This document shows, one piece after another, positions 1 to 64,000 of a DNA stretch of 64,000 nt. Numbering within the stretch: position 1 is the first letter of the stretch; every line of letters begins with the position of its first letter. The notes beneath the pieces are model-generated. The model was not told the DNA's origin and did not search any database. It saw nothing but the letters and a program-made list of their open reading frames with translations. Source of the stretch: a virus; the IMG/VR virus record IMGVR_UViG_3300032224_000970, positions 95,684-159,683 of that record; one strand, 5' to 3'. Position numbers and translations under genes: made by a program.

Positions 1-225
1 GGACTACATATTGATGAGGGAACTTACTATCAAACAAAAGATAGGTATCATCTCTCAATACAAGGAACGTATAACTATTATTGCGGAGAAGAGATGGTTG
101 TTGTAGAGCCAGGAACTTTGTTGTGGTTCAACAATAAATTACCGCATGGTACTGAGAATGTTGGAGATTGCACAAGAATTACTTTTGTATTTGATGTGCC
201 ACATTCAAAGTGGAACCCAAAATAA
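1..225 (+). CDS. Asp/Asn beta-hydroxylase-like 2OG-Fe(II) oxygenase, 5'-truncated by window edge
   Basis: Frame 1 reads GLHIDEG...RYHLSIQG...WFNNKLPHGTENVGDCTRITFVFD to TAA at 223-225; HxD...H...R facial triad. Confidence 0.75.
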   Translation, partial: GLHIDEGTYYQTKDRYHLSIQGTYNYYCGEEMVVVEPGTLLWFNNKLPHGTENVGDCTRITFVFDVPHSKWNPK

Positions 226-227
226 AT

Positions 228-256
228 TTGACTGCAAATAAAGATTGTAGTATAAT
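228..256 (+). promoter_or_regulatory. sigma70-type promoter
   Basis: TTGACT-17 nt-TATAAT upstream of thioredoxin. Confidence 0.8.
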
Positions 257-274
257 TATACCTGGAGATAAAAA

Positions 275-526
275 ATGAAAGCAATTAAATTTTACGCTGA
301 TTGGTGTGGACCATGCAAAGGTCTTAGCCAAGTTATTAAGAACGCAGGTGACAAAGTCACAGTCCCTATCGAGGAAATGAATATCGATAATGAGATTATG
401 ACTTCTGTTGAATACAATGTTCGTTCAGTACCCACAATGATTCTTCTCAACGATCAGGGCGCAGAGATCAAGCGCAAAGTTGGAACAATGAACGAAGAAC
501 AACTACTAGAATTTTTGAAAGGTTAA
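275..526 (+). CDS. thioredoxin
   Basis: WCGPC active site, VRSVPT cis-Pro motif, GGAG SD. Confidence 0.93.
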   Translation: MKAIKFYADWCGPCKGLSQVIKNAGDKVTVPIEEMNIDNEIMTSVEYNVRSVPTMILLNDQGAEIKRKVGTMNEEQLLEFLKG

Positions 527-527
527 T

Positions 528-1598
528 ATGGGTATTCTTGACAAAATTAAAAAGAACAGCACGATCAAAGACTCAGCTGTTCTATCACAATCAAAATTCT
601 TCACGAAGAAGGATATGATTCCTACCACAGTACCAGCAATCAACATTGCTTTGTCTGGTCGTCTTGATGGTGGTCTTACTCCAGGATTGACAATGTGGGC
701 TGGTCCAAGTAAGCATTTCAAAACAGCATTCAGTCTGCTAATGGCAAAATCTTATCTGGACAAGTATGAAGACGCAGCACTCTTATTCTACGATTCTGAG
801 TTTGGTACTCCTCAATCTTATTTCGATACTTTTGGTATTGACACAAGCAGGGTGCTCCATACTCCTCTTACAGATGTTGAACAACTCAAATTCGACATCA
901 TGCAACAACTGTCAACAGTCGAAAGAGGTGACCACCTTATCATCGTCATCGACTCAATCGGAAACCTTGCTTCAAAGAAAGAAGTAGAGGATGCGATGGA
1001 AGGTAAGTCTGTTGCTGACATGAGTCGTGCGAAACAGATGAAGTCTTTGTTCCGTATGGTAACTCCACACTTGAACCTAAAGGACATTCCTTTGGTTGTT
1101 GTGAACCATACGTATATGGAAATTGGTATGTTCCCGAAAGCAATCGTTGGTGGTGGCACTGGTTCATACTATTCAGCTGATAATATCTTTATTATCGGTC
1201 GTCAACAAGAGAAAGAAGGAACTGAGATTATCGGTTACAACTTTATTATCAATGTAGAAAAATCAAGGTACGTGCGTGAAAAATCTAAAATTCCTGTTAC
1301 TGTATATCATGATGGTGGTATTAGCCGTTGGTCAGGCTTACTTGATATTGCACTTGAATCTGGACATGTCATCAAGCCATCCAATGGATGGTATAGCAAA
1401 GTGGACTTGGAGACTGGAGAAGTAGAAGATAAGAAGTATCGTCTTAAAGATACAGACACCAAAGAATTCTGGATGCCAGTTCTTATGCAAAAATCTTTTG
1501 TAGAGTTTGTGAAGAACAAGTATCAGGTTGGTGCTTCTGATATCCTTAAGGATGAGGACATCTCTACTGAACTAGAATTGATTGACGTAGATGAGTGA
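528..1598 (+). CDS. uvsX: RecA-like recombinase UvsX
   Basis: GPSKHFKT Walker A, YDSEFG, IDSIGNLASKKE, VEKSRYVREKS typical of T4 UvsX. Confidence 0.96.
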   Translation: MGILDKIKKNSTIKDSAVLSQSKFFTKKDMIPTTVPAINIALSGRLDGGLTPGLTMWAGPSKHFKTAFSLLMAKSYLDKYEDAALLFYDSEFGTPQSYFDTFGIDTSRVLHTPLTDVEQLKFDIMQQLSTVERGDHLIIVIDSIGNLASKKEVEDAMEGKSVADMSRAKQMKSLFRMVTPHLNLKDIPLVVVNHTYMEIGMFPKAIVGGGTGSYYSADNIFIIGRQQEKEGTEIIGYNFIINVEKSRYVREKSKIPVTVYHDGGISRWSGLLDIALESGHVIKPSNGWYSKVDLETGEVEDKKYRLKDTDTKEFWMPVLMQKSFVEFVKNKYQVGASDILKDEDISTELELIDVDE

Positions 1599-1887
1599 TA
1601 TCAAATACACTACTGTAAAGGGAAAGTTTAGCAACCTAGATGCAATTAAGTTGCTAGAGTATCCCTATGAGAATGTTATCTTCTCCTACGGTAAGGTGTC
1701 GTTCGAACCAGATGAAGCCAATGACAAATTGATTCTACAGTTTGAATATGATATCCATGACTACGCAGGAAAAGGTTTTGATGAGTCTATCTTTGAAAGC
1801 TACATTGGAGATCTTCTTAAGGAACTTATCCAAGAAGGTATCAAAGAAAATAATTTAACTTATACAGGTGGTGTTGATGAGGATTGA
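1591..1887 (+). CDS. gp40-like head vertex assembly chaperone (positional)
   Basis: 98-aa acidic protein between uvsX and gene 41, same synteny as T4 gene 40. Confidence 0.55.
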   Translation: MSDIKYTTVKGKFSNLDAIKLLEYPYENVIFSYGKVSFEPDEANDKLILQFEYDIHDYAGKGFDESIFESYIGDLLKELIQEGIKENNLTYTGGVDED

Positions 1888-3268
1888 ACAGGCGATATTG
1901 TCGAACCTGATTCACAATGAGGAATACTGTCGAAAGGTGGTTCCTCATTTAAAGAAGGAATATTTCTTAGACCGCAAAGAGGCAACTATCGCCTCTTTGT
2001 TAATTTCGTTCTTTGAAAAGTACAACAAACCAGCCACACCTGAAGTGTTGGCTATTGAGGTTGGCAACATAAAGGGATTTACTGATAAAGAGATTCCCGA
2101 GATGCAAGAGATGATCAAGGAACTCACTCATTCTGAACCTAATCAGGATTGGTTGATTGAGCAAAGTGAAAAATTTTGTAAGGACAAGGCAGTCTATAAT
2201 GCAATTCTTAAATCTATCCAAATTATCGATGGTCGTGACAAAGTACATCAGCAGGATGCTATTCCTACCATACTTTCTGATGCACTTGGCGTTTGCTTTG
2301 ATAATCATGTTGGTCATGATTACATTCAAGATGCTAATGATCGCTTTGATTTTTATCACAGGGTGGAAGAGAAGATTAGTTTCGACCTTGAGATGTTCAA
2401 CAAAATCACCAAAGGTGGACTCAGCAAGAAAACTTTGAACATTGCTTTGGCTGGCACAGGTGTTGGTAAGTCGTTGTTTATGTGTCACGTTGCTGCAGGT
2501 GTTTTGATGCAGGGCAAAAATGTTCTGTATATCACGATGGAGATGGCAGAGGAACGCATCGCTGAACGTATTGATGCGAACTTACTTAACCTTACAATGG
2601 ATGAACTGAAGGTAGTTGACAAAGATATATTTGACTCACGTCTTGAGAAGATTGCGAAGAAAACACAGGGCACTCTTATCGTCAAAGAGTATCCGACTGC
2701 CAGTGCTCACGCAGGGCACTTTCGTGCATTGCTTGAAGAACTTAAACTCAAGAAAGAGTTTGCACCAGATATCGTGATGATCGACTATCTGAATATCTGT
2801 GCGAGTCAGCGTTTGAAGATGGGTGCGAATGTAAATTCTTATACATATGTTAAGACGATTGCTGAAGAACTTCGTGGCTTGGCTGTTGAATATAATGTAC
2901 CGATTGTGTCAGCTACTCAAACAACTCGTTCAGGATTTACCAACTCGGATCCAGGACTTGAGGATACTTCAGAATCGTTTGGTTTGCCAGCCACTGCCGA
3001 CTTTATGTTTGCACTTGTAAGTAATGAAGAACTTGAACAACTGAATCAGATTATCGTTAAGCAGTTGAAGAATCGTTACAATGATCCAAACTACTACAAG
3101 AGGTTTGTCATTGGTATTGATAGAGCAAAGATGAAGTTATATGATGTTGAAGTATCAGCACAAGAAGGACTATCAGATGCTGGTTCGAAAGATGATAAAC
3201 CATTATTTGATAAAAGTGACTTTGGTAAACGAATACATAATGAAGGATTTAATGGTTTTAAGTTTTAA
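1877..3268 (+). CDS. 41: replicative DNA helicase gp41 (DnaB-like)
   Basis: AGTGVGKS Walker A, ITMEMAEERIAERIDAN, IDYLNIC, SESFGLPATAD, KQLKNRY. Confidence 0.96.
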   Translation: MRIEQAILSNLIHNEEYCRKVVPHLKKEYFLDRKEATIASLLISFFEKYNKPATPEVLAIEVGNIKGFTDKEIPEMQEMIKELTHSEPNQDWLIEQSEKFCKDKAVYNAILKSIQIIDGRDKVHQQDAIPTILSDALGVCFDNHVGHDYIQDANDRFDFYHRVEEKISFDLEMFNKITKGGLSKKTLNIALAGTGVGKSLFMCHVAAGVLMQGKNVLYITMEMAEERIAERIDANLLNLTMDELKVVDKDIFDSRLEKIAKKTQGTLIVKEYPTASAHAGHFRALLEELKLKKEFAPDIVMIDYLNICASQRLKMGANVNSYTYVKTIAEELRGLAVEYNVPIVSATQTTRSGFTNSDPGLEDTSESFGLPATADFMFALVSNEELEQLNQIIVKQLKNRYNDPNYYKRFVIGIDRAKMKLYDVEVSAQEGLSDAGSKDDKPLFDKSDFGKRIHNEGFNGFKF

Positions 3269-3279
3269 GGAGAATAGAA

Positions 3280-4590
3280 ATGGTTAAAGTTATTGTTGCT
3301 GAAAAGAAATATGATTGCACACATATGTTGGGTCAGTTCCCAACAGAGAATGACTACGATTTTCTTATTGAAGAAGATTGCGATGTTTATATGCCAGCTA
3401 GTACTATGGGCGACTCAGACGATAATCTTGAGAATAGGATTGTTCTGAAGTTTCGTAAAAACTTTTTCAGCAAAGAACTTCAAGACGCAGCGTATGCTGG
3501 ATTGAGAGATGCTGCAACTGAATCTCAGAATCGTGGATTGGCAGCTGGACCACGTCAGGGAACTCTTGGTAATCGTGAATGGGTTACTGACTATGAGTAT
3601 GAGGTCTTGGATCAGTTGTTGAAGCCAGCGCAAAATCTTTTCGGTGAAGATCCTATCGAAGAGATTCGCAAGAAACACAAAGAACGTAAGAGCACTGCAT
3701 CTAATCGTGCACGTGTTTGGTCTATCGAACGTGTGAAGAAAGAGAACTTCAAGTTTGATGAGTGGGTTGACAGCCTAAAGAATTTACCTGAGGATGAAGT
3801 ACGAGGTAAGGCTGAGTATGTTGCTGAGAAGTTAATCTGTGCAACTACCTATGCGAACTCTGTTCATTCTGGTATCGCTGGTTGGTTCGATCGCTATCCA
3901 CGTATCCCTTATGGTCGTGCGACTTCTTATACTCGTGATCACTTGGAGAAGTTTAAATTGTCATACCCATTCCTACAGTATCTATCAAAGGGATTTGAAC
4001 AACTGCTGCCATGGCGATATGAGAATCAAATGGCTGCTGCCAGAAAGATTGATCCAGGATATCTTGTTCCAGGAACTCCCTTCACAACTATCACTGTGAA
4101 TAAATCTTTCCGCACTGCTTGTCACTTTGACGCAGGTGATTTGAATAGTGGCTTATCAAATTTATTGACACTTTCAAACAATGGTAACTACAAAGGTTGT
4201 TATCTTGTTGCACCTGAGTATCGTGTTGCAGTTAATCCACGTCCAGGAGATTTGCTTCTGATCAACAATCACGAAGTTATGCATGGCAACACTCAGATTG
4301 AATTGCTTGATGATGAAGCAGAGCGTATCTCTTTGGTATGTTACTTCCGTGAAAAGATGATGGAACTTGGTAGCAAAGAGTATGAAGATACTCGCTATCA
4401 GTTTGTTGAAGATCGTCGTCACAACAAAGAGCACCCTGAACAGCGTCCACTTTGGAATGGTGTTTCTGAAGGTATGTGGTTATCAGATGAATGGTATGAG
4501 TATCTGGAAAAGAAACTTGGTACCGAGCAGTTGCATAAGTACCACCCAGAATCAGTTAAGTCTGGTTCTCTTGATGAATTTTTTGCGTAA
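3280..4590 (+). CDS. TET/JBP-family 2OG-Fe(II) 5-methylpyrimidine dioxygenase
   Basis: FTTITVNKSFRTACHFDAGD (HxD), HEVMHGNT, RISLVCYFRE match TET/JBP catalytic signature. Confidence 0.8.
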   Translation: MVKVIVAEKKYDCTHMLGQFPTENDYDFLIEEDCDVYMPASTMGDSDDNLENRIVLKFRKNFFSKELQDAAYAGLRDAATESQNRGLAAGPRQGTLGNREWVTDYEYEVLDQLLKPAQNLFGEDPIEEIRKKHKERKSTASNRARVWSIERVKKENFKFDEWVDSLKNLPEDEVRGKAEYVAEKLICATTYANSVHSGIAGWFDRYPRIPYGRATSYTRDHLEKFKLSYPFLQYLSKGFEQLLPWRYENQMAAARKIDPGYLVPGTPFTTITVNKSFRTACHFDAGDLNSGLSNLLTLSNNGNYKGCYLVAPEYRVAVNPRPGDLLLINNHEVMHGNTQIELLDDEAERISLVCYFREKMMELGSKEYEDTRYQFVEDRRHNKEHPEQRPLWNGVSEGMWLSDEWYEYLEKKLGTEQLHKYHPESVKSGSLDEFFA

Positions 4591-4598
4591 GGGTTATT

Positions 4599-5606
4599 AT
4601 GTCTCTACATGAGTTTCTCGGTGAAGAAAGGTTACTAGAGTGGTTCTATTCAAGCAATTCTAGTAATACTGGAAAAACTATTGGTTATCGAAGAGTGTCT
4701 GGTAAGATTGGCTTAACGAACAAAGAGAATGGTGTTCGTGGCGCATGGGTAGAGAAACGTGTTGCTCTATTCAAAAATCTTATGATTCTCAATGGGTATA
4801 GAATCATTCCACTTTCAGAAGCCACTGATGCAACAAAGGATGATGGGTTTGAAACATTCTCAGAGTATCAACCCTGTGATATCCTTATGCTTGAGTTTGG
4901 TGGAACTAACCTACAGTTCTATCAGAAGTATTGGGATAAGACTGTTGAAATGATTAAGGCACACAAAGGTCGCATCATCTTTTTGAATGATGACCCAGAC
5001 CTACCTTTCCTGTGGGAACTGTTGCCTGATGAAGATTGGTCACGTTGGACTATTGCTGCCAATGCAGTCAACTGCGATGAAGTTGCAAAGGTTCTAAAGT
5101 GTCCAGAAGGTTCACGCACTGTTGACTTACCAATGGCTTCTGGTATGGAAGGTGAGAGCTTTCATGCTGGTGAGGTAGAAGCGATTGTCTATATCGGCAG
5201 ACCTAATGGTCGCACGAAATACTTCAAGGAATTTACCAAGTCAAGAGAACTTAAGATTGCTGGTAAGGAAGCTGAGTGGGAAGATTATTCAGGACTAGAG
5301 ATAATGGAAAATCCACAGCAAAGAGATCGTAGGAAATTCTATCAGAAGTTTGCTGGTTGTCTTGCTGTCTTTGACGACAAGCATAAGAACACTGGCTGGA
5401 GAACTGGTCGTGCCTACCATGCTCTCTATGCTGGTATCCCTGTTTGTGCACCAAGAGGTAATGCTGGACTTGGCTGGTGTTTCCCTGTAGATACTGCAGC
5501 TGACATTTCAATGTTTGCAAAGTTGTCTGCCGAGAAGCGTCAGAAGATCTGGGAGAAGCAGGTAGAACTTGCTATTGATACCATTATCAATCCAATTACT
5601 CTATGA
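4599..5606 (+). CDS. GT-B glycosyltransferase resembling T4 DNA beta-glucosyltransferase
   Basis: YIGRPNGR, LAVFDDKH...WRTGRAYHALYAGIPV resemble BGT C-terminal motifs; DDPDLP; adjacent to TET/JBP gene. Confidence 0.6.
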   Translation: MSLHEFLGEERLLEWFYSSNSSNTGKTIGYRRVSGKIGLTNKENGVRGAWVEKRVALFKNLMILNGYRIIPLSEATDATKDDGFETFSEYQPCDILMLEFGGTNLQFYQKYWDKTVEMIKAHKGRIIFLNDDPDLPFLWELLPDEDWSRWTIAANAVNCDEVAKVLKCPEGSRTVDLPMASGMEGESFHAGEVEAIVYIGRPNGRTKYFKEFTKSRELKIAGKEAEWEDYSGLEIMENPQQRDRRKFYQKFAGCLAVFDDKHKNTGWRTGRAYHALYAGIPVCAPRGNAGLGWCFPVDTAADISMFAKLSAEKRQKIWEKQVELAIDTIINPITL

Positions 5607-6052
5607 AAGTATCCTACGATATCGATGGAGTACTGGCTGCTCAGCCACCTGCCAATGACAAGAAGTGGGGTCATATGGATGGGGCTGAGCGCAGAGCCAG
5701 AAAGGAATTCCTCTATGACTGGTATGCCAATGCCGAGAAGTTGATCGAGCCAGTGGAGCAGGAATTCTACGCTATTTCTGCAAGAAAACGAGAGCCAAGG
5801 ATTCATACAATTACAAATGACTGGTTGAATAAATACTATAGTAAGAGAGTCTTGGCATTCTATTTACTTGGAACTTCTAGAACAGTTGAGAACGTCGTCC
5901 GATTCAAGTCTGAAACAGTCCTTGAGTTGGGCGTCCAACGACATTATGAAGATAACAAGAAGGTTTTGAGAGGGATGCGAAAAATACTTCCTCCCGAAGT
6001 TGAGTTGTATTTTTGGGAAAGGGGAATGGACCAACCAATACCGTTTAAGTAA
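5603..6052 (+). CDS. HAD-superfamily phosphatase
   Basis: N-terminal YDIDGVLA (DxDG), SAR motif II, K, YED motif IV. Confidence 0.7.
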   Translation: MKVSYDIDGVLAAQPPANDKKWGHMDGAERRARKEFLYDWYANAEKLIEPVEQEFYAISARKREPRIHTITNDWLNKYYSKRVLAFYLLGTSRTVENVVRFKSETVLELGVQRHYEDNKKVLRGMRKILPPEVELYFWERGMDQPIPFK

Positions 6053-6061
6053 GGACTAATA

Positions 6062-6760
6062 ATGAAATACATACAGAGTCTTAACTTTGATTGGATAGAA
6101 ATCCTCAACTTTTATGAACGACCATTCAGAGCCAAATTCATCCCAGCCAAAATCTGGGGTGAATTAGACAATTACAAAAACGATCCACAGGGACTTAGCA
6201 ACTACGTTAAGAAGTGGCGTACTAAGATAGTTTGGAAGAAAGAACTTTCCAAAGCAAAGACCTATCAAAACTATATCGCTATCGGTGGCGAGTATGATCC
6301 CGAGAAAAGACAGTCGACTCTTTTCATGTGCACCGACAATTACAAACACTTTCAATTTACCCAAGATTCATGGGATAAGTTTAAGTACCGCATCATCCAA
6401 ACTCTAATGCATGAGATTATTCACTGCTCTCAGTTTATGAAGAGAGGTGATGAGTGGAGTAACTATGTTCTTCCTTACAAGAAAGTTGGTAAGGTGAAGA
6501 TTGATAGAGAGCGTCGCTACTACTCAGAGTTTGATGAGATTCAAGCATATGCTCACTGCGTATACCTAGACCTTAAAGTCGGCAAGCCAACCATCGAAGT
6601 CCCAATCCTATTGAATCGTTGCAAGAAATATAGAGACTCTAAGACTCTACACTTCTTCCTTAAAGCATTCGACTACGACTTCAAAAACAACTTTGCACCA
6701 AAGAAAATTCTACAACATGTAGCCAAGTGGGATCGCAAATATAATAGATACGTAGCCTAA
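6062..6760 (+). CDS. putative zincin metallopeptidase-like protein
   Basis: LMHEIIH (HExxH) and downstream YYSEFDEIQAYA. Confidence 0.6.
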   Translation: MKYIQSLNFDWIEILNFYERPFRAKFIPAKIWGELDNYKNDPQGLSNYVKKWRTKIVWKKELSKAKTYQNYIAIGGEYDPEKRQSTLFMCTDNYKHFQFTQDSWDKFKYRIIQTLMHEIIHCSQFMKRGDEWSNYVLPYKKVGKVKIDRERRYYSEFDEIQAYAHCVYLDLKVGKPTIEVPILLNRCKKYRDSKTLHFFLKAFDYDFKNNFAPKKILQHVAKWDRKYNRYVA

Positions 6761-6787
6761 ATAGTCTATCATTTATTGAGGATTACT

Positions 6788-8167
6788 ATGGCTGGATATA
6801 ATTACGATAAACTTGGTGTTACTGCCAAAAAGATAACTGAGTACTTAACGAAGAAGGGTGTTAAAGCATCCGTCAAAGTATCACGTTATCAAAAAGAAAT
6901 CAAGGCAGTTGAAGTCGCAGCACCTGTTCCCTTAGAGACATTCTTAAAAGATAATGCCATCGCAGGCAAGATAACAGATCTAACATCTGTTGAAGAGAAG
7001 TCTATCTCTGGTAAGTATAAAGCAAAACTGGTTACAATCACTACTGCTAACACTGCAGTTGCTAAAGGTGAAATGTTCTTTCTCGTTAATACCTATACAG
7101 AGAAAGGTAGCCTGAAGACAAAAGATCTGGCACCAGAAAAGTTTAATCTTACAACAAGTAAATTCTCAACTGCAGTTGAGTTTGATAATGCAGTTACCAA
7201 AGGCATCAAGGGAAATAATACACTTCCCCTTGATATCAAAAATACAATCACAGAGTTATATAAAAGTGTAGCTGCGAATACAGCTACAAAAGATCTAGTC
7301 CCATTCAATGCTGCTGCAAAGAAAGCGATGGCTCTTGTTAAGCCACAAGATAAACAAGCCATCGGTAAAGACTTCGGTGAAATTCTTTCGATGCGTTGGT
7401 ATATCACACAGTCATGGGCATCTACTTGGAAAGAATGTTTCTTCTCACAGATCAGTAACGAAGCATTGGTAGACTTCGTTGTAATGAAGAAGGAAGGTAA
7501 AGAGATAGTCAAGAAAGATATCTCTGCCAAATTTGAAGCAGGTGCTGCACCATCTATCGGTGCGATCGTTGGTAAAATTGACGAAGTCTATAAAGCACCA
7601 CTTGCCAATGAGAAAGTTGCTATCGGAGTGTTACAAGCATTGGCTGCTGATGGAGCAAACACTTCAACTAAAATTCTCGCTGCGATGAAGACTATCAACC
7701 ATCCAGCATATAAAGTCCTACAAAAAATTGTTGGTAAGAAAACAGCTTTCACCATACAGGATATTTCTGAACATATTGCTGCGATTGCTAAAGCAGGAAA
7801 GACTGCTGATGCCAGAATCAAACTATTCAAGACTGCCTATAAAGAATACTATGATGTTCTCGGTAAGAATGCCAGTGAGGATTCTATCTCTGTTGTTTTC
7901 TCAGCACCAACATTCAAAAAATATTATTCATTGGTCATGGCACCGATGGGTTATGCGTTAGTTGATTATATGAATAAACAGGCAGTTTATCAGGATATTC
8001 TGAATAAGATTAGCCAGCAAATGAAGACCGAGCAGGTTTACCTGGACTTTATTGGCGAGAATATGAGGTTCACCAAGAAACTATTCTCCAAAGCCAGCTT
8101 TAAATTCGCCTACGGAGCCAACGCCAAGGACTCGGACAATACAGGCATTAAATTCTCTATGTTATAA
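6788..8167 (+). CDS. hypothetical protein with possible PD-(D/E)XK nuclease core
   Basis: KDFGE...NEALVDF...DISAK pattern; preceded by CTAAATA late-promoter-like motif. Confidence 0.45.
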   Translation: MAGYNYDKLGVTAKKITEYLTKKGVKASVKVSRYQKEIKAVEVAAPVPLETFLKDNAIAGKITDLTSVEEKSISGKYKAKLVTITTANTAVAKGEMFFLVNTYTEKGSLKTKDLAPEKFNLTTSKFSTAVEFDNAVTKGIKGNNTLPLDIKNTITELYKSVAANTATKDLVPFNAAAKKAMALVKPQDKQAIGKDFGEILSMRWYITQSWASTWKECFFSQISNEALVDFVVMKKEGKEIVKKDISAKFEAGAAPSIGAIVGKIDEVYKAPLANEKVAIGVLQALAADGANTSTKILAAMKTINHPAYKVLQKIVGKKTAFTIQDISEHIAAIAKAGKTADARIKLFKTAYKEYYDVLGKNASEDSISVVFSAPTFKKYYSLVMAPMGYALVDYMNKQAVYQDILNKISQQMKTEQVYLDFIGENMRFTKKLFSKASFKFAYGANAKDSDNTGIKFSML

Positions 8168-8168
8168 T

Positions 8169-8232
8169 AACCCTACTGGCAGTAGGGTTTTGCAATAAAG
8201 TGCTTTACTTTAATTGCAAAATAGGGTATAAT
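8169..8232 (+). promoter_or_regulatory. hairpin/terminator + early promoter cassette
   Basis: AACCCTAC/GTAGGGTT hairpin with T-tract, then TTTACT-17-TATAAT (8204-8232). Confidence 0.75.
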
Positions 8233-8286
8233 AGGTGTGTAGTTAGGGGGAAACCTAAATAATAGATCTAGTAAGAGGAGACGGAC

Positions 8287-9525
8287 ATGAAGTCGTTTAA
8301 GGGTTATTTACTCGAAGCCAAAGATGCCCAAGGGCATGGCTCCGATAGCGAAGGTGATAAGTTAAAGCATATTCACCATGCCGAAGATCGTCCATTGATG
8401 CATGGTCACGAAGGTTTTGAACATGCACATGGTGCGTTGAGCCAAGCCCATGAACATATGAAGGCTGGTCAAAAGAATTCAAACCTGACAATGAAGTATG
8501 ATGGATCGCCATCAGTTGTGTTTGGTCATCATCCAAAGTCTGGTAAATTTTTCGTTGCTTCAAAATCCGCATTCAATAAAGATCCAAAATTAAATTATAG
8601 TCAAGCTGACATTCAAAAGAATCATGGTCATGCTCCAGGACTTGTTCAGAAACTTGGTGCTGCTCTACAACATCTTCCAAAAGTTGCTCCAAAGAAAGGT
8701 GTTTATCAAGGTGACTTGATGCACTCGCATGATGATGTAAAGCATGATAAGAAAACAGGTAAGGCTACCTTTACACCAAACACTATTACGTATACTGCTT
8801 CTGGTGATGAAGCAAAGAAACGTGCTCAATCTAAAGTAGGTGTTGTTGTTCATCAGAAATACGAGCATGGTAAAGATAATGAGTTGCACAATATGCATGC
8901 TACTCCGCATCCTGATACTCACAACTTCGGTTCACATAGTGATGTTCATTTGCAATCAGCTGAGCATGACACCAGCAAGGTAAAGTATTCTGATAAAGAT
9001 CAGAAAGAATTTCATGGTCATATGAAAGCTGCACAAGATATTCACAGTAAGCATGGTTCAAAAATGTATGGTGCTATTCATCCTACGCATGCTGGTGAAG
9101 GTGGTCATCTTGGCACTTACATTAACTCAACTGTTCGCACTGGTGAAACGCCATCTGCAAAAGGTTTCCAACAGCATATGACTGGTCAATTTGAGAAAGG
9201 TGCACAGAAGTTGAAGTCTGAAGCAGGTCAGACTAAGAAACGTGCTGAAGGTGCTTCGCATGTTGCACATATTGAAAAGAATAAACAACACTATGAGAAT
9301 CTACTAAAGATGCATGGTCATCTAGGTAAAGCAAAGGATACATTAGTTCGCAATTTGAATCAGCATTCAGGTGGACTTGAACATCATATCGATAACAATA
9401 AAACAGATCCAGAAGGTTTCGTTATTAACCATACTCGCAATGGTAAGACTGAACCAACTAAACTTGTAAATCGTGCAGAGTTTAGTAAAGCGAATCTGTT
9501 AAAAGTAAAGGCATGGAAGAAATGA
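8287..9525 (+). CDS. His-rich ligase-like nucleotidyltransferase (DUF6267-like), probable internal head protein
   Basis: KYDG (ligase motif I), QGD, EGFV (motif IV), KLVNR (motif V); N-terminus MKSFKGYLLE|A resembles T4 capsid-targeting sequence. Confidence 0.6.
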   Translation: MKSFKGYLLEAKDAQGHGSDSEGDKLKHIHHAEDRPLMHGHEGFEHAHGALSQAHEHMKAGQKNSNLTMKYDGSPSVVFGHHPKSGKFFVASKSAFNKDPKLNYSQADIQKNHGHAPGLVQKLGAALQHLPKVAPKKGVYQGDLMHSHDDVKHDKKTGKATFTPNTITYTASGDEAKKRAQSKVGVVVHQKYEHGKDNELHNMHATPHPDTHNFGSHSDVHLQSAEHDTSKVKYSDKDQKEFHGHMKAAQDIHSKHGSKMYGAIHPTHAGEGGHLGTYINSTVRTGETPSAKGFQQHMTGQFEKGAQKLKSEAGQTKKRAEGASHVAHIEKNKQHYENLLKMHGHLGKAKDTLVRNLNQHSGGLEHHIDNNKTDPEGFVINHTRNGKTEPTKLVNRAEFSKANLLKVKAWKK

Positions 9526-10187
9526 TATCATTCAAAGATTATATAAAAGAAGGTAAGCGTGGCTTGTGGGATAACATTCACGCTAAGAGAGAAAGAATTA
9601 AAAATGGTTCAGGTGAGCGTATGCGTAAACCTGGAAGCAAAGGTGCTCCCACTGCTGCTGACTTTAAAGCATCTCAAGAATCTTTTGAACAAACATTAAG
9701 TATGTTAGAAGAAGCAGCAAAAGCAATTGATAGTGGTGAGTATGATTACGAAGGTCAAATGGCTCGCACTCAACTTCAAACTATCTTGCGCAATTCCAAA
9801 GATTTAATTGATATGTTATCTGATGAAGATAACATGCCAGAGTGGGTTCAGTCAAAGATTACCTTGGCTCAAGACTATATTACTTGCGTAAGAGATTATC
9901 TTCAGTCTAAAGAAGAACTTGGTGAAGCAGCTACTGCAGATGCAAAAGGTTACAAGAGTGCTACTGGTGGTTTGACGCAGAAGGGTCGTGATCACTACAA
10001 CAACACAGAAGGTGGAAACCTTAAAGCACCAGTTACTACACCACCAAGCAAACTAAAGGCTGGTAGTAAAGCTGCTAATCGTCGTAAGTCTTTCTGTGCC
10101 AGAATGTCTGGTGTAGATGGTCCAATGGAGAAACCAAATGGCGAGCCAACAAGAAAGGCACTCGCACTAAGAAAGTGGAACTGCTAA
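9522..10187 (+). CDS. modular internal head protein
   Basis: MISFKDYIKE N-terminus; three small modules separated by LEE|A and LGE|A; C-terminal RRKSFCARM...ALRKWNC module. Confidence 0.6.
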   Translation: MISFKDYIKEGKRGLWDNIHAKRERIKNGSGERMRKPGSKGAPTAADFKASQESFEQTLSMLEEAAKAIDSGEYDYEGQMARTQLQTILRNSKDLIDMLSDEDNMPEWVQSKITLAQDYITCVRDYLQSKEELGEAATADAKGYKSATGGLTQKGRDHYNNTEGGNLKAPVTTPPSKLKAGSKAANRRKSFCARMSGVDGPMEKPNGEPTRKALALRKWNC

Positions 10188-10819
10188 TGAAATCATTTAC
10201 CACGTTTATAAAAGAAGCTAAAGATGCCCAAGGGCATGGCTCAGAGAAGCATGGAGTAATGGCATTTGGACGTATGAATCCTCCAACTGCAGGACATGAA
10301 CAAGTTGTTAACAAGATGCATGAGGTTGCCAAGAAACATGGTGCAGATCACAATCTAGTTCTATCTGGCTCACATGATGCAAAGAAAAATCCACTGTCTC
10401 CAGAATCAAAAGTAAAGCATGCAAAGAATGCTTTCCCAGGAACTAATATCTCCTCTGCTAAAAAAGGAGAAACACCACTACATGCTGCTGCTAAAATGCA
10501 TGCCTCAGGTGTTCAACATTTACACGTAGTTGCTGGTTCAGATCGTCAAAAATCAACACATGATCTACTTCACAAATATAACAATGTGAAGTCTGCGCAT
10601 GGTCACTATAACTTCAAATCCATTACTGTTCATTCATCTGGTGATCGTGATCCAGATTCAGATGAGGGAACTGCTGGTGTCTCTGGTACTAAGATGCGTG
10701 AACATGCTTCAACTGGTAACAAGAAAGACTTCCATAAAAACTTACCATCGAAAATGAAGCCAGAGCATAGGGATGCTTTGTATCATGACCTACGTAGTTC
10801 TATGGGACATAAAGATTAA
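10187..10819 (+). CDS. cytidylyltransferase-like HxGH nucleotidyltransferase
   Basis: FGRMNPPTAGH, KNPL, VAGSDR, SGTKMR; MKSFTTFIKE|A N-terminus. Confidence 0.8.
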   Translation: MKSFTTFIKEAKDAQGHGSEKHGVMAFGRMNPPTAGHEQVVNKMHEVAKKHGADHNLVLSGSHDAKKNPLSPESKVKHAKNAFPGTNISSAKKGETPLHAAAKMHASGVQHLHVVAGSDRQKSTHDLLHKYNNVKSAHGHYNFKSITVHSSGDRDPDSDEGTAGVSGTKMREHASTGNKKDFHKNLPSKMKPEHRDALYHDLRSSMGHKD

Positions 10820-11622
10820 TGAGCGAACTAAGTGACTTCCTTAAACTTATTGCAGAGGGTAAGAAAACAGATCCAGTTGCAGTAAAGGCGAAAGAACAAC
10901 GAGAGTATATACAAGAAGTTGTTAAGGAAGATCTCGGATCATTGTTTAGTCAATTAGCGACACTTAAGAACAAACAAAAAGAAGTACAGGTTCAAGCACC
11001 AATCGTTGAAGAGGTGTTGATAGAAAGAATCTATACAGAACCACCAACTGAACCTATTCCCGCTGCACAGGTTCACTCTACTTCTGAGATCGATAAGTAT
11101 CTCACTACAAAATCTTTTCAACAACCAAACCCAGATAAAGTTTCTCCAGAGTTAAAGGCACTTACTGAGAAAGTTAAATTCTTAGAGCAAGCAATCGGAC
11201 GTATTGCTGCAACTGGTCCAGGATCTGGTGAAGTAAACCTTCGTTGGTTAGATGATGTAAAGCGTGACACTATCTCAGATGGTCGTTGGTTAAAGTATGA
11301 TGATTCTCTTAAAAAATTCGTATTCGATGAAATCAATCCTTACGAAGTAGTATATAATACAACTCATGTTACAACTCCAACCTATACTGTTCAGGATAAT
11401 GACTTTTATATTGGAGTCGACTACGCTGGTCCAGTAACCATAAATCTACCAGTATCTGCAAATTCTGGTCGTATGTTGATCATCAAAGATGAAGATGGCG
11501 ACGCAGAAACAAACCCTATTACTGTCCTCGGCACTGTTGATAATGATGCTGGTGGATTCATAATTCAAATTGATAATGGAGCTATTCAATTGCTCTACAG
11601 AAATGGCTGGAGAATAGTATGA
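10819..11622 (+). CDS. virion-associated protein
   Basis: GSGEVNLRWLDDV and YIGVDYAGPVTINLP...IIKDEDG beta-rich C-terminal domain seen in phage structural proteins. Confidence 0.5.
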   Translation: MSELSDFLKLIAEGKKTDPVAVKAKEQREYIQEVVKEDLGSLFSQLATLKNKQKEVQVQAPIVEEVLIERIYTEPPTEPIPAAQVHSTSEIDKYLTTKSFQQPNPDKVSPELKALTEKVKFLEQAIGRIAATGPGSGEVNLRWLDDVKRDTISDGRWLKYDDSLKKFVFDEINPYEVVYNTTHVTTPTYTVQDNDFYIGVDYAGPVTINLPVSANSGRMLIIKDEDGDAETNPITVLGTVDNDAGGFIIQIDNGAIQLLYRNGWRIV

Positions 11623-12230
11623 CATATTTGTTTACAAACAATCAAGAAGTTAAAAATGATATCGGTAATCCAATACCAGTTAGTGGTAATGTAAATGCTA
11701 CAATCACTGATGTCATTACAGTAATTGCTGAAGAACCAGCTGGTAGTCTATACTCATTTAATAATCATGCTACCAATGCTAGTCGTGGTTGGACATTGGA
11801 CAACACAATGCGTCCTGTAGTTAGTTTTCAAAATGGTAGTTCCAGTGCTACAGACTTTATTGAAATTCTAGAATACGAAATAGGCAACAACAATGCTAAT
11901 CAAAGTACTATTGTTTATGAGTGGTATGAAGGTCCATTGACCATTGCAGGCGCAGCTATACCTTCTTGGACCACGTTTGGTGTACACAGTCAATATCGTG
12001 TTTATCAAGATGTATACTCTAGTAATCAAGGTAACACCTTTACTGTTCCTGGTGGCACATACATGAGACATAGTGGCATTATTATTGGGAAAAACACTAG
12101 TGGGGATGAAGGTCCAGCTAGTATGTATGGTGGAGGAAGTCGAAATATGCTTACTCTTTGTATGAAACGAGTTGACAATGCTACCAAACTAGATGTGTGG
12201 TTTGCATTTACAATTAAAGAGCTAACATAA
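11619..12230 (+). CDS. putative virion structural protein
   Basis: 203-aa beta-rich ORF in late cluster, ATGA overlap. Confidence 0.45.
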   Translation: MTYLFTNNQEVKNDIGNPIPVSGNVNATITDVITVIAEEPAGSLYSFNNHATNASRGWTLDNTMRPVVSFQNGSSSATDFIEILEYEIGNNNANQSTIVYEWYEGPLTIAGAAIPSWTTFGVHSQYRVYQDVYSSNQGNTFTVPGGTYMRHSGIIIGKNTSGDEGPASMYGGGSRNMLTLCMKRVDNATKLDVWFAFTIKELT

Positions 12231-12282
12231 AATATAAAATGACTAAATAATAGGCTGGATTTTAATTTTATAGATGGGTCAT

Positions 12283-14475
12283 ATGAAGAACTACAGAGAA
12301 CTAATAAAAGAGTTACCGTCAAATCGATTAGTCTGCACCTTTGGTGAGTTTCAACCACCCACAGCTGCTCACGAATTTCAGGTTAAGGCAGTTAAGAAAC
12401 TTGCAGAAGAGTATCGTTCTGACTACCTAGTTCTAGTAACTTCATCATTAAAAGAAGATTATCTCCCAGCTGACAAAAAGGTTCAGTATATGAACCTGAT
12501 GTTCCCAGTAACGAATATCAAGATTACTGAAGGAACCATAGAACAATCCCTAAGAGAACTAAGCAGAAAATATAAAAACTTAGTTCTTGTCATCTCCGAA
12601 GATCTTACTGAGCACTATCAGAAGATTGTCAAAAAAGCAAATCTCCCCTCTATTGAAATAATCTCCGCTGGCGATACAGACCCAGACTCGAACAAACTAT
12701 GCGAGTCAGCCAAGAAAGGTGATTACACCAAATTCAAGAAGGGTTTACCTTCCAGCCTAAGAGAACTAGACAGTCGTCGCCTGATGAATGACCTTCGTCA
12801 GAACATGGGACTGGATATGGTTAGAGAAGAAATTAAGTTTACAGTTGATGATGTTAGAGATAAGTATTTCAAAGGTGAGATATATCATATCGGAGAGATC
12901 GTTGAATCAGATGACAGCGTATATCAAATTATCAAACGTGGATCAAATCACTTACTATTGCAATCAGAAGATGGTTCCAAGGTTAGTAAGTGGATACAAG
13001 ACGTTAAAACTTCTACGAGAGAATTTATGTTAAAAGAAGGCGTAATGCAACCAACAGGAACTGACCAAGTTATTCCCGCACCTACTGCTCCTGCAGTAAA
13101 TGCGAATGGAGTTAAGTATAAAGACTTCAAGAAAAAACTTGCAGGTAAAACACCAATGCCAGAGATCGATTTAGATGATCTTGATGGTGATGGAGAACAC
13201 GATCCCGACCATCCTTCTGCGCAAGATCAGATGGCAGTTGCAGCGCAAACTTCTATCGATAAAGCAGAACCAATCAGAGTAGTTGGTGGTTTAATGCATA
13301 GCCCATTAAATGTTACCGATGATAACCATCGTCGTCGTAAGATCAACTATCATCTTGGCGAAGAAACTATTGATGAAGTATCTTCAGAATTACTTGATCG
13401 TTACAAAGAAAAAGCAAAGAAGTCTGCAGATGACTTAGCCAGCAAAGGACAATACAAGAAGTCTACCAATCGCTGGATGGGTGTAATGAAAGCAACTGGT
13501 AAGCAGATTGAAAAGACAACTGCTAATATTAAAACCAGTTTGAATAAAGAAGAAACTGAACAGCTTGATGAAGTTAAATATGATAAAGAACATGTTCGTG
13601 ATCATATTAGCACTATGCATCCAACAGTATTCAAGAAACTGTATGGTAAGTCTAAAGAAGAGATGAAACAAACTATCACTTCCGAAGAAAAGAATTATGA
13701 AGAAGAACCAACTAACCCAAATATCAAACTTCGTTCAGGTGCATTGAAGCATCATGAGAAGGGTGTTAAGTTAGATACTGAAGAGGGTTGGGAAGATCAT
13801 AAAATGAAAGATCAGAAACAACCAGTATGGGGAACAGGTACTAAACCTAAAGAACCATTAAAGGGTGTTGATAAAGTAAATGCTGCAGGACAAGAACCAC
13901 ACCCAGAAGAGTGGGAAGACTATAAAAAGAAACCTGTTAAAGAAGCACAAGAACAAAACTTTACAGATCAACAGGTAGAGCTGGATGATCTAAACGATGA
14001 AGAAATCAATCGTATGGTTGACTCTATCAAAGATGAGAACGATGTTATGGATGCATATGATGATGCCGAGTTCGGTATTGTTGATGACGAAAGTGGCGAA
14101 GAGATTCCTGAGGAAGATAAAGCTGTCAAAGAAGAAACACTTAACGAAGTACTATCTCGTGCAGAGCGTATGCGTGCAAGAGTTCGTTTTGCAAAGAGTA
14201 GAGCCAAACGTGAACGTAGTGTAAAGTTGGCTTTGAAGAGATCTTCCAGCACACAAACTATTAACAAACGTGCACGTCGTCTTGCAATCGGTTTAATGAA
14301 ACAGCGTCTACTACGTGGTAGAAATCCTTCTACTCTATCAGTTGGAGAGAAGGAACGTATTGAATCACAGATCGCAAAACGTAAAACTATTATTAATCGA
14401 ATCGCCATGAAGTTGGCTCCAAGAGTTCGCCAGATTGAGAAGGCACGTCTTTCTCATAAGAAATATACACAATAA
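12283..14475 (+). CDS. multidomain internal head protein: degenerate cytidylyltransferase domain + modules + basic prohead-core-like C-terminus
   Basis: FGEFQPPTAAHE (degenerate HxGH); EETIDE, EQLDE, ETLNE linkers; Arg/Lys-rich C-terminus. Confidence 0.6.
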   Translation: MKNYRELIKELPSNRLVCTFGEFQPPTAAHEFQVKAVKKLAEEYRSDYLVLVTSSLKEDYLPADKKVQYMNLMFPVTNIKITEGTIEQSLRELSRKYKNLVLVISEDLTEHYQKIVKKANLPSIEIISAGDTDPDSNKLCESAKKGDYTKFKKGLPSSLRELDSRRLMNDLRQNMGLDMVREEIKFTVDDVRDKYFKGEIYHIGEIVESDDSVYQIIKRGSNHLLLQSEDGSKVSKWIQDVKTSTREFMLKEGVMQPTGTDQVIPAPTAPAVNANGVKYKDFKKKLAGKTPMPEIDLDDLDGDGEHDPDHPSAQDQMAVAAQTSIDKAEPIRVVGGLMHSPLNVTDDNHRRRKINYHLGEETIDEVSSELLDRYKEKAKKSADDLASKGQYKKSTNRWMGVMKATGKQIEKTTANIKTSLNKEETEQLDEVKYDKEHVRDHISTMHPTVFKKLYGKSKEEMKQTITSEEKNYEEEPTNPNIKLRSGALKHHEKGVKLDTEEGWEDHKMKDQKQPVWGTGTKPKEPLKGVDKVNAAGQEPHPEEWEDYKKKPVKEAQEQNFTDQQVELDDLNDEEINRMVDSIKDENDVMDAYDDAEFGIVDDESGEEIPEEDKAVKEETLNEVLSRAERMRARVRFAKSRAKRERSVKLALKRSSSTQTINKRARRLAIGLMKQRLLRGRNPSTLSVGEKERIESQIAKRKTIINRIAMKLAPRVRQIEKARLSHKKYTQ

Positions 14476-14490
14476 GAGTAGAGGGTTAAT

Positions 14491-14937
14491 ATGAATGAAT
14501 TAGTAGCAGCAATGAGAATCGTACTGGCGAATAATTTCGTCATGTACTTCAGAGCGCATTCCTACCACTGGAACGTAGAAGGTATTGAGTTTAGCCAATA
14601 TCATGACTTCTTTGGAGATCTATACAACGAACTTTTTGGTGCTGCAGATACAATAGCAGAAGAGATTCGTGCCCTAGATTCTTATGCTCCAATTAGCCTT
14701 ATGGAAATGTATAACTATAAGACTATCGAAGAGGATAGTACCAGAACTGTCCTAATCGCTGATATGTTGACCAAACTACAAGATTCTAACAATAAAGTTC
14801 TCGAAAGCCTAAATAAAGCATATGAGTTAGCAAATTCCGCAAAGGAATTGGGTCTCGCAAACTTTCTCCAGGATAGAATGGATAAACATAAGAAACATGG
14901 TTGGATGATTCGTGCCAGCCTAAAGAAGGTTGGATAA
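14491..14937 (+). CDS. dps: Dps ferritin-like DNA-protection protein
   Basis: HSYHWNVEG...YHDFFGDLY...DTIAEEIRAL ferroxidase signature, KHGWM. Confidence 0.92.
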   Translation: MNELVAAMRIVLANNFVMYFRAHSYHWNVEGIEFSQYHDFFGDLYNELFGAADTIAEEIRALDSYAPISLMEMYNYKTIEEDSTRTVLIADMLTKLQDSNNKVLESLNKAYELANSAKELGLANFLQDRMDKHKKHGWMIRASLKKVG

Positions 14938-14938
14938 T

Positions 14939-17380
14939 ATGAATTTTAAACAATTTACTGCAAAACTTAATGAATCCGCTACGGAGTTGGACAAACATAT
15001 ATCTGATTTTTCTAAAGGTGTTAAGTCCTCAGCTGCAAAACACTCTACATACAAAAGTGGTGGTGGTAAGATTCATAACATGAAGCATGTTGAAACTGAC
15101 TCTGATCATCAGAAAGTATTTGACCATCTAAAGAAGATGGGTTATAAAAAGACTTCTGGATATGATCCAAAGCCAAATCAGTTTGATATGCATCACAATC
15201 GTGATTCAATGACTTCAAAGAGCGATCCTGTTCACCATTCATCTGGTGTTTCTGCTCATATTGAACAAGAACATGGTGGTAAAATGAAAGTCCACTTTAC
15301 TCATCGTCATATGAAAGAAGAAGTAGAGTTAGACGAAGCAACTACTGGTGCTACTAAGTTGGTGCATACAAGAAAAGGTGCTGATGGTGCCAAGTATCAC
15401 ATTATGCAAGACTCTCCTACCGATTATTCTGTTCATAGAGAACATAAAGGTAAGACTACTCATATCGATACTTACAGTTCTTTACATAGAGCAAAGTCTG
15501 TTCTAGATAACGAAGTTAAAGAAGAAGTAGAGTTAGACGAAGCCACTGTTAATACTAAAAAGTATTCATGGGGAACTATGAAGACTGTGCATCATGGCGC
15601 TGACTTCTCAATTCCTTTACATCCTGAACATCACCAAGCTATCGCTAAGTTAAAAGATGAACAGGAACATCACTTCAAAGATGAAACAGGTCGTCATTGG
15701 ACTGCTCGTCGTAAGGGTGAAGATGTTCATTTCCAAGGTGCTAATGGTGGTAGTTCTACTAAAGTCCCACATTCAACTATGTCCGAAGAAGTTGAATTGG
15801 ATGAAGATATTTCTAAAATGTCAACTGACAAGTTGAAAAAACATTGGGATACTCATAAAGATCAAACTGGTGCATCACCTGTTTTCGCAGCCCAACTTAA
15901 AAAAGTTGCTAAAGAGTTGGCGAAACGTAAAGCATTAAACAAAGAAGAAACAGAATTAGATGAGGTATTAAATCCATCTATGGGTGCTGGCGAATACATC
16001 AAAGATTTTCAAAAATCTGATGCACCTCAATTTAAAGGTAAATCAAAGGAGAAAAAACGTATGATGGGAATTGCCGCATACCTACAAGCCAAACGTGATA
16101 TGAAAGAACAAGCACCTGTTGCTCCAACTATTGATAGAAAATATATCAAGGGAACTCCAGAGAACAAAGCGCATAAAGAAAAGAACAAACCGATCAATGG
16201 TCATCCAACCAATAAGATGAAAGAAGAAGTTGAAATGGATGAAGCATTTATCAATGGTCGTGAGTATGCATCACATGGTTTAATGCACCCTGATCATGCT
16301 AAGATGGATATTCATCAGCCAGCTAATCGAGAAGTTGACTTCTATGCTAGTAAAACTGGCAACAAGATGTCTGGTAAAGTTATGAAGAATGATGGTAAAC
16401 AAGTCCACATTCAAGCACATAAGGAACTGGGAGATGGTAAATTGCATAAATTTAAAGTAACGCCACACTTACCAAAATCAACTAATGAAGAAGTTGATTA
16501 TATTGAAGAACTGAATAGTTCTGATATTGCTAAAATCCATAGCGACGCAGCAGCGCATCATGCAGCTACCCTTGCAAAGAAACCTGAGCAAAAACCAAAA
16601 AGCATGTTGGACAAAGTTAAAGATACTTGGGCAAAAGCAGACCCAAAGAAATATAAGAAGTATTACGCCAACGAAGAAACTAAGAAGCAAGATGCTCCAT
16701 TTGATGGACCATATAAAAAGACTCCAGGTTCTACTACCGACAAGTCTGGTGCTGTTCATACACCAATGTCACGTGCAAGACATCTAGCACGTATGGCTAT
16801 GCAAAAGAAAATGAAAGAAGAGTTTGACGTAGAGATCGATGACGCATTAGCAGATTCATTGGTTGAAACTGTTCTTGATGAAAACATCTGGTTGGATGAA
16901 AATCTTGTTGGTGGTCAAAAGAAACTTGACAAAAACAACAATGGTAAACTAGATGCTGAAGATTTCAAGAAACTACGCAAAGAAGAAAAAGAATGTCCTG
17001 ACTGCCACAAGCCAATGAGTAAGTGCGAGTGCAGTATGAATGAGTCAATTGACTTTGATGATGAAGGTAATTTGGTTGTAGAGAAAATTTCTTACTCCAA
17101 CTTCATCAGAAATCTTCAAGAAATTAAACTATCCGATCTTCCAGTTCGTAAAGTAACTGGTCGTGCTTATGGCGGTGGCGCACAGAAAGATGCACCTGAG
17201 CATGATGAGGATGATGACAAACCGAAAGCGAAACCAGAACCAGCTGAAAAGCGTGGTCGTGGTAGACCTGTTGGTTCTAAATCTGGCGCCAATCAAAAGG
17301 TAACGAGCGGAACTAAACGCAGCGGTGTTGACTACACTGGTTACAAATTACATCTGCCAAACACAAATAAATCTTATTAA
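14939..17380 (+). CDS. polyprotein-like internal head protein with repeated EEVELDE linkers
   Basis: Linkers KEEVELDE|A x2, SEEVELDE, KEETELDE, KEEVEMDE, NEEVDYIEE; EF-hand-like DKNNNGKLD; AT-hook KRGRGRP. Confidence 0.7.
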   Translation: MNFKQFTAKLNESATELDKHISDFSKGVKSSAAKHSTYKSGGGKIHNMKHVETDSDHQKVFDHLKKMGYKKTSGYDPKPNQFDMHHNRDSMTSKSDPVHHSSGVSAHIEQEHGGKMKVHFTHRHMKEEVELDEATTGATKLVHTRKGADGAKYHIMQDSPTDYSVHREHKGKTTHIDTYSSLHRAKSVLDNEVKEEVELDEATVNTKKYSWGTMKTVHHGADFSIPLHPEHHQAIAKLKDEQEHHFKDETGRHWTARRKGEDVHFQGANGGSSTKVPHSTMSEEVELDEDISKMSTDKLKKHWDTHKDQTGASPVFAAQLKKVAKELAKRKALNKEETELDEVLNPSMGAGEYIKDFQKSDAPQFKGKSKEKKRMMGIAAYLQAKRDMKEQAPVAPTIDRKYIKGTPENKAHKEKNKPINGHPTNKMKEEVEMDEAFINGREYASHGLMHPDHAKMDIHQPANREVDFYASKTGNKMSGKVMKNDGKQVHIQAHKELGDGKLHKFKVTPHLPKSTNEEVDYIEELNSSDIAKIHSDAAAHHAATLAKKPEQKPKSMLDKVKDTWAKADPKKYKKYYANEETKKQDAPFDGPYKKTPGSTTDKSGAVHTPMSRARHLARMAMQKKMKEEFDVEIDDALADSLVETVLDENIWLDENLVGGQKKLDKNNNGKLDAEDFKKLRKEEKECPDCHKPMSKCECSMNESIDFDDEGNLVVEKISYSNFIRNLQEIKLSDLPVRKVTGRAYGGGAQKDAPEHDEDDDKPKAKPEPAEKRGRGRPVGSKSGANQKVTSGTKRSGVDYTGYKLHLPNTNKSY
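15314..15543 (+). repeat. 26-nt direct repeat encoding KEEVELDEA linker
   Basis: AAAGAAGAAGTAGAGTTAGACGAAGC at 15314-15339 and 15518-15543. Confidence 0.85.
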
Positions 17381-17392
17381 GGAGAAACAAAA

Positions 17393-18667
17393 ATGGCATT
17401 ATGGGGAAACAAAGATAGTAAGACTGCTTCTGGTACTGTAAGCATCGCATCAACTGGTGTCGTTACTGGGTCTAGCACTTCATTTCTATCTCAAGCAAGA
17501 ATCGGTGATATTCTAACAGCGAATAGCGTTGAATATCAAATCGTAACTATTACTAGCAATACTGTTGCTAAAGTAATTATGGGACGCAACAATGGTAATG
17601 GATCAGTTACTACTTGTTCTGCTCAATCCTATACTCTATCTGAAAAACCAACATTCGTTCCACACGAATCACGTTCTTCAAGCAGCGACTCTGGTGATTC
17701 AGCAGTAGTATATGGTGTTGACGCTACTGAAGCAACTGCTGGTGGCGATAACGTCTCTGCAGTTTCTGTTGGTACTATCGCTGGTACTCGTTACCTTGGT
17801 ACTGCTCCAGCAGTAACATTCTCTGGTGGTGGTGGTTCTTCTGCTGCAGCTACTGCAACTATCTCTGGTGGTGCAGTTACAGCAATTACTGTTACTAACA
17901 CTGGTACTTCTTATACTTCAGCACCAACTGTTACTGTTGCTAAACCTGCTCGTATTATTCCTACTTCTGGTATCACTATTGGTACTGATACTGTTGCTTA
18001 CACTGCACACGGCTTAGTTGCTGGTGAAGCAGTTAAGTATAACAATGGTGGATCTACTACAGCTACTGGTTTAACTTCTGGTACAACTTACTATGTGGCT
18101 ACTGCTGGTTTGACTGCTAACGCATTCGAAGTTAAAGCAGCAACAACTACTGGTACTCTTGCAGCTACTGTTGCTACTTCTGGTACTGCTGGTCAATTTA
18201 CTTGCGGTGCTTCTACTCTTGCTGCTTCTGATCGTGTTACTATCACTGGTACAAATACTGGTACAGGTACTATCACTGGTTATGCATCTGGTACAACTTA
18301 TAAAGTTTCTGCAGTTACTGGTACTTCACCAAGCGTAACTGGTTTCACTTTAACAACTGAGGCTGGTTCTGCTTTAACTACTACTGCTGGTACTTTGGTT
18401 GGTTTGACTTATACAACTGAAACAGTTATCGATATCTCTGGTACTGGTAACAATGCTCAGTACTTTGAAATCCAAGCTGCAGCTGATCAAGCAATCGCTA
18501 CTGCTGCACTAGGTGATGGTGCTGTTGGTGGTTCACAGCATGCTGGTTGGGTTCGTCGTACTGTTGGTACTGGTGGTCGTGCTGGTCGTGTTCAGTATGA
18601 AACTTTAGTTGCCATGGGTTCAATCACTGGTGACGCAGCTGACGATATCGCTTTCAAAGATAGTTAA
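17393..18667 (+). CDS. Thr/Gly/Ala-rich virion structural protein
   Basis: MALWG N-terminus, HAGWVRRTVGTGGRAGRVQYETLVAM C-terminus, strong codon bias, AAGGAG SD. Confidence 0.75.
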   Translation: MALWGNKDSKTASGTVSIASTGVVTGSSTSFLSQARIGDILTANSVEYQIVTITSNTVAKVIMGRNNGNGSVTTCSAQSYTLSEKPTFVPHESRSSSSDSGDSAVVYGVDATEATAGGDNVSAVSVGTIAGTRYLGTAPAVTFSGGGGSSAAATATISGGAVTAITVTNTGTSYTSAPTVTVAKPARIIPTSGITIGTDTVAYTAHGLVAGEAVKYNNGGSTTATGLTSGTTYYVATAGLTANAFEVKAATTTGTLAATVATSGTAGQFTCGASTLAASDRVTITGTNTGTGTITGYASGTTYKVSAVTGTSPSVTGFTLTTEAGSALTTTAGTLVGLTYTTETVIDISGTGNNAQYFEIQAAADQAIATAALGDGAVGGSQHAGWVRRTVGTGGRAGRVQYETLVAMGSITGDAADDIAFKDS

Positions 18668-18680
18668 TAAATACTATGGA

Positions 18681-18709
18681 GAGGGGAGAAGTCCTCCCCT
18701 CATTTTTTT
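18681..18709 (+). terminator. intrinsic terminator
   Basis: GAGGGGA/TCCCCTC stem followed by T7. Confidence 0.8.
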
Positions 18710-18721
18710 ACAATGGAGTGA

Positions 18722-18928
18722 ATGATGTTGGATGAAAATACTATTAATGTTGAGATAGATGCATTAAAGAAGGAACATAGCAAAAAGATGGATCTTCTTC
18801 AGCAATTACGTAACAGTATTGCACAAACTGAAGCTGAGATTCATCATTTAAGTGGTGCTGTTGCTATGTGTGAAAAATTATTAAATATGACCAGTGATAA
18901 AGTTGACAATGCACGAAAAGTTAAATGA
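18722..18928 (+). CDS. small coiled-coil protein
   Basis: GGAG SD, heptad pattern. Confidence 0.55.
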   Translation: MMLDENTINVEIDALKKEHSKKMDLLQQLRNSIAQTEAEIHHLSGAVAMCEKLLNMTSDKVDNARKVK

Positions 18929-19286
18929 GAATAATTTCTTAATCTATGCAATGCATCATTATGATAATCCGCAGTGTCATAGTCTCGAGGAATTTGAAGA
19001 AGATTTAAAGAAGTTTGTTTATCTGAAGAAACTTCTTTCTCGTTATAAAAAAGATAACGAGCTACGAGAACGATTGATACTGAATCATATTATAGTTTTA
19101 TATAATGTGTTCGGAGACGCTGCTACTAATATGATGTTTTATAAGATTGATGAATCGTGTTGGGATACTCTAATTACTTTTCTGGTGTACTTAGAAAGAA
19201 TGCCAGAGGAACTTGCTGAATACTCAATCAAGTTATCAGATTATATGTTGGATGAACGAGTTATTTCTAGTCTAAGGAAAATATGA
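18909..19286 (+). CDS. conserved T4-like phage hypothetical protein
   Basis: YAMHHYDNPQC...LRERLILNHIIVLYNVFG motif. Confidence 0.7.
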   Translation: MHEKLNENNFLIYAMHHYDNPQCHSLEEFEEDLKKFVYLKKLLSRYKKDNELRERLILNHIIVLYNVFGDAATNMMFYKIDESCWDTLITFLVYLERMPEELAEYSIKLSDYMLDERVISSLRKI

Positions 19287-19819
19287 GTCGCATTGTTGAC
19301 AACTTAATTGCCTTTCGCATACTGCAGAAGTTAGTAAGACCATTCAAAGATACGGATGCTTACCGACTTGGCATTATCGATGATAAGGGAAAGAATCTCG
19401 TAAAGAGTAATACATTTACAACATCCGATCAACGAGATGCGTATACTTACCTAGATCGTTTAGTGTTCAATGTAAAGAAACTAATCAATCGTCTTCCAGG
19501 TGGCGAGAGCAAGATGAAGAATCTTGTTGCTGCGCTTTGGTTGATAAAAGAATATTATGAGAAGAATGATAGAAGCACTTCTCTAATGGCAGAAAGATAC
19601 ACTAGGATCCTCGAGAAAATTGATGATGGTGTTGTCTTAGTTGAAGAAGAAATTACAGTAAAGAAATTTCTTCAAAGTTTAGAAGAAGATGGTGCAGTAG
19701 GTGGTGTTGCTAATGTAACAGGCGCAGCAGTATCAACTGACCAACCAAAAATTGATAAGAAGAATATCAAGAAGTATCAAATGATGGCAAGGAGAAAACC
19801 AATAAATGTGGGTGCTTAG
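19283..19819 (+). CDS. conserved T4-like phage hypothetical protein
   Basis: PFKDTDAYRLGIIDDKG motif. Confidence 0.7.
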   Translation: MSRIVDNLIAFRILQKLVRPFKDTDAYRLGIIDDKGKNLVKSNTFTTSDQRDAYTYLDRLVFNVKKLINRLPGGESKMKNLVAALWLIKEYYEKNDRSTSLMAERYTRILEKIDDGVVLVEEEITVKKFLQSLEEDGAVGGVANVTGAAVSTDQPKIDKKNIKKYQMMARRKPINVGA

Positions 19820-20255
19820 TTTCATACCCGATTCTCTTTTATATTTTGCAGTACTATCAATTTTATTTGCTGGTATTGCGCTTTATGCCGTAAGTTTCTT
19901 CACAAAATTTATACCTCCATTAATTCCATATTCAAGTGGTACCAGAATACTTGGTACCATTTTAACCATAGTTGGTGTATACTTCTATGGCAGTTACGCT
20001 ACCGAAGAAGAGTGGCGTAGTAAAGTAAGCGAAGCACAGGCTAAAGTAGATGCTGCTGAAGCCGAATCTAAGAAGGTCAACACTGTTATTCAGACAAAGG
20101 TTGTTGAGAAGGTTAAGTTAGTCAAGGATGTTCAGGTTGTAATTCAAGAGAAGATCGTTGAGAAAGAAAAGATTATTGATGCTGAGTGTAAAGTTGTACC
20201 AGAAGCAATAGATTTATTAAACGAAGCTGCGAAGCGACCAGAGGTTAAGAAATGA
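19806..20255 (+). CDS. Rz-like inner-membrane spanin
   Basis: N-terminal TM segments, periplasmic coiled coil, C-terminal Cys; overlaps o-spanin. Confidence 0.7.
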   Translation: MWVLSFIPDSLLYFAVLSILFAGIALYAVSFFTKFIPPLIPYSSGTRILGTILTIVGVYFYGSYATEEEWRSKVSEAQAKVDAAEAESKKVNTVIQTKVVEKVKLVKDVQVVIQEKIVEKEKIIDAECKVVPEAIDLLNEAAKRPEVKK

Positions 20256-20512
20256 AAAAACTTCTGCTAATCACTATTATGTTATTGGTTGGTTGCTCTA
20301 CTGCACCAATCGTTCCAAAATTTCCAGATGTTCCGCAAGAGTTATTGACGGAATGTCCAGATTTAAAACAAACAGAGCCTACTACTAAGCTAAGTGATGT
20401 TGTGAAGGTTGTTGCTGATAATTACGGTCGTTATCATGAGTGTCGTATTAAAGCTGAGGTGTGGACTGAATGGTATAAAACACAGAAAAAGATTTTCGAG
20501 GGTGTAAAGTAA
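20252..20512 (+). CDS. Rz1-like outer-membrane spanin lipoprotein
   Basis: lipobox LVGC, Pro-rich segment, two further Cys. Confidence 0.75.
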   Translation: MKKLLLITIMLLVGCSTAPIVPKFPDVPQELLTECPDLKQTEPTTKLSDVVKVVADNYGRYHECRIKAEVWTEWYKTQKKIFEGVK

Positions 20513-20847
20513 TGGCGACACAAAGACTAGACATTGAGAGGATTGCTAAATTGGAAGCGCAAATGGAAGACCTAAAAACCGATGTTGCCGATGTCAAGCA
20601 AGACATTAAAGAATTGCATTCTCGTATCACAACTGGTAATCGTGAGATCATGGACAAGATCGACACTACAGTTGCCACTCTTGCAACAGCAGACGAAGAA
20701 CAACATAAACTCATTACAAAGACTTTGAATGAAGTTAAAGAACGTGTAGATATTCTTGAGAAGTGGAGATTTATGATTGTTGGTGGTGCTATTGCACTTG
20801 GCTATCTAATGTCACATTTGTCAATTTTCGAAAAATTTTTTAAATAA
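20512..20847 (+). CDS. coiled-coil protein with C-terminal TM helix
   Basis: heptads then WRFMIVGGAIALGYLM; upstream of primase. Confidence 0.6.
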   Translation: MATQRLDIERIAKLEAQMEDLKTDVADVKQDIKELHSRITTGNREIMDKIDTTVATLATADEEQHKLITKTLNEVKERVDILEKWRFMIVGGAIALGYLMSHLSIFEKFFK

Positions 20848-20849
20848 AT

Positions 20850-20878
20850 TTGCTTTGCAATATGAAAAGGGGTATACT
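20850..20878 (+). promoter_or_regulatory. promoter (TTGCTT-17-TATACT)
   Basis: upstream of primase; TGCTT resembles a T4 middle-promoter element. Confidence 0.55.
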
Positions 20879-20908
20879 TACGGTGTAGCCCTTTGAGTGA
20901 GAGATATT

Positions 20909-21925
20909 ATGTTATACATTGATGCGAAGTATGCAAACATCTTGGGTAGTCGCCTAAGAAACTTCAAACAAAAGAATGATTATGTTTGGAACTATTCATG
21001 TCCAGTTTGCGGAGATAGTTCTAAGAACAAATTGAAAGCACGTGGATATATCTACCGTAAGAAGTCAGATCTATTCGTGAAGTGTCACAATTGTCAGTAT
21101 GGCAGCAACATTGGCAATCTTATTAAGCATGTTGATCCCGTCCTTTATAATGAGTATGTCTTGGAGCGTTATAAATCTGGCGCAACAAGATACAATGACC
21201 ATAAAGACGTAGCAGAAATTCTCCCCAAAGAAACCGAACTACTAGAGGATGATATTCTCAGTGGTTTGAAACGACTTGATCGTATGGATGAATCACACCC
21301 AGCAGTTAAGTATGTGATTGACAGAAAGATACCGAAGGATAAGTGGTATCTTTTGTATTTTTCACCGAAGTTTAAAGCATTTACGAATACTGTCAATCCA
21401 AAGTTTCAAGAACCGATCGAGGGTGACCATCCTCGTATGATCATTCCATACTTCACAGCTGCAGGTAAGTGTTTTGCTTTTGCTGCTCGAGCATATGGAA
21501 ACGAAGAGCCTAAGTATTACACAATCAAGGTAGATGAGACACAGGAGAAAATTTATGGTATGGATAGATTGGACTTTTCTAGAAGAATTTATGTGGTGGA
21601 AGGACCCATTGACTCGCTATGCATTCCAAATGCAATTGCTGTGTCAGGAGCAAGTTTTGATACCCCTACTATTCGCCAGTTGCTTACTAACGCAACGATT
21701 GTAATGGACAATGAACCTCGCAATAAAGACATAGTAAAACAACTTGCTAAGTATATCGATTTAGGGTATAATGTATTCTTATATCCAGATAATGTCAAAG
21801 AAAAAGATTTGAACGAGATGATCCTATCTGGAACTACTCCGAACGAAATTTTAGAAATGATAAATACAAATACCTTCACAGGTATCGAAGCCAAATTGAA
21901 ATTTAGTACATGGAGAAAAACGTGA
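20909..21925 (+). CDS. 61: DNA primase gp61
   Basis: CPVCGDS...CHNC zinc finger, VVEGPIDSL, MDNEPRN, KDLNEM TOPRIM motifs. Confidence 0.95.
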   Translation: MLYIDAKYANILGSRLRNFKQKNDYVWNYSCPVCGDSSKNKLKARGYIYRKKSDLFVKCHNCQYGSNIGNLIKHVDPVLYNEYVLERYKSGATRYNDHKDVAEILPKETELLEDDILSGLKRLDRMDESHPAVKYVIDRKIPKDKWYLLYFSPKFKAFTNTVNPKFQEPIEGDHPRMIIPYFTAAGKCFAFAARAYGNEEPKYYTIKVDETQEKIYGMDRLDFSRRIYVVEGPIDSLCIPNAIAVSGASFDTPTIRQLLTNATIVMDNEPRNKDIVKQLAKYIDLGYNVFLYPDNVKEKDLNEMILSGTTPNEILEMINTNTFTGIEAKLKFSTWRKT

Positions 21926-22596
21926 AAGTACAGTTAATAAGTTACAGCCAACCCGATACCTACTTCGTGGAGAACACCACAGAATTGATTGCGTTCTGTG
22001 CAAGAGTATCAAATCCCAGCAATCAAAATAACACAGATACATCAGAGAAGTTAATTCGCTATCTAATTAAAAACAAACACTGGTCACCACTAGAGATGGT
22101 TTCTATGTGTTTAGAGATAGTAACTACTCGAGATATCGCAAGGCAGATCTTGCGCCATCGTTCTTTTTCATTTCAAGAGTTTAGTCAGCGTTATGCTGAC
22201 CCAACCAAGGAACTAGATTTTGTACTACGAGAAGCAAGATTACAAGACACAAAAAACAGACAGAATAGCGTAGAGTTAGACTACAGCAATGACGACCATC
22301 GTCGTCTAGCAGCACAGTGGGAAGTTTTACAAAATGAAATTATCCGACGTGCAAAAGAAGCATACTCATGGGCTATTGACAAGGGCATCGCCAAAGAACA
22401 AGCAAGAGCAGTATTACCAGAGGGATTGACTGAAAGTCGTATATACATGAATGGTACGTTGCGTAGCTGGATTCATTTCATTGAACTCCGATCTGCAAAT
22501 GGTACTCAAAAGGAACATCAGTTAGTAGCACTAGAATGTGCAAAGGTTATTGCCACAGTATTCCCAATGGCAACTGAATTAGTAAATAAAGAATAA
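21922..22596 (+). CDS. thyX: flavin-dependent thymidylate synthase
   Basis: HWSPLE, RHRSFSFQEFSQRY ThyX motif; GTG start assumed. Confidence 0.95.
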   Translation: MKVQLISYSQPDTYFVENTTELIAFCARVSNPSNQNNTDTSEKLIRYLIKNKHWSPLEMVSMCLEIVTTRDIARQILRHRSFSFQEFSQRYADPTKELDFVLREARLQDTKNRQNSVELDYSNDDHRRLAAQWEVLQNEIIRRAKEAYSWAIDKGIAKEQARAVLPEGLTESRIYMNGTLRSWIHFIELRSANGTQKEHQLVALECAKVIATVFPMATELVNKE

Positions 22597-22612
22597 GAAC
22601 ATCGGAGTAAAA

Positions 22613-24421
22613 ATGGAAAGTATTGTGCATGGCATAAAGGTGGATTACACCCGAGACAGTTTGTTTGATGAATTAGGTAAGTTAAGATTAAAAGAAAGTT
22701 ACATGAAGGATGAGGAAGTATCTCCTCAAGAAAGGTTCGCTTATGTTTCGATCACTTTTGGAAGCAATCCAGACCATGCTCAGCGTCTGTATAATTACTC
22801 CAGCAATCATTGGCTTAGTTATTCTACTCCAATTCTTTCTTTTGGTCGTTCTAAGCGTGGCATGCCTATATCATGTTTTCTTAACTACATTGAAGATACA
22901 GCAGAGGGTCTAGTTGATAATCTATCTGAAACTAATTGGCTTAGTATGTTGGGTGGTGGTGTCGGTATCGGTTTTGGTATCAGGTCTGCTGATGACAAGT
23001 CAACTGGCGTCATGCCACACCTCAAAATGTATGATGCGTCCTCGCTGGCTTACAGACAAGGTCGTACTCGCAGAGGCAGTTACGCTGCTTATCTTGACAT
23101 ATCTCATCCTGATATTATCAATTTTCTAGAGATGCGCAAGCCAACAGGTGACCAGAATATGCGTTGCCTTAATTTACATCATGGGCTAAACATCACTGAT
23201 GACTTCATGCAGATTATTGAGAACTGTATGTTGGATCCAGAAGCAGACGATTCCTGGGAGTTGAAGGATCCACATAGTGGAGAGATTCGTGAAACTGTAT
23301 TAGCAAAAGAACTGTGGCAACGTATCCTTGAGATGCGTATGCAAACTGGCGAACCATACCTACATTTCATTGATGAATCCAATCGTAAACTACCTCAGTG
23401 GTTGAAGGAAAAAGGTTTAAAGGTTCATCAATCAAATCTTTGCTCTGAAATTATTCTACCAACCAATGAAGAACGTACTGCTGTTTGTTGCTTGTCTTCG
23501 TTAAACTTGGAGTACTATGATGAATGGAAATCAAATAAATTATTTTTGCGTGATGTGGCGGAAATGTTGGACAATGTTCTCAACTATTTTATTGACAATG
23601 CTCCTGATACTATCGCAAGAGCAAAGTATTCAGCAATGCGTGAGCGCAGTATTGGGATTGGTGCTTTGGGTTGGCATGCTCTACTACAACGTAAGAATAT
23701 TCCATGGGAATCATCCCAAGCAGTTGGACTCAACAAACAAATCTTCAAACATATCAGAGAGGGATTAGATGACGCCAATAAAGTATTGGGAATGGAGAGA
23801 GGTGAGGCACCAGACGCTGAAGGTACTGGCAATCGTTTCAGCCATCTCATGGCAATTGCTCCCAATGCTTCTTCTTCCATCCTTATGGGCAATACCTCTC
23901 CTAGTATTGAACCTTATAGGGCTAATGCATATCGCCAAGACACTTTGTCGGGTTCTCACTTAAACAAGAACAAGTGGCTTGATAAAGTTATTCAGAATCA
24001 CTTGTCTAGCGATGGTGGAACCATATCGCAAAATGAGTATAATGATATCTGGTCTTCAATCATTGCTAATGATGGTAGCGTTCAACATCTAGATTGGATG
24101 GATGAATGGACAAAGGATGTATTCAAGACTTCAATGGAGATTGACCAGCGTTGGGTTGTTCAGCATGCTGCTGATCGTCAAGAGTTTATCGACCAAGCCC
24201 AATCATTGAATGTTTTCTTTAGACCAGATAGCCACATCAAGTATATCCATGCTGTGCACTTCCAAGCATGGAAGCAGGGACTGAAGACAATGTACTACTG
24301 CCGTAGTGATAAGATTGCTAAAGCAGATAAAGTATCAAAGCGTATTGAACGAGAAGTAATTAAAGAGATTGATTTACATGCACTGACAGAAGGAAACGAC
24401 TGCCTTGCTTGCGAAGGATAA
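22613..24421 (+). CDS. nrdA: ribonucleotide reductase class I alpha subunit
   Basis: ISCF, SNLCSEI, APNASSS, TMYY, C-terminal CLACEG. Confidence 0.96.
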   Translation: MESIVHGIKVDYTRDSLFDELGKLRLKESYMKDEEVSPQERFAYVSITFGSNPDHAQRLYNYSSNHWLSYSTPILSFGRSKRGMPISCFLNYIEDTAEGLVDNLSETNWLSMLGGGVGIGFGIRSADDKSTGVMPHLKMYDASSLAYRQGRTRRGSYAAYLDISHPDIINFLEMRKPTGDQNMRCLNLHHGLNITDDFMQIIENCMLDPEADDSWELKDPHSGEIRETVLAKELWQRILEMRMQTGEPYLHFIDESNRKLPQWLKEKGLKVHQSNLCSEIILPTNEERTAVCCLSSLNLEYYDEWKSNKLFLRDVAEMLDNVLNYFIDNAPDTIARAKYSAMRERSIGIGALGWHALLQRKNIPWESSQAVGLNKQIFKHIREGLDDANKVLGMERGEAPDAEGTGNRFSHLMAIAPNASSSILMGNTSPSIEPYRANAYRQDTLSGSHLNKNKWLDKVIQNHLSSDGGTISQNEYNDIWSSIIANDGSVQHLDWMDEWTKDVFKTSMEIDQRWVVQHAADRQEFIDQAQSLNVFFRPDSHIKYIHAVHFQAWKQGLKTMYYCRSDKIAKADKVSKRIEREVIKEIDLHALTEGNDCLACEG

Positions 24422-24425
24422 AAGG

Positions 24426-25418
24426 ATGATAACGAAAACAAAAACCAAACTAACAGATCAACGTACTTATTTTAAACCATTCAACTATCCATGGGCATAT
24501 GATGCATGGTTGAAACATGAACAGGCACACTGGCTTCATACAGAAGTGCCGATGGCTGAAGATGTAAAAGACTGGAAGAAGAAACTTACTGCTGAGGAAA
24601 AGCAATTCCTTACAAACATCTTTCGTTTCTTCACACAGGGTGATATCGATGTAGCAGGTGGTTATGTAAATAACTATCTTCCATATTTCCCACAGCCAGA
24701 GATCCGTATGATGCTTATGGGATTCGCTGCACGTGAAGCATTGCATATTGCAGCATATTCTCACCTGATTGAAACTTTAGGAATGCCCGAAGCCACTTAT
24801 AATGAATTCCTTGAATATCAAGAGATGAAGGATAAGCATGACTATGTTACCACACTCAGTTCGAAAAATGGCACTCTCGCCTCGACAGCTACCCACATCG
24901 CAGTCTTCTCTGCTTTTACTGAGGGTATGCAGCTGTTTAGTTCTTTTATTATGCTACTTAATTTTCCAAGACATGGTATAATGAAAGGTATGGGGCAGAT
25001 CGTTACTTGGTCTATCGTTGATGAAACAATGCATGCCGAGAATATGATTCGTCTATTCAAAGAGTTTATCAAAGAGAACAATGAGATCTGGAATGATGAT
25101 CTGAAGAGCAAGATCTATTCTATCGCTGAAAAGATGGTAGAGTTAGAAGATAAGTTTATTGACCTTTGCTACGCCAATGGTGATATGCGTGACTTGTCTG
25201 CAGCTGATGTAAAACAATACATTCGTTACATTGCTGATCGCAGACTTATCTCTCTTGGTATGAAAGGTATTTTCAAAGTAAAGCGTAACCCACTACCATG
25301 GGTGGAAGAAATGATCAATGCACCAGTGCATGGCAACTTCTTTGAGAATCGTGTAACTGACTACGCTAAGGGTGCGTTATCTGGATCATGGACTGATGTG
25401 TGGGGGAAAGCAGCATAA
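24426..25418 (+). CDS. nrdB: ribonucleotide reductase class I beta subunit
   Basis: EALHIAAY, EGMQLFSSF, DETMH, NFFENRVTDY. Confidence 0.96.
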   Translation: MITKTKTKLTDQRTYFKPFNYPWAYDAWLKHEQAHWLHTEVPMAEDVKDWKKKLTAEEKQFLTNIFRFFTQGDIDVAGGYVNNYLPYFPQPEIRMMLMGFAAREALHIAAYSHLIETLGMPEATYNEFLEYQEMKDKHDYVTTLSSKNGTLASTATHIAVFSAFTEGMQLFSSFIMLLNFPRHGIMKGMGQIVTWSIVDETMHAENMIRLFKEFIKENNEIWNDDLKSKIYSIAEKMVELEDKFIDLCYANGDMRDLSAADVKQYIRYIADRRLISLGMKGIFKVKRNPLPWVEEMINAPVHGNFFENRVTDYAKGALSGSWTDVWGKAA

Positions 25419-25567
25419 TGGCAATCAAATATTTTGAGTGTGCGGAGTGTGGAGCAGAAGGAAAGATTACAGTAAAGGGTAATGATATCCCAGTACAAGA
25501 TATTGTATACTGTCCAGTCTGCTCTGCCGACATCTACGAAGAAGAGGAGTTCGACGAGGAAGAATAA
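25418..25567 (+). CDS. small zinc-ribbon protein with acidic tail (not in ORF track)
   Basis: MAIKYFECAECG...YCPVCSADIYEEEEFDEEE; TAATG coupling to nrdB. Confidence 0.75.
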   Translation: MAIKYFECAECGAEGKITVKGNDIPVQDIVYCPVCSADIYEEEEFDEEE

Positions 25568-25577
25568 ATAGTCTTCT

Positions 25578-26003
25578 ATGTGGACTTATTTAAACAATAT
25601 CGTTGAAGAATTACCAGAAGATTGTGTAGGTTTTGTATACCTAATCACCAACACAATCTCAAATCGCAAGTATGTAGGTAAGAAGTTAGCCAAGTTCTCA
25701 AAGACCACTTACAAGATGGTCAAGTTAAAGAATGGCACTAAGAAGAAAAAGAAGATAAGATCCAAGATTGATTCCGACTGGCAGGATTACTATGGATCTA
25801 GTATTGAATTACAAAAAGACATAGAATCATTAGGCAAAGAAAACTTTGTAAGAGAAATTTTATATTTCTGTAAATCAAAAGCAGAGTGTTCTTACATAGA
25901 AGCCAGAGAACAATTTACTAGAAGGGTACTAGAGAGCACTGAGTACTACAATAATAACATTATGTGTAGGATTCATGGCTCTCATATTATTAACAAGATA
26001 TGA
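25578..26003 (+). CDS. GIY-YIG nuclease
   Basis: GFVYLITN...KYVGKK, YYGSS, E, YYN. Confidence 0.8.
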   Translation: MWTYLNNIVEELPEDCVGFVYLITNTISNRKYVGKKLAKFSKTTYKMVKLKNGTKKKKKIRSKIDSDWQDYYGSSIELQKDIESLGKENFVREILYFCKSKAECSYIEAREQFTRRVLESTEYYNNNIMCRIHGSHIINKI

Positions 26004-27076
26004 AATACTTACTATTCCTAACAGCTTTATCGCTGTCAGCAACGGCAGCGTATTACTCCATCATGGGATTGGTAGCAATTTTTGCTGCAGCTGCTATCCC
26101 AATCTTTGTCATGGGTTCACTACTTGAAGTATCTAAACTTGTAGTAGCATCATGGCTATACCGAAATTGGAAAGAAATACCAATATTATTGAAGAGTTAT
26201 TTCTCAGTAGCATTGGTAGTTCTTATGCTGTTAACTTCAATGGGTATCTTTGGCTATCTGTCAAAGGCACACTTGGATCAAGCAGTACCATCAGGTGATG
26301 TGCAGGCAAAACTTGCATTAATAGATGAAAAAATTAAAACAGAAAAGGAGAACATAAATGCAAGTCGTAAAGAACTTTCTCAACTCGATGCTCAAGTTGA
26401 TCAAACCATCAGTAGAACAACCGAAGCCAGTGGAACAGACCGAGCCATTGCCATCCGTAGAGGACAGCAAAAAGATAGAGCCAGAATCCTCAACGAAATC
26501 GGTCAAGCGCAAGCCAAGATCGCAAAGTACAACGAAGAACGTGCGCCAATCGCCAGCGAAGTCCGCAAAGTCGAAGCCGAAGTCGGTCCGATCAAATACA
26601 TCGCAGCGTTAATATATGGAGATACTGCTGACCAAAATTTATTAGAGTCAGCAGTCCGTATTGTTATCCTGTTGATTGTATTTGTATTTGATCCACTTGC
26701 TGTGTTGATGTTGGTCGCTGCTAATTTGGAAATGGTGAAGGGTATGAAAAAAGATCCCGAACAAATTATAGAAGAACCAGCACCACAAGCACAACCAGAT
26801 CCCGAACCAGTAGAACCACCGAAACCTTTACCGAGTGAAGCAAAGAGTATAATCAAAGACTTCTTTACTGGTAATAAAACTGTAAAGGAAGAAGTGAAGG
26901 AAGAGGAAAAAGGTAAAGAGTGGGAAAAACAATTATACGATAGAGTTGAACCTAAGAAAAAGAGAGTTATAAGTTATGATACTCTTGGAAGAAGAATTAC
27001 TCCACTTACTGAACAAGAATTGATTGAAATACAAGTAGAAGAATTACAAAGAGATACTCCGCATAAAGCATCTTGA
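26000..27076 (+). CDS. multi-TM membrane protein with coiled coil
   Basis: three N-terminal TMs, SMGIFGYLSKAH, EAEVGPIKYIA, FDPLAV. Confidence 0.7.
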   Translation: MKYLLFLTALSLSATAAYYSIMGLVAIFAAAAIPIFVMGSLLEVSKLVVASWLYRNWKEIPILLKSYFSVALVVLMLLTSMGIFGYLSKAHLDQAVPSGDVQAKLALIDEKIKTEKENINASRKELSQLDAQVDQTISRTTEASGTDRAIAIRRGQQKDRARILNEIGQAQAKIAKYNEERAPIASEVRKVEAEVGPIKYIAALIYGDTADQNLLESAVRIVILLIVFVFDPLAVLMLVAANLEMVKGMKKDPEQIIEEPAPQAQPDPEPVEPPKPLPSEAKSIIKDFFTGNKTVKEEVKEEEKGKEWEKQLYDRVEPKKKRVISYDTLGRRITPLTEQELIEIQVEELQRDTPHKAS

Positions 27077-27121
27077 GACCTTGAAACCGCTAAATAGTTT
27101 TGGATCCCAATAACAACTATA

Positions 27122-27691
27122 ATGGATTTAAAGATGGCACAAGAACAAACTCAAGCAAAACCTCTATCTCGTTCTGAAAGAGAAGCACTTATTAAAGATA
27201 AAGCAGGATGGGTTATTACTATCCTTGCTGCTCTATTGGCAATTAATACTTATATGGGTGGTGGTAATAGTTCGAAGGTGTTGAATAATACCATTGAAGC
27301 CAACAATACATGGGCATTCTATCAGGCAAAAAGCATTAAGCAAACATTAGCTGAGCAGTCTCAAGATGATGCTAAATTTCGTAATGACACGAAGAAAGTA
27401 GAATTTCTTCAGAAGAAAATTGATCGTTATGAATCTGATCCAGCAACTGGTGAGGGTAAAAAAGAATTGATGGAAAAAGCAAGAAAACTAGAAGCTGATC
27501 GTGCTGTTGCTAAATCACGTGGACCATGGTATACATTCGCTGGAAGTTTATTCCAGATTGCTATTGTATTACTAACAGCATCTATTCTTGCGGTAAACAA
27601 CAGATTATATAATGCCAGTCTTGGAGTTGGTGCGCTTGCAGCCATACTTATGTCACAAGCAATTTGGTTATGGTTACCACTAACAATCTAA
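27122..27691 (+). CDS. DUF4337-like membrane protein
   Basis: WAFYQAKSIKQ, FQIAIVL, three TMs; preceded by CTAAATA. Confidence 0.65.
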   Translation: MDLKMAQEQTQAKPLSRSEREALIKDKAGWVITILAALLAINTYMGGGNSSKVLNNTIEANNTWAFYQAKSIKQTLAEQSQDDAKFRNDTKKVEFLQKKIDRYESDPATGEGKKELMEKARKLEADRAVAKSRGPWYTFAGSLFQIAIVLLTASILAVNNRLYNASLGVGALAAILMSQAIWLWLPLTI

Positions 27692-27703
27692 TAAGGGAAC
27701 AAA

Positions 27704-28177
27704 ATGAACAGAAAGATCGCTACAGCGGTGCTTTTTGTCATGGCTACATCACTTGCAATGGCAGATCCCATTGTAACCGACTCGACTAGTAGAAGCACAA
27801 CAGACTCTACCTCAACAAGCACGACAACAGTAAAATCCCCACCTCCAACTGCGGTGGCTCCAGCAATCACAAGCATCAATAATGACTTATGTGCAGTAGG
27901 TGTATCTGGCGCAGCACAAACACAAATTCTTGGTATCGCTATCGGTTCTACATTCGTAGATAAGAATTGCGAAAGATTAAAGTTATCCAAGACACTTTAT
28001 GACATGGGTATGAAAGTAGCTGCAGTTGCTACTCTGTGTCAAGACGAACGTGTGTTTACTGCTATGATGAATGCAGGAACACCATGTCCTGTTGATGGAA
28101 AAATTGGTGAGTCTGCTAAAGCAATTTGGGACGCTGATCCATCTAGACAGCCACAGAAAATCAAGAGTAAAGACTAA
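27704..28177 (+). CDS. secreted Cys-containing protein
   Basis: signal peptide ending AMA, Ser/Thr linker, DKNCERLKLSK...AGTPCP. Confidence 0.65.
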   Translation: MNRKIATAVLFVMATSLAMADPIVTDSTSRSTTDSTSTSTTTVKSPPPTAVAPAITSINNDLCAVGVSGAAQTQILGIAIGSTFVDKNCERLKLSKTLYDMGMKVAAVATLCQDERVFTAMMNAGTPCPVDGKIGESAKAIWDADPSRQPQKIKSKD

Positions 28178-30474
28178 TGCGTTTCGCATTGGCATTTTTT
28201 CTAATGATAGTTTTGGCAGTGTTGCTGCCAAAGGCACGTGCACAATCCACCGTATCTAACAACATTTTAACTCCAACAGTCCCAGCATGGTCTGGTTCTG
28301 TCGCAGGACAAAATGGTGGTTACTCTGGTGGTGGTAATGGACCAGCATTTAATTCTACAACAAATACTTTAATCTTTGGATATACTAATGCAACTGCAAC
28401 ACAAAATATATCTGCCCAAGCATTTGCTATTCAACATGCACTAGATCTAGCAAACTCTGGTATTAAAATTCAGGGATATAACTACTCATGGCAGATTAAT
28501 AACTCTGGTCAACAGTCAGGAACACTTACTGGTAAAGTTGATCTTCTTAGATCAGGTAGTGTGCTAGAGTCTTATACTTACAACTATAATGCACCAACAA
28601 ATGGGTTTGAGTTAAAGACTGGTACACAGAATTTTACGAATGAATATGATATGCTCTCTACAGATGCAATCAGATTATCATTTACTGGTAAGGATAGTAG
28701 ATTCTGGTCAGGTTATTATGGACCACAGGTTAGACAGCCATCTCTAACACTTAACTATACAACAGACCCATGTGCTGCTAATCCATTATATTCACCAAGT
28801 TGTCCAAACTACAATAAAGTACTGACTAGTCAAAACCTACTTGGGAATGAATATGGTATACAAAGTTATGCTATCAATCAAGCACTAGCATTATCTGGTT
28901 CAGGTGTGCAGATTAATGGTTTCAAGTATGGTTATGACTTGTATGTTGGTGGTGATTGGTGTTATTTTGGATTTATAATTTGTTTTGATTGGAGACAATC
29001 TTCAATGGCAGTAGATGTTAATGTTACATCAGCTGCAGGAACAAATCTGTATACTGCAACACATGATCATACTCAACAAAATACATTCGGTAGTTACAGC
29101 TACAGTTATGTGTTCCCAACAAAACAACCATTGACATCGATGGGCAACTTCTCATTGTCTTCAAGACAATTTGGAACAGGTGCATTATACAGTAGCTGGA
29201 GTAACTGGCAGTATACACCTGACCCATGCGTAGTAGATCCACTGTCATCTGCAACATGTCCAGGTTACGCAGTTGCTTATAAAACACAACAGTGTGCTGC
29301 CAATCCTTTATATGCAGCTGATTGTCCAGGATATGCTGCTGCTATGTTTACACAGCAATGTACTGCTAATGTTTTGTCAGACCCGACATGTCCAGGATAT
29401 GCATCTGCTTATTTAAACTATCAGTGCTCTATCAACCCTCTCTATTCAACAACTTGTGCTGGATATGAAACTGCATATTTCAGTCAGCAGTGCTCTATCA
29501 ATCCTTTATACAACAGTAGATGTGATGGTTATGCAGTCGCTTACAAAGCACAACAGTGTTCACTAAATGCTCTTTATGCTACTGACTGTCCAGGATATGC
29601 TACAGCCTATAAATCTCAACAGTGTTCACTAAATGCTCTTTATGCTACTGACTGTCCAGGATATGCAGCTGCTTATAAAACACAGCAGTGTAATTCAGAT
29701 GGATTATATGCAAGAGACTGCCCAAACTATGCTGAAGCATATGCTAAGAAAAATGTTCTAAACATATCTTCAACAGGAACTACTACCACAACTACTGCAC
29801 CGAAAACTACAACTACAGTTTCAACTACAGAACCAACACCAACAGTTTCGAGTAGTGGTAAGGTTACAACTGATGTTGCGATTGTAAGTGATAGTAATGT
29901 AAACACAGTTATCACTAGTAAGTCAACAAGTACTGATGCAGCTGCAACTTCTGCACCTGTTAACGTAACTAAACAAGAATCACCACAACAATCTCAACAA
30001 ACACAACCAACAACTACAGCATCTGCCCCACAGGACAAGAAAGCTGAGGAGAAAAAAGATGATGCTCCGAAAGGCACTGGAGGCAGTTCTTCGCCACAAA
30101 ATACTGGTAATGCTACAGCGTCATCTGATACAAAGAACGAACCAAAAACTGCAAGACAAGAAATAGCAGAGAAGAGACAGGAAGCTGCCAGAGCAAAGGC
30201 AGTTGAGACTGGAAAGAATCTCGCTAATGAAATGGGTAAAGCATCAAACATGGATCAACAGATTGCTGTTCAGAATGTAGTTATACAAGCAATGGGTTTC
30301 ACTCCAGGATTTGATGCATATGGTAAAACAGTAGTTCCAGATGTTATTGGTTATAAACCCTTTACAGTTTACAACAATCAAAAAAATATCGACAATCGTG
30401 CCAATCTAAGAATGTGGACTGGTACTGATAATCTGCACAATGAAATGGTGGAGAAACAATATGAAGGTAGATAA
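28177..30474 (+). CDS. secreted protein with 22-aa Cys-rich repeats
   Basis: signal peptide ending ARA|Q; two beta-rich domains; QQCxxNPLYxxxCPGY repeats; Thr-rich stalk. Confidence 0.7.
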   Translation: MRFALAFFLMIVLAVLLPKARAQSTVSNNILTPTVPAWSGSVAGQNGGYSGGGNGPAFNSTTNTLIFGYTNATATQNISAQAFAIQHALDLANSGIKIQGYNYSWQINNSGQQSGTLTGKVDLLRSGSVLESYTYNYNAPTNGFELKTGTQNFTNEYDMLSTDAIRLSFTGKDSRFWSGYYGPQVRQPSLTLNYTTDPCAANPLYSPSCPNYNKVLTSQNLLGNEYGIQSYAINQALALSGSGVQINGFKYGYDLYVGGDWCYFGFIICFDWRQSSMAVDVNVTSAAGTNLYTATHDHTQQNTFGSYSYSYVFPTKQPLTSMGNFSLSSRQFGTGALYSSWSNWQYTPDPCVVDPLSSATCPGYAVAYKTQQCAANPLYAADCPGYAAAMFTQQCTANVLSDPTCPGYASAYLNYQCSINPLYSTTCAGYETAYFSQQCSINPLYNSRCDGYAVAYKAQQCSLNALYATDCPGYATAYKSQQCSLNALYATDCPGYAAAYKTQQCNSDGLYARDCPNYAEAYAKKNVLNISSTGTTTTTTAPKTTTTVSTTEPTPTVSSSGKVTTDVAIVSDSNVNTVITSKSTSTDAAATSAPVNVTKQESPQQSQQTQPTTTASAPQDKKAEEKKDDAPKGTGGSSSPQNTGNATASSDTKNEPKTARQEIAEKRQEAARAKAVETGKNLANEMGKASNMDQQIAVQNVVIQAMGFTPGFDAYGKTVVPDVIGYKPFTVYNNQKNIDNRANLRMWTGTDNLHNEMVEKQYEGR
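29221..29745 (+). repeat. ~8 tandem 66-nt coding repeats
   Basis: C-x3-PLY-x3-CPGY units; 50-nt identical stretch at 29551 and 29617. Confidence 0.85.
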
Positions 30475-31244
30475 TGGATCCATTAACATTATTCGCACTT
30501 GCTAATGGCGCAGTATCTGCAATAAAAGCTGGTTGTAAACTTTATAAAGATGTAAAGGGAGCAGCTGGCGATATTAAGGATGTACTTAAAGATCTAGATC
30601 ATCAGTTTCATAATGCATATGAAGCAAAAGGAAAAACTCCACCGCCAGCTGCAGTCAAACAATTAAATGAAGAGAAAGCAAGAGTAAAAGAATTAAACAA
30701 GAAAGATACTGGTGACATTTATTTCGAACTTGGTCAACATCTTGGAGCTTTCTTTGATAATCAAGCAAAATGCATAGCAGTATTTGAAGCAGAAGAAAGA
30801 AGATCTTATCAATTATATACAGGCGATGCTTCAGTAGGTAGTCGTGCTCTACAACGAGTTCTGATGAAAAAGAAACTTGAGCAGATGGAAATTGAATTGC
30901 GTGAAATAATGGTATACCAAAGCCCACCAGAATTAGGTGCTCTTTGGACAGAAGTATTACAGCAGTCTAAAATATTAAACGCAAGACAAGCTGTTGCTCT
31001 AAAGAAACAAATTGAAAAGCAACATAAAGAAGATCTTAAGCATGCAAAGTTTATGCGAAAAGTTTACGCATGGACTTGGTGGATTGGTGCAGTTATGATG
31101 TTATTTTTGTTTACCTTTGTTATGATGATTTTTGTTGCTACAGATAGAATGAGTAAATATCCTCAGTTGGGATTTGATTTAATTCCAAAAACTGAGAAAC
31201 AAAGAAAAGAAGACGCAAAACCAAAACATTACATAGGAAGATAA
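30474..31244 (+). CDS. helical protein with C-terminal TM
   Basis: MDPLTLFALA N-terminus, coiled coil, one TM. Confidence 0.6.
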   Translation: MDPLTLFALANGAVSAIKAGCKLYKDVKGAAGDIKDVLKDLDHQFHNAYEAKGKTPPPAAVKQLNEEKARVKELNKKDTGDIYFELGQHLGAFFDNQAKCIAVFEAEERRSYQLYTGDASVGSRALQRVLMKKKLEQMEIELREIMVYQSPPELGALWTEVLQQSKILNARQAVALKKQIEKQHKEDLKHAKFMRKVYAWTWWIGAVMMLFLFTFVMMIFVATDRMSKYPQLGFDLIPKTEKQRKEDAKPKHYIGR

Positions 31245-31246
31245 AA

Positions 31247-31810
31247 ATGACAGAAGAAATTAAAGACGTCAACGCAAAGGTTGATGAGTTAGAAGCAGCA
31301 GCAAAGAAGTATGCTAGTAAAGACACAGTCATCAGTATTGGTGGGTATGAGTTCACACCTGCTAAGTTGATGGTTGCGTTTACTATTGTATCTTCTATTC
31401 TGGGTGGGTTATATGGTGCGTTTGAAGTTTACAAAGACTATCAGAGCATGAAGAAGCGCATCGCTGAGTACGTGGCTCCAGACTTGTCAGACTTGAACAA
31501 GAAAATGGAAATCACTATGCAGAATTCAGAGAAGTCTGTTCAATATACTCAAGATATCAAGAACGACTTGAAGCAAGATATCCGTCGTTTAGAGGGAGTT
31601 GTTGAATCTGTAGAGCGTAGTTCTAAACAGAACCAACGTGAAACCGAACAGGCACTACAAGCTGTTCGCAATGAATCACGTGCAGCTATTAAAGAATCTG
31701 AGAATCATATGAAGGATGTTTCAAGAGAAACACAAACTGCGCTTAAGGGTATACAACGTGACCTAGATAGTAAGATACAAAAAGCATTGGATAACCCACT
31801 AGCCAAATAA
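31247..31810 (+). CDS. single-TM coiled-coil protein
   Basis: TM near residues 40-60, ends KALDNPLAK. Confidence 0.6.
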   Translation: MTEEIKDVNAKVDELEAAAKKYASKDTVISIGGYEFTPAKLMVAFTIVSSILGGLYGAFEVYKDYQSMKKRIAEYVAPDLSDLNKKMEITMQNSEKSVQYTQDIKNDLKQDIRRLEGVVESVERSSKQNQRETEQALQAVRNESRAAIKESENHMKDVSRETQTALKGIQRDLDSKIQKALDNPLAK

Positions 31811-31831
31811 CAACAATAAAGGTGAATTGAG

Positions 31832-32593
31832 ATGAAAAAGATTTTAGGTGTATTTTTAGTACTGTTTGCTTCTTTATCATTAGCAAACCCAATTGACGAT
31901 TCTTGTCCCCAGCATGTAGTATGGGGTGCTCCACAGATTAAACAAGAAGGTAACAATCAGTACCTATGCCGAACTGGTTATGCTGTTAATTATAACTACC
32001 AAACTAAGGTAGCGTACTTCGTCACTGAAGTTATCAAGCCAGAACTACTTGTAACAAAATCAGTTTCTCGCAAAGATGATTTTCGTGAAGATCCTCAGAT
32101 CCCTGCACAATATCGTGCAACATTGAAAGACTATCAGGGTGCAGGTCTTGATCGTGGTCATATGGCACCTGCAGCAAACTTCACTTACGATGCGGGAGTA
32201 ATGAGTGAAAGTTTTTTGCTTTCAAATATGATGCCACAGTCTCCAGGAAACAATCGTGGAATCTGGAAATATCTAGAGGAGAACACTCGCTACTGGGCAT
32301 CCAAGTATGGGCATTTAAATGTAATTACAGGTACAATTTTTGATGCCAACTCCCAGACGATGGGTAATGGTGTTAAGGTTCCATCTTTCGTTTACAAAAT
32401 TGTTATCGACCCAAAGAGAGTTAAGGCGATTGCTTTCTTGTTTCCGAATCAGAAGTTAGATCCAAAGATGATGGAGCAGTATATCGTTTCTATCGGTGAG
32501 ATTGAGGACTATACTGGAATCAATTTTTCTCCAATGATGCCAGAGCAATACAAAGCATTGGAGAAAACCAGAGGATTGATGGCTGAGTGGTAA
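31832..32593 (+). CDS. secreted DNA/RNA non-specific endonuclease (NucA/EndoG type)
   Basis: DRGHMAP, SFLLSNMMPQ, NRGIWKYLE; signal peptide SLA|N. Confidence 0.9.
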   Translation: MKKILGVFLVLFASLSLANPIDDSCPQHVVWGAPQIKQEGNNQYLCRTGYAVNYNYQTKVAYFVTEVIKPELLVTKSVSRKDDFREDPQIPAQYRATLKDYQGAGLDRGHMAPAANFTYDAGVMSESFLLSNMMPQSPGNNRGIWKYLEENTRYWASKYGHLNVITGTIFDANSQTMGNGVKVPSFVYKIVIDPKRVKAIAFLFPNQKLDPKMMEQYIVSIGEIEDYTGINFSPMMPEQYKALEKTRGLMAEW

Positions 32594-32594
32594 T

Positions 32595-32942
32595 ATGAAG
32601 ATACTAACACTTATCCCAGTATTAGTTCTATCAGGTTGTGCACTGATTTTTCCACGTGAGCATGACCCAGTTATGTTTGGTCATCTCGTTGATACTAAAA
32701 TTGCAGTAGACAGATTGTCATGCGAAGAAAAAGATTTTGCCTGGACATCTGCGGAGATCACTATTGAACGTCTAAAGGTTTATACAAGTCTACGTAACGA
32801 TCCACAGGCAGAAGCAGTAGTTAAGTTAGAAGATTCATTAAAGAAAGCAAGAGAATCAACAAACAAAGTGTTCTGTGAAAGTGTTTTGAAAATCAACAAA
32901 ACTAGAATCGATGTAATAGTCGATGCATGGAAGGGAAGATAA
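32595..32942 (+). CDS. lipoprotein
   Basis: lipobox LSGC. Confidence 0.65.
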   Translation: MKILTLIPVLVLSGCALIFPREHDPVMFGHLVDTKIAVDRLSCEEKDFAWTSAEITIERLKVYTSLRNDPQAEAVVKLEDSLKKARESTNKVFCESVLKINKTRIDVIVDAWKGR

Positions 32943-33169
32943 TGTTAGAGCAACTAAGAGAACAGGCTGGTCTTGGTGGACCAGCTGCTGTACTAGCAAA
33001 CGAAATGCTAGTTATGCATGATGAGTATACCAGTGGTCACTTGTCAAAGGAAGAATATGACTTCCTACTGCAAGAGATACAAGATGTAAGGGCACAACAG
33101 GACTTGGCTAATGATGAGATTGCTTGTCGTCTTATATGCCAAGCTGCGCAAGTTTTGATGTCTATGTAA
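32942..33169 (+). CDS. hypothetical protein
   Basis: TAATG-coupled ORF. Confidence 0.55.
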   Translation: MLEQLREQAGLGGPAAVLANEMLVMHDEYTSGHLSKEEYDFLLQEIQDVRAQQDLANDEIACRLICQAAQVLMSM

Positions 33170-33930
33170 TGAAATATCGTACGATATTCATAAGTGATGT
33201 CCACTTAGGAACTCGAGATTGTCAGGCAAATAAGTTAAATAACTTTCTTAAACATAACACCTGCGAGACTTTATATCTCGTGGGTGATATAATTGATGCT
33301 TGGAAAATACAACAGAACAAGTGGCGATGGAAACAAACGCACACCAATGTAGTGCGTAGAATACTTGGGCATGCCAAACGTGGAACTAGAGTAGTATACG
33401 TAGCAGGTAATCATGATGAATTCCTAAGACCGATGATCCCATATGGATTTTCTTTCGGTCTGATTGAAATACAAAATCAAACAGAACATGTAGGCGTAGA
33501 TGGAAAACACTATTTGGTTACACATGGCGATTTATTTGATGGTATTACTCGCCTTGCACCTTGGCTTGCATTTCTTGGTGATAAGTTATATGATTTAGTT
33601 CTTGATTGGAATTCAAGATTCAACTGGTTACGTCACAAATTGGGGTTTGGTTACTGGTCGTTATCTAAATATCTGAAAAATAGAGTCAAAAAAGCCAATG
33701 ACTTTATATTTCAGTTTGAAAAAAATTTGGCAGCGTATTGCAAAAAGCGAGGATATGATGGTGTCATCTGTGGTCACATACATCATGCAGAAATCAAAGA
33801 AATAGAAGGTATCGTTTATATGAATGATGGTGATTGGGTAGAAAGTTGTACAGCACTCGTAGAACACCATGACGGTAAGTGGGAAATAGTGACTTGGACA
33901 CAGGAGCGAGATGATGTTGTTACAGGATAA
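33169..33930 (+). CDS. LpxH-like metallophosphoesterase (UDP-2,3-diacylglucosamine hydrolase family)
   Basis: SDVHLG, GDIID, GNHD, HGDLFD, CGHIH, NDGDWVES. Confidence 0.85.
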   Translation: MKYRTIFISDVHLGTRDCQANKLNNFLKHNTCETLYLVGDIIDAWKIQQNKWRWKQTHTNVVRRILGHAKRGTRVVYVAGNHDEFLRPMIPYGFSFGLIEIQNQTEHVGVDGKHYLVTHGDLFDGITRLAPWLAFLGDKLYDLVLDWNSRFNWLRHKLGFGYWSLSKYLKNRVKKANDFIFQFEKNLAAYCKKRGYDGVICGHIHHAEIKEIEGIVYMNDGDWVESCTALVEHHDGKWEIVTWTQERDDVVTG

Positions 33931-34624
33931 GATAACTATTGTAGTTCCTTGTAAAAATGAGGAGAACTACATTGCGCATTTGCTAATGCACTTGCGTCAG
34001 CAAGAGATAGGAAATACAAGAATTATCATTGCTGACTGCTCGACTGACAATACACGAGAAGTCATCCAGATAATGAAGGGTGATTTAAATGTTGAAGTGA
34101 TTGATGGTGGTCCAGTATCGTTCGCAAAGAATAGTGGTGCTAAGTTAGTTACTACTCCGTATATTCTATTCATAGATAGTGATGTTAGATTTTTTTCTGA
34201 TACAGTTATAGCTGATTGCGTTAGAGAACTAGAAGAAAATAATCTTGATTTAGTTGGGCTATATGCAAAGTGCTACGACAAAGACAAAAGAGCACAGATT
34301 GGTTTTATGTTGTTTAATTTCGTAAACAACATAATGAAATATAAAGTTCCCTTCGCAGTTGGTGCTTTCATGTTAACACGAAGAGATAAATTTGAACAGT
34401 TGGGTGGTTTCTCTGAGAAGTATGGAACGAGTGAAGACTTCTTCCTATCCAAACGATATGATGTTAAAAAATTTAAATTAGTTGACCATTACTTCGGGCA
34501 AGACAGTAGAAGGTTTCAGATTATGGGGTACTTCGGTATGGCATGGTATCTTGTAAAAAATTTCTGGAACAGAAACAACGAAGAATATTGGCAGAAGATA
34601 GATTACTCAAAGTATTGGAAATAA
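33911..34624 (+). CDS. glycosyltransferase family 2
   Basis: IVVPCKNEE, STDNT, FIDSD, GGF...SED. Confidence 0.88.
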   Translation: MMLLQDKITIVVPCKNEENYIAHLLMHLRQQEIGNTRIIIADCSTDNTREVIQIMKGDLNVEVIDGGPVSFAKNSGAKLVTTPYILFIDSDVRFFSDTVIADCVRELEENNLDLVGLYAKCYDKDKRAQIGFMLFNFVNNIMKYKVPFAVGAFMLTRRDKFEQLGGFSEKYGTSEDFFLSKRYDVKKFKLVDHYFGQDSRRFQIMGYFGMAWYLVKNFWNRNNEEYWQKIDYSKYWK

Positions 34625-35275
34625 ATGAAAACTATAGCATTGTTCATACACCATCCTGAGTGTTCCGAGGATTGTGTTGATGCAATGACTAATGCTCTGA
34701 AGGATAACTATAACATAAGGTTGTTCAACGAAGATGATATTTGTAGAGATGATTTTTTCAGTGGGGTTGATATCATTGCTTTTCCTGGTGGTATTGGCGA
34801 TAGTGATACATGCTATAAATTTTTTACTAGAAGAATAGGCAACCGAATCGCAAAATTTGTTGAGGATGGTGGTAAGTACCTTGGAATCTGCATGGGTGCT
34901 TACTGGGCTGATGAGTGGTACTTTGACTTGATTGATGATGTTCGTGCAGTGCAATATATCAAGAGACCAAATGCAGATGTAAAGAGAAGCTACGGAACAG
35001 TAGCTTCAGTCACATGGAAAGGCAACCAAGAGAAGATGTACTTCTATGATGGTTGCGCACTGATCGGTGACGAGACGAAGTTTGACACGATTGCAAGATA
35101 TGCCAATGGCGACCCCATGGCTATCATCAAAGGCAACGTAGGGTTGATCGGGTGCCACCCAGAAGCACCATTGTACTGGTACGAAAAGCCATGGCAGTAC
35201 ATAAACCCTCACTGGAACCATGGTCGCCACCATAGGCTACTGCTGGACTTCGTAAATTCCCTAGCTGAACGCTAA
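34625..35275 (+). CDS. class I glutamine-amidotransferase-like (BPL_N-type) protein
   Basis: FPGG, YLGICMGAY nucleophile elbow, HPE. Confidence 0.8.
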   Translation: MKTIALFIHHPECSEDCVDAMTNALKDNYNIRLFNEDDICRDDFFSGVDIIAFPGGIGDSDTCYKFFTRRIGNRIAKFVEDGGKYLGICMGAYWADEWYFDLIDDVRAVQYIKRPNADVKRSYGTVASVTWKGNQEKMYFYDGCALIGDETKFDTIARYANGDPMAIIKGNVGLIGCHPEAPLYWYEKPWQYINPHWNHGRHHRLLLDFVNSLAER

Positions 35276-35288
35276 AAATCCCCTTTAA

Positions 35289-35301
35289 AATCAACGACTT
35301 A
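35289..35301 (+). promoter_or_regulatory. IHF-binding consensus site
   Basis: AATCAACGACTTA = WATCAANNNNTTR. Confidence 0.6.
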
Positions 35302-35340
35302 GCAATCCCCTACAACTTGCAGGGGAATGTGAAATAATGC

Positions 35341-35369
35341 TTTACAATAATTCAGGTTTCCTGTATAAT
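35341..35369 (+). promoter_or_regulatory. early promoter
   Basis: TTTACA-17-TATAAT preceded by CCCCTAC/GCAGGGG hairpin. Confidence 0.8.
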
Positions 35370-35375
35370 TCTATT

Positions 35376-35648
35376 ATGATGAATGAAAAAGTGATTGCAA
35401 AGTTGGGTGCCCTGAGTGGCTGGGTTGGAATGGTTCTGATACATGGAGCTACCTTACCTACTACTTTAGGTGTGATTCTGGGATATTCGGATAGGGTTCC
35501 ACCAGTAAGTATGGTGATCCTTGTTTGGACTGGTTTGTTGCTGTTCTTGTTCAGAGCAATAGTGCAAAAGGATACGCTGTATATCGTGTCAAATGCGTTA
35601 GGGTTCTTCTTTAACAGTATCCTGTTAGCGTTGATTGTCTTTAAGTGA
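35376..35648 (+). CDS. small membrane protein (probably leaderless mRNA)
   Basis: three TMs; ATG 7 nt after the -10 box, no SD. Confidence 0.6.
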   Translation: MMNEKVIAKLGALSGWVGMVLIHGATLPTTLGVILGYSDRVPPVSMVILVWTGLLLFLFRAIVQKDTLYIVSNALGFFFNSILLALIVFK

Positions 35649-35658
35649 GAAGGGAATT

Positions 35659-35823
35659 ATGATGCGTGGATCTATCCGTATGTTTATTGGTTTTTTCTTG
35701 ATGTGGGGTGCAGCTGGTGGCTTGGACTTCCCTGAAAATTCTGTACTTGCATGTCTGACTATCGCAGCTGTCGGTGCAGTGATTGCTTTCTCTGGTATGC
35801 TTGCAATGAAAGGTATGCGATGA
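35659..35823 (+). CDS. small membrane protein
   Basis: two hydrophobic segments. Confidence 0.5.
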   Translation: MMRGSIRMFIGFFLMWGAAGGLDFPENSVLACLTIAAVGAVIAFSGMLAMKGMR

Positions 35824-35984
35824 AAGACATAAATATACTTCTGGCTGAAATAGCTGAAGAAAACCAGCAGTCGGTTATTGACGCTGAATACGAATCCTAT
35901 ATGGATAACATGATGGCTGAGTACAACATGCGGATGTACGAAGCCCATTCTTACGACCTCGATGCAATTTTTTATGGAGAGTGA
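35820..35984 (+). CDS. hypothetical acidic protein
   Basis: ATGA overlap. Confidence 0.5.
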   Translation: MKDINILLAEIAEENQQSVIDAEYESYMDNMMAEYNMRMYEAHSYDLDAIFYGE

Positions 35985-35985
35985 T

Positions 35986-36222
35986 ATGAGTAGAATGGCT
36001 GACTTGGATTTGGAAATCCGTAACATGCTTGATGAAGGGTTGCGTCCCTTTACTGTGGCAAGTCTGCTGCAAATTCCGCTGCAGATGGTTTATGATGTGA
36101 TTGAATCTGAAACCGAAAACGATTCGCACTACGACGAATCAATGGATGGTGACTTTGATTCTGCAATGGCAAGTGCAGGGTTCGGCACTGATGAAGATTA
36201 TGGTTATTATGGAGAAGAGTGA
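35986..36222 (+). CDS. hypothetical acidic protein
   Basis: GGAG SD; SAMASAGFGTDEDYG C-terminus. Confidence 0.6.
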   Translation: MSRMADLDLEIRNMLDEGLRPFTVASLLQIPLQMVYDVIESETENDSHYDESMDGDFDSAMASAGFGTDEDYGYYGEE

Positions 36223-36223
36223 A

Positions 36224-36478
36224 ATGAATTTTATTATTGAAGATGGAAATACAGTTGAGTATAAAGGTGAGTTGTTTGATCGCAGCCATGGTAGTCCTTT
36301 CGATCGTGGTGCTGCAGATAGCTACTACCATCGTCCGCAAGATCCTCACTGGTATCCAGAAGGAACTGGACATGGTGAGCGAGTAGAAGCGAAAGATATG
36401 CATGGGATTCAGTTGCGTGCTTACGCTATGGGTTATGAGTTCAATGAACGATTTGGTGATAAGAAAGATTGGAGTTAA
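36224..36478 (+). CDS. hypothetical protein
   Basis: HGSPFDRGAADSYY motif, GGAG SD. Confidence 0.65.
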   Translation: MNFIIEDGNTVEYKGELFDRSHGSPFDRGAADSYYHRPQDPHWYPEGTGHGERVEAKDMHGIQLRAYAMGYEFNERFGDKKDWS

Positions 36479-36480
36479 TC

Positions 36481-36948
36481 ATGGGTTTGGATATGTACTT
36501 GTCGGCTAAGAAATATATGAGTCGTTACTTCGATCCTATGGACAGCCAGAAGATCGAAGGTATCAATGAGTTGTTCGGTGTTGAAGGTAAAGAGGATGAG
36601 GACTATGGTGCTCAGGAAGTTACCTTCCGAGTTGCTTACTGGCGTAAAGCCAATGCAATTCATCAGTGGTTTGTAGACAACGTACAAGATGGAGTTGATG
36701 AATGTCAGCAAGCGTATGTCTCTCGTGAGAAACTGCAGGAACTGATGGAACTGTGCGAGAAAATCATCGCTAGTCCAAAATCAGGCGAAGAACTTCTGCC
36801 AACACAAAGTGGCTGTTTCTTCGGTTCGACTCAGTATGATGAGTGGTATATGGCTGATGTAAAGCATACTGCTGAACGCATCAAGAAAATTCTCAACGAT
36901 CCTGCGTTTGCAAAGGGTGTTGACTTTTACTATCAATCAAGTTGGTAA
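36481..36948 (+). CDS. conserved phage protein
   Basis: MGLDMYL...YWRKANAIHQWFV...FFGS...YQSSW. Confidence 0.75.
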   Translation: MGLDMYLSAKKYMSRYFDPMDSQKIEGINELFGVEGKEDEDYGAQEVTFRVAYWRKANAIHQWFVDNVQDGVDECQQAYVSREKLQELMELCEKIIASPKSGEELLPTQSGCFFGSTQYDEWYMADVKHTAERIKKILNDPAFAKGVDFYYQSSW

Positions 36949-36957
36949 GGAGTAGTA

Positions 36958-37236
36958 ATGATAGGTGATATTGATAAAGAGATTTTGTTGATTACACAAG
37001 AAGAGTGCGCAGAGGTAACTCAAGCAATCAGTAAGGTGTTTCGATTTGGGTTTGATTCTGTTCATAAAGGTATTGACAATCGTACGCATCTTGAGGAAGA
37101 AATCGGTGACCTTATGTGTATGATTGACTTGCTGATTGAGAATGGTATTGTCAGCGAAGCTGCTTGTATAACAGCAAAGAATGAGAAGTTAAATAAACTT
37201 ACGCAATGGTCTAACATTTTCAAGGAAACTGTATGA
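36958..37236 (+). CDS. MazG-like NTP pyrophosphohydrolase
   Basis: EECAE...EEEIGD. Confidence 0.75.
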   Translation: MIGDIDKEILLITQEECAEVTQAISKVFRFGFDSVHKGIDNRTHLEEEIGDLMCMIDLLIENGIVSEAACITAKNEKLNKLTQWSNIFKETV

Positions 37237-37472
37237 GTGAAATTACAATTCATGGTGTGACTAAACGACAGAAGCGTATGCTTAACATTATGTGGAATTT
37301 GGAGACAGAGGAAGATTACTTTGAGTGGTATAATTCTTTGGATACAGAACTACAACAAGAAGCTGAGTTGCTACAGCGTTTGATTATCATGGCTGAATTG
37401 GATAATGACGTGCGTGACACAACTGATGCAAAAGAATTACTACAACAATTTATGGTCAAAGGAGCTACATGA
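37233..37472 (+). CDS. hypothetical protein
   Basis: AAGGA SD, ATGA overlap. Confidence 0.55.
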   Translation: MSEITIHGVTKRQKRMLNIMWNLETEEDYFEWYNSLDTELQQEAELLQRLIIMAELDNDVRDTTDAKELLQQFMVKGAT

Positions 37473-37648
37473 AAGCAGATAAGAATTTTAGATTGAGTAA
37501 GACAAGTAAGCGTATGCTGGCACTGATGCCATTCAAGGATGAGCATGAGCGTGGATCGTTCAAGCGTCTGATGATTGAAGCAGAGTTAGCACAGGCACGT
37601 GCAAAACATGCAAATGTAAAATCGAAGGGTTCTAAAGATTTGGATTGA
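37469..37648 (+). CDS. hypothetical basic protein (not in ORF track)
   Basis: AAGGAG SD; MKADKNFRLSKTSKRML...FKRLMIEAEL, 59 aa. Confidence 0.65.
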   Translation: MKADKNFRLSKTSKRMLALMPFKDEHERGSFKRLMIEAELAQARAKHANVKSKGSKDLD

Positions 37649-37673
37649 CATGCAAATGAAAATCAAGTATAAT
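37645..37673 (+). promoter_or_regulatory. consensus sigma70 promoter
   Basis: TTGACA-17-TATAAT. Confidence 0.75.
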
Positions 37674-37808
37674 ATACCTAAACCTAGAAATCTTGTTGCG
37701 AAAGATTTGAGGACTCCCAAGTATCGTATGCGTGCTGAAGAGTCTAAGGTTAAGTACATTCGTCAACCTAAGCATCGAAAGGACACATATGCTAACGAAG
37801 GAATATGA
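37650..37808 (+). CDS. small basic ArfA-like protein (not in ORF track)
   Basis: PRNLVAKDLRTPKYRMRAEESKVKYIRQPKHRK resembles the ArfA core. Confidence 0.55.
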   Translation: MQMKIKYNIPKPRNLVAKDLRTPKYRMRAEESKVKYIRQPKHRKDTYANEGI

Positions 37809-38037
37809 GTTCTTTAAGGCTGGTCTACACAAAAAGATCACCATTAAAGAACATCTGTATGATCTGATTGAGTTTACAATTCACCAGAAACTAACCGATG
37901 AGAATGGTAAGGTACTTATCGATAGTAAGCAAGACTCATACTTTACCAGTAGAGAATTCAAAGAGTTCTTTACACCACTTGTTAATGATTTGAAAGAGAG
38001 ATTTGATAATGAAAAAACAGACAGTATTCAAGAATGA
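37789..38037 (+). CDS. hypothetical protein
   Basis: AAGGA SD before ATG 37789. Confidence 0.55.
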   Translation: MLTKEYEFFKAGLHKKITIKEHLYDLIEFTIHQKLTDENGKVLIDSKQDSYFTSREFKEFFTPLVNDLKERFDNEKTDSIQE

Positions 38038-38311
38038 AAAAGAGTTCGAAGAATTTAAATCCTGGACACTTGGAGTTCTACACGATGACAAGATCAAAGA
38101 TCTGTGCGTTACTTTTACCAAAAAAGATGGTACAGAAAGAGCAATGTATTGTACCCTCATTGAAGGACGAATACCTGCAGAGCAGACTCCCAAAAACCCG
38201 AACACCAGTGCCACGTCTTCTGGATCCGCAGTACGTGTCTTCGACACAGAGAAAGCTGAATGGAGATCTTTCCGCTGGGACACAGTAACTAAAGTGGAGT
38301 TTACATTATGA
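38009..38311 (+). CDS. SH3/WYL_2-like T4-type protein
   Basis: VTFTKKDGTERAM-CTL...VFD-EK-EWRSFR. Confidence 0.75.
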   Translation: MKKQTVFKNEKEFEEFKSWTLGVLHDDKIKDLCVTFTKKDGTERAMYCTLIEGRIPAEQTPKNPNTSATSSGSAVRVFDTEKAEWRSFRWDTVTKVEFTL

Positions 38312-38478
38312 TGACTGTTAGTCTTGATACATACATTCAGATCCTCGAGAATGAGGTAGATGTTCTACGTGAGCAATACTACAAACCAAAGGAAGAGGGA
38401 ACTGGGCACTACAACACAGCGATCAGTGTTCTTGAGCATCGCATTAATGAATTGAAAAAGGAGAAAGTCCATGGGTAA
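38308..38478 (+). CDS. hypothetical protein (not in ORF track)
   Basis: GGAG SD; GTGHYNTAISVLEHRINEL. Confidence 0.55.
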   Translation: MMTVSLDTYIQILENEVDVLREQYYKPKEEGTGHYNTAISVLEHRINELKKEKVHG

Positions 38479-38653
38479 AGTTTTTGTATTTGCATTAATC
38501 CTTATCGCTGTTGCGATAATCGCACCATTCTTAACTATCTGGTCATTGAACATTCTGTTCCCTGTACTGGCTATTCCTTACACTCTTAATACTTGGGCAG
38601 CTATCATTCTGATTGGTATGTTCCTCAAAGGTAATGTTACGGTGAACAAATAA
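38471..38653 (+). CDS. small membrane protein
   Basis: AAGGAG SD, two TMs. Confidence 0.6.
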   Translation: MGKVFVFALILIAVAIIAPFLTIWSLNILFPVLAIPYTLNTWAAIILIGMFLKGNVTVNK

Positions 38654-38907
38654 TGGCTATCACAATCTCATCCCCAGAAGATCGTAAGAAGGTCAAAGAT
38701 GCAGTGCAGGAAATCAGTAACTCACTTACACGCATCGAAGCTGAACGTGATTTGATTCGTGAGATTATCAAAGATGTTTCTGACAATCATCAAATCCCAC
38801 GCAAGATTATTTCCAAAATTGCAAAGACTTTCCACAAACAAAATCTTGCACAGGAAGTAGCCGACCATGAAGACTTCGTAGATCTCTACGATACAGTGAC
38901 AAAGTAA
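38653..38907 (+). CDS. dsbA: double-stranded DNA-binding protein
   Basis: EISNSLTRIEAERDLI...IAKTFHKQ resembles T4 DsbA; near rnh as in T4. Confidence 0.7.
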   Translation: MAITISSPEDRKKVKDAVQEISNSLTRIEAERDLIREIIKDVSDNHQIPRKIISKIAKTFHKQNLAQEVADHEDFVDLYDTVTK

Positions 38908-38969
38908 CCCTACTACCTGTAGGGTTATTAAATTTAGTGCTTTACTTTAATTCAGGATTGCGGTATAAT
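38906..38969 (+). promoter_or_regulatory. hairpin + early promoter cassette
   Basis: AACCCTAC/GTAGGGTT then TTTACT-17-TATAAT. Confidence 0.8.
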
Positions 38970-38995
38970 ATATTATAACTTGGAGGTTTACACCT

Positions 38996-40126
38996 ATGGC
39001 TAATACTGCAAAAAACAAAGCACGTGCTGAAGAAGCTGAACGTATGGTTAAAGGTAGTGAGGTAACACTCACTGCCGAAAACTATAAGAGTGATTTTCTG
39101 CATGCCCTGAATTACTACAACTCTAACCATGACGACAAAGAAAAGAAGAAGTGGTTGATCAAACATATTTCAAAGCAAGACAAGAAACTTGCTATTGAGT
39201 TGTTGAAGGTCGATGAATATCACTTTCGTCATGCTGGCATTCTCGCACGTCTGATTGATACTGGCTCCGAACTGGAAGAGAAGGAAGCCAACTATCTGCA
39301 AGAACGTATCGCATTCCTCAAAGAACAAGTTGGAGTGCGTCAGAAATCCCAGATCAAACAAGACAAGAAAGATGCTGCCGATACAAAAGTAGCAACGAAT
39401 GTCATCTCTATTCAAGAACGTATGGAAGAGAAGGCACATGACTTGGCTGGTGAAATCGAAGGTGCTATTGATGACTTCGTTCTCGGTGGGTGTAAGTCTG
39501 ACTTCTCTGCCAAGAATTATCTGCTGAGTAATCAAGTGGCTGGACCGATTGCTAAACGTATCGGTGAGTTCTATGTTCCACTTGTTACTGAGTTGCGTGC
39601 TGCTTATGATGCTGAAGATGAACAGCTGGTAGAGGGTTACTCAAACTTTACTCGCAGAGAGTTGAAGCGATTTATCGACTTCGTTGATGGTATCATTGCT
39701 GACTGTAACCAGATGGTTCAGACTGCGAAAGCGAATCGTGCTCCACGTAAGCGTAAGGAAGTCCCTGCTGCTAAACAAGTAGCGAAGATGAAGTTCTTGC
39801 GTGAGTATGCGGAGCTAGGATTGAAGTCTGCGTCGCTTGCAAACATCATCGGTTCTACCGAAGTATGGTACTACAATACCAAGTACAAACATCTTGGTGT
39901 GTACAAAGGTGAGAATGGTGGTACTCTGTCTGTTAAGGGAACTACCATTATTGGTTTCGATATTAAAGAATCAAAGCGTATGACACTACGCAAACCTGAA
40001 GAATTTTTCAAAGGGTTGTCGTTGGGTAAACGTGCATTGAACAGTGCGATGAAAACACTGAAGACTAAACCTGCTGTACCGAATGGTCGTTTCAATGAAG
40101 AAACAATTTTGCTTGGAGCATTTTGA
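38996..40126 (+). CDS. conserved T4-like phage hypothetical protein
   Basis: GGAGG SD; LSVKGTTIIGF...TLRKPE...NGRFNE C-terminal domain. Confidence 0.7.
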   Translation: MANTAKNKARAEEAERMVKGSEVTLTAENYKSDFLHALNYYNSNHDDKEKKKWLIKHISKQDKKLAIELLKVDEYHFRHAGILARLIDTGSELEEKEANYLQERIAFLKEQVGVRQKSQIKQDKKDAADTKVATNVISIQERMEEKAHDLAGEIEGAIDDFVLGGCKSDFSAKNYLLSNQVAGPIAKRIGEFYVPLVTELRAAYDAEDEQLVEGYSNFTRRELKRFIDFVDGIIADCNQMVQTAKANRAPRKRKEVPAAKQVAKMKFLREYAELGLKSASLANIIGSTEVWYYNTKYKHLGVYKGENGGTLSVKGTTIIGFDIKESKRMTLRKPEEFFKGLSLGKRALNSAMKTLKTKPAVPNGRFNEETILLGAF

Positions 40127-41019
40127 TGATATTAGTTGATTATAGCCAAGTTGCTCTTAGTGCAATCTTGACCTTCCAGCGTGAGTTGAAAGGAACAGAG
40201 TCTGAAGTAAAGAATCTGATTCGTCATGTCACGCTATCTACACTCAAGTCCTACAAGAAGAAGTATGGCAAAGAGTATGGCGAGTTGGTTATCTGCTGCG
40301 ATGGGCGTAAGTATTGGCGTAGAGAGTTTTTTGAACACTACAAGGCAGGACGTAAGAAAGCACGTGATAAGTCTGATCTTGATTGGGGTTTGATCTTTGA
40401 CACGCTGAACGAAATGCGTCAGGAGATTGCAGAACACTTTCCGTATCGTGTTATTCATGTGGATCGTGCCGAAGCAGATGACATTATCGCAACGATGACT
40501 AAGTGGGCACAGACTAACGATCTGGTGATGGAAGGTTTAGTTGAAGAGCCACAGAAGGTGCTAATCCTTTCATCGGATGGTGACTTCAAACAGCTGCAAC
40601 AACTTGGTGCAGTAAAGCAGTGGTCACCGATGCAGAAGAAGTATGTTGTTGGTACCAAGCAAGAGATTATCGAGAAGAAGATTGAACATATTGTTAAGGG
40701 TGATGCAGGTGATGGTGTGCCGAACATCCTATCAAAAGATGATGTGTTTGTAACTGGAGAAAGACAGAAGCCAGTCAGTGCTAAACGTCTTCAAGAGTTT
40801 TTCGAGAATGGATTTATTGCATGTAAGAATGATGAGGAACGTCGCAACTGGCATCGCAATGCAACGCTGGTAGACTTTGACTTCATCCCAGAAGATGTTC
40901 AACAGTTAATCGTTGACACTTACATAAATAGTAAACCAAAGGGCGATAAGATGTCTGTGATGAATTATCTGATACAGCATCGCTGTCGATTGTTACTTGA
41001 TGAGATTGAGGATTTTTGA
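40126..41019 (+). CDS. rnh: T4-type RNase H (5'-3' exonuclease)
   Basis: YWRR...YKAGR, EADDIIA, SSDGDFKQL, KGDAGDGVPNI. Confidence 0.93.
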   Translation: MILVDYSQVALSAILTFQRELKGTESEVKNLIRHVTLSTLKSYKKKYGKEYGELVICCDGRKYWRREFFEHYKAGRKKARDKSDLDWGLIFDTLNEMRQEIAEHFPYRVIHVDRAEADDIIATMTKWAQTNDLVMEGLVEEPQKVLILSSDGDFKQLQQLGAVKQWSPMQKKYVVGTKQEIIEKKIEHIVKGDAGDGVPNILSKDDVFVTGERQKPVSAKRLQEFFENGFIACKNDEERRNWHRNATLVDFDFIPEDVQQLIVDTYINSKPKGDKMSVMNYLIQHRCRLLLDEIEDF

Positions 41020-41483
41020 TGACAAAATATTTAACTGAAATGCTTGATGAGATGAATGCTGATGCAGCAAATTTTGCAAAGTATCAGTCCTGTGCTGCAC
41101 TAAAATTGTTGCTTGACTATGCTTTTGATCCAGAGAAGAAGTTTGTTCTACCTGATGGGGATCCTCCCTTCAAACCAGATCCTGGACCACTGGGTATGAG
41201 TCCTGCTAACTTGCTTATGGAAGTTAAACGATTCTATGTGTTCTGCAGGAAAGATCTGAAGCCAATTAAACGTGAGTCTCTGTTTGTGCAGTTGCTTGAG
41301 AACATTCATCCAACTGAAGCGAAGCTGATGCTACATGTAAAAGATCAAACAATACCAAAGTTGTATCCGAAGTTGACACATAAAGTTCTATTCGATGCTG
41401 GATTTATTACTATTGAGCCAGTTGCAAAGGTAGGGAAATCTGCAAAAAAGGCAGAGACTCAGCCAGCTGGAGTGAGTCCATAG
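41019..41483 (+). CDS. conserved T4-like phage protein
   Basis: LPDGDPPF...KRESLFVQLLENIHPTEA. Confidence 0.7.
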   Translation: MTKYLTEMLDEMNADAANFAKYQSCAALKLLLDYAFDPEKKFVLPDGDPPFKPDPGPLGMSPANLLMEVKRFYVFCRKDLKPIKRESLFVQLLENIHPTEAKLMLHVKDQTIPKLYPKLTHKVLFDAGFITIEPVAKVGKSAKKAETQPAGVSP

Positions 41484-41538
41484 TCCGCAAGACTGTGCCT
41501 GAGTCCTGGAGAGCGAGAATCTTGCGGAAAATTAGTGC

Positions 41539-41567
41539 TTTACTTTAATTCAGAAGTAGAGTATAAT
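41539..41567 (+). promoter_or_regulatory. early promoter
   Basis: TTTACT-17-TATAAT. Confidence 0.8.
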
Positions 41568-41598
41568 TGTCTTACGGTGATTGAAAAGGAGAACCGAG

Positions 41599-41916
41599 AT
41601 GAAGAAAATTCTTGCAAGTTTAGTTGTGGCGATGAGTATTGCTACTCCAGCTATGGCTCATGGTCATGGTGGTGGTAATCAATGGATCCCGTTTGGTGTT
41701 GGTATAGTTCTTGGTAATGCAATTGCAGCACGACCAGCATACGTTTACCAACAAGTGCCACCTCCGCAAGTAATTTATACACAGCCCCAAACTGTTTATG
41801 TATATCCTACGCAAGCACCAGTTATGCCCAGTGCACAATTTGGTCAGGTGTGTGAGTTGAAGAGTGAGATGATTAATGGTCAGATTGTAACAGGTAACTT
41901 CTGTTATCAACGATAA
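41599..41916 (+). CDS. exported Pro/Gln-rich protein
   Basis: signal peptide ending AMA, AGGAG SD. Confidence 0.6.
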   Translation: MKKILASLVVAMSIATPAMAHGHGGGNQWIPFGVGIVLGNAIAARPAYVYQQVPPPQVIYTQPQTVYVYPTQAPVMPSAQFGQVCELKSEMINGQIVTGNFCYQR

Positions 41917-41944
41917 ATTTTAATTTTTGTTATGGAGTTTTGAT

Positions 41945-42427
41945 ATGCCAAATTGGTGCGACAATAGCGTCCGACTATCTCATTCGGACAAATCCAAAGT
42001 CGATGCATTGCTTGCTGCACTCGAGAGTGAAGACAAGGCAGTTTTCCAACACCTGCGTCCTAATCCTAGTGGAGAATGGGACTATGGTTGGTCGGTTGAA
42101 AATTGGGGAACTAAGTGGGAGATCAGTGTAGTTGACTGGGATCGTGAAAGCGATAACACAATTTGGATTGGTTTCGAAACTGCATGGGCACCACCGATTG
42201 CTTTGTATGATTATCTGCATGCAGAGGGTTGGGAAATAGAAGGTTTGTATCATGAGCCTGGAATGGCATATGCTGGTATCTACAAAGATGGTGAGGATGA
42301 CTACTACGAGTATGACTTCAGCGATCTAGAATCACTGGAAGCACTACCCGAAGATGTGCAAGAGTTTACTGGTTTAATTGACTACTATCATGACCAAGAA
42401 GCAGAACGTGAATCGGAGTCTAAATGA
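41945..42427 (+). CDS. YubB/DUF1281-like ferredoxin-fold protein
   Basis: MPNWCDN, NWGTKW, FETAWAPP, EPGM. Confidence 0.75.
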   Translation: MPNWCDNSVRLSHSDKSKVDALLAALESEDKAVFQHLRPNPSGEWDYGWSVENWGTKWEISVVDWDRESDNTIWIGFETAWAPPIALYDYLHAEGWEIEGLYHEPGMAYAGIYKDGEDDYYEYDFSDLESLEALPEDVQEFTGLIDYYHDQEAERESESK

Positions 42428-42642
42428 GCATGACAGACAAAGAACTAGAACGATTCTCTTATGAGGTCGATGATGTTCTGATTGATATGGCGAATAAGTA
42501 TGACACTAATGCATTGACGCTGTCAGCTGTCATTCTTGCAAGACTGGCTCTTTTGAATCATCAGGCTGGAACGACACCAGATTTTGTTGCACTGATGACT
42601 GACATCGTTGCGCCAAAGTTGGATAAAGAACAGGTACACTGA
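42424..42642 (+). CDS. hypothetical protein
   Basis: GGAG SD. Confidence 0.5.
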   Translation: MSMTDKELERFSYEVDDVLIDMANKYDTNALTLSAVILARLALLNHQAGTTPDFVALMTDIVAPKLDKEQVH

Positions 42643-42754
42643 TGCAGTTGCAAACTAAACTCAAGATAGAGAATTTCTTGAATCGCATTCAACGCAATTT
42701 TACATTGATGGAGTGGGCAGTGATGATTATGGTTGTAACATGGTTGATATTTCT

Positions 42755-43267
42755 ATGAAGCAGAAGTGGATTGATGCATTTATGGATACAGCTGAGAGGT
42801 TTGCTCAGCTGTCCTCAGCAAGACGATTGCATGTTGGTGCAATCGTTGTAAAGGATGATCGTATCATCTCGATTGGTTACAATGGTATGCCATCGGGTTG
42901 GGACAACAACTGTGAAGATAAGATTTATGTTGATTCATCGCTAGAAGAATCAATGTTATATCAAAGCAAGGTAGATGTTTATCTTGATGTGAATAAAAAA
43001 TTATATGAATTAAAATCTAAACCAGAGGTGCTTCATGCTGAAACAAATGCGATTGCGAAACTTGCTAAGTCTAACGAATCTGGTATGGGTGCTACTATGT
43101 TTATTACCCATGCTCCATGTCTGGACTGTGCCAAACTTATCTACCAAAGTGGTATTAGCAGTGTTCTATATCGGAACTCTTATCGCAATACTGATGGTAT
43201 CGACTTTTTGCAAAAATGTAACATCGAAGTAAAAAATACTTTACTAAAATCAAAAACTGAGGTATAA
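42755..43267 (+). CDS. cd: dCMP deaminase
   Basis: GYNG, HAETNAI, PCLDC zinc motifs. Confidence 0.93.
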   Translation: MKQKWIDAFMDTAERFAQLSSARRLHVGAIVVKDDRIISIGYNGMPSGWDNNCEDKIYVDSSLEESMLYQSKVDVYLDVNKKLYELKSKPEVLHAETNAIAKLAKSNESGMGATMFITHAPCLDCAKLIYQSGISSVLYRNSYRNTDGIDFLQKCNIEVKNTLLKSKTEV

Positions 43268-43279
43268 TTTACCTAAATA
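43240..43279 (+). promoter_or_regulatory. upstream sigma70 promoter plus late-promoter-like CTAAATA
   Basis: TTTACT-17-TATAAT (43240-43268); CTAAATA 43273-43279. Confidence 0.65.
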
Positions 43280-43299
43280 AATAACTGGTCTGAAAAGAC

Positions 43300-43328
43300 T
43301 TTACTTTAATTCAAAGGTGTAGTAAAAT
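43300..43328 (+). promoter_or_regulatory. promoter of tRNA-array leader
   Basis: TTTACT-17-TAAAAT; predicted +1 falls at leader ATG 43335. Confidence 0.8.
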
Positions 43329-43334
43329 TCTACT

Positions 43335-43451
43335 ATGAAAACAAACTGTATATCCGTGTTAAGAAAGCATCTCCCACTTAATAGTGGCTGGTCAGTAACA
43401 CGCCCACAGTTTGCAGCCATTGAGTATGATAGTGAGGGTTTTGGCAAGTGA
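43335..43451 (+). CDS. attenuator leader peptide, 38 aa, containing all 20 amino acids (not in ORF track)
   Basis: MKTNCISVLRKHLPLNSGWSVTRPQFAAIEYDSEGFGK*; 3' end forms the antiterminator arm. Confidence 0.75.
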   Translation: MKTNCISVLRKHLPLNSGWSVTRPQFAAIEYDSEGFGK

Positions 43452-43482
43452 AGTAAATTCAAGTTTACTTACCAAAACCCTC
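43434..43482 (+). promoter_or_regulatory. antiterminator hairpin
   Basis: 43434-43452 pairs with 43464-43482 (19 positions, 1 mismatch, 1 G-U), sequestering the terminator 5' arm. Confidence 0.8.
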
Positions 43483-43512
43483 TGAGATGAAAGTCCAGAG
43501 GGTTTTTGTTTT
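43474..43512 (+). terminator. attenuator intrinsic terminator
   Basis: AAAACCCTCTG / CAGAGGGTTTT stem followed by TGTTTT. Confidence 0.85.
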
Positions 43513-43534
43513 ATGGCCATCGTGCCAGAAATAT

Positions 43535-43550
43535 TGTTCTTTTACAATTT
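43535..43550 (+). promoter_or_regulatory. rrn-type boxA antitermination element
   Basis: TGTTCTTTTACAATTT vs E. coli rrn TGCTCTTTAACAATTT; small hairpin TGGC/GCCA just upstream. Confidence 0.65.
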
Positions 43551-43560
43551 GGGATTCTGT

Positions 43561-43634
43561 TGGGGATTTGTGTAGTGGTAGCACAGCAGACTTTGACTCT
43601 GTTAGTACAAGTTCGATTCTTGTATCCCCTGCCA
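43561..43634 (+). tRNA. tRNA-Gln(TTG)
   Basis: cloverleaf, loop CTTTGAC, encoded CCA. Confidence 0.9.
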
Positions 43635-43679
43635 AACAAATGCGCATTTGCGTAGAGGTAGTGCTCATCTGTTTGGTAT

Positions 43680-43755
43680 GGTGTCTATAGTGTAGTGGTC
43701 TGCACTCCATGCTGTGAACGTGGAAGTATGAGTTCGATCCTCATTAGACACCCCA
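43680..43755 (+). tRNA. tRNA-His(GTG)
   Basis: G-1:C73, loop CTGTGAA, CCA. Confidence 0.9.
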
Positions 43756-43757
43756 AT

Positions 43758-43833
43758 GCTGCTTTAGCTGATGTGGTCATAGCACTGGTCTGAAGAACCA
43801 AGGAACGTGGTTCGATCCCACGAGGCAGCACCA
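43758..43833 (+). tRNA. tRNA-Phe(GAA)
   Basis: loop CTGAAGA, CCA. Confidence 0.9.
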
Positions 43834-43840
43834 AGAATTT

Positions 43841-43914
43841 CCTTTCGTAGCTCAAAGGTAGAGCACTCGGCTGATAACCGAGAGACATAGGATCGTTACC
43901 TGTCGAAAGGACCA
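43841..43914 (+). tRNA. tRNA-Ile(GAT)
   Basis: loop CTGATAA; atypical T-loop ATCGTTA; CCA. Confidence 0.88.
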
Positions 43915-43919
43915 AGTTT

Positions 43920-43994
43920 ACCCGATTGGTGAAATGAATATCACACAGTGCTACGAACGCTGGGTTGGGAGTTTGATTCTCTCATTGGGTGCCA
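43920..43994 (+). tRNA. tRNA-Arg(ACG)
   Basis: loop CTACGAA, CCA. Confidence 0.85.
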
Positions 43995-44000
43995 AGTTAA

Positions 44001-44090
44001 GGAAGTGTGGCAGAGTCTGGTTTATTGCACCTGTCTTGAAAACAGACGATCCGAAAGGATCCGTGAGTTCGAATCTCACCGCTTCCGCCA
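44001..44090 (+). tRNA. tRNA-Ser(TGA)
   Basis: long variable arm, loop CTTGAAA, CCA. Confidence 0.92.
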
Positions 44091-44113
44091 ATTTTTTATG
44101 AAAGGAGTTGTAT

Positions 44114-44695
44114 ATGCCAAGTGTATTCTTAGTAAGCGATACGCACTTCGGGCACGCTGGTGTATGCAGATTCACTCGTGACGATGGTGAGAAGTTAAGA
44201 CCATGGACTGATCCAGATGAAATGGATGAGGAAATGGTAAAGCGATGGAACGAAACTGTGAAGCCAACTGATAAAGTTTATCATCTTGGTGACGTAGTGA
44301 TCAATCGTAAAGCATTGAAGATTATGCATCGTTTGAATGGTGACAAAGTTTTGATTCGTGGTAACCATGATATCTTTAAGGATGATGACTACCGTGAACA
44401 CTTTCGTGAGTTACGTGCATATCATGTGATGAATGGAATGATCTTAAGCCACATACCGATTCATACAGAATCGTTAGGTAGGTTCGGTGTGAACATTCAT
44501 GGTCACTTACACAGTAATCGTGTAATGTTACCTGGATTTGGTGGCAAGATTACTGACATTGTTGATGCACGATACCACTGTGTCTGTGTCGAACAAACAG
44601 ACTTTCGTCCTATCTTATTTGAAGATGTGATCAAACGCATCAAAGAAGAAGGTGGTGAGGTAGGTTTTAAGAATGGTAATGGACCAACGATGTAA
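44114..44695 (+). CDS. calcineurin-like metallophosphoesterase
   Basis: SDTHFGH, HLGD, GNHD, HGHLH; AAGGAG SD. Confidence 0.88.
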   Translation: MPSVFLVSDTHFGHAGVCRFTRDDGEKLRPWTDPDEMDEEMVKRWNETVKPTDKVYHLGDVVINRKALKIMHRLNGDKVLIRGNHDIFKDDDYREHFRELRAYHVMNGMILSHIPIHTESLGRFGVNIHGHLHSNRVMLPGFGGKITDIVDARYHCVCVEQTDFRPILFEDVIKRIKEEGGEVGFKNGNGPTM

Positions 44696-44700
44696 GGATT

Positions 44701-44792
44701 GGAAGGTTGGATGAGTGGCTGAAATCAGCAGTTTGCTAAACTGTCGTTCATAGAAATATGAACCATGGGTTCGAATCCCATACCTTCCTCCA
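44701..44792 (+). tRNA. tRNA-Ser(GCT)
   Basis: long variable arm, loop TTGCTAA, CCA. Confidence 0.88.
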
Positions 44793-44796
44793 AGAT

Positions 44797-44874
44797 GCCC
44801 TTGTACGCAAATTGGAAAAGTGGCTCTCCTCAAAAGGGAGTATTCTGTCGGTTCGAGTCCGACCAAGGGTACCA
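44797..44874 (+). tRNA. tRNA-Leu(CAA), short variable region
   Basis: loop CTCAAAA, ACCA. Confidence 0.85.
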
Positions 44875-44882
44875 AAGAATTT

Positions 44883-44959
44883 GCGGATGTGATGGAATTG
44901 GTATACATATCGGACTTAAAATCCGAGTTCTGTGGGTTCGAGTCCCACCTTCCGCACCA
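44883..44959 (+). tRNA. tRNA-Leu(TAA), short variable region
   Basis: loop CTTAAAA, ACCA. Confidence 0.88.
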
Positions 44960-44966
44960 AGTTTAT

Positions 44967-45041
44967 ACGGCTATCGTTCAATGGATAGGACAGCATTCTT
45001 CTAAAGTGCGAATGAGGGTTCGATTCCTTCTAGCCGTGCCA
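44967..45041 (+). tRNA. tRNA-Arg(TCT)
   Basis: loop CTTCTAA, CCA. Confidence 0.88.
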
Positions 45042-45047
45042 ATGTTA

Positions 45048-45122
45048 GGGCTGGTAGCTTAATGGTAAAGCAGTCGACTCATAATCGATTGAGTGGGAGT
45101 TCAATTCTCTCTCAGCCCACCA
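45048..45122 (+). tRNA. tRNA(CAT), probably Ile2
   Basis: GGGCT acceptor, GACTCATAATC anticodon arm typical of Ile2. Confidence 0.8.
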
Positions 45123-45151
45123 TTGACTTGTAAGATTGTTTGAGGTATAAT
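45123..45151 (+). promoter_or_regulatory. internal sigma70 promoter
   Basis: TTGACT-17-TATAAT. Confidence 0.75.
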
Positions 45152-45160
45152 AGAGTAAAT

Positions 45161-45222
45161 GCGAGTGTGGTGGAATGGTATACACATCAGACTTAAAATC
45201 TGACGCTTAATTGATTGAGGGT
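45161..45222 (+). pseudogene. 3'-truncated tRNA-Leu(TAA)
   Basis: 5' acceptor strand, D arm, TCAGA-CTTAAAA-TCTGA arm and 5' T-stem present; T-loop, 3' acceptor strand and CCA missing. Confidence 0.8.
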
Positions 45223-45229
45223 GGATGAT

Positions 45230-45790
45230 ATGAAAGAGTTAAAAGATTTTATATTGATTTATGATAAAGTTTTGCCAGAAGATGTTTGTAAAGCATCGGT
45301 GGAAGATCTAGAAAATAGAAGTTGGGAGCAGCATTTGTTTTATGAAAGTAAGACAAATACGTATGCAGAAACTATTGATGACTGCGATATCTATTCAGAA
45401 CAAATTGTTACTGGACAGATTATTGCTCAAGCAACAGGTGCTGTGCTACATGATTATGTTAAGAAATTAAATTCTAATTACTTTAACGAGTTGCAGAAAT
45501 TTAGTAACATTACATATCATAGGTACAGAGATGGAAAGCAGATGGTTGAACACTGCGACCATATCCATGCCTTATTCAAAGGTAGTGCAGATAAAGGCAT
45601 ACCAATACTATCTGTTGTTGGTGTGTTGAATGATGGGTATGTTGGTGGAGAATTTGTAATGTTCGATGACTATGAGATTAAACTCGGTGCTGGAGACATT
45701 ATAGTATTTCCTTCTGTGTTCTTGTTTCCACATCGAATTAATAGAGTTACTGAAGGGACAAGATATTCTTTTGTTTCTTGGGCATGGTAA
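45230..45790 (+). CDS. prolyl-4-hydroxylase-like 2OG-Fe(II) oxygenase
   Basis: HCD, YVGGEF, FPSVFLFPH, GTRYSFVSW. Confidence 0.85.
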   Translation: MKELKDFILIYDKVLPEDVCKASVEDLENRSWEQHLFYESKTNTYAETIDDCDIYSEQIVTGQIIAQATGAVLHDYVKKLNSNYFNELQKFSNITYHRYRDGKQMVEHCDHIHALFKGSADKGIPILSVVGVLNDGYVGGEFVMFDDYEIKLGAGDIIVFPSVFLFPHRINRVTEGTRYSFVSWAW

Positions 45791-45791
45791 T

Positions 45792-45865
45792 GTGAGTGGA
45801 GCCAGTTGGACGGGCACTGGATTGCAAACCCATGGAAGTAGGTTCGATTCCTATCACTCACTCCA
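45792..45865 (+). tRNA. tRNA-Cys(GCA), imperfect anticodon stem
   Basis: GTGAGTG/CACTCAC acceptor, U73, loop TTGCAAA. Confidence 0.75.
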
Positions 45866-45891
45866 GAAAACGAAAGGTTTACATTATGAAT

Positions 45892-45955
45892 AACCCTACA
45901 GAGCGTAGGGGATTGAAAGAAAGTGCTTTACTTTAATTCAGCCTTCAGGCATAAT
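45892..45955 (+). promoter_or_regulatory. hairpin + early promoter cassette
   Basis: CCCTAC/GTAGGG then TTTACT-17-CATAAT. Confidence 0.75.
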
Positions 45956-45985
45956 TATACTATGTTGATTATGAAAGGAACTGAA

Positions 45986-46228
45986 ATGACTGAATTTGAA
46001 AAGAACTGCTACGGTATGAGCCAAGACGACATTCGTGAAGAATATATGAATTCTCTGACTGCTCGCCTGAGTGGTTTGGAAATGGTTGCGATGGGTGTGT
46101 TGTCTGATGCGCAAGAGTTGATGTCTTTTGGCAATGCTCAAGCGATGGATCAGTCCCGTAAAAACATCAACATCGCTAAGTTCATTCTTAGCGAAATGAT
46201 GGAAGCAAGAATGAAAGAAGTAGCGTAA
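45986..46228 (+). CDS. hypothetical protein
   Basis: AAGGA SD; CYGMS...LSDAQE...INIAKF. Confidence 0.65.
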   Translation: MTEFEKNCYGMSQDDIREEYMNSLTARLSGLEMVAMGVLSDAQELMSFGNAQAMDQSRKNINIAKFILSEMMEARMKEVA

Positions 46229-46236
46229 TAAATTAC

Positions 46237-46265
46237 TTTACTTTTATCAAGTGATGCGGTATAAT
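46237..46265 (+). promoter_or_regulatory. internal promoter of second tRNA block
   Basis: TTTACT-17-TATAAT. Confidence 0.8.
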
Positions 46266-46281
46266 AGCTGTATTGCTTGAT

Positions 46282-46297
46282 CGCTCTTTAAAAATTT
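46282..46297 (+). promoter_or_regulatory. rrn-type boxA element
   Basis: CGCTCTTTAAAAATTT between promoter and tRNA-Glu. Confidence 0.7.
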
Positions 46298-46312
46298 GTT
46301 GGTATTAAATTT

Positions 46313-46388
46313 GCTCGGTTCGTCTATCGGCTAGGACACTGCCCTTTCACGGCAGGAAGGAGGGGTTCGATTCCCCCACCGAGTACCA
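46313..46388 (+). tRNA. tRNA-Glu(TTC)
   Basis: loop CTTTCAC, CCA. Confidence 0.92.
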
Positions 46389-46389
46389 G

Positions 46390-46604
46390 ATTTAATTGTA
46401 TTGGGTTACCAAGCCAGTAGGTAACTTAGGAGAGAATAATCAGTAGCCGTACTGACTCTCGCTAAGTTACAAGAAACCTTGAGATAGTATCAGGAGGACG
46501 CTGGAACAACTTGGCACGTAATGTGATTGATGACCAGTCGTAGGACGACTACGTGGTTAACCATCGGATGGTGGTTGTCAGCAATCATCCCAGTATAATT
46601 AAAT
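46390..46604 (+). ncRNA. putative structured RNA (~215 nt)
   Basis: closing stem TTTAATTGTATTGGG/CCCAGTATAATTAAA with nested internal helices. Confidence 0.65.
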
Positions 46605-46608
46605 GTGG

Positions 46609-46757
46609 TATTAGTTTAGTGTTATCAAGGTATCGTTATAGGACGCTATGACTACTCGACAGTTAGGGTGCGACTGAAACTGTCTGATATAACTGCCACT
46701 CGCTTGTCAGTGCTAGCTACATTGTTGACAAATAGGCACGATAACACTAAACTAATA
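46609..46757 (+). ncRNA. putative structured RNA (~150 nt)
   Basis: perfect 18-bp closing stem TATTAGTTTAGTGTTATC/GATAACACTAAACTAATA. Confidence 0.65.
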
Positions 46758-46761
46758 TTAT

Positions 46762-46854
46762 GGAGGTATTGTAGATATGGCGTGTTCTGCAGCGGACTGT
46801 AAATCCGTTCCCTCGTGGTAAACATTGTTGGTTCGACTCCAACTACCTCCACCA
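46762..46854 (+). tRNA. tRNA-Tyr(GTA)
   Basis: loop CTGTAAA, long variable arm, atypical D arm, ACCA. Confidence 0.85.
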
Positions 46855-46980
46855 TATTCGGCAACTTCGGTTGCTGCCGATCCAGCTAAAGGTGCTGGCG
46901 TGTCATTCGGTGTATCACCTAGATATACTTTCGGTATCCACGAAGAGATACGGCTAAAGTTCGTAATGCCAACGATTTTT

Positions 46981-47055
46981 GGTTTGTAAGTGTTCATGGA
47001 CGCACGTATGCCTGTCACGCATAAAGAAGGGGATCGTTACCCCTACAGACCGCCA
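46981..47055 (+). tRNA. tRNA-Asp(GTC)
   Basis: loop CTGTCAC, G73, atypical T-loop ATCGTTA. Confidence 0.85.
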
Positions 47056-47080
47056 AGTTATTGTTGTGAAGGAAAAGAAA

Positions 47081-47434
47081 ATGAATATAAATGATATGGT
47101 TGGTAAAGTGTTCACTTCGGTGACACAAGATGGTTATGAGATGGTGTTTAAGAATGAAACTGAAACATTCAAATTCTATCACTATCAAGATTGTTGTGAG
47201 TCTGTTACTATCGATGACATCGTTGGTGACTTGTCTGACTTAGAAGATGCACCACTGTTGATTGCTGAAGAAGTTTCTGGTGAAGCACCTGTGTTGGATG
47301 ATGAATATCATGAGTGCGTTGAGTGGACATTCTACAAATTCGCAACTCGTAAAGGTTATGTTGATGTGCGTTGGTTTGGTGAGTCTAATGGCTACTACTC
47401 AACTAGCGTTGATTTGGAATATGAATTAGTATAG
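47081..47434 (+). CDS. conserved phage protein
   Basis: YHYQDCCESV...WTFY...GESNGYYS. Confidence 0.75.
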   Translation: MNINDMVGKVFTSVTQDGYEMVFKNETETFKFYHYQDCCESVTIDDIVGDLSDLEDAPLLIAEEVSGEAPVLDDEYHECVEWTFYKFATRKGYVDVRWFGESNGYYSTSVDLEYELV

Positions 47435-47439
47435 TATAT

Positions 47440-47514
47440 TGCGGGAAGGTCAAGTTGACCCGAATGGTCTCATAAGCCATATCGAGGGTGGAGCGTTACC
47501 ACCTCCCGCTACCA
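47440..47514 (+). tRNA. tRNA-Met(CAT), initiator-like, atypical
   Basis: unpaired 1:72, (T)GCGGG acceptor, loop CTCATAA, T-loop AGCGTTA. Confidence 0.75.
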
Positions 47515-47516
47515 AA

Positions 47517-47755
47517 CCTGCAGCTAATCACTGCTAGTGTGATCCGCACGAGAGAAACTGATTGACGATCAGTAGGATGGTTCTCCCTTTGAATAGGGCA
47601 TGAGTAAAATCATGGGTCTACCTAACCAGCGTTGGCAACACGAGAGTTCTGTCTGTGGCGAGTGGGTGGAGGGAGTGCGTGATGAAAGATTAATTGGAGT
47701 AAAACCTGACCAAATTTCTGATGCTCTATAATTACCACGACAGACAGGAAGCATT
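47517..47755 (+). ncRNA. putative multi-hairpin structured RNA (~240 nt)
   Basis: no + strand ORF; hairpins ACTGAT/ATCAGT, CCCT/AGGG, CATGA/TCATG, CTGTCTGT/ACAGACAG. Confidence 0.55.
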
Positions 47756-47757
47756 TA

Positions 47758-47834
47758 GCCCAGATGACGGAATTGGTATACGTGTTGGTCTTAGAAGCCA
47801 AATTTTGAGAGTTCGAGTCTCTCTCTGGGCACCA
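47758..47834 (+). tRNA. tRNA-Leu(TAG), short variable region
   Basis: loop CTTAGAA, ACCA. Confidence 0.88.
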
Positions 47835-47839
47835 ATTAT

Positions 47840-47914
47840 GGATCGTTAACTCAGTGGTAGAGTGTCTCTTTTACACGGAGAAGGTCGGGAGTTCGAATCT
47901 CTCACGATCCACCA
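47840..47914 (+). tRNA. tRNA-Val(TAC)
   Basis: loop TTTACAC, ACCA. Confidence 0.9.
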
Positions 47915-47965
47915 TTTTTATTAGGAGATAGTTATGAAGCGAAAATCTAAAACCCGAAAGAGTAT

Positions 47966-48041
47966 GGGGGTATGGTGAAATGGTTATCACAGCAGACTTT
48001 TAATCTGCCAGTTTAGGGTTCGAGTCCCTGTGCCCCTACCA
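47966..48041 (+). tRNA. tRNA-Lys(TTT)
   Basis: GCAGA-CTTTTAA-TCTGC, ACCA. Confidence 0.9.
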
Positions 48042-48119
48042 TATAAAAACACATTTCAGCAGGATAGCCTGTGGTGGATAGTTTCTGTTTAGTACAGTAT
48101 TCGAAGTGTGTTTCTATAT

Positions 48120-48194
48120 GGTAACATAGCACAATGGCAGTGCACATCCTTCATACGGATAAGGTTATTGGTTCAAGTCCAATTGTTACCACCA
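48120..48194 (+). tRNA. tRNA-Met(CAT), elongator-like
   Basis: loop TTCATAC, ACCA. Confidence 0.85.
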
Positions 48195-48204
48195 AAGGAA
48201 TTTT

Positions 48205-48440
48205 ATGTTAGAATATGTAGTTACATTTATTGCCATATTCATGCTTGATGTTGTTTATACATATTATCTAAGATGTGTGGCTAACAATCATGTTCTCGGT
48301 GCCAGTTGCTGGTCGATTGCATGTTACCTTCTTGGAAGTGTTGCTGTAATCAATTATACAAGTAATCACTGGTTGTTACTACCTGCAGTTGCTGGTGCAT
48401 TTTGTGGCACCTATGTAGGTATGATATTGAAAAGAAATAA

Positions 48441-48450
<10 letters not shown>
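48205..48450 (+). CDS. small membrane protein
   Basis: three TMs, AAGGA SD; last 10 nt overlap tRNA-Pro. Confidence 0.65.
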
Positions 48451-48517
<67 letters not shown>

Positions 48518-48524
48518 AGTTTTT

Positions 48525-48598
48525 GCCCTATTAGTTAAATGGTAGAACATCGGTTTTGTAATCCGAGGAAGGCAGTTCGATTCTGTCATGGGGCACCA
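48525..48598 (+). tRNA. tRNA-Thr(TGT)
   Basis: loop TTTGTAA, ACCA. Confidence 0.85.
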
Positions 48599-48606
48599 AG
48601 TTTTAT

Positions 48607-48681
48607 TCCACAGTAGCACAGCGGTAGTGCAGTTGACTGTTAATCAATTGGTCGGAGGTTCGATCCCTTCCTGTGGAGCCA
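48607..48681 (+). tRNA. tRNA-Asn(GTT)
   Basis: loop CTGTTAA, GCCA. Confidence 0.92.
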
Positions 48682-48767
48682 GTTTTGTGGTAAGGAAAGT
48701 AAAAGGAGAATGGGCAAGTCGTTGGCTAGACAATGACTAGATACCTCACCTGCCACAAATTTTATTT

Positions 48768-48841
48768 GGGGGATTAGTTAAATGGGATAACCATGGCTTT
48801 GCAAGCCATTATTGAGAGTTCGATTCTCTCATCCTCCACCA
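48768..48841 (+). tRNA. tRNA-Ala(TGC)
   Basis: G3:U70, loop TTTGCAA, ACCA. Confidence 0.9.
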
Positions 48842-48857
48842 ATTATGAAAGATAGCA

Positions 48858-49307
48858 ATGATACACGTAATCAAAGAACTGACTGAAGCGATATACAGCA
48901 TACTAACTGAAGATCCAGTTAGACCACATATCCCACAGCTGGATCGTGTTGGTGAACACAAAGATGTTTTCGTATATCGTAATCAAGATCAATCAGTTGC
49001 AGCAATCACATGTGTCAGCTATCAGAATTTTGTTCCAGTAAGCGAACGTGAGTTGTTTCAAGATTGCGAGAAACCAACCATCGCAGTGTTCTATACAATA
49101 TGGAGTTATGCTCCAGGAGCAGGTCGTTCACTGATATTTGATGCGGTTAAATATATCAAGGAAACGAATCCGAACATTGAACGATTCGTTACTCTATCTC
49201 CAAAGACAGAGACAGCGAAAAGGTTTCACATACGTAATGGTGCTATCATCTTTAGAGAGAATGAAGAAACAACTAACTATGAATATGTTAATGCAGTATT
49301 GCTCTAG
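48858..49307 (+). CDS. hypothetical protein, possible GNAT-like fold
   Basis: FYTIWSYAPGAGRSLI and AKRFHIRNGA resemble acetyl-CoA-binding motifs. Confidence 0.5.
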   Translation: MIHVIKELTEAIYSILTEDPVRPHIPQLDRVGEHKDVFVYRNQDQSVAAITCVSYQNFVPVSERELFQDCEKPTIAVFYTIWSYAPGAGRSLIFDAVKYIKETNPNIERFVTLSPKTETAKRFHIRNGAIIFRENEETTNYEYVNAVLL

Positions 49308-49376
49308 TAGCTCAGTTGGTAGAGCAACTGATTAGTAATCAGTAGGTCTGCGGTTCGAATCCGTACTAGAGCACCA
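49301..49376 (+). tRNA. tRNA-Thr(AGT)
   Basis: ACTGA-TTAGTAA-TCAGT, canonical D and T arms, ACCA. Confidence 0.9.
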
Positions 49377-49405
49377 TTTTAAAAATAAAATTGGGGAGAT
49401 GAAAG

Positions 49406-49684
49406 ATGAGTGATGGTGGAAAAGGTAGTGCGCCAAGACCATTAGCAGTTTCTTATGATGAGTATACAGCTAAATGGAATGCAATATTCAGGAACGAGGG
49501 TGTTAGTAAGTCACAGGCAAAACGATTAGCAGTGCAACGTGAAGATAACACTGGCACTGATAAGAATGAATACTACGATGTTCTTTCTACAGAAGACTGT
49601 ATAGATCCTGTTACACGTGATGATTCAGCTGCTGAAGATGAAGCATTCAAGTATGTGGAGGAACATCAGAAATATAAAGTATAA
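49406..49684 (+). CDS. hypothetical protein
   Basis: MSDGGKGSAPRP...WNAIF motif, GGAG SD. Confidence 0.65.
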   Translation: MSDGGKGSAPRPLAVSYDEYTAKWNAIFRNEGVSKSQAKRLAVQREDNTGTDKNEYYDVLSTEDCIDPVTRDDSAAEDEAFKYVEEHQKYKV

Positions 49685-49685
49685 T

Positions 49686-49759
49686 ATCTCGATAGTGTAA
49701 TGGCAGCATACCAGTCTCCAAAACTGTTGGTCGGGGTTCGAGTCCCTGTCGGGATGCCA
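49686..49759 (+). tRNA. tRNA-Trp(CCA)
   Basis: loop CTCCAAA, GCCA. Confidence 0.88.
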
Positions 49760-49761
49760 GA

Positions 49762-49847
49762 AAAAGTCCTTGAGGATAGATCAAGGCAGATTAATCACCT
49801 CCGAGTTCGGAGTAGTTTGATTAGCAGCAGGTGGAAGCCCTGCACCA
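49762..49847 (+). ncRNA. putative 3-hairpin RNA ending in ACCA
   Basis: CCTTGA/TCAAGG, CTCCGA/TCGGAG within TAATCA/TGATTA, GCAGG/CCTGC then ACCA. Confidence 0.5.
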
Positions 49848-49849
49848 TT

Positions 49850-49923
49850 GCGGGTAAGCACAAGGTGTGTCGCCAGCCTTCCAAGCTGTGCAGAGTGGAG
49901 TTCGACTCTCCCTATCCGCTCCA
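49850..49923 (+). tRNA. tRNA-Gly(TCC), reduced D arm
   Basis: GCGGG acceptor, loop CTTCCAA, U73-CCA. Confidence 0.8.
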
Positions 49924-49944
49924 TAAAATATAAGAGGTGTAGTC

Positions 49945-50427
49945 ATGAAAAAAATTAATATTGATGAAGTGAAAACTTACATTGAAGTACAGAGTCCCGA
50001 AACAAAAATCTACATTGGTGGTGACTCCGAACGATTTAATATTGGTAATGACTGGTATGCGGACTACACACTTGCGATTGTTGTTCATATCAATGGTAAC
50101 AATGGATGTAAAATTTTTGGTGAAACCATTCGTGAACGTGACTGGGATCAGAAGAAAGACAAGCCACGTATGCGTCTGATGAACGAAGTATACAAGATCG
50201 CAGAGTTATACCTAAAGTTGCAAGACGTATTGGAAGATAGAGAGGTAGAAGTTCACCTAGATATCAATCCAAACGAAATGCATGGTTCAAGTTGCGTTAT
50301 CAATGAAGCAGTCGGTTACATTCGTGGTATGTGTAATGTTATCCCACTGGTTAAACCAAATGCATTTGCAGCAAGTTATGCAGCAGATAGATTGAAGTGG
50401 GTTATGCAAGAAAGAAAAGTTGCTTGA
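49945..50427 (+). CDS. RNase H-like YkuK/DUF458 family protein
   Basis: IYIGGDS, RLMNEV, EVHLDIN, KPNAFAASYAAD. Confidence 0.8.
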   Translation: MKKINIDEVKTYIEVQSPETKIYIGGDSERFNIGNDWYADYTLAIVVHINGNNGCKIFGETIRERDWDQKKDKPRMRLMNEVYKIAELYLKLQDVLEDREVEVHLDINPNEMHGSSCVINEAVGYIRGMCNVIPLVKPNAFAASYAADRLKWVMQERKVA

Positions 50428-50452
50428 CATGCAATAATGTTTAGCGTATAAT
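50424..50452 (+). promoter_or_regulatory. consensus sigma70 promoter
   Basis: TTGACA-17-TATAAT. Confidence 0.8.
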
Positions 50453-50473
50453 TATGTTTATTGAAATGAAGGA

Positions 50474-51067
50474 ATGACTATGGAAACTATTAATTTGAGA
50501 AAAGCAAATGCAATCCAAAGCGAGATCCGTAAAGCGATCTCTAGTTCTGATGTTAGCGATACTGCTACCATCACTGAGTACAGCAAAGACATTGCTGGTA
50601 GTCTTGAGAAAGCAATGGCAGATTATGCCACTGATGTTACTCGCAAGGTAGCATTAAACACTGCGTTGTTTAACATTCGTAAGAGTGTTGCTCAAGCAAA
50701 CGCCACTAATGGTATTAGCGATATCCTTGCTGATGTTGAATTGGTCGATGCCAAGATCACAGTTTACAGCAATGTTGCCACTAAGCAAGTTGCTAAGACT
50801 CTGACTGAAATCTCTAATCGTATCGAGAAGATTAAAGCTGTGCCACCTGATGCTTCTCGTGCTGCAGCAATCTATGGTGATCGTTACAACACAGTGGAAA
50901 CATCTGTTGTTGAACAAGGTACTATCGATGGTGCCAAACAAATTGTCAAGCAATTGAAGCGTGAGAAGCAAGCACTTCAAGACAAACTGTTGACACTGAA
51001 TGTTAACACTACAATCAACATTGATAGTGTTGATGAGATGGTTTTGAAGATCGAAGGTATTTTGTAA
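50474..51067 (+). CDS. long coiled-coil hairpin protein, possibly DIP1984/DUF6847-like
   Basis: INLRKANAIQ...LQDKLLTLNVNTTI end motifs, all-helical. Confidence 0.55.
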   Translation: MTMETINLRKANAIQSEIRKAISSSDVSDTATITEYSKDIAGSLEKAMADYATDVTRKVALNTALFNIRKSVAQANATNGISDILADVELVDAKITVYSNVATKQVAKTLTEISNRIEKIKAVPPDASRAAAIYGDRYNTVETSVVEQGTIDGAKQIVKQLKREKQALQDKLLTLNVNTTINIDSVDEMVLKIEGIL

Positions 51068-51071
51068 GTTT

Positions 51072-51320
51072 TGAGGAACAGTGCGATAAGAGAGCAGAAT
51101 GGGTAGTTGCAAAAATCTAATACTTCTAAAGTATTGGCTTGGTCTTGAAAACCAAATCCGAACAATTGTCCGACTCTGTTGTTGCTCCACGATATATACT
51201 AGACTGTTATAGTCGTTGCTTGTTGCTTCGTGGTTTATAACTTTTGTGGACTGTCCATTGCATATTGCTAATTGCATATTGCTATGCGACTATTCGCTTG
51301 AATTGAAACACTGTTCCTCA
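51072..51320 (+). ncRNA. putative ~250-nt structured RNA with heptamer-repeat loop
   Basis: 12-bp closing stem TGAGGAACAGTG/CACTGTTCCTCA; ten 7-nt units at 51216-51285. Confidence 0.7.
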
Positions 51321-51323
51321 TCT

Positions 51324-51399
51324 GCGGGAGTAATTCAGTTGGTAGAATGCCTGCTTGCCAAGCAGAATGTCGTCGGTTCGAGTCCGATCTCCCGCTCCA
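51324..51399 (+). tRNA. tRNA-Gly(GCC)
   Basis: loop TTGCCAA, U73-CCA. Confidence 0.92.
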
Positions 51400-51417
51400 A
51401 TTTTATAGGATGATTTT

Positions 51418-51786
51418 ATGTTTACTCTGTTGGTTCTACTGCAAGTGAAACACTGGTATGTTGACTTCGTTATGCAAACTCCAGAAATGGTTGCAGGTAA
51501 AGGTATCTACGGAAATCCACATGGCATCGTTCACTCTCTCCAGCATGCAGCTGCAACACTTGCACTGCTGCTTCTCGCTATCAATCCCACGATAGCAATC
51601 TCACTCGCAGCACTCGACTTCGTCACTCACTATCATATAGACTGGGTGAAGATTCGTTTCGGTTGCCGAGACATACAGAATCCCAAATTTTGGAATCATC
51701 TTGGTCTTGACCAGATGGCGCATCAGATCGTTTACATAACAATTGCAATCTTTGCTGCAAGTGCAATGGGTGCAGTTATAATCTAG
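51418..51786 (+). CDS. DUF3307-like membrane protein
   Basis: KHWYVDF..Q, HSLQH, HYHID, GLDQMAH. Confidence 0.8.
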   Translation: MFTLLVLLQVKHWYVDFVMQTPEMVAGKGIYGNPHGIVHSLQHAAATLALLLLAINPTIAISLAALDFVTHYHIDWVKIRFGCRDIQNPKFWNHLGLDQMAHQIVYITIAIFAASAMGAVII

Positions 51787-51794
51787 GAGATAGT

Positions 51795-51992
51795 ATGGAA
51801 GAACAGCCAGTCAAACTTACATTCAAAGAACAGTGGGAACAACGCAAGTTGCTCAAACGATCCAAGAAGAAAGCCAAGAAAGAATTAGTGAAGAAGGGTT
51901 ACGATCCTTCGTCAGCATCATCGATGGTCAAGAAAGCATTAAAGAACATATCAAATAAACCAGAACGCAAAGCAGCGAATAGAGGTGGGTAA
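51795..51992 (+). CDS. basic hypothetical protein
   Basis: AGGAG SD. Confidence 0.55.
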   Translation: MEEQPVKLTFKEQWEQRKLLKRSKKKAKKELVKKGYDPSSASSMVKKALKNISNKPERKAANRGG

Positions 51993-52168
51993 TGATATAC
52001 TTACAAAAACCAAATGGGCAAACAGTTGCAATTAATCCGCTACAGGTATTGATGATAACCGAAGGTACAGCTGGTTGCACGATACACTTTGTTGGTGGTG
52101 TAAATACGATGACCAATGAAAGTTATCTCGATGTTGTTGCCAAGATCAAAGTAGCATTGGAGAAATAA
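51992..52168 (+). CDS. small FlbD-like protein (not in ORF track)
   Basis: MIYLQKPNGQTVAINPLQVLMITE... Confidence 0.5.
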   Translation: MIYLQKPNGQTVAINPLQVLMITEGTAGCTIHFVGGVNTMTNESYLDVVAKIKVALEK

Positions 52169-52282
52169 TGACTATACTGACTGTAGTTGTCTATGGTTTC
52201 TTTACTGCATTTGGCTGGTGGGGTGCACAGCACTATGTGATCGAGCCATACTTTCCTGAGCCAATTAAAAAAGAAGTTAAGA

Positions 52283-52597
52283 ATGGCGATCAGTAACCCA
52301 ATTGATGATGTGCACTTCCAAGCCTATGACTATGCCATCGGTGGAAAGATGGTAGTGGGTAGAGCAGAAATGACTGAAGACTTTAGAATGATGCTGGAGG
52401 ATGGAGATGCCACTGCCATTATACAGATTAAAGAGAAACTCACTCGAGATATGGTATCATACATGCTAGAGAATAAACTCGTGGAATTCACTCATCACGA
52501 TGATCCAACTACATTACGTAGAAAGATTGCAGTAAGAGCATATCTCGCTCCAAACGACCAAGTAAAAATCCTAAGACTAGCGAATAAAATACTATGA
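52283..52597 (+). CDS. hypothetical protein
   Basis: ORF in coupled run. Confidence 0.55.
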   Translation: MAISNPIDDVHFQAYDYAIGGKMVVGRAEMTEDFRMMLEDGDATAIIQIKEKLTRDMVSYMLENKLVEFTHHDDPTTLRRKIAVRAYLAPNDQVKILRLANKIL

Positions 52598-52866
52598 ATG
52601 ATTTACACGACACACAGAGAGAAGCCATTTTCCGACTACGCAAGGAACTAGACATAGCCGAAGAAAGAGTTCGGCTAATGACAAGTGCGATCAAACAGAT
52701 GGAAGGAAGAATCACCAAGGACTACAGCAGTCCAAAGGTTCAGATTGAAGTGCTACGTGAGTATATGATGGTGATGATTGCGCTGAAAGACTGGCATGGT
52801 GTTTCAGATGCAGCCAATGACCTAAGAGAAATCGAGGCACGTACCTACGGAAAACATTCAGGATAA
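52594..52866 (+). CDS. hypothetical protein
   Basis: DWHGVSDAANDLREIEA motif. Confidence 0.6.
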   Translation: MNDLHDTQREAIFRLRKELDIAEERVRLMTSAIKQMEGRITKDYSSPKVQIEVLREYMMVMIALKDWHGVSDAANDLREIEARTYGKHSG

Positions 52867-52869
52867 ATT

Positions 52870-53070
52870 ATGCAACAAATACATCTAAACCACGAAGACA
52901 TCGAAGCCATTGCTAATTTCGCCAGCAAGTATCCAGATTCAGAGGTAATCACAATCACAGCTGATTCCTCATCTGGTATCGGATCGATAATCAAGGTATC
53001 AGTCCCTACCTATATTAATGATGATCACGTCGTGGTCGAGAAAACAATCGCAGATGAAAGCAGATGGTAA
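52870..53070 (+). CDS. hypothetical protein
   Basis: DSSSGIGS motif. Confidence 0.55.
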   Translation: MQQIHLNHEDIEAIANFASKYPDSEVITITADSSSGIGSIIKVSVPTYINDDHVVVEKTIADESRW

Positions 53071-53307
53071 ATGAAGGCACAGGATGAATACGAACTCTGC
53101 TCTCTAAGCGAAGCGGAAGCATTTGCAAAGAAACGCTGCTGGTGTCATACTTGCAATCCCATAGACGCTACCAAGCCAGAATCAGTCTATATGCGTCTAT
53201 GCCCTGACTGCGGTAACAAACGCTGTCCCAAAGCAACCGACCATAGACTAGACTGCACCAACTCCAATGATTCAGGACAGAAAGGAAGCATCTATGGTGG
53301 ACTCTAA
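53071..53307 (+). CDS. Cys-rich zinc-binding protein
   Basis: CWCHTC...CPDCGNKRCPKATDH..C. Confidence 0.65.
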   Translation: MKAQDEYELCSLSEAEAFAKKRCWCHTCNPIDATKPESVYMRLCPDCGNKRCPKATDHRLDCTNSNDSGQKGSIYGGL

Positions 53308-53497
53308 TGGAAAGAAACCAGAGTACAAAGAAGGCGACCGAGTCTATGTTCATCCAGCAAAGATGCAGGCAACAGTAATCAAACAAATCCTACATCATGA
53401 TGGCAGTGAAACCTTCTGGGGAAATCTCGAGTTACTCTATGATGATGGAATCAAGGGAACAAGTCACAGCTGGCAATGCTCAAAGGTAGTAGAATGA
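53294..53497 (+). CDS. hypothetical protein
   Basis: AAGGA SD, SH3-like size. Confidence 0.5.
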   Translation: MVDSNGKKPEYKEGDRVYVHPAKMQATVIKQILHHDGSETFWGNLELLYDDGIKGTSHSWQCSKVVE

Positions 53498-53557
53498 ATG
53501 TTAAAAGACTGAGAATGAGTAGTTATCGCTCTCTGCTAAAAAACTAGGATTCTATTT

Positions 53558-53908
53558 ATGCAACGCAAATGGGAACGATACAAAGAAAAAAGTTGCCCCA
53601 CATGTGGTACCAAACATAAAAAGAAAGGTCTATACTGCTCGCGTAGCTGTGGTAACTCACGATCTTTTACTCCCAAGCAGCGTGAAAACCTTTCTGTCAA
53701 GCAATCTGTGCATATGAATAGCCCAGAAGCACTTGATGCACGTGATAGAGCAACGAAGGAAATCAGTTTACAGGCGAAGAAGCGTATCAATCGTGCTGAT
53801 GAAGACCTACAGACGATGACACTTGATGATTTTATGCTTGAGCCAGCTGTTACGAAGCTATCAGACAACCAATTTGTGCAAGATGGCGACCTCTGGACCG
53901 AAGAGTGA
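53558..53908 (+). CDS. zinc-finger protein
   Basis: CPTCG...YCSRSC. Confidence 0.6.
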   Translation: MQRKWERYKEKSCPTCGTKHKKKGLYCSRSCGNSRSFTPKQRENLSVKQSVHMNSPEALDARDRATKEISLQAKKRINRADEDLQTMTLDDFMLEPAVTKLSDNQFVQDGDLWTEE

Positions 53909-53927
53909 GTCTGCAACAAAGAAAAAT

Positions 53928-54164
53928 TTGACATTTATTTGACACTGGGGTAAAATTACAGTGTTGGGGTTGATGAAAAGAGTAAAAAGTCCAGTAAAAT
54001 CAGTGACTTAGCAGTGTTTTCAGTCTCTCTAGAGGAAAAGTCCTTTAAAATCAACGACTTAGGACGTTTTCCTGCGATTTTCCAGTCTGGAGAGACCTAA
54101 AACCCTCTGTTCTGTAGGGTTTTGTAAGAAATGTCTTTACAATAATTCAGTGTTCGGGCATAAT
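53928..54164 (+). promoter_or_regulatory. regulatory region: two promoters, two IHF-like sites, hairpin
   Basis: TTGACA-17-TAAAAT (53928-53956); AATCAGTGACTTA (53998-54010); AATCAACGACTTA (54049-54061); TTTACA-17-CATAAT (54136-54164). Confidence 0.7.
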
Positions 54165-54200
54165 TCTATTATTGTGATGAGAACTGTGAAGGAAAACTCG

Positions 54201-55130
54201 ATGAATACGCTGAAAATCTCCCTGAAAACCATTGGTGACAAGACTGTGATCTTCTTCGGTGACAAGAAGGTCACTACCTCTAAAACTGGTCGTGGTCTGG
54301 AAGAGGTCATCGAGTTTCACTATCGCAAAATCACTGGTGTGAAGACTCCCTACAACCAAATCATGGGTACTACAAAATTGCAAGAATCAAAGTCTGAGAA
54401 ATTCGGTATCAATGCTCGCTTCACTTTCGTTGAGCAGCTGGTCTCTATGGTTGCTGATGGTGTTCAGCCCTCCGCTATCATTACTGGTGAAGGTGGCTTG
54501 GGTAAGACCTACACTGTGACTAAGACCCTCGAGTCCAAAGGTTACAAAGACATTTCTGATCTGGCTGACTTTCAAGTCGGTACTGTTCTGAATGCTCGCA
54601 AGTGCTTTACTACTGTTAAGGGTTTCTCGACCGCTAAGGGTCTCTACCGCACTCTGTTCGAGAACAACAAGTCGATCATCGTGTTTGATGACTGTGACTC
54701 TGTTCTGAAAGACCCAGTTGCACTGAATCTGTTGAAGTCTGCTCTTGACAGCTATGGTAAGCGTATCATCTCCTGGAATGCCGATATGCGTGATGATGAC
54801 CTGCCTCGCTCTTTCAACTTCGAAGGTCGTGTTATCTTCATCTCTAATATGGACGAAGGTCGCATTGACCAAGCCATTCGTAGTCGTTCTATGATGATCG
54901 ACCTGTCTATGACTACCGATCAGAAAATCGACCGTATGGAACACATCGCTCAGTCTGAAGAGTTTCTGCCTGAGTACAACAAGGGTATCATTGCTGATGC
55001 TCTGGCTCATATCCGTGAAATCAAGGACGAAGTGAAGGAAATGTCTCTGCGTACTTTGATCTCTGTTGCAAAGGTTCGTGCCAGCAACAAGGATTGGAAA
55101 GATCTGGCTACCTACATGTTGACTGCCTAA
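54201..55130 (+). CDS. AAA+ P-loop ATPase
   Basis: GEGGLGKT Walker A, VFDDCD Walker B, FISN, AIRSR arginine finger. Confidence 0.85.
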   Translation: MNTLKISLKTIGDKTVIFFGDKKVTTSKTGRGLEEVIEFHYRKITGVKTPYNQIMGTTKLQESKSEKFGINARFTFVEQLVSMVADGVQPSAIITGEGGLGKTYTVTKTLESKGYKDISDLADFQVGTVLNARKCFTTVKGFSTAKGLYRTLFENNKSIIVFDDCDSVLKDPVALNLLKSALDSYGKRIISWNADMRDDDLPRSFNFEGRVIFISNMDEGRIDQAIRSRSMMIDLSMTTDQKIDRMEHIAQSEEFLPEYNKGIIADALAHIREIKDEVKEMSLRTLISVAKVRASNKDWKDLATYMLTA

Positions 55131-55187
55131 GAGGGGGAGGGGGAGGGTATCCACTCTACCCCTGTATAGACAACCAATGGAGACTGT

Positions 55188-55400
55188 ATGAAAATTCGTG
55201 CAATAGTAAATGGTGTTAGTTTCTACACTACAACCACTGCAATTAAACAACGTCGTGTAGGTGACTTCTCTATGCAAAATGATGCGATGTCCTACTGCCT
55301 TCACTGTATGGGTAGTAGTGCTGGCTTTGCGACGACTGTTCGGTACTATGACAACAAGATGGTACAACATAAATTTGACGTGCAATTAACTAAGGTGTAG
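55188..55400 (+). CDS. hypothetical protein
   Basis: GGAG SD. Confidence 0.55.
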   Translation: MKIRAIVNGVSFYTTTTAIKQRRVGDFSMQNDAMSYCLHCMGSSAGFATTVRYYDNKMVQHKFDVQLTKV

Positions 55401-55401
55401 A

Positions 55402-55430
55402 ATTATACCTGATACTGCAATTAAAGTAAA
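55402..55430 (-). promoter_or_regulatory. antisense-oriented early-type promoter
   Basis: reverse complement TTTACT-TTAATTGCAGTATCAGG-TATAAT, same consensus as + strand early promoters. Confidence 0.7.
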
Positions 55431-55462
55431 GGGGTAGGGGTAGAAAACACGAAATTAGACTT

Positions 55463-55807
55463 AGGGACTCCTGGTCTCGGTCTGTATGCTCGGTTTAACC
55501 CCGACCCTAATTTTTCTCTAAGGGACTCCAGTAGCAATATTGGTTTTCTCTAAGGGACTCCCTGTAATCGAAAGGACTATATCATGAAAGAAGTGCGTGT
55601 ATTCAAGACTATTCAATATTGGGTTGATGTTGAGATCGAAGATGATCAAGACGAAACCGATGCAATGGATCTTGCAATGGATATCGATCAGAGTAACTGG
55701 TGCTCCGAGGTAGTTGACGAAGGGGTACTGGAAGACTAGAGGGAGGGGGGGCGTATAATCCTCACTCATTTGAAATTCATGGGTCCCCTTTTCTCTCTAG
55801 GGACTCC
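55463..55807 (+). repeat. four AGGGACTCC direct repeats
   Basis: 55463, 55521, 55553, 55799; three preceded by TTTTCTCT. Confidence 0.75.
55584..55739 (+). CDS. small acidic protein (not in ORF track)
   Basis: AAAGGA SD; MKEVRVFKTIQYWVDVEIEDD... Confidence 0.55.
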   Translation: MKEVRVFKTIQYWVDVEIEDDQDETDAMDLAMDIDQSNWCSEVVDEGVLED

Positions 55808-55828
55808 TGCCGTAAAACTGGAGTTATT

Positions 55829-56092
55829 ATGAACGAACGAATTCGAAAACTTGTTAGACAGGCTGGCTTAGATGATGCCGACTTTCCTATTGAGAATTGG
55901 GATAATGTTCCATTGGCAAAGTTTGCCGAGTTGATTGTTCAGGAATGTGCTGCTCTTGCTAAATCCAAATCTGAACGTATCCAATCAATGGAAACGGATG
56001 ATCGTGGTGACCAGGCACAGATACACTCTCTAGCATGGCAGTTTGAAGAATTTGGATATGAGATAAAGAAACATTTCGGAGTTGAAGTATGA
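55829..56092 (+). CDS. hypothetical protein
   Basis: MNERI...KFAELIVQEC...IKKHFGVE motif. Confidence 0.7.
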   Translation: MNERIRKLVRQAGLDDADFPIENWDNVPLAKFAELIVQECAALAKSKSERIQSMETDDRGDQAQIHSLAWQFEEFGYEIKKHFGVEV

Positions 56093-56280
56093 CACACTAT
56101 ACAAATACCAGTAACCCTGTTGACTTTCCTAAGAACGAATACTATGCCTACCTAGAATCCCTTCGGGATAGTGGAGTAACTAATATGTGGGGTGCTGCGC
56201 CATTCCTGCAGTATGCGTTTAATCTTTCCCATGAGGATGCTAAGAAGATTTTGGTTGATTGGATTAAGAGAAATGGCTAA
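56089..56280 (+). CDS. hypothetical protein
   Basis: YLESLRDSGVTNMWGA motif. Confidence 0.65.
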   Translation: MTHYTNTSNPVDFPKNEYYAYLESLRDSGVTNMWGAAPFLQYAFNLSHEDAKKILVDWIKRNG

Positions 56281-56401
56281 TGTTAAACAAGGAAATAAAA
56301 CTCGTTCTCCTCAATGGTGGAAACACCTAAGAGACTGGAAGAGAGTATTTTGGAAGTCTGAACGACAGGCACAAAAGAAGGATATTAAGAATGAGTCTTG
56401 A
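56273..56401 (+). CDS. small basic protein
   Basis: QWWKHLRDWKRVFWKSER. Confidence 0.55.
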   Translation: MANVKQGNKTRSPQWWKHLRDWKRVFWKSERQAQKKDIKNES

Positions 56402-56741
56402 TGTAGATTTAATGGTGACACAACCTGTATCTGTTTACAGTGGTAACATCACACACAATCTTGGTAAGATGGCTGCAGAGGTTAAGATACCTTACATGGC
56501 TGGAACAGTGACATTGTATACTGTCCTTTGGCGTCCAGAAGAACTTCAGTTTACCAAAGCCACTGAGATTCTTTCTTTATTGCATGATGGTTTGGTTGAA
56601 CTAATATGTTTCCCTGAGAAGTATAAACCTTTCAATCCAGAGAATGGTTGGGGTGATTATGATGGGCTAGTGAACTTTGTTCGAGATTACTATAATGCAT
56701 GTTTGGATAATCCTCAAGCAGAATTGAGAGTGTCAAGATGA
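56391..56741 (+). CDS. hypothetical protein
   Basis: NITHNL...NPENGWG motif. Confidence 0.65.
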   Translation: MSLDVDLMVTQPVSVYSGNITHNLGKMAAEVKIPYMAGTVTLYTVLWRPEELQFTKATEILSLLHDGLVELICFPEKYKPFNPENGWGDYDGLVNFVRDYYNACLDNPQAELRVSR

Positions 56742-56983
56742 GTGGCTGGAGAAAACGACAAATACAAGAAAGGCAACATATGGAATTTACATCAGATGAT
56801 CCAAACTATGGAAGAGTTTACTACTCTATCAATCCCAATATTGACTGGAGTAAGATTTACTACTCAAGCAACAAAGTTGTTAACAATGAACTGATTGATG
56901 AGATGCTTGTTGAAGGTTTCCTTGAGAAAGGTGACTTCACTGAAGCAAATGAAATCATCGATAGGATTCGTAATGTCCGATGA
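56738..56983 (+). CDS. hypothetical protein
   Basis: ATGA overlap. Confidence 0.5.
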   Translation: MSGWRKRQIQERQHMEFTSDDPNYGRVYYSINPNIDWSKIYYSSNKVVNNELIDEMLVEGFLEKGDFTEANEIIDRIRNVR

Positions 56984-57128
56984 AGAAATCTTGCAAAGGT
57001 ATGAAGAGTTTTTGAAGTACTATGATGGCAACGTGCCAAATATGGAACAGGAACCAATTCGTTTTGCATACTATGTGCGTAACTGGAAATACTATAAAGA
57101 AAGACTTGACATTAATTCAAAAGTGTAG
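56973..57128 (+). CDS. hypothetical protein
   Basis: EPIRFAYYV motif. Confidence 0.5.
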   Translation: MSDEEILQRYEEFLKYYDGNVPNMEQEPIRFAYYVRNWKYYKERLDINSKV

Positions 57129-57134
57129 TATAAT
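57106..57134 (+). promoter_or_regulatory. consensus sigma70 promoter
   Basis: TTGACA-17-TATAAT. Confidence 0.8.
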
Positions 57135-57153
57135 TAATGTATAGGAGATTATT

Positions 57154-58011
57154 ATGAAAATTGCAATCTGTTCCGATGTCCATCTAGAGTTCGGTCCAAT
57201 CACACTTGAGAATGACAAAGACGCTGACGTACTTGTACTGTCAGGTGATATTTGCACAGCTGTTGATCTTGAAGTGACAGATAGTATTTTGTCCAGTGCG
57301 AAGACTGATCGCTTCCTTGAATTCTTTGATACTTGCAGCAAGAACTTCCCGCAGGTGATTTATGTTATGGGTAACCATGAGCATTACCATGGCGACTATG
57401 CTACTTCGATTCATACGCTGAAAGCAGCACTGAAGCCATATGAAAATATCCATGTTCTTGACAAGGAAGTGTTTGACATTGGCGACTATCGTTTCATCGG
57501 TGGCACTCTTTGGACTGATATGAATGGCGAAAACGAAATGACCATGAATCATGTTAGTCGTCGCATGAATGATTTTCAGATCTGCAGGAATAGCAATCGT
57601 GTTGTCAACTACAGATCTTTTGAAGAAGGTAAAGCAAAGTTTCATGAGAGACCTGCTCACCTAACTCCACAAGATGTAGTTGAAGATCACAAAGCAATGA
57701 TGAAGTTGATTGGGGAAACTTATAATGTAACTCCACCATGGATGACTGTAGTTGTCTGTAGTCATCATGCACCGAGCAAAGGTTCTGAGCATCCTCGTTA
57801 CAAGCATGACAAGTTAATGAATGGTGCTTACAATACTGTGCTCGATCAGTTTATTCTGGATCGTCCAGGCATCAAACTCTGGACACATGGTCATACTCAT
57901 GAAGACTTTGACTATATGGTTGGAAGCACTCGTATTGTGTGCAATCCTCGTGGTTATATCAACTACGAAGAACGTGCAGATCGTTTTGAACTAAAGGTAG
58001 TTGAAGTATGA
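57154..58011 (+). CDS. metallophosphoesterase
   Basis: SDVHLE, GDI, GNHE, HH, HGHTH, NPRGY. Confidence 0.9.
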   Translation: MKIAICSDVHLEFGPITLENDKDADVLVLSGDICTAVDLEVTDSILSSAKTDRFLEFFDTCSKNFPQVIYVMGNHEHYHGDYATSIHTLKAALKPYENIHVLDKEVFDIGDYRFIGGTLWTDMNGENEMTMNHVSRRMNDFQICRNSNRVVNYRSFEEGKAKFHERPAHLTPQDVVEDHKAMMKLIGETYNVTPPWMTVVVCSHHAPSKGSEHPRYKHDKLMNGAYNTVLDQFILDRPGIKLWTHGHTHEDFDYMVGSTRIVCNPRGYINYEERADRFELKVVEV

Positions 58012-58343
58012 GTGAGTATACTCCAGATAAATGGGTAATCATCAAAGTTACTGGGAAAAACCACCCACCTATTCATCGGGTATTTGCCTGTTGGTATGGT
58101 GGGTGGGCTGGTTCAGATTCATGGAAAATAAACAGTGGTATTACTAAAGTAAATGAGAATACTGACTATTTCTTTTTTGATGGATACAGTGGTTCCACCT
58201 ACGCATGCCGTAAAGGTTCTTACGGATTGAATATGTATGGTAACAGTATTTTAATGAACTTGCGTGAACAACTTAAAGCAGTTGATGGAACGATTGATAT
58301 TCTTGATGAAAACACTAATTGGCTGGAGATAAACTATGAGTAA
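58008..58343 (+). CDS. conserved phage protein
   Basis: YTPDKWV...GGWAGSDSWKINSGI. Confidence 0.7.
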   Translation: MSEYTPDKWVIIKVTGKNHPPIHRVFACWYGGWAGSDSWKINSGITKVNENTDYFFFDGYSGSTYACRKGSYGLNMYGNSILMNLREQLKAVDGTIDILDENTNWLEINYE

Positions 58344-58524
58344 AAGTTGGATAATTACACTTGAAGAAGCAGACGATGGTAGCGGAGATTTAGTTCTTCC
58401 TCTTACCGATGAGATTATGGAATCAGCTGGTTGGAAAACTGGTGATGTACTTGAGTGGATTGATAACAAAAATGGTACTTGGACTTTGAGAAAGAAAGAA
58501 GATGACTCCACAGAGCCAGCATGA
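58336..58524 (+). CDS. AbrB/MazE-like small protein
   Basis: GDLVLPL...GWKTGDVLEW. Confidence 0.6.
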   Translation: MSKSWIITLEEADDGSGDLVLPLTDEIMESAGWKTGDVLEWIDNKNGTWTLRKKEDDSTEPA

Positions 58525-58634
58525 TGATGCATTAGAGCACTATATGAAAAGATGTATGGCTCTTGAGACTGAAGTGGAAGAATTGAAGAAATACATTAAA
58601 CAATTATTGTGGATGCTTGAACCAAAGGATTGAT

Positions 58635-58949
58635 ATGCCAAAATTTACACTTACTGGTGAACACACTGACTTACAACAAAACCCAGATGGAACTAAAGTT
58701 TCCTATGAGTTTTATTGTGATTACTTAGATGAAATTATAGAACACATTGAATTGTTCCTTCGTGGTTGTGGGTTTAATCCTACTGGAAAATTAGATTTTG
58801 TTCATGAAGATGAATTCTTCGGTGATGGTCATGATGGTATGGGATCTACACTAGAAGATTATCCAGAACTACACTCTGAGTATTACTATGACACTGATCG
58901 AAATAAACCTGTTCATGAATGGACTGCTGTTCGCAGAGGAGAAGAATAA
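58635..58949 (+). CDS. hypothetical protein
   Basis: FLRGCGF motif. Confidence 0.6.
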   Translation: MPKFTLTGEHTDLQQNPDGTKVSYEFYCDYLDEIIEHIELFLRGCGFNPTGKLDFVHEDEFFGDGHDGMGSTLEDYPELHSEYYYDTDRNKPVHEWTAVRRGEE

Positions 58950-59347
58950 TGAGCAAAGTATTTACTGATGTTGAAGTATTCTTACAAGCATGCGGTCAAC
59001 AAACACCAAAGGAACCAGATGCAAATGTTTCTGAGTTGGCAGAACTCTACAAGAAACTTATCAAAGAAGAAGTAGAAGAATTCTGGGAAGCAGAAGCAGC
59101 GTCTGATGATGCAGAACAACTTGATGCATGCTTCGATATGATCTGGGTTATTGTTGGTTATATGAAAGCACGTGGTTGGAATTGTGCTGCAGCATGGGAC
59201 GAAGGTGCGAAATCAAACCTTTCTAAAATTGATGCTAAGACTGGATTTGTTAATCGTCGTGAAGATGGAAAGATTTTAAAACCTGTTGATTGGCAACCAC
59301 CTAACTTTAAGAAATTTGTAGTAACACCGATTAAGGTAGTAAAATGA
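58949..59347 (+). CDS. MazG/PRA-PH-like nucleotide pyrophosphohydrolase
   Basis: LIKEEVEE, DACFD, SNLSK, REDGKILKP. Confidence 0.8.
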   Translation: MSKVFTDVEVFLQACGQQTPKEPDANVSELAELYKKLIKEEVEEFWEAEAASDDAEQLDACFDMIWVIVGYMKARGWNCAAAWDEGAKSNLSKIDAKTGFVNRREDGKILKPVDWQPPNFKKFVVTPIKVVK

Positions 59348-59844
59348 TTACATTGTATTTGGATATGGATGGTGTCCTTTGTGATTTTGAAAAAGCATAT
59401 CGAAAAATTACAGAGAAGAAAGAGAAAGACCACAAGTACTTTCGTGATGCTGTAATGATTCATAAGATTTTTGAAGACTTGGAATTTATGCCTGATGCAC
59501 AAGAGTTGCTAACGCATGTCTCTAAATTGAATAACATTCATGTGGAGATTTTAACTTCGATGGGTACGCACGAACCATTCCAAGCCAATGCTGCAAAAAC
59601 ACAAAAGTTACATTGGTTGAATAAACATAACATTCCATACAAAGCGAATTTTGTTCACAGCAAGGAAGAGAAGGCTAAGTATGCTACACCAACTTCAATA
59701 TTGATTGACGATTCTCCTGGATGTGTTGGTCCATTCGAACGTAAAGGTGGTCATGGTATTTTACATACTTCCTCTGCAACAACTATTCCAATTTTAGATA
59801 ATACTATTTTACAAATCGCTGCACTTGATGCGCTTAGGAGTTAA
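59344..59844 (+). CDS. HAD 5'(3')-deoxyribonucleotidase-like
   Basis: LDMDGVLCDF, LTS, K, LIDD. Confidence 0.82.
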   Translation: MITLYLDMDGVLCDFEKAYRKITEKKEKDHKYFRDAVMIHKIFEDLEFMPDAQELLTHVSKLNNIHVEILTSMGTHEPFQANAAKTQKLHWLNKHNIPYKANFVHSKEEKAKYATPTSILIDDSPGCVGPFERKGGHGILHTSSATTIPILDNTILQIAALDALRS

Positions 59845-60130
59845 TTTGTTAGACTTGTTTAAACCAACCTTTGATTGGATTCGTGATGACTGGCGTAGTA
59901 ATAAGTTTCGTTTTGTTATTGAGTTGCTTGCTTGGGCTATTAGTATTGGTTGCTCAATTACGATGGCTATCACTGTACCCAACCCTCCGCTACTCGCTTT
60001 ATATCCTGTCTGGATCTCTGGTTGTGCTATGTATGCTTGGGCTGCTCATACTAGGAAATCATTTGGCATGCTGGCTAACTACCTCTTGTTGGTAAGTATT
60101 GATTGTGTTGGTCTGTGGAGAATGTTATGA
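59825..60130 (+). CDS. membrane protein
   Basis: three TMs; start uncertain. Confidence 0.55.
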   Translation: MMRLGVNLLDLFKPTFDWIRDDWRSNKFRFVIELLAWAISIGCSITMAITVPNPPLLALYPVWISGCAMYAWAAHTRKSFGMLANYLLLVSIDCVGLWRML

Positions 60131-60759
60131 GTTTGAATATTTTTAATAATTATGGATTTGTTGAACACAATTTTACTGATAAAGAGTTAGAATCACTTCG
60201 TGCAGAAATTGCAGAGATTCAATCAGACTTTGACATGTATCAACCACAGCAGTGGAACACTCGTTTGAGTGGTAATTTAAAAAGAGAATTTGCTTTACCC
60301 AAGTCCTTAAAACATATGGAAGGTTTGATACTACCACATGTTGAAGAGTACTGCGAATTTTTTAATTTTCTGAAAGACTCATTCCTTACAAGAGAAGAAG
60401 TAGAGTTTAGTTTAAATTCACTGTGGGTTAATTTTCAAGCAAAGAATGAATTCAATCCTTTACACAATCATGATGGATTTATGTCCTTTGTTATTTACAC
60501 AAAGGTTCCATTTAATATGAAGGATGAACTAGCAGCGTCGCCAGGAATAAATTCGAACAACAATGTTCCAGGACATTTTCAGTTTTCCTATACGGGAATC
60601 CTCGGTGGCATCAGCAATCATTATGTGCCTGTTGATAGAAGTTATGAAAACACAATGATGCTGTTTCCTGCAAAATTAATGCACTGTGTATATCCTTTCT
60701 TCACATCTGATGAATATCGCATCAGTGTTGCTGGTAATGTTTATTGCGAGAGAAAATAA
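60127..60759 (+). CDS. 2OG-Fe(II) oxygenase
   Basis: WVNFQ...NPLHNH, FPAKLMHCVYPF, RISVAGN. Confidence 0.85.
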   Translation: MSLNIFNNYGFVEHNFTDKELESLRAEIAEIQSDFDMYQPQQWNTRLSGNLKREFALPKSLKHMEGLILPHVEEYCEFFNFLKDSFLTREEVEFSLNSLWVNFQAKNEFNPLHNHDGFMSFVIYTKVPFNMKDELAASPGINSNNNVPGHFQFSYTGILGGISNHYVPVDRSYENTMMLFPAKLMHCVYPFFTSDEYRISVAGNVYCERK

Positions 60760-61010
60760 TGACATTAAGTACACAAACATTTACTGGTGTAATACCAGCA
60801 GTTCCATATATTACGCCACCTCCACCACCCGCACCTCAATTTACATTTCCTGAACCAATCAGTTATGAGTTTCAGGTGGTTGAAGATGTGAAAGAAAATA
60901 AAATTACAAAAGTTAAATTACAGGTTCGTAAAAGCACCCATGACCAATATGGTAATCTTAAAATTACTGGGATATGGGAAGATGTTCCACGTATACAGGT
61001 GAATGTATGA
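60759..61010 (+). CDS. hypothetical protein
   Basis: TAATG-coupled. Confidence 0.5.
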   Translation: MTLSTQTFTGVIPAVPYITPPPPPAPQFTFPEPISYEFQVVEDVKENKITKVKLQVRKSTHDQYGNLKITGIWEDVPRIQVNV

Positions 61011-61543
61011 ATATATTTTATCTACACAACGATCCAAAAATTTGTGCAGAAATGCATGTCGATAAACACTGCGTAAAGATGATACTAGAATATGCACAAC
61101 TACTCTCAACTGCTCATCGTGTTCTTGACGGCACTCTTATCGACCGCCTCAGTCCTTCTGGTCGTAAACAAAAAGCATATGTACTTGCCGATTACCGTGA
61201 GTCCGCTCTTTACTCTGCTACTCATATCAATCACCCATCGGCAGTTTGGGTAAGACAGTCTGATGCCAATTATGTTTGGCTTTATCGAATGTTCGGCGCA
61301 TTGATGGACGAATATTCGTATCGTTATGGTAAAACGCATGCGTGTGAAAAACTTGCCGATGCGTTGAGTTATCGCCCAAAGAATATCACGAAAGGTGAAT
61401 TCACTGAACCAACACCTGCGATGCCAGATAATTACAAAGTTGCTGGCGATTCTATTCAGTCTTACAAGAACTATTACCTTGGTGATAAGCAGAGAATGTT
61501 TTCTTGGAAGAACAGAGAAGTGCCTTCTTTTATCGCTAAATAA
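61007..61543 (+). CDS. pyrimidine-dimer glycosylase-like protein
   Basis: MNIFYL...DKHCVKMILEYAQLLSTAH...HINHPSAVW. Confidence 0.75.
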   Translation: MNIFYLHNDPKICAEMHVDKHCVKMILEYAQLLSTAHRVLDGTLIDRLSPSGRKQKAYVLADYRESALYSATHINHPSAVWVRQSDANYVWLYRMFGALMDEYSYRYGKTHACEKLADALSYRPKNITKGEFTEPTPAMPDNYKVAGDSIQSYKNYYLGDKQRMFSWKNREVPSFIAK

Positions 61544-61557
61544 AAAGAGGAGACATT

Positions 61558-61806
61558 ATGCCAACATATAGATTTAGAAATAAAGAAACTAACGAGATTT
61601 TTGATGTTATTATGAGAATGTCAGAGTACGATCAGTACAAAGAAACAAATCCAACTCATGAAAGATATCACGACACACCTATTCCTATGGGCGATCCTGT
61701 TCGTTTGGGTGTGCGCAAAAAAGATTCAGGATTTAAGGAGGTCTTGCAGAAAATACACGAACGTAGCCCAGGAAGCACACTCAATAAAGGATCTGTTCAA
61801 CTATAA
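61558..61806 (+). CDS. FmdB-like small protein
   Basis: MPTYRF...GFKEVLQKIH; GAGGAG SD. Confidence 0.65.
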   Translation: MPTYRFRNKETNEIFDVIMRMSEYDQYKETNPTHERYHDTPIPMGDPVRLGVRKKDSGFKEVLQKIHERSPGSTLNKGSVQL

Positions 61807-61816
61807 GGAATAATAA

Positions 61817-62584
61817 ATGGCACGCACCTCAGCAGCTAAGAAAATAATAGATATTAATGAAGAGCGTGAGACTAAACCAGTTGCTAGTAATCAACTAAAA
61901 CTCAGATTAGATAACCTAAGAACTTTTCAACCATTAACAGAAAATCAAAAAATCTTTTTTGACGCATATAGACAGGGTGATTATTTTATAGCATTACATG
62001 GCGTCGCAGGTACTGGTAAGACTTTCATTGCACTATACAAAGCAATCGAAGAAGTACTTGATAAATCAAATCCATTTAATAAAATTATTGTAGTTCGTTC
62101 TGCAGTACAGTCACGTGAGATCGGACATCTTCCTGGAGATGTTGGTGAGAAGATGGAAATTTATGAACAACCATATCGTCAAATCTGCCATCAGTTATTT
62201 GATCGCAAAGACGCATGGGATAGATTAGAAGAACAGGGTTACGTAACTTTTATCTCTACTTCTTTTATTCGTGGTATGTCTTTTGATAATGCAATTATTA
62301 TTGTCGATGAGATGCAGAATTTAACATATGATGAAATCGATACAGTTATGACACGTGTTGGTCACATGTCCAAGATTATTTGGTGTGGAGACTATCGTCA
62401 AACTGATCTAAATAAACGTAAGAACGATGTTACAGGTATCTTGAAATTTTTTGATATTGCTCAGCATATGAAAGCATTTACTCGTATTGAATTTACCGTA
62501 GATGATATTGTTCGTTCATCATTGGTCAAAGATTATATCTTGGCTAAATTAAAGTACGAAGATTACGAGGATAACAGAAGATGA
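61817..62584 (+). CDS. phoH: PhoH-family ATPase
   Basis: GVAGTGKT, GHLPG, RG, DEMQN, GDYRQ, DIVRS. Confidence 0.93.
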   Translation: MARTSAAKKIIDINEERETKPVASNQLKLRLDNLRTFQPLTENQKIFFDAYRQGDYFIALHGVAGTGKTFIALYKAIEEVLDKSNPFNKIIVVRSAVQSREIGHLPGDVGEKMEIYEQPYRQICHQLFDRKDAWDRLEEQGYVTFISTSFIRGMSFDNAIIIVDEMQNLTYDEIDTVMTRVGHMSKIIWCGDYRQTDLNKRKNDVTGILKFFDIAQHMKAFTRIEFTVDDIVRSSLVKDYILAKLKYEDYEDNRR

Positions 62585-63201
62585 TTACAGCAGAACAATT
62601 TCACACGCTATTCCCACGCAACCCAGACCCAGAGTTATGGGCTGCATCAATGGCAGAAGTATTTCCAACTTATGAGATCAACACACCACAACGTATTGCT
62701 GCATTCCTTGCACAATGTGGTCATGAGTCTGGTGGTTGGACAGTGTTCCAAGAAAACCTAAACTACTCTGCACAGGGTTTACGTAAAGTATTTCCAAAGT
62801 ATTTCCCAAATGATGAGTTGGCAAATGCTTATGCGAAACAGCCAGAGAAGATTGCTAATCGTATCTACGGTAACCGCATGGGTAATGGACCAGAAGAATC
62901 TGGTGATGGATATACATATCGTGGTCGTGGACCAATTCAGTTGACTGGTAAAAGCAACTACACACAATTTGCTAAGGACATGTTTGATGACTGGCAAAAT
63001 CTTTTGGATAACCCAGACTGGGTGACTGAAGACAAAGACTTTGCATTGATGTCAGCTATTTGGTTTTGGAATAAAAACAAACTCAATGTTCAAGCAGATG
63101 CTGGTGACATTAAACTAATGACCAAGAAAATCAATGGTGGTTATATTGGACTTGAAGATCGAATTGCACATTATAATGAAGCAATACACTTACTCACATA
63201 A
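62581..63201 (+). CDS. GH19 endolysin
   Basis: FLAQCGHESG, ENLNYS, YRGRGPIQLTG, INGG..GLEDR. Confidence 0.92.
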   Translation: MITAEQFHTLFPRNPDPELWAASMAEVFPTYEINTPQRIAAFLAQCGHESGGWTVFQENLNYSAQGLRKVFPKYFPNDELANAYAKQPEKIANRIYGNRMGNGPEESGDGYTYRGRGPIQLTGKSNYTQFAKDMFDDWQNLLDNPDWVTEDKDFALMSAIWFWNKNKLNVQADAGDIKLMTKKINGGYIGLEDRIAHYNEAIHLLT

Positions 63202-63216
63202 CTTAGGATAAATAAA

Positions 63217-63333
63217 ATGTTAGACACTCTATTTTGGTTAGCACTTGGCGCATTCGTAGGATGGAATTTTCCACAACCTTTCTGGGCTAAGATTATACAA
63301 GAAAAAATTCAAACACTGATAGCTAAAAAGTAA
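63217..63333 (+). CDS. small membrane peptide (not in ORF track)
   Basis: MLDTLFWLALGAFVGWNFPQPFWAK..., 38 aa, coupled to iscU. Confidence 0.55.
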   Translation: MLDTLFWLALGAFVGWNFPQPFWAKIIQEKIQTLIAKK

Positions 63334-63716
63334 TGGCTTATTCCGACAAAGTTCTTGATCACTATGAGAATCCACGTAATGTGGGTTCTTTAGATAAAGA
63401 CGATCCAACAGTCGGTACTGGTATGGTTGGCGCACCAGCATGTGGTGATGTGATGAAGTTACAGATTAAAGTTGAAGATGGAATTATTACAGATGCAAAA
63501 TTTAAAACATACGGATGTGGATCTGCAATTGCAAGTTCCTCTCTTGTTACCGAGTGGGTTAAAGGCAAGACATTGGAACAAGCAGCAGTTATTAAAAATT
63601 CAGACATTGCTCATGAACTCGCATTACCACCAGTCAAAATCCATTGTAGCATCCTTGCTGAAGATGCCATCAAAGCAGCAATAAACGACTACCAACTAAA
63701 GTGTGCATGCGTATGA
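63333..63716 (+). CDS. iscU: Fe-S cluster scaffold IscU
   Basis: DHYENPRNVG, APACGD, GCGSAIAS, LPPVKIHC. Confidence 0.96.
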   Translation: MAYSDKVLDHYENPRNVGSLDKDDPTVGTGMVGAPACGDVMKLQIKVEDGIITDAKFKTYGCGSAIASSSLVTEWVKGKTLEQAAVIKNSDIAHELALPPVKIHCSILAEDAIKAAINDYQLKCACV

Positions 63717-64000
63717 TTACCGTAACAGAATCCGCAAAGAAACAACTCGATGAAATCCTAATGGATGATGTATCGATGAAATATGTAAGAGCATTTATCA
63801 CTGGTGGTGGATGCTCTGGTTTTAATTATGGGTTTACACTTGAAGCAGATAAAGAAGAAGATGACTTCGTTATTGATAATCTTGTAGTTGATGCCATGAG
63901 TATGCAGTATTTTGACAACGCTACTATAGATTTTACTAGTGATAAATTAAAAGGATCTCAATTTGTTATATCAAACCCAAATGCCAAATCAACTTGTGGA
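63713..64000 (+). CDS. A-type Fe-S carrier (ErpA/IscA), 3'-truncated by window edge
   Basis: GGGCSGFNYGF, VDAMS..Y, NPNAKSTCG. Confidence 0.9.
   Translation, partial: MITVTESAKKQLDEILMDDVSMKYVRAFITGGGCSGFNYGFTLEADKEEDDFVIDNLVVDAMSMQYFDNATIDFTSDKLKGSQFVISNPNAKSTCG

Follow-up and report, generated by a model that had tools for sequence, protein, structure and literature searches.

A short leader ORF with nearly all amino acids and a putative transcription attenuator at the head of phage tRNA arrays

The tRNA array of an uncultured freshwater phage is preceded by a short leader open reading frame (ORF) and two alternative RNA hairpins, and comparison with related viral sequences makes it reasonably probable that this element is a ribosome-mediated transcription attenuator gating the entry of RNA polymerase into the array. 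The arrangement is shared by at least 130 related viral sequences, and the phage would then probably make more tRNA when translation falters. What would be new compared to known attenuators is that nearly all amino acids are polled instead of one that is repeated. The reason for large tRNA arrays in phages, and the way in which they are controlled, are open questions.

Architecture of the leader locus

The window, i.e., the whole stretch of 64,000 nt that was analyzed, encodes a helicase closest to those of Methylophilales phage Melnitz and T4-like cyanophages (61–64% amino-acid identity). A sequence-only reading had proposed an attenuator ahead of the tRNA genes, and every element that it described was found at its coordinates; the arrangement is conserved in relatives. 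The promoter TTTACT-17-TAAAAT at 43300–43328 is followed by an ATG at 43335, 6 nt past the −10 box and with no Shine-Dalgarno sequence at a usable distance. The ORF (43335–43451) comprises 38 codons, the first 32 of which contain all 20 amino acids and 30 distinct codons. Its last five codons and stop codon constitute the 5′ arm of an antiterminator hairpin, in which 43434–43452 pairs with 43464–43482 (−25.0 kcal/mol and z = −5.9 upon folding). This hairpin and the terminator at 43474–43512 (−19.8 kcal/mol, z = −4.1) are mutually exclusive, with 43474–43482 common to both. The array starts at 43561 and contains 26 tRNAs covering all 20 amino acids, and internal promoters were found within it at 45123, 45927, 46237, and 50424. 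The features of the locus are as follows.

43240–43268, + strand: upstream promoter P1 (TTTACT-17-TATAAT), from sequence; similar extra promoter in related loci
43300–43328, + strand: sigma-70-type promoter P2 (TTTACT-17-TAAAAT), from sequence; predicted +1 is the A of the ATG
43335–43451, + strand: leader ORF, 38 codons plus TGA; all 20 amino acids; intact in related sequences
43374–43387, + strand: in-ORF 5-bp hairpin CCACT-N4-AGTGG in codons 14–18, from RNAalifold
43434–43482, + strand: antiterminator hairpin with 5′ arm 43434–43452 and 3′ arm 43464–43482, from folding and covariation
43474–43512, + strand: intrinsic terminator, stem 43474–43484 with 43496–43506, then TTTTTGTTTT, from folding and covariation
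43515–43549, + strand: small hairpin GGC-CATCGT-GCC (43515–43526), then boxA-like motif (43534–43549), from sequence
43561–51399, + strand: 26 tRNA genes for all 20 amino acids, with ORFs and internal promoters in between

An Rfam scan of 42500–52000 (E up to 1) returned only tRNAs and chance matches, none of them in 43300–43560, where neither a T-box nor a riboswitch was detected.

Conservation of the leader in related viruses

Viral contigs were searched twice, by peptide motif and by terminator sequence alone without regard to the ORF, which yielded 63 and 74 distinct related leader sequences, respectively; the two sets overlap and are counted together as 137. The peptide-motif set comprises 85 loci with 64 distinct DNA sequences and 49 distinct peptides; 63 of these DNA sequences were analyzed, and one decayed copy was set aside. 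An intact ORF from ATG to stop is present in all 137 sequences, and its end always lies in the hairpin arm or loop. As had been expected from the window alone, ORF length is conserved, with 32–45 codons in 136 of the 137 sequences and 66 codons (41 from the start used by the family) in the remaining one, and the length differences among relatives are whole codons. Homologs carrying the hairpins have likewise retained the open ORF, which is intact in all 74 sequences found by their terminator. This conservation excludes a chance ORF and indicates that the frame is kept open by selection.

The tRNA array begins ∼110 nt after the leader stop codon in all 78 motif-found loci with enough sequence, and in related loci 24–29 tRNAs follow the leader and the 1.5 kb ahead of it contain none. 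In the sequences compared, the leader element always precedes a tRNA array. No analogous leaders were detected before tRNA arrays sited elsewhere in related phages, using loci from a deaminase search. DNA and tblastn searches of 50,697 phage records did not recover the leader, so that no cultured carrier is known. The leader peptide has no match in Pfam or PHROGs, and only five relatives of it are called in a large protein database.

Tandem promoters and a predicted leaderless start

The leaderless geometry of the promoter is kept in 56 of 63 distinct relatives, in which the −10 hexamer ends 6 nt (41 sequences) or 7 nt (15 sequences) before the ATG. The P2 transcript is predicted to be leaderless, with its start at or beside the A of the AUG. 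In three loci, an AAGGA Shine-Dalgarno sequence takes the place of the leaderless promoter, and the ORF is retained.

In 33 of the 63 loci, including the window, a second strong promoter that the sequence-only reading had not foreseen is located 55–110 nt before the ATG. In the window, the dCMP deaminase gene ends in a stop codon that overlaps the −10 box of P1, and the predicted transcript would have a leader of ∼60 nt before the ORF. On transcripts from such upstream promoters the AUG would be internal and without a Shine-Dalgarno sequence, and they might allow constitutive read-through, which we count against the attenuator reading.

Parts of the stretch occur in six metatranscriptome runs, four of which were compared. 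Two contigs identical to the window cover 43208–43358 and 43270–43412, both crossing the ATG. As these are assembled contigs, in which transcript ends are not visible, the RNA data cannot reveal transcript starts or ends and are silent on expression levels. The region 43444–43517 is covered by no contig in the four assembled runs, which bears on termination neither way.

Two covarying and mutually exclusive hairpins

Both alternative hairpins covary among relatives, as had been predicted. Across the antiterminator and the in-ORF hairpin, 95.6% of the cells are paired with seven compensatory pairs, compared to 38–57% in slid controls, and the covariation score was reached by none of 500 shuffles. 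In the terminator, 95.9% of the cells are paired and four pairs show a compensatory change. In all 63 relatives the antiterminator has the stop codon within its 5′ arm (arm 1), and its energy is between −20 and −32 kcal/mol. A terminator with a G+C-rich stem of 11–14 bp and a T-run (∼−18 kcal/mol) is found in 62 of the 63, the T-run being broken in sequence L100. Overlap between the two hairpins amounts to 8–13 nt in 61 of the 63 and to 5 and 3 nt in the remaining two, and the antiterminator is the stronger structure (median −24 versus −18 kcal/mol over the 63 sequences). The 3′ arm (arm 2) starts 3–15 nt after the stop codon in 59 of the 63; for the others (L093, L099, L100, and L113) there is no usable distance because the fold added a small upstream hairpin. 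Taken across the family, these patterns indicate that both hairpins are real and mutually exclusive.

Neither the minimum-energy fold of the whole leader nor the consensus fold offers arm 1 a partner inside the ORF, i.e., a protector (1:2) hairpin, and the minimum-energy fold retains the antiterminator. Thus, the untranslated state would correspond to read-through and not to termination.

The in-ORF hairpin, another element that had not been foreseen, is paired in 100% of the sequences; the pairs include 17 G-U and one compensatory G-C. It possibly acts as a pause hairpin for RNA polymerase. The G-U pairs, which are sensible only in RNA and occur in 17 distinct sequences, point to an RNA rather than a DNA constraint and disfavor a palindromic DNA operator as an explanation for CCACT-N4-AGTGG.

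The position of codons relative to arm 1 limits what could be sensed. The sequence-only reading had cautioned that stalls at the Glu30, Tyr31, and Asp32 codons may be too close to the hairpin, and this holds for Asp across the whole family. A near-invariant Asp codon is found two codons ahead of arm 1, and stalling at this codon would place the ribosome over the beginning of the arm, so that Asp would not be cleanly sensed, a point that we count against the attenuator reading. When a conservative footprint of 12 nt is assumed, 44 of 47 peptides have their Asp outside the sensing zone, and the same is true of Glu in 37 and of Tyr in 22 peptides.

A conserved peptide core

The leader peptides share a core, HLPL.SGW..[STA]R, that was likewise not anticipated. 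It is conserved at the amino-acid level (pN/pS 0.38), and its invariant Leu, Pro, Leu, and Gly are each encoded by 2–5 synonymous codons, indicating that the core is under peptide-level selection. On this evolutionary evidence, the leader ORF appears to be translated. Around the stop codon, sequence L111 reads arm 1 in another frame with its stop still inside arm 1, and L102 has a later stop.

A conserved amino-acid core would be superfluous in a pure codon-polling model; it is unexplained and is counted against the attenuator reading.

The core could be a regulated arrest or pause peptide in the exit tunnel (cf. TnaC, SecM), perhaps depending on a ligand or factor, whose arrest sets the switch. 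Conservation of its amino acids at low pN/pS with free synonymous change would fit this idea, as would the fact that it matches no known family. However, known arrest peptides need fixed spacing, whereas the core lies at distances from the start codon and from the stop codon or hairpin that vary by several codons (18–25 residues from the Trp to the C-terminus). Moreover, the core itself is altered in more distant members, part of it is also constrained by the in-ORF RNA hairpin, and the amino-acid completeness of the leader would be left unexplained. We therefore regard an arrest peptide as quite improbable.

That the ORF instead encodes a small functional protein seems to us equally hard to credit. 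The hairpins would then be its terminator and a stabilizing stem, or a switch that responds to an RNA-binding factor of phage or host, and read-through would not be controlled by translation. Such a protein could account for the peptide-level conservation of the core, and, judging by the tandem and internal promoters, much of the tRNA expression may bypass the leader element. It is at odds, however, with a stop codon placed in the antiterminator arm in 63 of 63 relatives and with an arm 2 that begins slightly past what a ribosome could cover at termination. It is the RNA arm that dictates the C-terminal residues and not the reverse, as seen in the frame change of L111 and the later stop of L102, and pN/pS is ∼1 over two thirds of the peptide. 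Moreover, every occurrence of the element is at the start of a tRNA array, and no Rfam family, T-box, or riboswitch matches the locus.

The leader contains nearly every amino acid

The high diversity of amino acids and codons noted in the window holds for the family and is far above that of all controls, i.e., shuffles, tree simulations, and windows of real genes. Among 93 distinct peptides, 65 contain 20 kinds of amino acid, 27 contain 19, and one contains 18, resulting in a mean of 19.69. Column shuffling of the leader peptides gave 18.19 ± 0.08 kinds. Simulations along the tree, in which sites are taken as independent and alignments are short, gave 18.18 ± 0.33 and 18.29 ± 0.27 kinds with a maximum of 19.03 in 1,500 runs, so that the observed value was never reached. 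Amino-acid completeness of the leaders thus exceeds tree-aware nulls. Of the 35,588 windows of 32 codons that are free of stops in the six frames of the whole stretch, only 4 contain 20 amino acids; for 40-residue windows drawn from real genes of the phage, the probability of 20 kinds is 0.28% and that of 19 or more is 3.6%. Distinct codons number 29–34 per leader, compared to 25.0 ± 2.8 for real genes taken in 40-codon windows.

The window leader has both codon classes for each of Leu, Ser, Arg, and Ile, as do 75 of the 93 leaders versus 5.5 expected from bulk codon usage. The positions of Cys, Tyr, and His differ between lineages. Outside the core, pN/pS is 0.8–1.0, indicating that residues are free to change while the set stays complete. 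Composition, and not sequence, can thus be the selected property of a small ORF. There is no codon cluster for one sensed amino acid and no repeat in leaders of 32–45 codons; Cys occurs zero times or once per leader, without any poly-Cys tract.

Several observations count against sensing of all amino acids. Completeness is not absolute: 17 of the first 49 peptides lack Val, Cys is absent from several peptides, and Gln or Trp is absent from an occasional one. In addition, the leaders of five more distant attenuators, which are built alike and had not been foreseen, contain only 12–19 kinds of amino acid. The share of leader codons read by the phage's own tRNAs is not enriched (84.5% versus 83.1% in bulk genes), and the amino acids in a leader show no relation to the tRNAs in its array, with Val-less leaders still preceding arrays that contain tRNA-Val. 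Gly codons match the Gly anticodons in only two of six informative arrays.

These observations could be explained by a switch that gauges only the pace of ribosome and polymerase, i.e., ribosome availability, leaderless initiation, or overall elongation rate, with the all-amino-acid make-up having no sensing role. In its favor are the default-ON geometry with the stop codon inside arm 1, leader codons that are untuned to the phage's tRNAs, missing amino acids that do not match the tRNAs missing from the arrays, and the distant relatives of like build with their 12–19 kinds. A pace-only switch would nevertheless not account for a completeness more than 4 standard deviations above tree-aware nulls, for both classes of four split codon families in so many more leaders than expected, or for single-copy residues that move rather than vanish despite a pN/pS of ∼1 outside the core. 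For these reasons, we consider it unlikely. The attenuation proposed from the window alone is partly borne out: the intact ORF, its diversity, the covarying hairpins, and the conserved promoter geometry support it, and the lack of tuning of leader codons to the phage tRNAs and the Val-less leaders ahead of arrays with tRNA-Val do not.

A model for control of the tRNA array

In the model that we favor, transcription from P2 would start on the A of the AUG or on a neighboring nucleotide, giving a leaderless mRNA, and a ribosome would translate the 38-codon ORF behind the polymerase. With translation on pace, the ribosome at the stop codon would cover the 5′ arm of the antiterminator, the shared strand would be freed, and the terminator could form and end transcription near 43512. 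If the ribosome is late, owing to scarce charged tRNA or to slow initiation or elongation, the stronger antiterminator would form first and the polymerase would continue past the boxA-like element and transcribe the tRNA genes. The switch would be ON by default and turned OFF by efficient translation, so that tRNA supply would be under negative feedback. The ORF would be kept such that almost every amino acid, as well as both classes of Leu, Ser, Arg, and Ile, appears at least once, and shortage of nearly any charged tRNA could therefore delay the ribosome. The transcription start, the coupling of transcription and translation, the direction of the switch, and stalling as the sensed event are what we infer.

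More tentatively, and with slightly less than even confidence, we suggest a translation-supply homeostat, in which a leaderless ORF of ∼40 codons would survey all amino acids, together with the two tRNA classes for each of Leu, Ser, Arg, and Ile, and would set transcription of the phage's full tRNA complement. It would be the first "universal" attenuator. Since stalling at nearly any codon would open it, such a homeostat would also answer host shut-off of tRNA charging or tRNA-cleaving defense nucleases. A response to starvation or to the anticodon nucleases PrrC, VapC, and PARIS is conjecture. Recent articles describe phage tRNAs as countering host tRNA-targeting defenses (PMC11464382, PMC11555353).

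If the model is true, a whole lineage of abundant freshwater T4-like phages would set its tRNA supply by translation feedback, and attenuation, known for one to three amino acids, would extend to all. The leader would then be a compact natural sensor of charged-tRNA sufficiency that could report translation stress.

Comparison to known leaders

The phage leader resembles enteric leader-peptide attenuators (trp, his, leu, thr, ilvGMEDA, and pheST), which also combine a short translated ORF with an intrinsic terminator and a strand-sharing antiterminator. In these, as in our model, the position of the ribosome picks the structure, so that a stall leads to read-through and completed translation to termination. 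In contrast to the enteric leaders, that of the phage has no run of a single amino acid and contains nearly all 20 about once, with both classes of Leu, Ser, Arg, and Ile. It also lacks a protector hairpin, so that the untranslated state would be read-through, its mRNA is probably leaderless, and the genes regulated would be phage tRNAs and not biosynthetic enzymes. To our knowledge, the widest range is that of ilvGMEDA, where three amino acids are sensed.

A leaderless 5′ sensing ORF, as predicted for the phage, at which pausing remodels the downstream RNA structure, is found in the mycobacterial polycysteine leaderless short ORFs of a Cys "ribulon", which carry Cys tracts, sense one amino acid, and reside on bacterial chromosomes (bioRxiv 10.1101/834739). 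Unlike them, the phage leader has mixed codons and, in place of a controlled ribosome-binding site, a transcription terminator with tRNA genes downstream.

A 2024 opinion article on phage tRNAs nowhere mentions attenuators, leaders, promoters, or terminators, and a literature search of incomplete coverage found nothing relevant on leader peptides ahead of phage tRNA genes.

Other leaders share single traits with the one described here. In those of erm, cat, bmrCD, and vmlR, a leader ORF reports slowing of the ribosome and switches on relief genes, as proposed for the phage; these leaders respond to ribosome-bound antibiotics at particular peptide contexts and control resistance genes. We know of no ribosome-stalling stress attenuator that controls tRNA genes or is selected for complete amino-acid content. 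Attenuation of pyrBI and pyrE also involves a leader ORF of ∼40 codons, and read-through is set by how closely the ribosome trails the polymerase, as in our model. The sign is opposite, since a close ribosome blocks the terminator hairpin, and the sensed variable is UTP-dependent pausing of the polymerase.

In rrn operons, a hairpin and a boxA word precede untranslated genes, and a similar arrangement is found between the attenuator and the tRNA genes here. The motif at 43534–43549 resembles E. coli rrn boxA and may correspond to it. In contrast to boxA in rrn leaders, the boxA-like word of the phage lies downstream of the attenuator and would be an accessory rather than the switch, the likeness being one of sequence only. 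The word GTTCTTT[AT]A[ACT]AA is present after the terminator in 49 of the 63 relatives, and the stem of the small hairpin in the same region varies compensatorily between relatives, as judged by eye.

A predicted attenuator at the head of the phage tRNA array

The window covers the final 64 kb of a virus record that is 159,683 bp long and has direct terminal repeats. The phage has T4-like genes for replication and nucleotide metabolism (DnaB-like helicase, ribonucleotide reductase); comparison of the helicase places it nearest, among cultured phages, to Methylophilales phage Melnitz and T4-like cyanophages (61–64% amino-acid identity). Most DNA runs containing the stretch are labelled as freshwater or aquatic metagenome, and those of one study as marine. 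Promoter, ORF, hairpin, terminator and array were each found where an earlier sequence-only reading had placed them.

Leader element and its neighbours (positions in the window)
42713–43267, dCMP deaminase gene, upstream neighbour
43240–43268, second promoter (P1)
43300–43328, promoter P2, TTTACT-17-TAAAAT, ending 6 nt before the ATG at 43335
43335–43451, leader ORF, 38 codons; codons 1–32 comprise all 20 amino acids and 30 different codons
43434–43452 (arm 1; five last codons and stop) paired with 43464–43482 (arm 2), antiterminator, −25.0 kcal/mol
43474–43484 paired with 43496–43506, followed by a T-run, terminator, −19.8 kcal/mol
43561–51399, array of 26 tRNA genes covering all 20 amino acids, downstream neighbour

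Positions 43474–43482 are common to antiterminator and terminator, and the fold of the complete leader (z = −5.0) retains the antiterminator in its minimum-energy state. All 20 amino acids occur in 4 of 35,588 stop-free 32-codon windows of this DNA and in 0.28% of 40-residue windows from the phage's real genes. Directly 5′ of the P2 −35 box is a small GAAA-loop hairpin (43287–43300), which has a counterpart at the same place in locus L003. The tRNA blocks are interrupted by genes for a phosphoesterase (phrog_547) and a 2OG-Fe(II) oxygenase (44108–44695 and 45215–45790).

ORF and RNA switch are conserved among relatives

Searches with the neighbouring deaminase revealed loci with a homologous leader, and the motif [HQ]LPL.SGW from an alignment of six leader peptides retrieved 80 viral loci. 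These 80, six loci of the deaminase search and the window, minus two cut by a contig end, give 85 loci; these represent 64 distinct DNA sequences, with 49 distinct peptides (33–45 residues). As the motif can recover intact ORFs only, a second search was performed with the terminator sequence alone, yielding 93 distinct contexts, 74 of which belong to the family by their DNA. Each of the 74 carries an ATG-to-stop ORF of 32–45 codons (from the family's start) that ends at arm 1 or its loop, and 45 of their peptides are new relative to the motif set. The ORF is thus intact in all 63 + 74 distinct sequences of the two overlapping sets, and its length is conserved (one ORF has 66 codons, or 41 from the family's start), as the sequence-only reading expected; neither search yielded a family member with hairpins but no ORF. 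The one decayed copy (L151/L231), set aside to leave 63 sequences in the first set, has lost both ATG and hairpins; it starts with GTG, Arg is missing, and a short array of 10 tRNAs follows. Only 6 tRNAs lie downstream in L100/L181, where the terminator T-run is broken.

The stop codon lies inside arm 1 in 63/63 sequences, within an antiterminator of ∼20 bp (−20 to −32 kcal/mol). Arm 2 overlaps the terminator (∼−18 kcal/mol) by 8–13 nt in 61/63, the exceptions being L117 (5 nt) and L100, whose terminator was misplaced by the script owing to the broken T-run. Both alternative hairpins covary, as had been anticipated: in the leader alignment, antiterminator and in-ORF hairpin are paired in 95.6% of cells with 7 pairs changed on both sides (slid controls, 38–57%), and the terminator in 95.9% with 4 such pairs (slid controls, 23–71%). 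Arm 2 begins 3–15 nt after the stop in 59/63 (the script value is unusable for the other four), which is at or slightly past the expected reach of a terminating ribosome.

Wherever the downstream sequence is long enough (78 loci), a same-strand tRNA array follows, usually 107–115 nt after the stop, and it begins with tRNA-Gln in 73; no tRNA was found within 1.5 kb upstream of the leader at these loci. Within 10-kb flanks the arrays comprise 24–29 tRNAs for 17–20 amino acids. Five more distant attenuators, also before tRNA arrays, share the same arms and have unrelated leaders with 12–19 kinds of amino acid, so that the three-arm switch seems older than the all-amino-acid leader. Peptides of the distant switches (L247, L350, L301, L347, L289, L306) have 21–36 residues, some with a Shine-Dalgarno sequence; in L247 and L350 the leader lies ∼120 nt before the match, and the start in L347 is uncertain.

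Leader peptides are unusually complete

Among 93 distinct peptides, 65 contain 20 kinds of amino acid, 27 contain 19 and one contains 18 (mean 19.69). In the tree simulations, columns evolved independently on the DNA tree, each with its own residue frequencies and fitted rate.

Null expectations for the mean number of kinds of amino acid
Column-wise shuffling of aligned residues: 18.19 ± 0.08
Tree simulation with independent sites and the root sampled from column frequencies: 18.18 ± 0.33
The same simulation started from a reconstructed root: 18.29 ± 0.27

The top simulated mean over 1,500 runs (19.03) is below the observed value, and a 48-peptide set gave the same outcome. The excess arises because residues compensate: Cys is found near the N-terminus or two residues past Trp, never both; Tyr occurs once, in at least five different contexts; and where the core His is replaced by Gln, His is found two residues upstream. 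Leu, Ser, Arg and Ile are each represented by both of their codon classes in 75/93 leaders versus 5.5 expected from bulk codon usage, ignoring shared ancestry; this includes ATA, which accounts for 13% of bulk Ile codons. Each leader has 29–34 distinct codons compared to 25.0 ± 2.8 in real genes, so that the proposed diversity above controls holds for residues and codons alike.

Evolution of the ORF suggests translation; a leaderless start is predicted

The pattern of substitutions suggests that the ORF is translated. In the core motif (HLPL.SGW..[STA]R), 2–5 synonymous codons are used for each of the invariant residues Leu, Pro, Leu and Gly, and pN/pS is 0.38 there, compared with 0.81 and 1.01 for the flanking parts. 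L003, L107 and L108 lack a −10 box before the ATG and instead carry AAGGA ∼10 nt upstream and a promoter farther up, with the ORF kept. Arm 1 is read in another frame in L111 and the stop lies two codons later in L102, with RNA arms unchanged in both, indicating that the RNA sets the C-terminal residues of the peptide. The distance from the end of the −10 hexamer to the ATG is 6 or 7 nt in 56/63 sequences, a geometry of leaderless mRNA that predicts such a start here.

By default, the antiterminator would form and polymerase would continue into the array. A close-following ribosome at the stop codon would mask arm 1 and allow the terminator to form, while any delay, e.g., a stall at almost any hungry codon, would restore read-through; the outcome would be feedback of translation capacity on tRNA synthesis. 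Host anticodon nucleases are a conjectural natural trigger compatible with this mechanism. By comparative sequence, the element has the structural hallmarks of the trp/his attenuators and would operate as they do, but lacks their single-amino-acid codon run and protector hairpin. Mycobacterial Cys attenuators have a leaderless sensing ORF, as is predicted here, but differ in their codon tract and control mode (10.1101/834739). Rfam, Pfam and PHROGs gave no match to the element, and the literature searches turned up no account of leader peptides ahead of phage tRNA genes. On the alignments so far, the leader appears to be a variation on a known attenuator class, new in its codon make-up.

Several features do not fit strict polling of all amino acids

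Val is missing from 17 of the 49 peptides, with tRNA-Val still present in the arrays behind them; Cys is missing from several leaders, including three database proteins, and Gln or Trp seldom. Leader codons show no enrichment for codons that the phage's own tRNAs decode. The Asp codon, which hardly varies, is two codons upstream of arm 1. If the ribosome covers 12 nt downstream, stalls at Asp, Glu and Tyr would often fall outside the zone in which arm 1 stays free; under the shorter limit given by the ribosomal helicase, Asp alone overlaps the arm, by 2–3 nt. The suspicion that stalls at E30, Y31 and D32 are too near the hairpin holds for Asp across the family. Polling also leaves unexplained the amino-acid-level conservation of the core (43374–43400, codons 12–23), in which the invariant Arg is preceded by a codon with a variable first base and an unvarying CA (Ser, Thr or Ala). 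The core partly coincides with the conserved 5-bp in-ORF hairpin (43374–43387), which tolerates G-U pairs, shows one compensatory change, and may serve to pause the polymerase, as the pause hairpin of the trp leader does. Moreover, upstream promoters are common among the loci.

Elements between terminator and array

The terminator-to-array gap contains, at 43515–43549 (same place in L083–L162), a small CATCGT-loop hairpin with compensatory stem variation among relatives (GGC/GCC, GGG/CCC, AGC/GCT, GGAG/CTCC), and then a word (43534–43549) that we take to resemble E. coli rrn boxA. The word is present in 49/63 sequences; the remaining 14 have an extra promoter inserted at that point. Hairpin and word together suggest Nus-type processive antitermination across the untranslated array. 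A recurring module, consisting of a CCCTAC-N-GTAGGG-type hairpin, TTAT and a near-consensus promoter, would bypass the switch where it is placed between attenuator and tRNA-Gln. It is found downstream of the terminator in L004 (5090–5170), L003 (4760–4830), L097, L099, L128 and L140, and upstream of the leader in L034, L041 and L051.

Follow-up and report, generated by a model that had tools for sequence, protein, structure and literature searches.

A gene for an all-helical protein, followed directly by a structured RNA of about 250 nt that carries evenly spaced NUG triplets, forms a conserved module in a virus of the IMG/VR collection (record IMGVR_UViG_3300032224_000970). The whole stretch that was analysed, hereafter the window, comprises 64,000 nucleotides (positions 95,684 to 159,683 of the record); all coordinates are those of the window and all parts of the module lie on its + strand. 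The RNA is genuine, conserved and structured, and both its fold and the phase of its six heptad units exceed chance. Since the gene and the RNA occur side by side in many large phages, they probably constitute a protein-RNA particle. The more specific reading, an undescribed particle in which dimers of the protein read the heptad array, is proposed by analogy with known systems and might be given a probability of roughly 0.5.

The locus and its structured RNA

The module is preceded by a sigma-70 promoter (TTGACA, a 17-nt spacer and TATAAT; 50424-50452) that matches the consensus at 12/12 positions, as the sequence-only reading of this DNA had stated. Promoters matching 10-12 of 12 positions are located 20-46 nt before the start codon in 11 of 16 other RNA-bearing relatives that were examined. 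The open reading frame that follows spans 50474-51067, with the stop codon TAA at 51065-51067. Translation most likely starts at the second ATG (50480), because AAGGA is found 6 nt upstream of it and because the P0001 database copy and the closest homologues have 195 aa. The coiled-coil gene of about 197 aa described initially is located 5' of the RNA, but it would occupy 50480-51067 and encode an all-helical protein of 195 aa. The stop codon is separated from the RNA by the linker GUUU (51068-51071; AGUUU with the preceding A and G), which in the alignments is kept as AGUUU among AT-rich relatives and could be an RNase E site.

The RNA ends 3 nt before a tRNA-Gly(GCC) gene (51324-51399, called by ARAGORN and Rfam), an arrangement that had been noticed from the start, and the whole module sits in a phage tRNA cluster. 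Most relatives located in tRNA clusters carry a tRNA 3-22 nt downstream of the RNA. The proposed release of the RNA by RNase P is therefore plausible here and in most of these relatives, but it is not general, since there is no tRNA 3' of the RNA in L010, L036, the Caulobacter phages and the Brevundimonas phages. The tRNA cluster contains two more open reading frames of comparable length (44108-44695 and 45215-45790), which were considered as paralogues of the protein gene and discarded, being a phosphoesterase and a 2OG-Fe(II) oxygenase.

The RNA domain is 247 nt long (51073-51319), or 249 nt if an extra U-A pair (51072/51320) is counted. Its folding energy is -76.3 kcal/mol (z = -4.2), and 0/200 shuffles fold as well. 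With a covariance model, R1, 46 full-length copies were found, which represent 45 distinct sequences. Standard pairs occupy 89.4% of the pair cells, versus 76.4% in shuffles and 32-46% with slid partners, and compensatory double changes are present in 50/57 modelled base pairs; these counts come from an alignment fitted to R1 in which many sequences are close relatives. The many G-U pairs identify + as the transcribed strand.

The domain is closed by P1 (51073-51083 with 51309-51319), in which 99.8% of the cells are paired and 8/11 pairs show double changes. With the extra pair, this is the perfect 12-bp stem (51072-51083 with 51309-51320) that had been recognized 4 nt past the stop codon. In 16 relatives, stems of 8-12 bp and differing sequence were found at this place without any alignment, the usual sequence after P1 being ACC. 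Above P1 there is an internal loop in which the purine-rich conserved strand GAUAAGAG (51085-51092) lies opposite AAUUGA (51301-51306); columns 14, 16, 18, 19 and 229-234 are near-invariant, and the loop might contain a tandem G-A motif. The short helix P2 (51092-51095 with 51296-51299; three of its four pairs are 89.9% paired and the fourth 72.7%) is stacked below P3 (51101-51110 with 51286-51295; 93.7% paired, 7/10 pairs double-changed).

Two hairpins follow the 5' strand of P3. The main helix of P4 (51117-51137) consists of six pairs, 94.5% paired and all double-changed (6/6), and its distal three pairs are poorly kept (63.1%). P5 (51139-51155) has a 5-bp stem (92.6% paired, 5/5 pairs double-changed) and a conserved 7-nt loop, CUUGAAA, with near-invariant columns; its shape recalls an anticodon arm, a resemblance and nothing else. 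P6 (51168-51171 with 51248-51251; 88.9% paired, 3/4 pairs double-changed) has compensatory examples visible in the alignment, and its 3' strand falls inside heptads 1 and 2 of the array described below. P7 (51187-51192 with 51228-51233; 94.1% paired, 5/5 modelled pairs double-changed) is directly preceded on its 5' side by an invariant UGCUC. The last element is the hairpin P8 (51202-51214; 89.8% paired, 5/5 pairs double-changed).

The 3' strand of P8 doubles as the 5' arm of another stem, ATAGTCG/CGACTAT (51209-51215/51287-51293), which had been proposed as the inner stem of the element. The arms are complementary (93.4% paired, with double changes in 9 cells), but this stem excludes the better-supported P3 and P8 and would form a knot with P6 and P7. 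The nested helices P3, P6, P7 and P8 were therefore preferred as the main fold, and the inner stem was kept as a possible alternative state. A second alternative pairing joins the 5' strand of P1 to heptad 2. The pairing of UCCAC with the second GUGG given by RNAalifold was rejected, since compensatory changes in L018, L021 and L023 favour CCACGA/UCGUGG. A further helix, P6b (51178-51182 with 51237-51241), is poorly kept (56.7% paired) and was also discarded. No covariation was found for pseudoknot candidates between conserved single strands.

The RNA belongs to no Rfam family. Rfam gave no match over 51072-51320 (E up to 1), none to this RNA over the whole window (E up to 0.01) and none for the homologous RNA in eight loci, the window and seven relatives (E up to 10). 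The families of Rfam 15 without a match include RAGATH-27 (RF03100), GOLLD, ROOL, YrlA, tmRNA and 6S; RF03100 does not match T5, CcrColossus or Domovoi either (E up to 1). ARAGORN made no tRNA, tmRNA or tRNA-like call over 49760-51323.

The heptad array

Six heptads, each consisting of NUG and four variable bases, occupy 51244-51285, the last four units (51258-51285) being predicted as single-stranded. Among 18 loci (17 retrieved by the protein plus the window), 12 carry a perfect six-unit NUG-N4 array; the other loci have fewer in-phase units, and in L021, L023 and L035 the array is split by an insertion. None of 2000 shuffles of the window RNA reaches such a run of six in-phase NUG units. 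The triplet columns are identical in 38-45/45 sequences and the spacer columns vary freely among the 45 distinct sequences. Array columns 200-202, 207-209, 203 and 210, which lie outside every search pattern, are invariant or nearly so. The 3' flanks of nearly all homologues down to about 30% identity hold the RNA, with its covarying closing stem and 7-nt periodicity, the two features that had been proposed as a check.

The array is kept from AT-rich lake phages to the GC-rich Caulobacter phage CcrColossus, and the triplet changes by lineage (UUG, UGC, GUG). For instance, CcrColossus, CcrPW and Kikimora have perfect six-unit arrays with GUG as the triplet, and Domovoi has five of six units in phase with UGC.

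Two more in-phase UUG units are found in the single-stranded, almost invariant UGCUUGUUGC (51217-51226), where columns 145-153 are identical in 38-45/45 sequences, an invariance partly imposed by the metagenome search pattern; this sequence is also kept in most protein-retrieved loci. The ten phased heptamers described at 51216-51285 are present as listed, but in relatives the phase is kept only for the first two (51216-51229) and the last six (51244-51285), the two units between them lying in helix P7 and in a linker of variable length. A single open loop holding all heptads, as first imagined, does not agree with covariation, which puts parts of the tract in helices P7 and P6. Because two of the six units overlap P6, the heptads are not all equivalent. 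The heptad pattern alone is not diagnostic, since a scan of IMG/VR with a loose heptad DNA pattern yielded mostly chance matches, and of 77 new loci that were tested only 4 proved to be family members.

Among solved cases the nearest parallel is HutP, which recognizes NAG triplets with 4-nt spacers in the Bacillus subtilis hut terminator RNA (PMC2425495). Both systems have six triplets, non-conserved 4-nt spacers and a period of 7 nt. HutP, a hexamer of alpha/beta fold whose activator is histidine, reads single-stranded RNA as a multimer and wraps the RNA around itself; it recognizes two groups of three NAG in a 5' leader and prevents termination. Here, in contrast, six contiguous units with NUG as the triplet are enclosed in a 250-nt domain downstream of the gene of the proposed partner, this partner is an all-helical predicted dimer and there is no terminator, recognition being proposed by analogy. 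Conserved triplets with a fixed period and non-conserved spacers in single-stranded RNA, as in the HutP and TRAP targets, were thus found, but not a 5'-leader array competing with a terminator or a ribosome-binding site. Such a layout, with triplets kept and 4-nt spacers free to vary, would suit a protein that reads the RNA through a repeated surface.

TRAP was the comparison made originally. This protein forms a beta-sheet ring of 11 subunits and recognizes, in the trp 5' leader, 11 triplets (GAG or UAG) separated by spacers of 2-3 nt. A periodic triplet array that would face a repeating protein surface is common to both systems, but period, fold, copy number and location differ, and HutP is the nearer model.

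Other RNAs of phage tRNA regions resemble the module in part. T4 species 1 and 2 are stable RNAs in a phage tRNA region. The T5 record NC_005859 annotates rnaI and rnaIII, two stable RNAs of the tRNA region whose function is not known. All of them, as well as the large ornate RNAs GOLLD and ROOL, are structured non-coding RNAs located near phage tRNAs and probably released by tRNA processing, but they have no sequence or model match to the window RNA. Neither PF20935 nor RF03100 matches T5, and the same is true of the family protein profile and of model R1. To our knowledge, these RNAs lack both a heptad array and a protein partner of their own. In L018, a GOLLD RNA adjoins the module.

Two kinds of known system were discarded. 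In type III toxin-antitoxin systems (ToxIN-like), the gene of an endoribonuclease toxin is preceded by tandem RNA repeats of about 36 nt, whereas here 7-nt repeats lie downstream of a gene whose product matches no nuclease family or fold. Ro60 and its Y RNA combine an RNA closed by pairing of its ends with an adjacent TROVE gene; a closing stem is also present here, but YrlA does not match the RNA, and the genes nearby encode an RNaseH-like protein, a DUF3307 protein and the helical protein.

The upstream protein and its linkage to the RNA

The window protein matches phrog_25230 (E 2e-7) and its family comprises 687 clusters at 50% identity. Pfam has no family for it. Its AlphaFold2 model (pLDDT 95.6) has as best fold match the crystal structure 3kdq from Corynebacterium diphtheriae, a protein of the DIP1984 (NF038048)/DUF6847 (PF20935) type. 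This was the top structural match by VIA-align (Z 10.8, 142 of 152 residues, rmsd 6.9 A) and by Foldseek (probability 1.0, E 0.022); the window protein is about 40 residues longer. A distant relationship to DIP1984/3kdq is probable, but such a likeness is not proof, because helical bundles often reach Z values of this order. A cluster of the ESM Atlas in which 19% of the members carry DUF6847 is a neighbour of the window protein by shape (TM 0.58 and 0.71) and by language-model features (0.92).

The suggested relation to DIP1984/DUF6847 thus appears at the level of the fold but not at that of sequence profiles. NF038048 does not match the window protein (E up to 0.1) and matches 2/79 family members, with a best E of 2.6e-4; PF20935 matches none of the 79 members at E up to 0.01 and nothing across the whole genome at E up to 1. 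The likeness to 3kdq explains nothing yet, since we know of no function for the DIP1984/DUF6847 family. Matches to phage scaffolding proteins were weak (PF06810, E 0.04; 2r9i, Z 8.5) and this identity was rejected.

The protein is predicted to self-associate as a homodimer, the only assembly modelled, with an ipSAE of 0.71 versus 0.00 for the best control; in the calibration of the method this mark is reached by 20/30 proteins solved as homo-pairs and by 1/23 solved as single chains. The model has 167-177 contacts, a partner pLDDT of 88-89 and a contact agreement between runs of at least 95%. The question of the oligomeric state raised earlier is answered to this extent. The most conserved polar residues (R7, K8, Q13, K160, K163, Q164, Q167, D168, N174 and T177) lie outside the predicted dimer interface and would therefore be free to form a ligand-binding surface.

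The linkage between the RNA and the upstream gene holds in both directions. Of the unique RNAs for which 650 nt or more of the preceding DNA is available, 40/40 have the protein gene upstream, and 29 of these RNAs were retrieved by DNA pattern alone, according to their locus identifiers. Conversely, the RNA is present next to homologues of 54%, 46% and 40% identity and is nearly always present down to about 30% identity, the clade of Pseudomonas phage PA5oct excepted. When further representatives of 29-37% identity were chosen blind to their flanks, R1 matched 4/6 (L283, E 7e-9; L288, 4.8e-7; L285, 5e-5; L287, 8e-4). The six-unit array is perfect in L285 and L287; L284 shows four heptads in phase and gives no model match, and the sequence of L289 is cut off.

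The gene and the RNA are also found in cultured phages of Caulobacter and Brevundimonas, with R1 matches in Domovoi (E 1.7e-9), which infects Brevundimonas pondensis, CcrColossus (1.8e-10) and CcrPW (4.5e-10). In CcrColossus (NC_019406) the RNA is predicted at about 201346-201561, after the gene of gp272. In the PA5oct clade the protein is present (E 2.2e-19) and the RNA is absent: the next gene follows after 72 nt, and R1 finds nothing. Therefore, the protein can work without the RNA. The RNA is also absent from L024 and L030.

Comparisons with the nucleotide sequence and the window protein themselves retrieved little. In 50,697 phage records, blastn with the locus as query found nothing but the tRNA, tblastn of the window protein gave no match, and a crude comparison of two family members with 185,579 prokaryote genomes found no relatives.

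A possible protein-RNA particle and its alternatives

An undescribed ribonucleoprotein or an autoregulatory system had been suggested for this module. The structured RNA is linked to the gene both ways and the protein is predicted to dimerize, and a particle is the best reading of these data. The strong host-type promoter would transcribe the helical-protein gene, the RNA domain of about 250 nt and the tRNA as one unit. The long closing stem, the G/A-rich internal loop and the multi-branch core P3-P8 would display a mostly single-stranded row of six NUG, to which the symmetric homodimer might bind. If each NUG is bound by one conserved protein surface, about three dimers would be accommodated per RNA. 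The RNase P cut at the downstream tRNA would set the 3' end of the RNA, leaving a 4-nt 3' tail, and a nuclease cut in the conserved AGUUU linker may set its 5' end. The resulting ribonucleoprotein would be made early in infection, where one can guess at a role in early host takeover, in RNA metabolism or in anti-defence. The binding, its stoichiometry, the processing steps and the role are our inferences.

A broader claim falls a little short of an even chance: that the module represents a previously undescribed viral ribonucleoprotein class, in which dimers of DIP1984 fold sit on six NUG triplets, expressed early from a strong promoter in many large phages and with an infection role of its own (countering host defences that target RNA, or reprogramming RNA metabolism or translation).

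The RNA could instead be a cis-acting element (3'-UTR or intergenic) of the mRNA of the protein, no free particle being formed. It would then be a processing insulator and a 3'-end protector once RNase P has removed the tRNA, or an operator that tunes expression through the protein or through translation running into P1. We consider this improbable, although several traits of the locus agree with it. The window RNA would lie within a longer transcript, no terminator of its own having been found, and in L036, Domovoi and CcrColossus the RNA is situated between two protein genes. In all AT-rich members the RNA begins 4-6 nt past the stop codon, so a terminating ribosome would reach P1; in Domovoi, CcrColossus and CcrPW, however, some 47-55 nt lie in between, and tight coupling to translation is thus not general. 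The two conserved alternative pairings (the inner stem versus P3 and P8, and the 5' strand of P1 with heptad 2) suggest a switchable structure, but the evidence for them amounts essentially to one evolutionary event. Moreover, a 3'-end protector would not need some 250 nt with invariant single-stranded motifs, and these motifs are better conserved than the protein, whose identity falls to about 30%.

It is likewise unlikely that the RNA is an independent non-coding RNA whose heptads bind or titrate a factor of the host (a nuclease, for example, or a single-strand RNA-binding protein that is hexameric or cooperative), the protein encoded next to it merely sharing the promoter or acting elsewhere, for instance in the virion. 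The protein is not basic (pI 5.7, with a family median of 6.2) and near neutral in charge, and profile searches found no known RNA-binding domain in it, which also counts against the particle. The PA5oct homologue, which has no RNA beside it, carries the tag 'ESI-MS/MS' in its record; 93 virion-associated proteins are reported for PA5oct (PMC7318152), and the family homologue may be among them. Single-stranded motifs that do not change between widely different phages and hosts would agree with a cellular target that is itself conserved, and phage tRNA regions do hold stable RNAs of no known function, such as the rnaI and rnaIII of T5. Promoter sharing alone, however, hardly explains a two-way linkage (40/40) maintained across lineages in which every other neighbour changes, and the drift of the triplet between UUG, UGC and GUG is more readily understood if the RNA co-evolves with a partner encoded by the phage than if it addresses an unchanging target in the host.

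Finally, it is scarcely credible that the repeats act as DNA (iterons or operators), arose by chance or are part of a short coding sequence: short direct repeats of TTGC-type heptamers might in principle serve as sites for a DNA-binding protein and degenerate heptad patterns are common in viral DNA (hence the low yield of the pattern scan), but the helices around the repeats show covariation, with many G-U pairs that are meaningful for only one of the strands, the spacing of repeats to helices is fixed, and the open reading frames over the tract (51216-51413 on the + strand and 50654-51277 on the - strand) cross the tRNA or run antisense to the conserved gene and traverse spacer positions that change freely.

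Whichever function it has, the RNA constitutes a family absent from Rfam and more strictly conserved than its partner protein. The module occurs in cultured phages of model hosts, such as the Caulobacter crescentus phages CcrColossus and CcrPW, and in Brevundimonas phages, and these cultured carriers make it open to direct experiment. If the protein-RNA particle is real, it would provide the first functional handle on the DIP1984/DUF6847-like fold represented by 3kdq. It would also add, beside TRAP and HutP, another example of periodic RNA recognition through evenly spaced triplets, and it may hint at a purpose for certain stable RNAs of phage tRNA clusters that have long lacked an explanation.

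Fold and conservation of the RNA domain

The RNA domain (51072-51320) is conserved and structured. As the sequence-only reading had described, it is closed by a stem in which positions 51072-51083 and 51309-51320 are perfectly paired, starting four bases past the TAA stop codon of the upstream gene. Folding of a 261-nt stretch gives -76.3 kcal/mol (z = -4.2), a stability that no shuffled sequence out of 200 equals. Relatives were gathered in four independent ways: by protein search in IMG/VR, through an invariant 26-nt RNA word, from distant protein representatives, and with a DNA pattern in metagenomes. A covariance model of the RNA, called R1, was built on 12 sequences and a hand-derived structure. 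In the resulting alignment of 46 full-length copies (45 distinct), which is fitted to R1, contains many close relatives, and includes metagenome sequences selected by a pattern that itself prescribes some of the conserved core, standard pairs make up 89.4% of pair cells, compared to 76.4% with shuffled partners and 32-46% after a shift of the partners by 1-3 columns, and double-sided changes occur in 50 of the 57 pairs. Helices P1, P3, P4, P5, P6, P7, and P8 are each supported by covariation; a further candidate helix, P6b, was unsupported in this alignment. P1 also emerged from 16 relatives without any alignment, when unrelated conserved motifs served as anchors and the longest complementary run was taken; it always has 8-12 bp, with sequences that differ between lineages. 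Since many of the pairs are G-U, the fold is possible on the + strand only.

The closing stem P1 (51073-51083/51309-51319, + strand) is followed by an internal loop in which a conserved GAUAAGAG lies opposite a conserved AAUUGA. P2 and P3 close a multi-branch core, whose branches are the hairpin P4, the hairpin P5 (5 bp, with the conserved 7-nt loop CUUGAAA), and P6, which bears P7 and P8. The strictest conservation is found in single-stranded bases, namely UGCUC 5' of P7 and UGCUUGUUGC between P8 and P7, as well as UUGUG before the 3' strand of P6 and the array of heptads (an NUG triplet plus four bases) that joins P6 back to P3.

The sequence-only reading had placed this array in a loop enclosed by an inner stem, 51209-51215/51287-51293. 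The two 7-mers are indeed complementary, and pairing is possible in 93.4% of cells. However, the stem was rejected as the main fold, since P3, P6, P7, and P8 show far more covariation. Its 3' arm is the 3' strand of P3 and its 5' arm the 3' strand of P8, so that its formation breaks both helices and knots with P6 and P7. One real double change, U-A to A-U at 51210/51292, occurs in seven sequences; in the same seven rows the P3 partner, 51104, has also changed, and all three changes amount to about one lineage. Given the far better covariation of the competing helices, the inner stem is a possible alternative state. The same applies to a second weak alternative, in which heptad 2 pairs with the 5' strand of P1.

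The ten heptamers proposed at 51216-51285 read as listed but do not form one conserved register, because the third and fourth units are the 3' strand of P7 and a linker of variable length. Six heptads, at 51244-51285, each consist of NUG plus four bases; heptads 1 and 2 overlap the 3' strand of P6, and two further in-phase UUG units lie within UGCUUGUUGC. In the 45 sequences the triplets have an invariant or nearly invariant U and G and mostly U as first base; the spacer positions are free (for instance, position 189 is C in 20, A in 18, and U in 7). Among the invariant bases are those of the last two units, which none of the search patterns demanded. Of 18 loci examined, namely the window and 17 that had come through the protein alone, 12 have a perfect six-unit array; the remaining six have fewer in-phase units, and in three of them (L021, L023, and L035) the array is split by an insertion. 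The array outlasts a complete change of base composition: Caulobacter phages CcrColossus and CcrPW carry six UUG units in an RNA of 53-54% G+C, and the triplet is UGC in Domovoi and GUG in Kikimora.

Association of the RNA with the upstream gene

All 40 unique RNAs whose upstream sequence reaches 650 nt or more lie directly behind the protein gene (E < 1e-5), and 29 of these 40, judged from locus ids, were retrieved by the DNA pattern only. In the opposite direction, the 3' flanks of homologues, proposed as a check, contain the RNA at 54%, 46%, and 40% protein identity. Among 16 loci that came through a 30%-identity representative, the full RNA is present in L032 and L034-L036, and L033 is truncated at its start. 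In L037, L038, and the L025 group the RNA is divergent and R1 matches it in part, and behind the gene of L024 and L030 there is only a terminator. The divergent RNA of the L025 group (L025:2085-2330, likewise in L026-L029 and L031) has a closing stem, UGCUCC, and a P7-like helix, no regular six-unit array, and a long hairpin terminator downstream; R1 matches its positions 107-180 only. When six more representatives (29-37% identity) were picked regardless of their flanks, R1 matched in four (E 7e-9 to 8e-4), with perfect six-unit arrays at L285 and L287; the other two are a locus with four in-phase heptads without an R1 match and a contig that is cut off.

Both parts are also present in cultured phages: five Domovoi-type Brevundimonas phages, Kikimora, CcrColossus (gp272), and CcrPW, none of whose records annotates the RNA. 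The exception is the clade of Pseudomonas phage PA5oct, which has the protein (E 2.2e-19) but no detected RNA, the next gene being only 72 nt away. The PA5oct homologue, gp304 (L276:2501-3064; NC_071039 107445-108008), bears the record tag 'ESI-MS/MS'; the PA5oct study reports 93 virion-associated proteins (PMC7318152). As the other neighbours vary by lineage, the conserved unit is the gene plus the RNA.

Triplets at a fixed period with free spacers are the imprint that a repeating protein surface leaves on single-stranded RNA. Among solved cases HutP comes closest: this hexamer recognizes NAG triplets with 4-nt spacers, in two groups of three (PMC2425495), and so shares with this RNA the 7-nt period and the total of six triplets. 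The linkage of gene and RNA makes the upstream protein the most likely reader of the array, perhaps as three dimers, a reading to which we give a probability of about 0.5. However, the protein is near neutral (pI 5.7 in the window; family median 6.2), which counts against direct RNA binding. There are two main alternatives: the RNA might be a cis-acting 3'-UTR or intergenic element, which we regard as unlikely, or it might be independent of the protein and bind a host factor, which appears equally unlikely. A role of the repeats at the DNA level is very unlikely.

The protein and its predicted structure

The ORF 50474-51067, proposed as a gene of about 197 aa, is present, but its true start is almost certainly the second ATG, at 50480, giving 195 aa: AAGGA lies 6 nt upstream of that ATG, P0001 (the database copy of the protein) and the closest homologues have 195 aa, and the alignment of more distant homologues begins at that methionine. 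A 207-aa ORF on the opposite strand (50654-51277, - strand), antisense to the gene and half of the RNA, most likely arises as an artefact from the codon usage bias that the + strand gene imposes.

The family comprises 687 clusters at 50% identity and is largely viral according to BFVD and ESM Atlas matches. Pfam holds no family for it, and the only PHROG match of the window protein is the unnamed phrog_25230. AlphaFold2 predicts an all-helical bundle (pLDDT 95.6) with short N- and C-terminal strands. The suggested relationship to DIP1984/DUF6847 was borne out in shape only: neither the DIP1984 HMM (NF038048) nor that of DUF6847 (PF20935) matches the protein, whereas 3kdq, an uncharacterized protein from Corynebacterium diphtheriae, ranks first among solved structures in both structure searches, and a cluster containing DUF6847 members is a neighbour by shape and language-model features. 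We read the window protein as a probable distant relative of that family, not a member.

Prediction of the oligomeric state, run for a homodimer, supports that form, with an ipSAE of 0.71 (best control, 0.00), 167-177 contacts, a partner pLDDT of 88-89, and at least 95% contact agreement between runs; in the calibration of the method, 20 of 30 proteins solved as homo-pairs reached this mark, as did 1 of 23 single-chain structures. Residues 26-152 are those along which the predicted interface extends. Outside it, at either end of the dimer, are the best-conserved polar residues (R7, K8, Q13, K160, K163, Q164, Q167, D168, N174, and T177), and these ends are where we would look for a candidate RNA-binding site.

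Known families, locus and possible roles

No Rfam family matches the RNA, whether searched over 51072-51320 (E up to 1), across the full 64 kb (E up to 0.01), or in eight homologous loci (E up to 10), and RAGATH-27 (RF03100) does not match it. No published description of the module was found; the RNA might be among the roughly 8,500 unnamed structured-RNA candidates that were catalogued from IMG/VR in 2023 (PMC10690425). Phage T5 has no match to PF20935, RF03100, the family protein profile, or R1; its rnaIII and rnaI beside tRNA-His (NC_005859 30284-30500; L281:285-501), annotated as 'stable RNA with unknown functions', are unrelated to R1.

The source record is complete (IMG/VR; 159,683 bp, with direct terminal repeats), the window being its last 64 kb. 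Within a cluster of 26 tRNA genes (43561-51399), the module is found close to the end, between an RNaseH-like gene (PF04308; 49945-50427) and tRNA-Gly(GCC) (51324-51399), which starts 3 nt past the closing stem and is followed by a DUF3307 membrane-protein gene. Besides this RNaseH-like ORF, small ORFs among the tRNAs encode a phosphoesterase (44108-44695) and a 2OG-Fe(II) oxygenase (45215-45790). The ORF-free gaps at about 45866-46312, 46389-46761, and 47435-47757, some such gaps having been flagged as further structured RNAs, have no Rfam match at E up to 1. The tRNA arrays of relatives have features of their own. L018:1870-2329 is a full-length GOLLD RNA (RF02032, 182 bits; gathering score 150) with an embedded tRNA-Asn, just 5' of the protein-plus-RNA module, so that one phage tRNA array holds two large or ornate RNAs. 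Unusually long (95-nt) tRNA-Ile(UAU) calls occur at L032:1342-1436, L034:1336-1430, and L035:1349-1443, and a tRNA with anticodon CUA (L034:3058-3132), labelled Pyl by ARAGORN, could be an amber suppressor.

Where the module lies in a tRNA cluster, the next tRNA, in most cases Gly but in some Met or Trp, starts 3-22 nt past the RNA (L018: 71 nt), and RNase P would therefore set the RNA 3' end. The proposed release by RNase P does not extend to members without a downstream tRNA (L010, L036, and the Caulobacter and Brevundimonas phages). The sequence after P1 is ACC in most relatives, recalling the discriminator-plus-CC end of a tRNA, and AUC in the window (51320-51323) and L032. In AT-rich members the stop codon is followed by a conserved (A)GUUU and then P1. 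RNase E prefers a purine, any base, A or U, and then UU; (A)GUUU resembles this preference and could serve 5' processing or coupling to translation termination.

The claimed promoter is present at 50424-50452; it has a 17-nt spacer and agrees with the sigma-70 consensus at 12 of 12 positions, and 11 of 16 other RNA-bearing relatives checked have a 10-12/12 consensus promoter 20-46 nt before the start codon. Inside the tRNA cluster the module is thus served by a strong host-type promoter of its own, presumably with early timing. This presumed early expression, together with the tRNA-cluster setting, suggests that the module may act in RNA metabolism, translation, or counter-defence.
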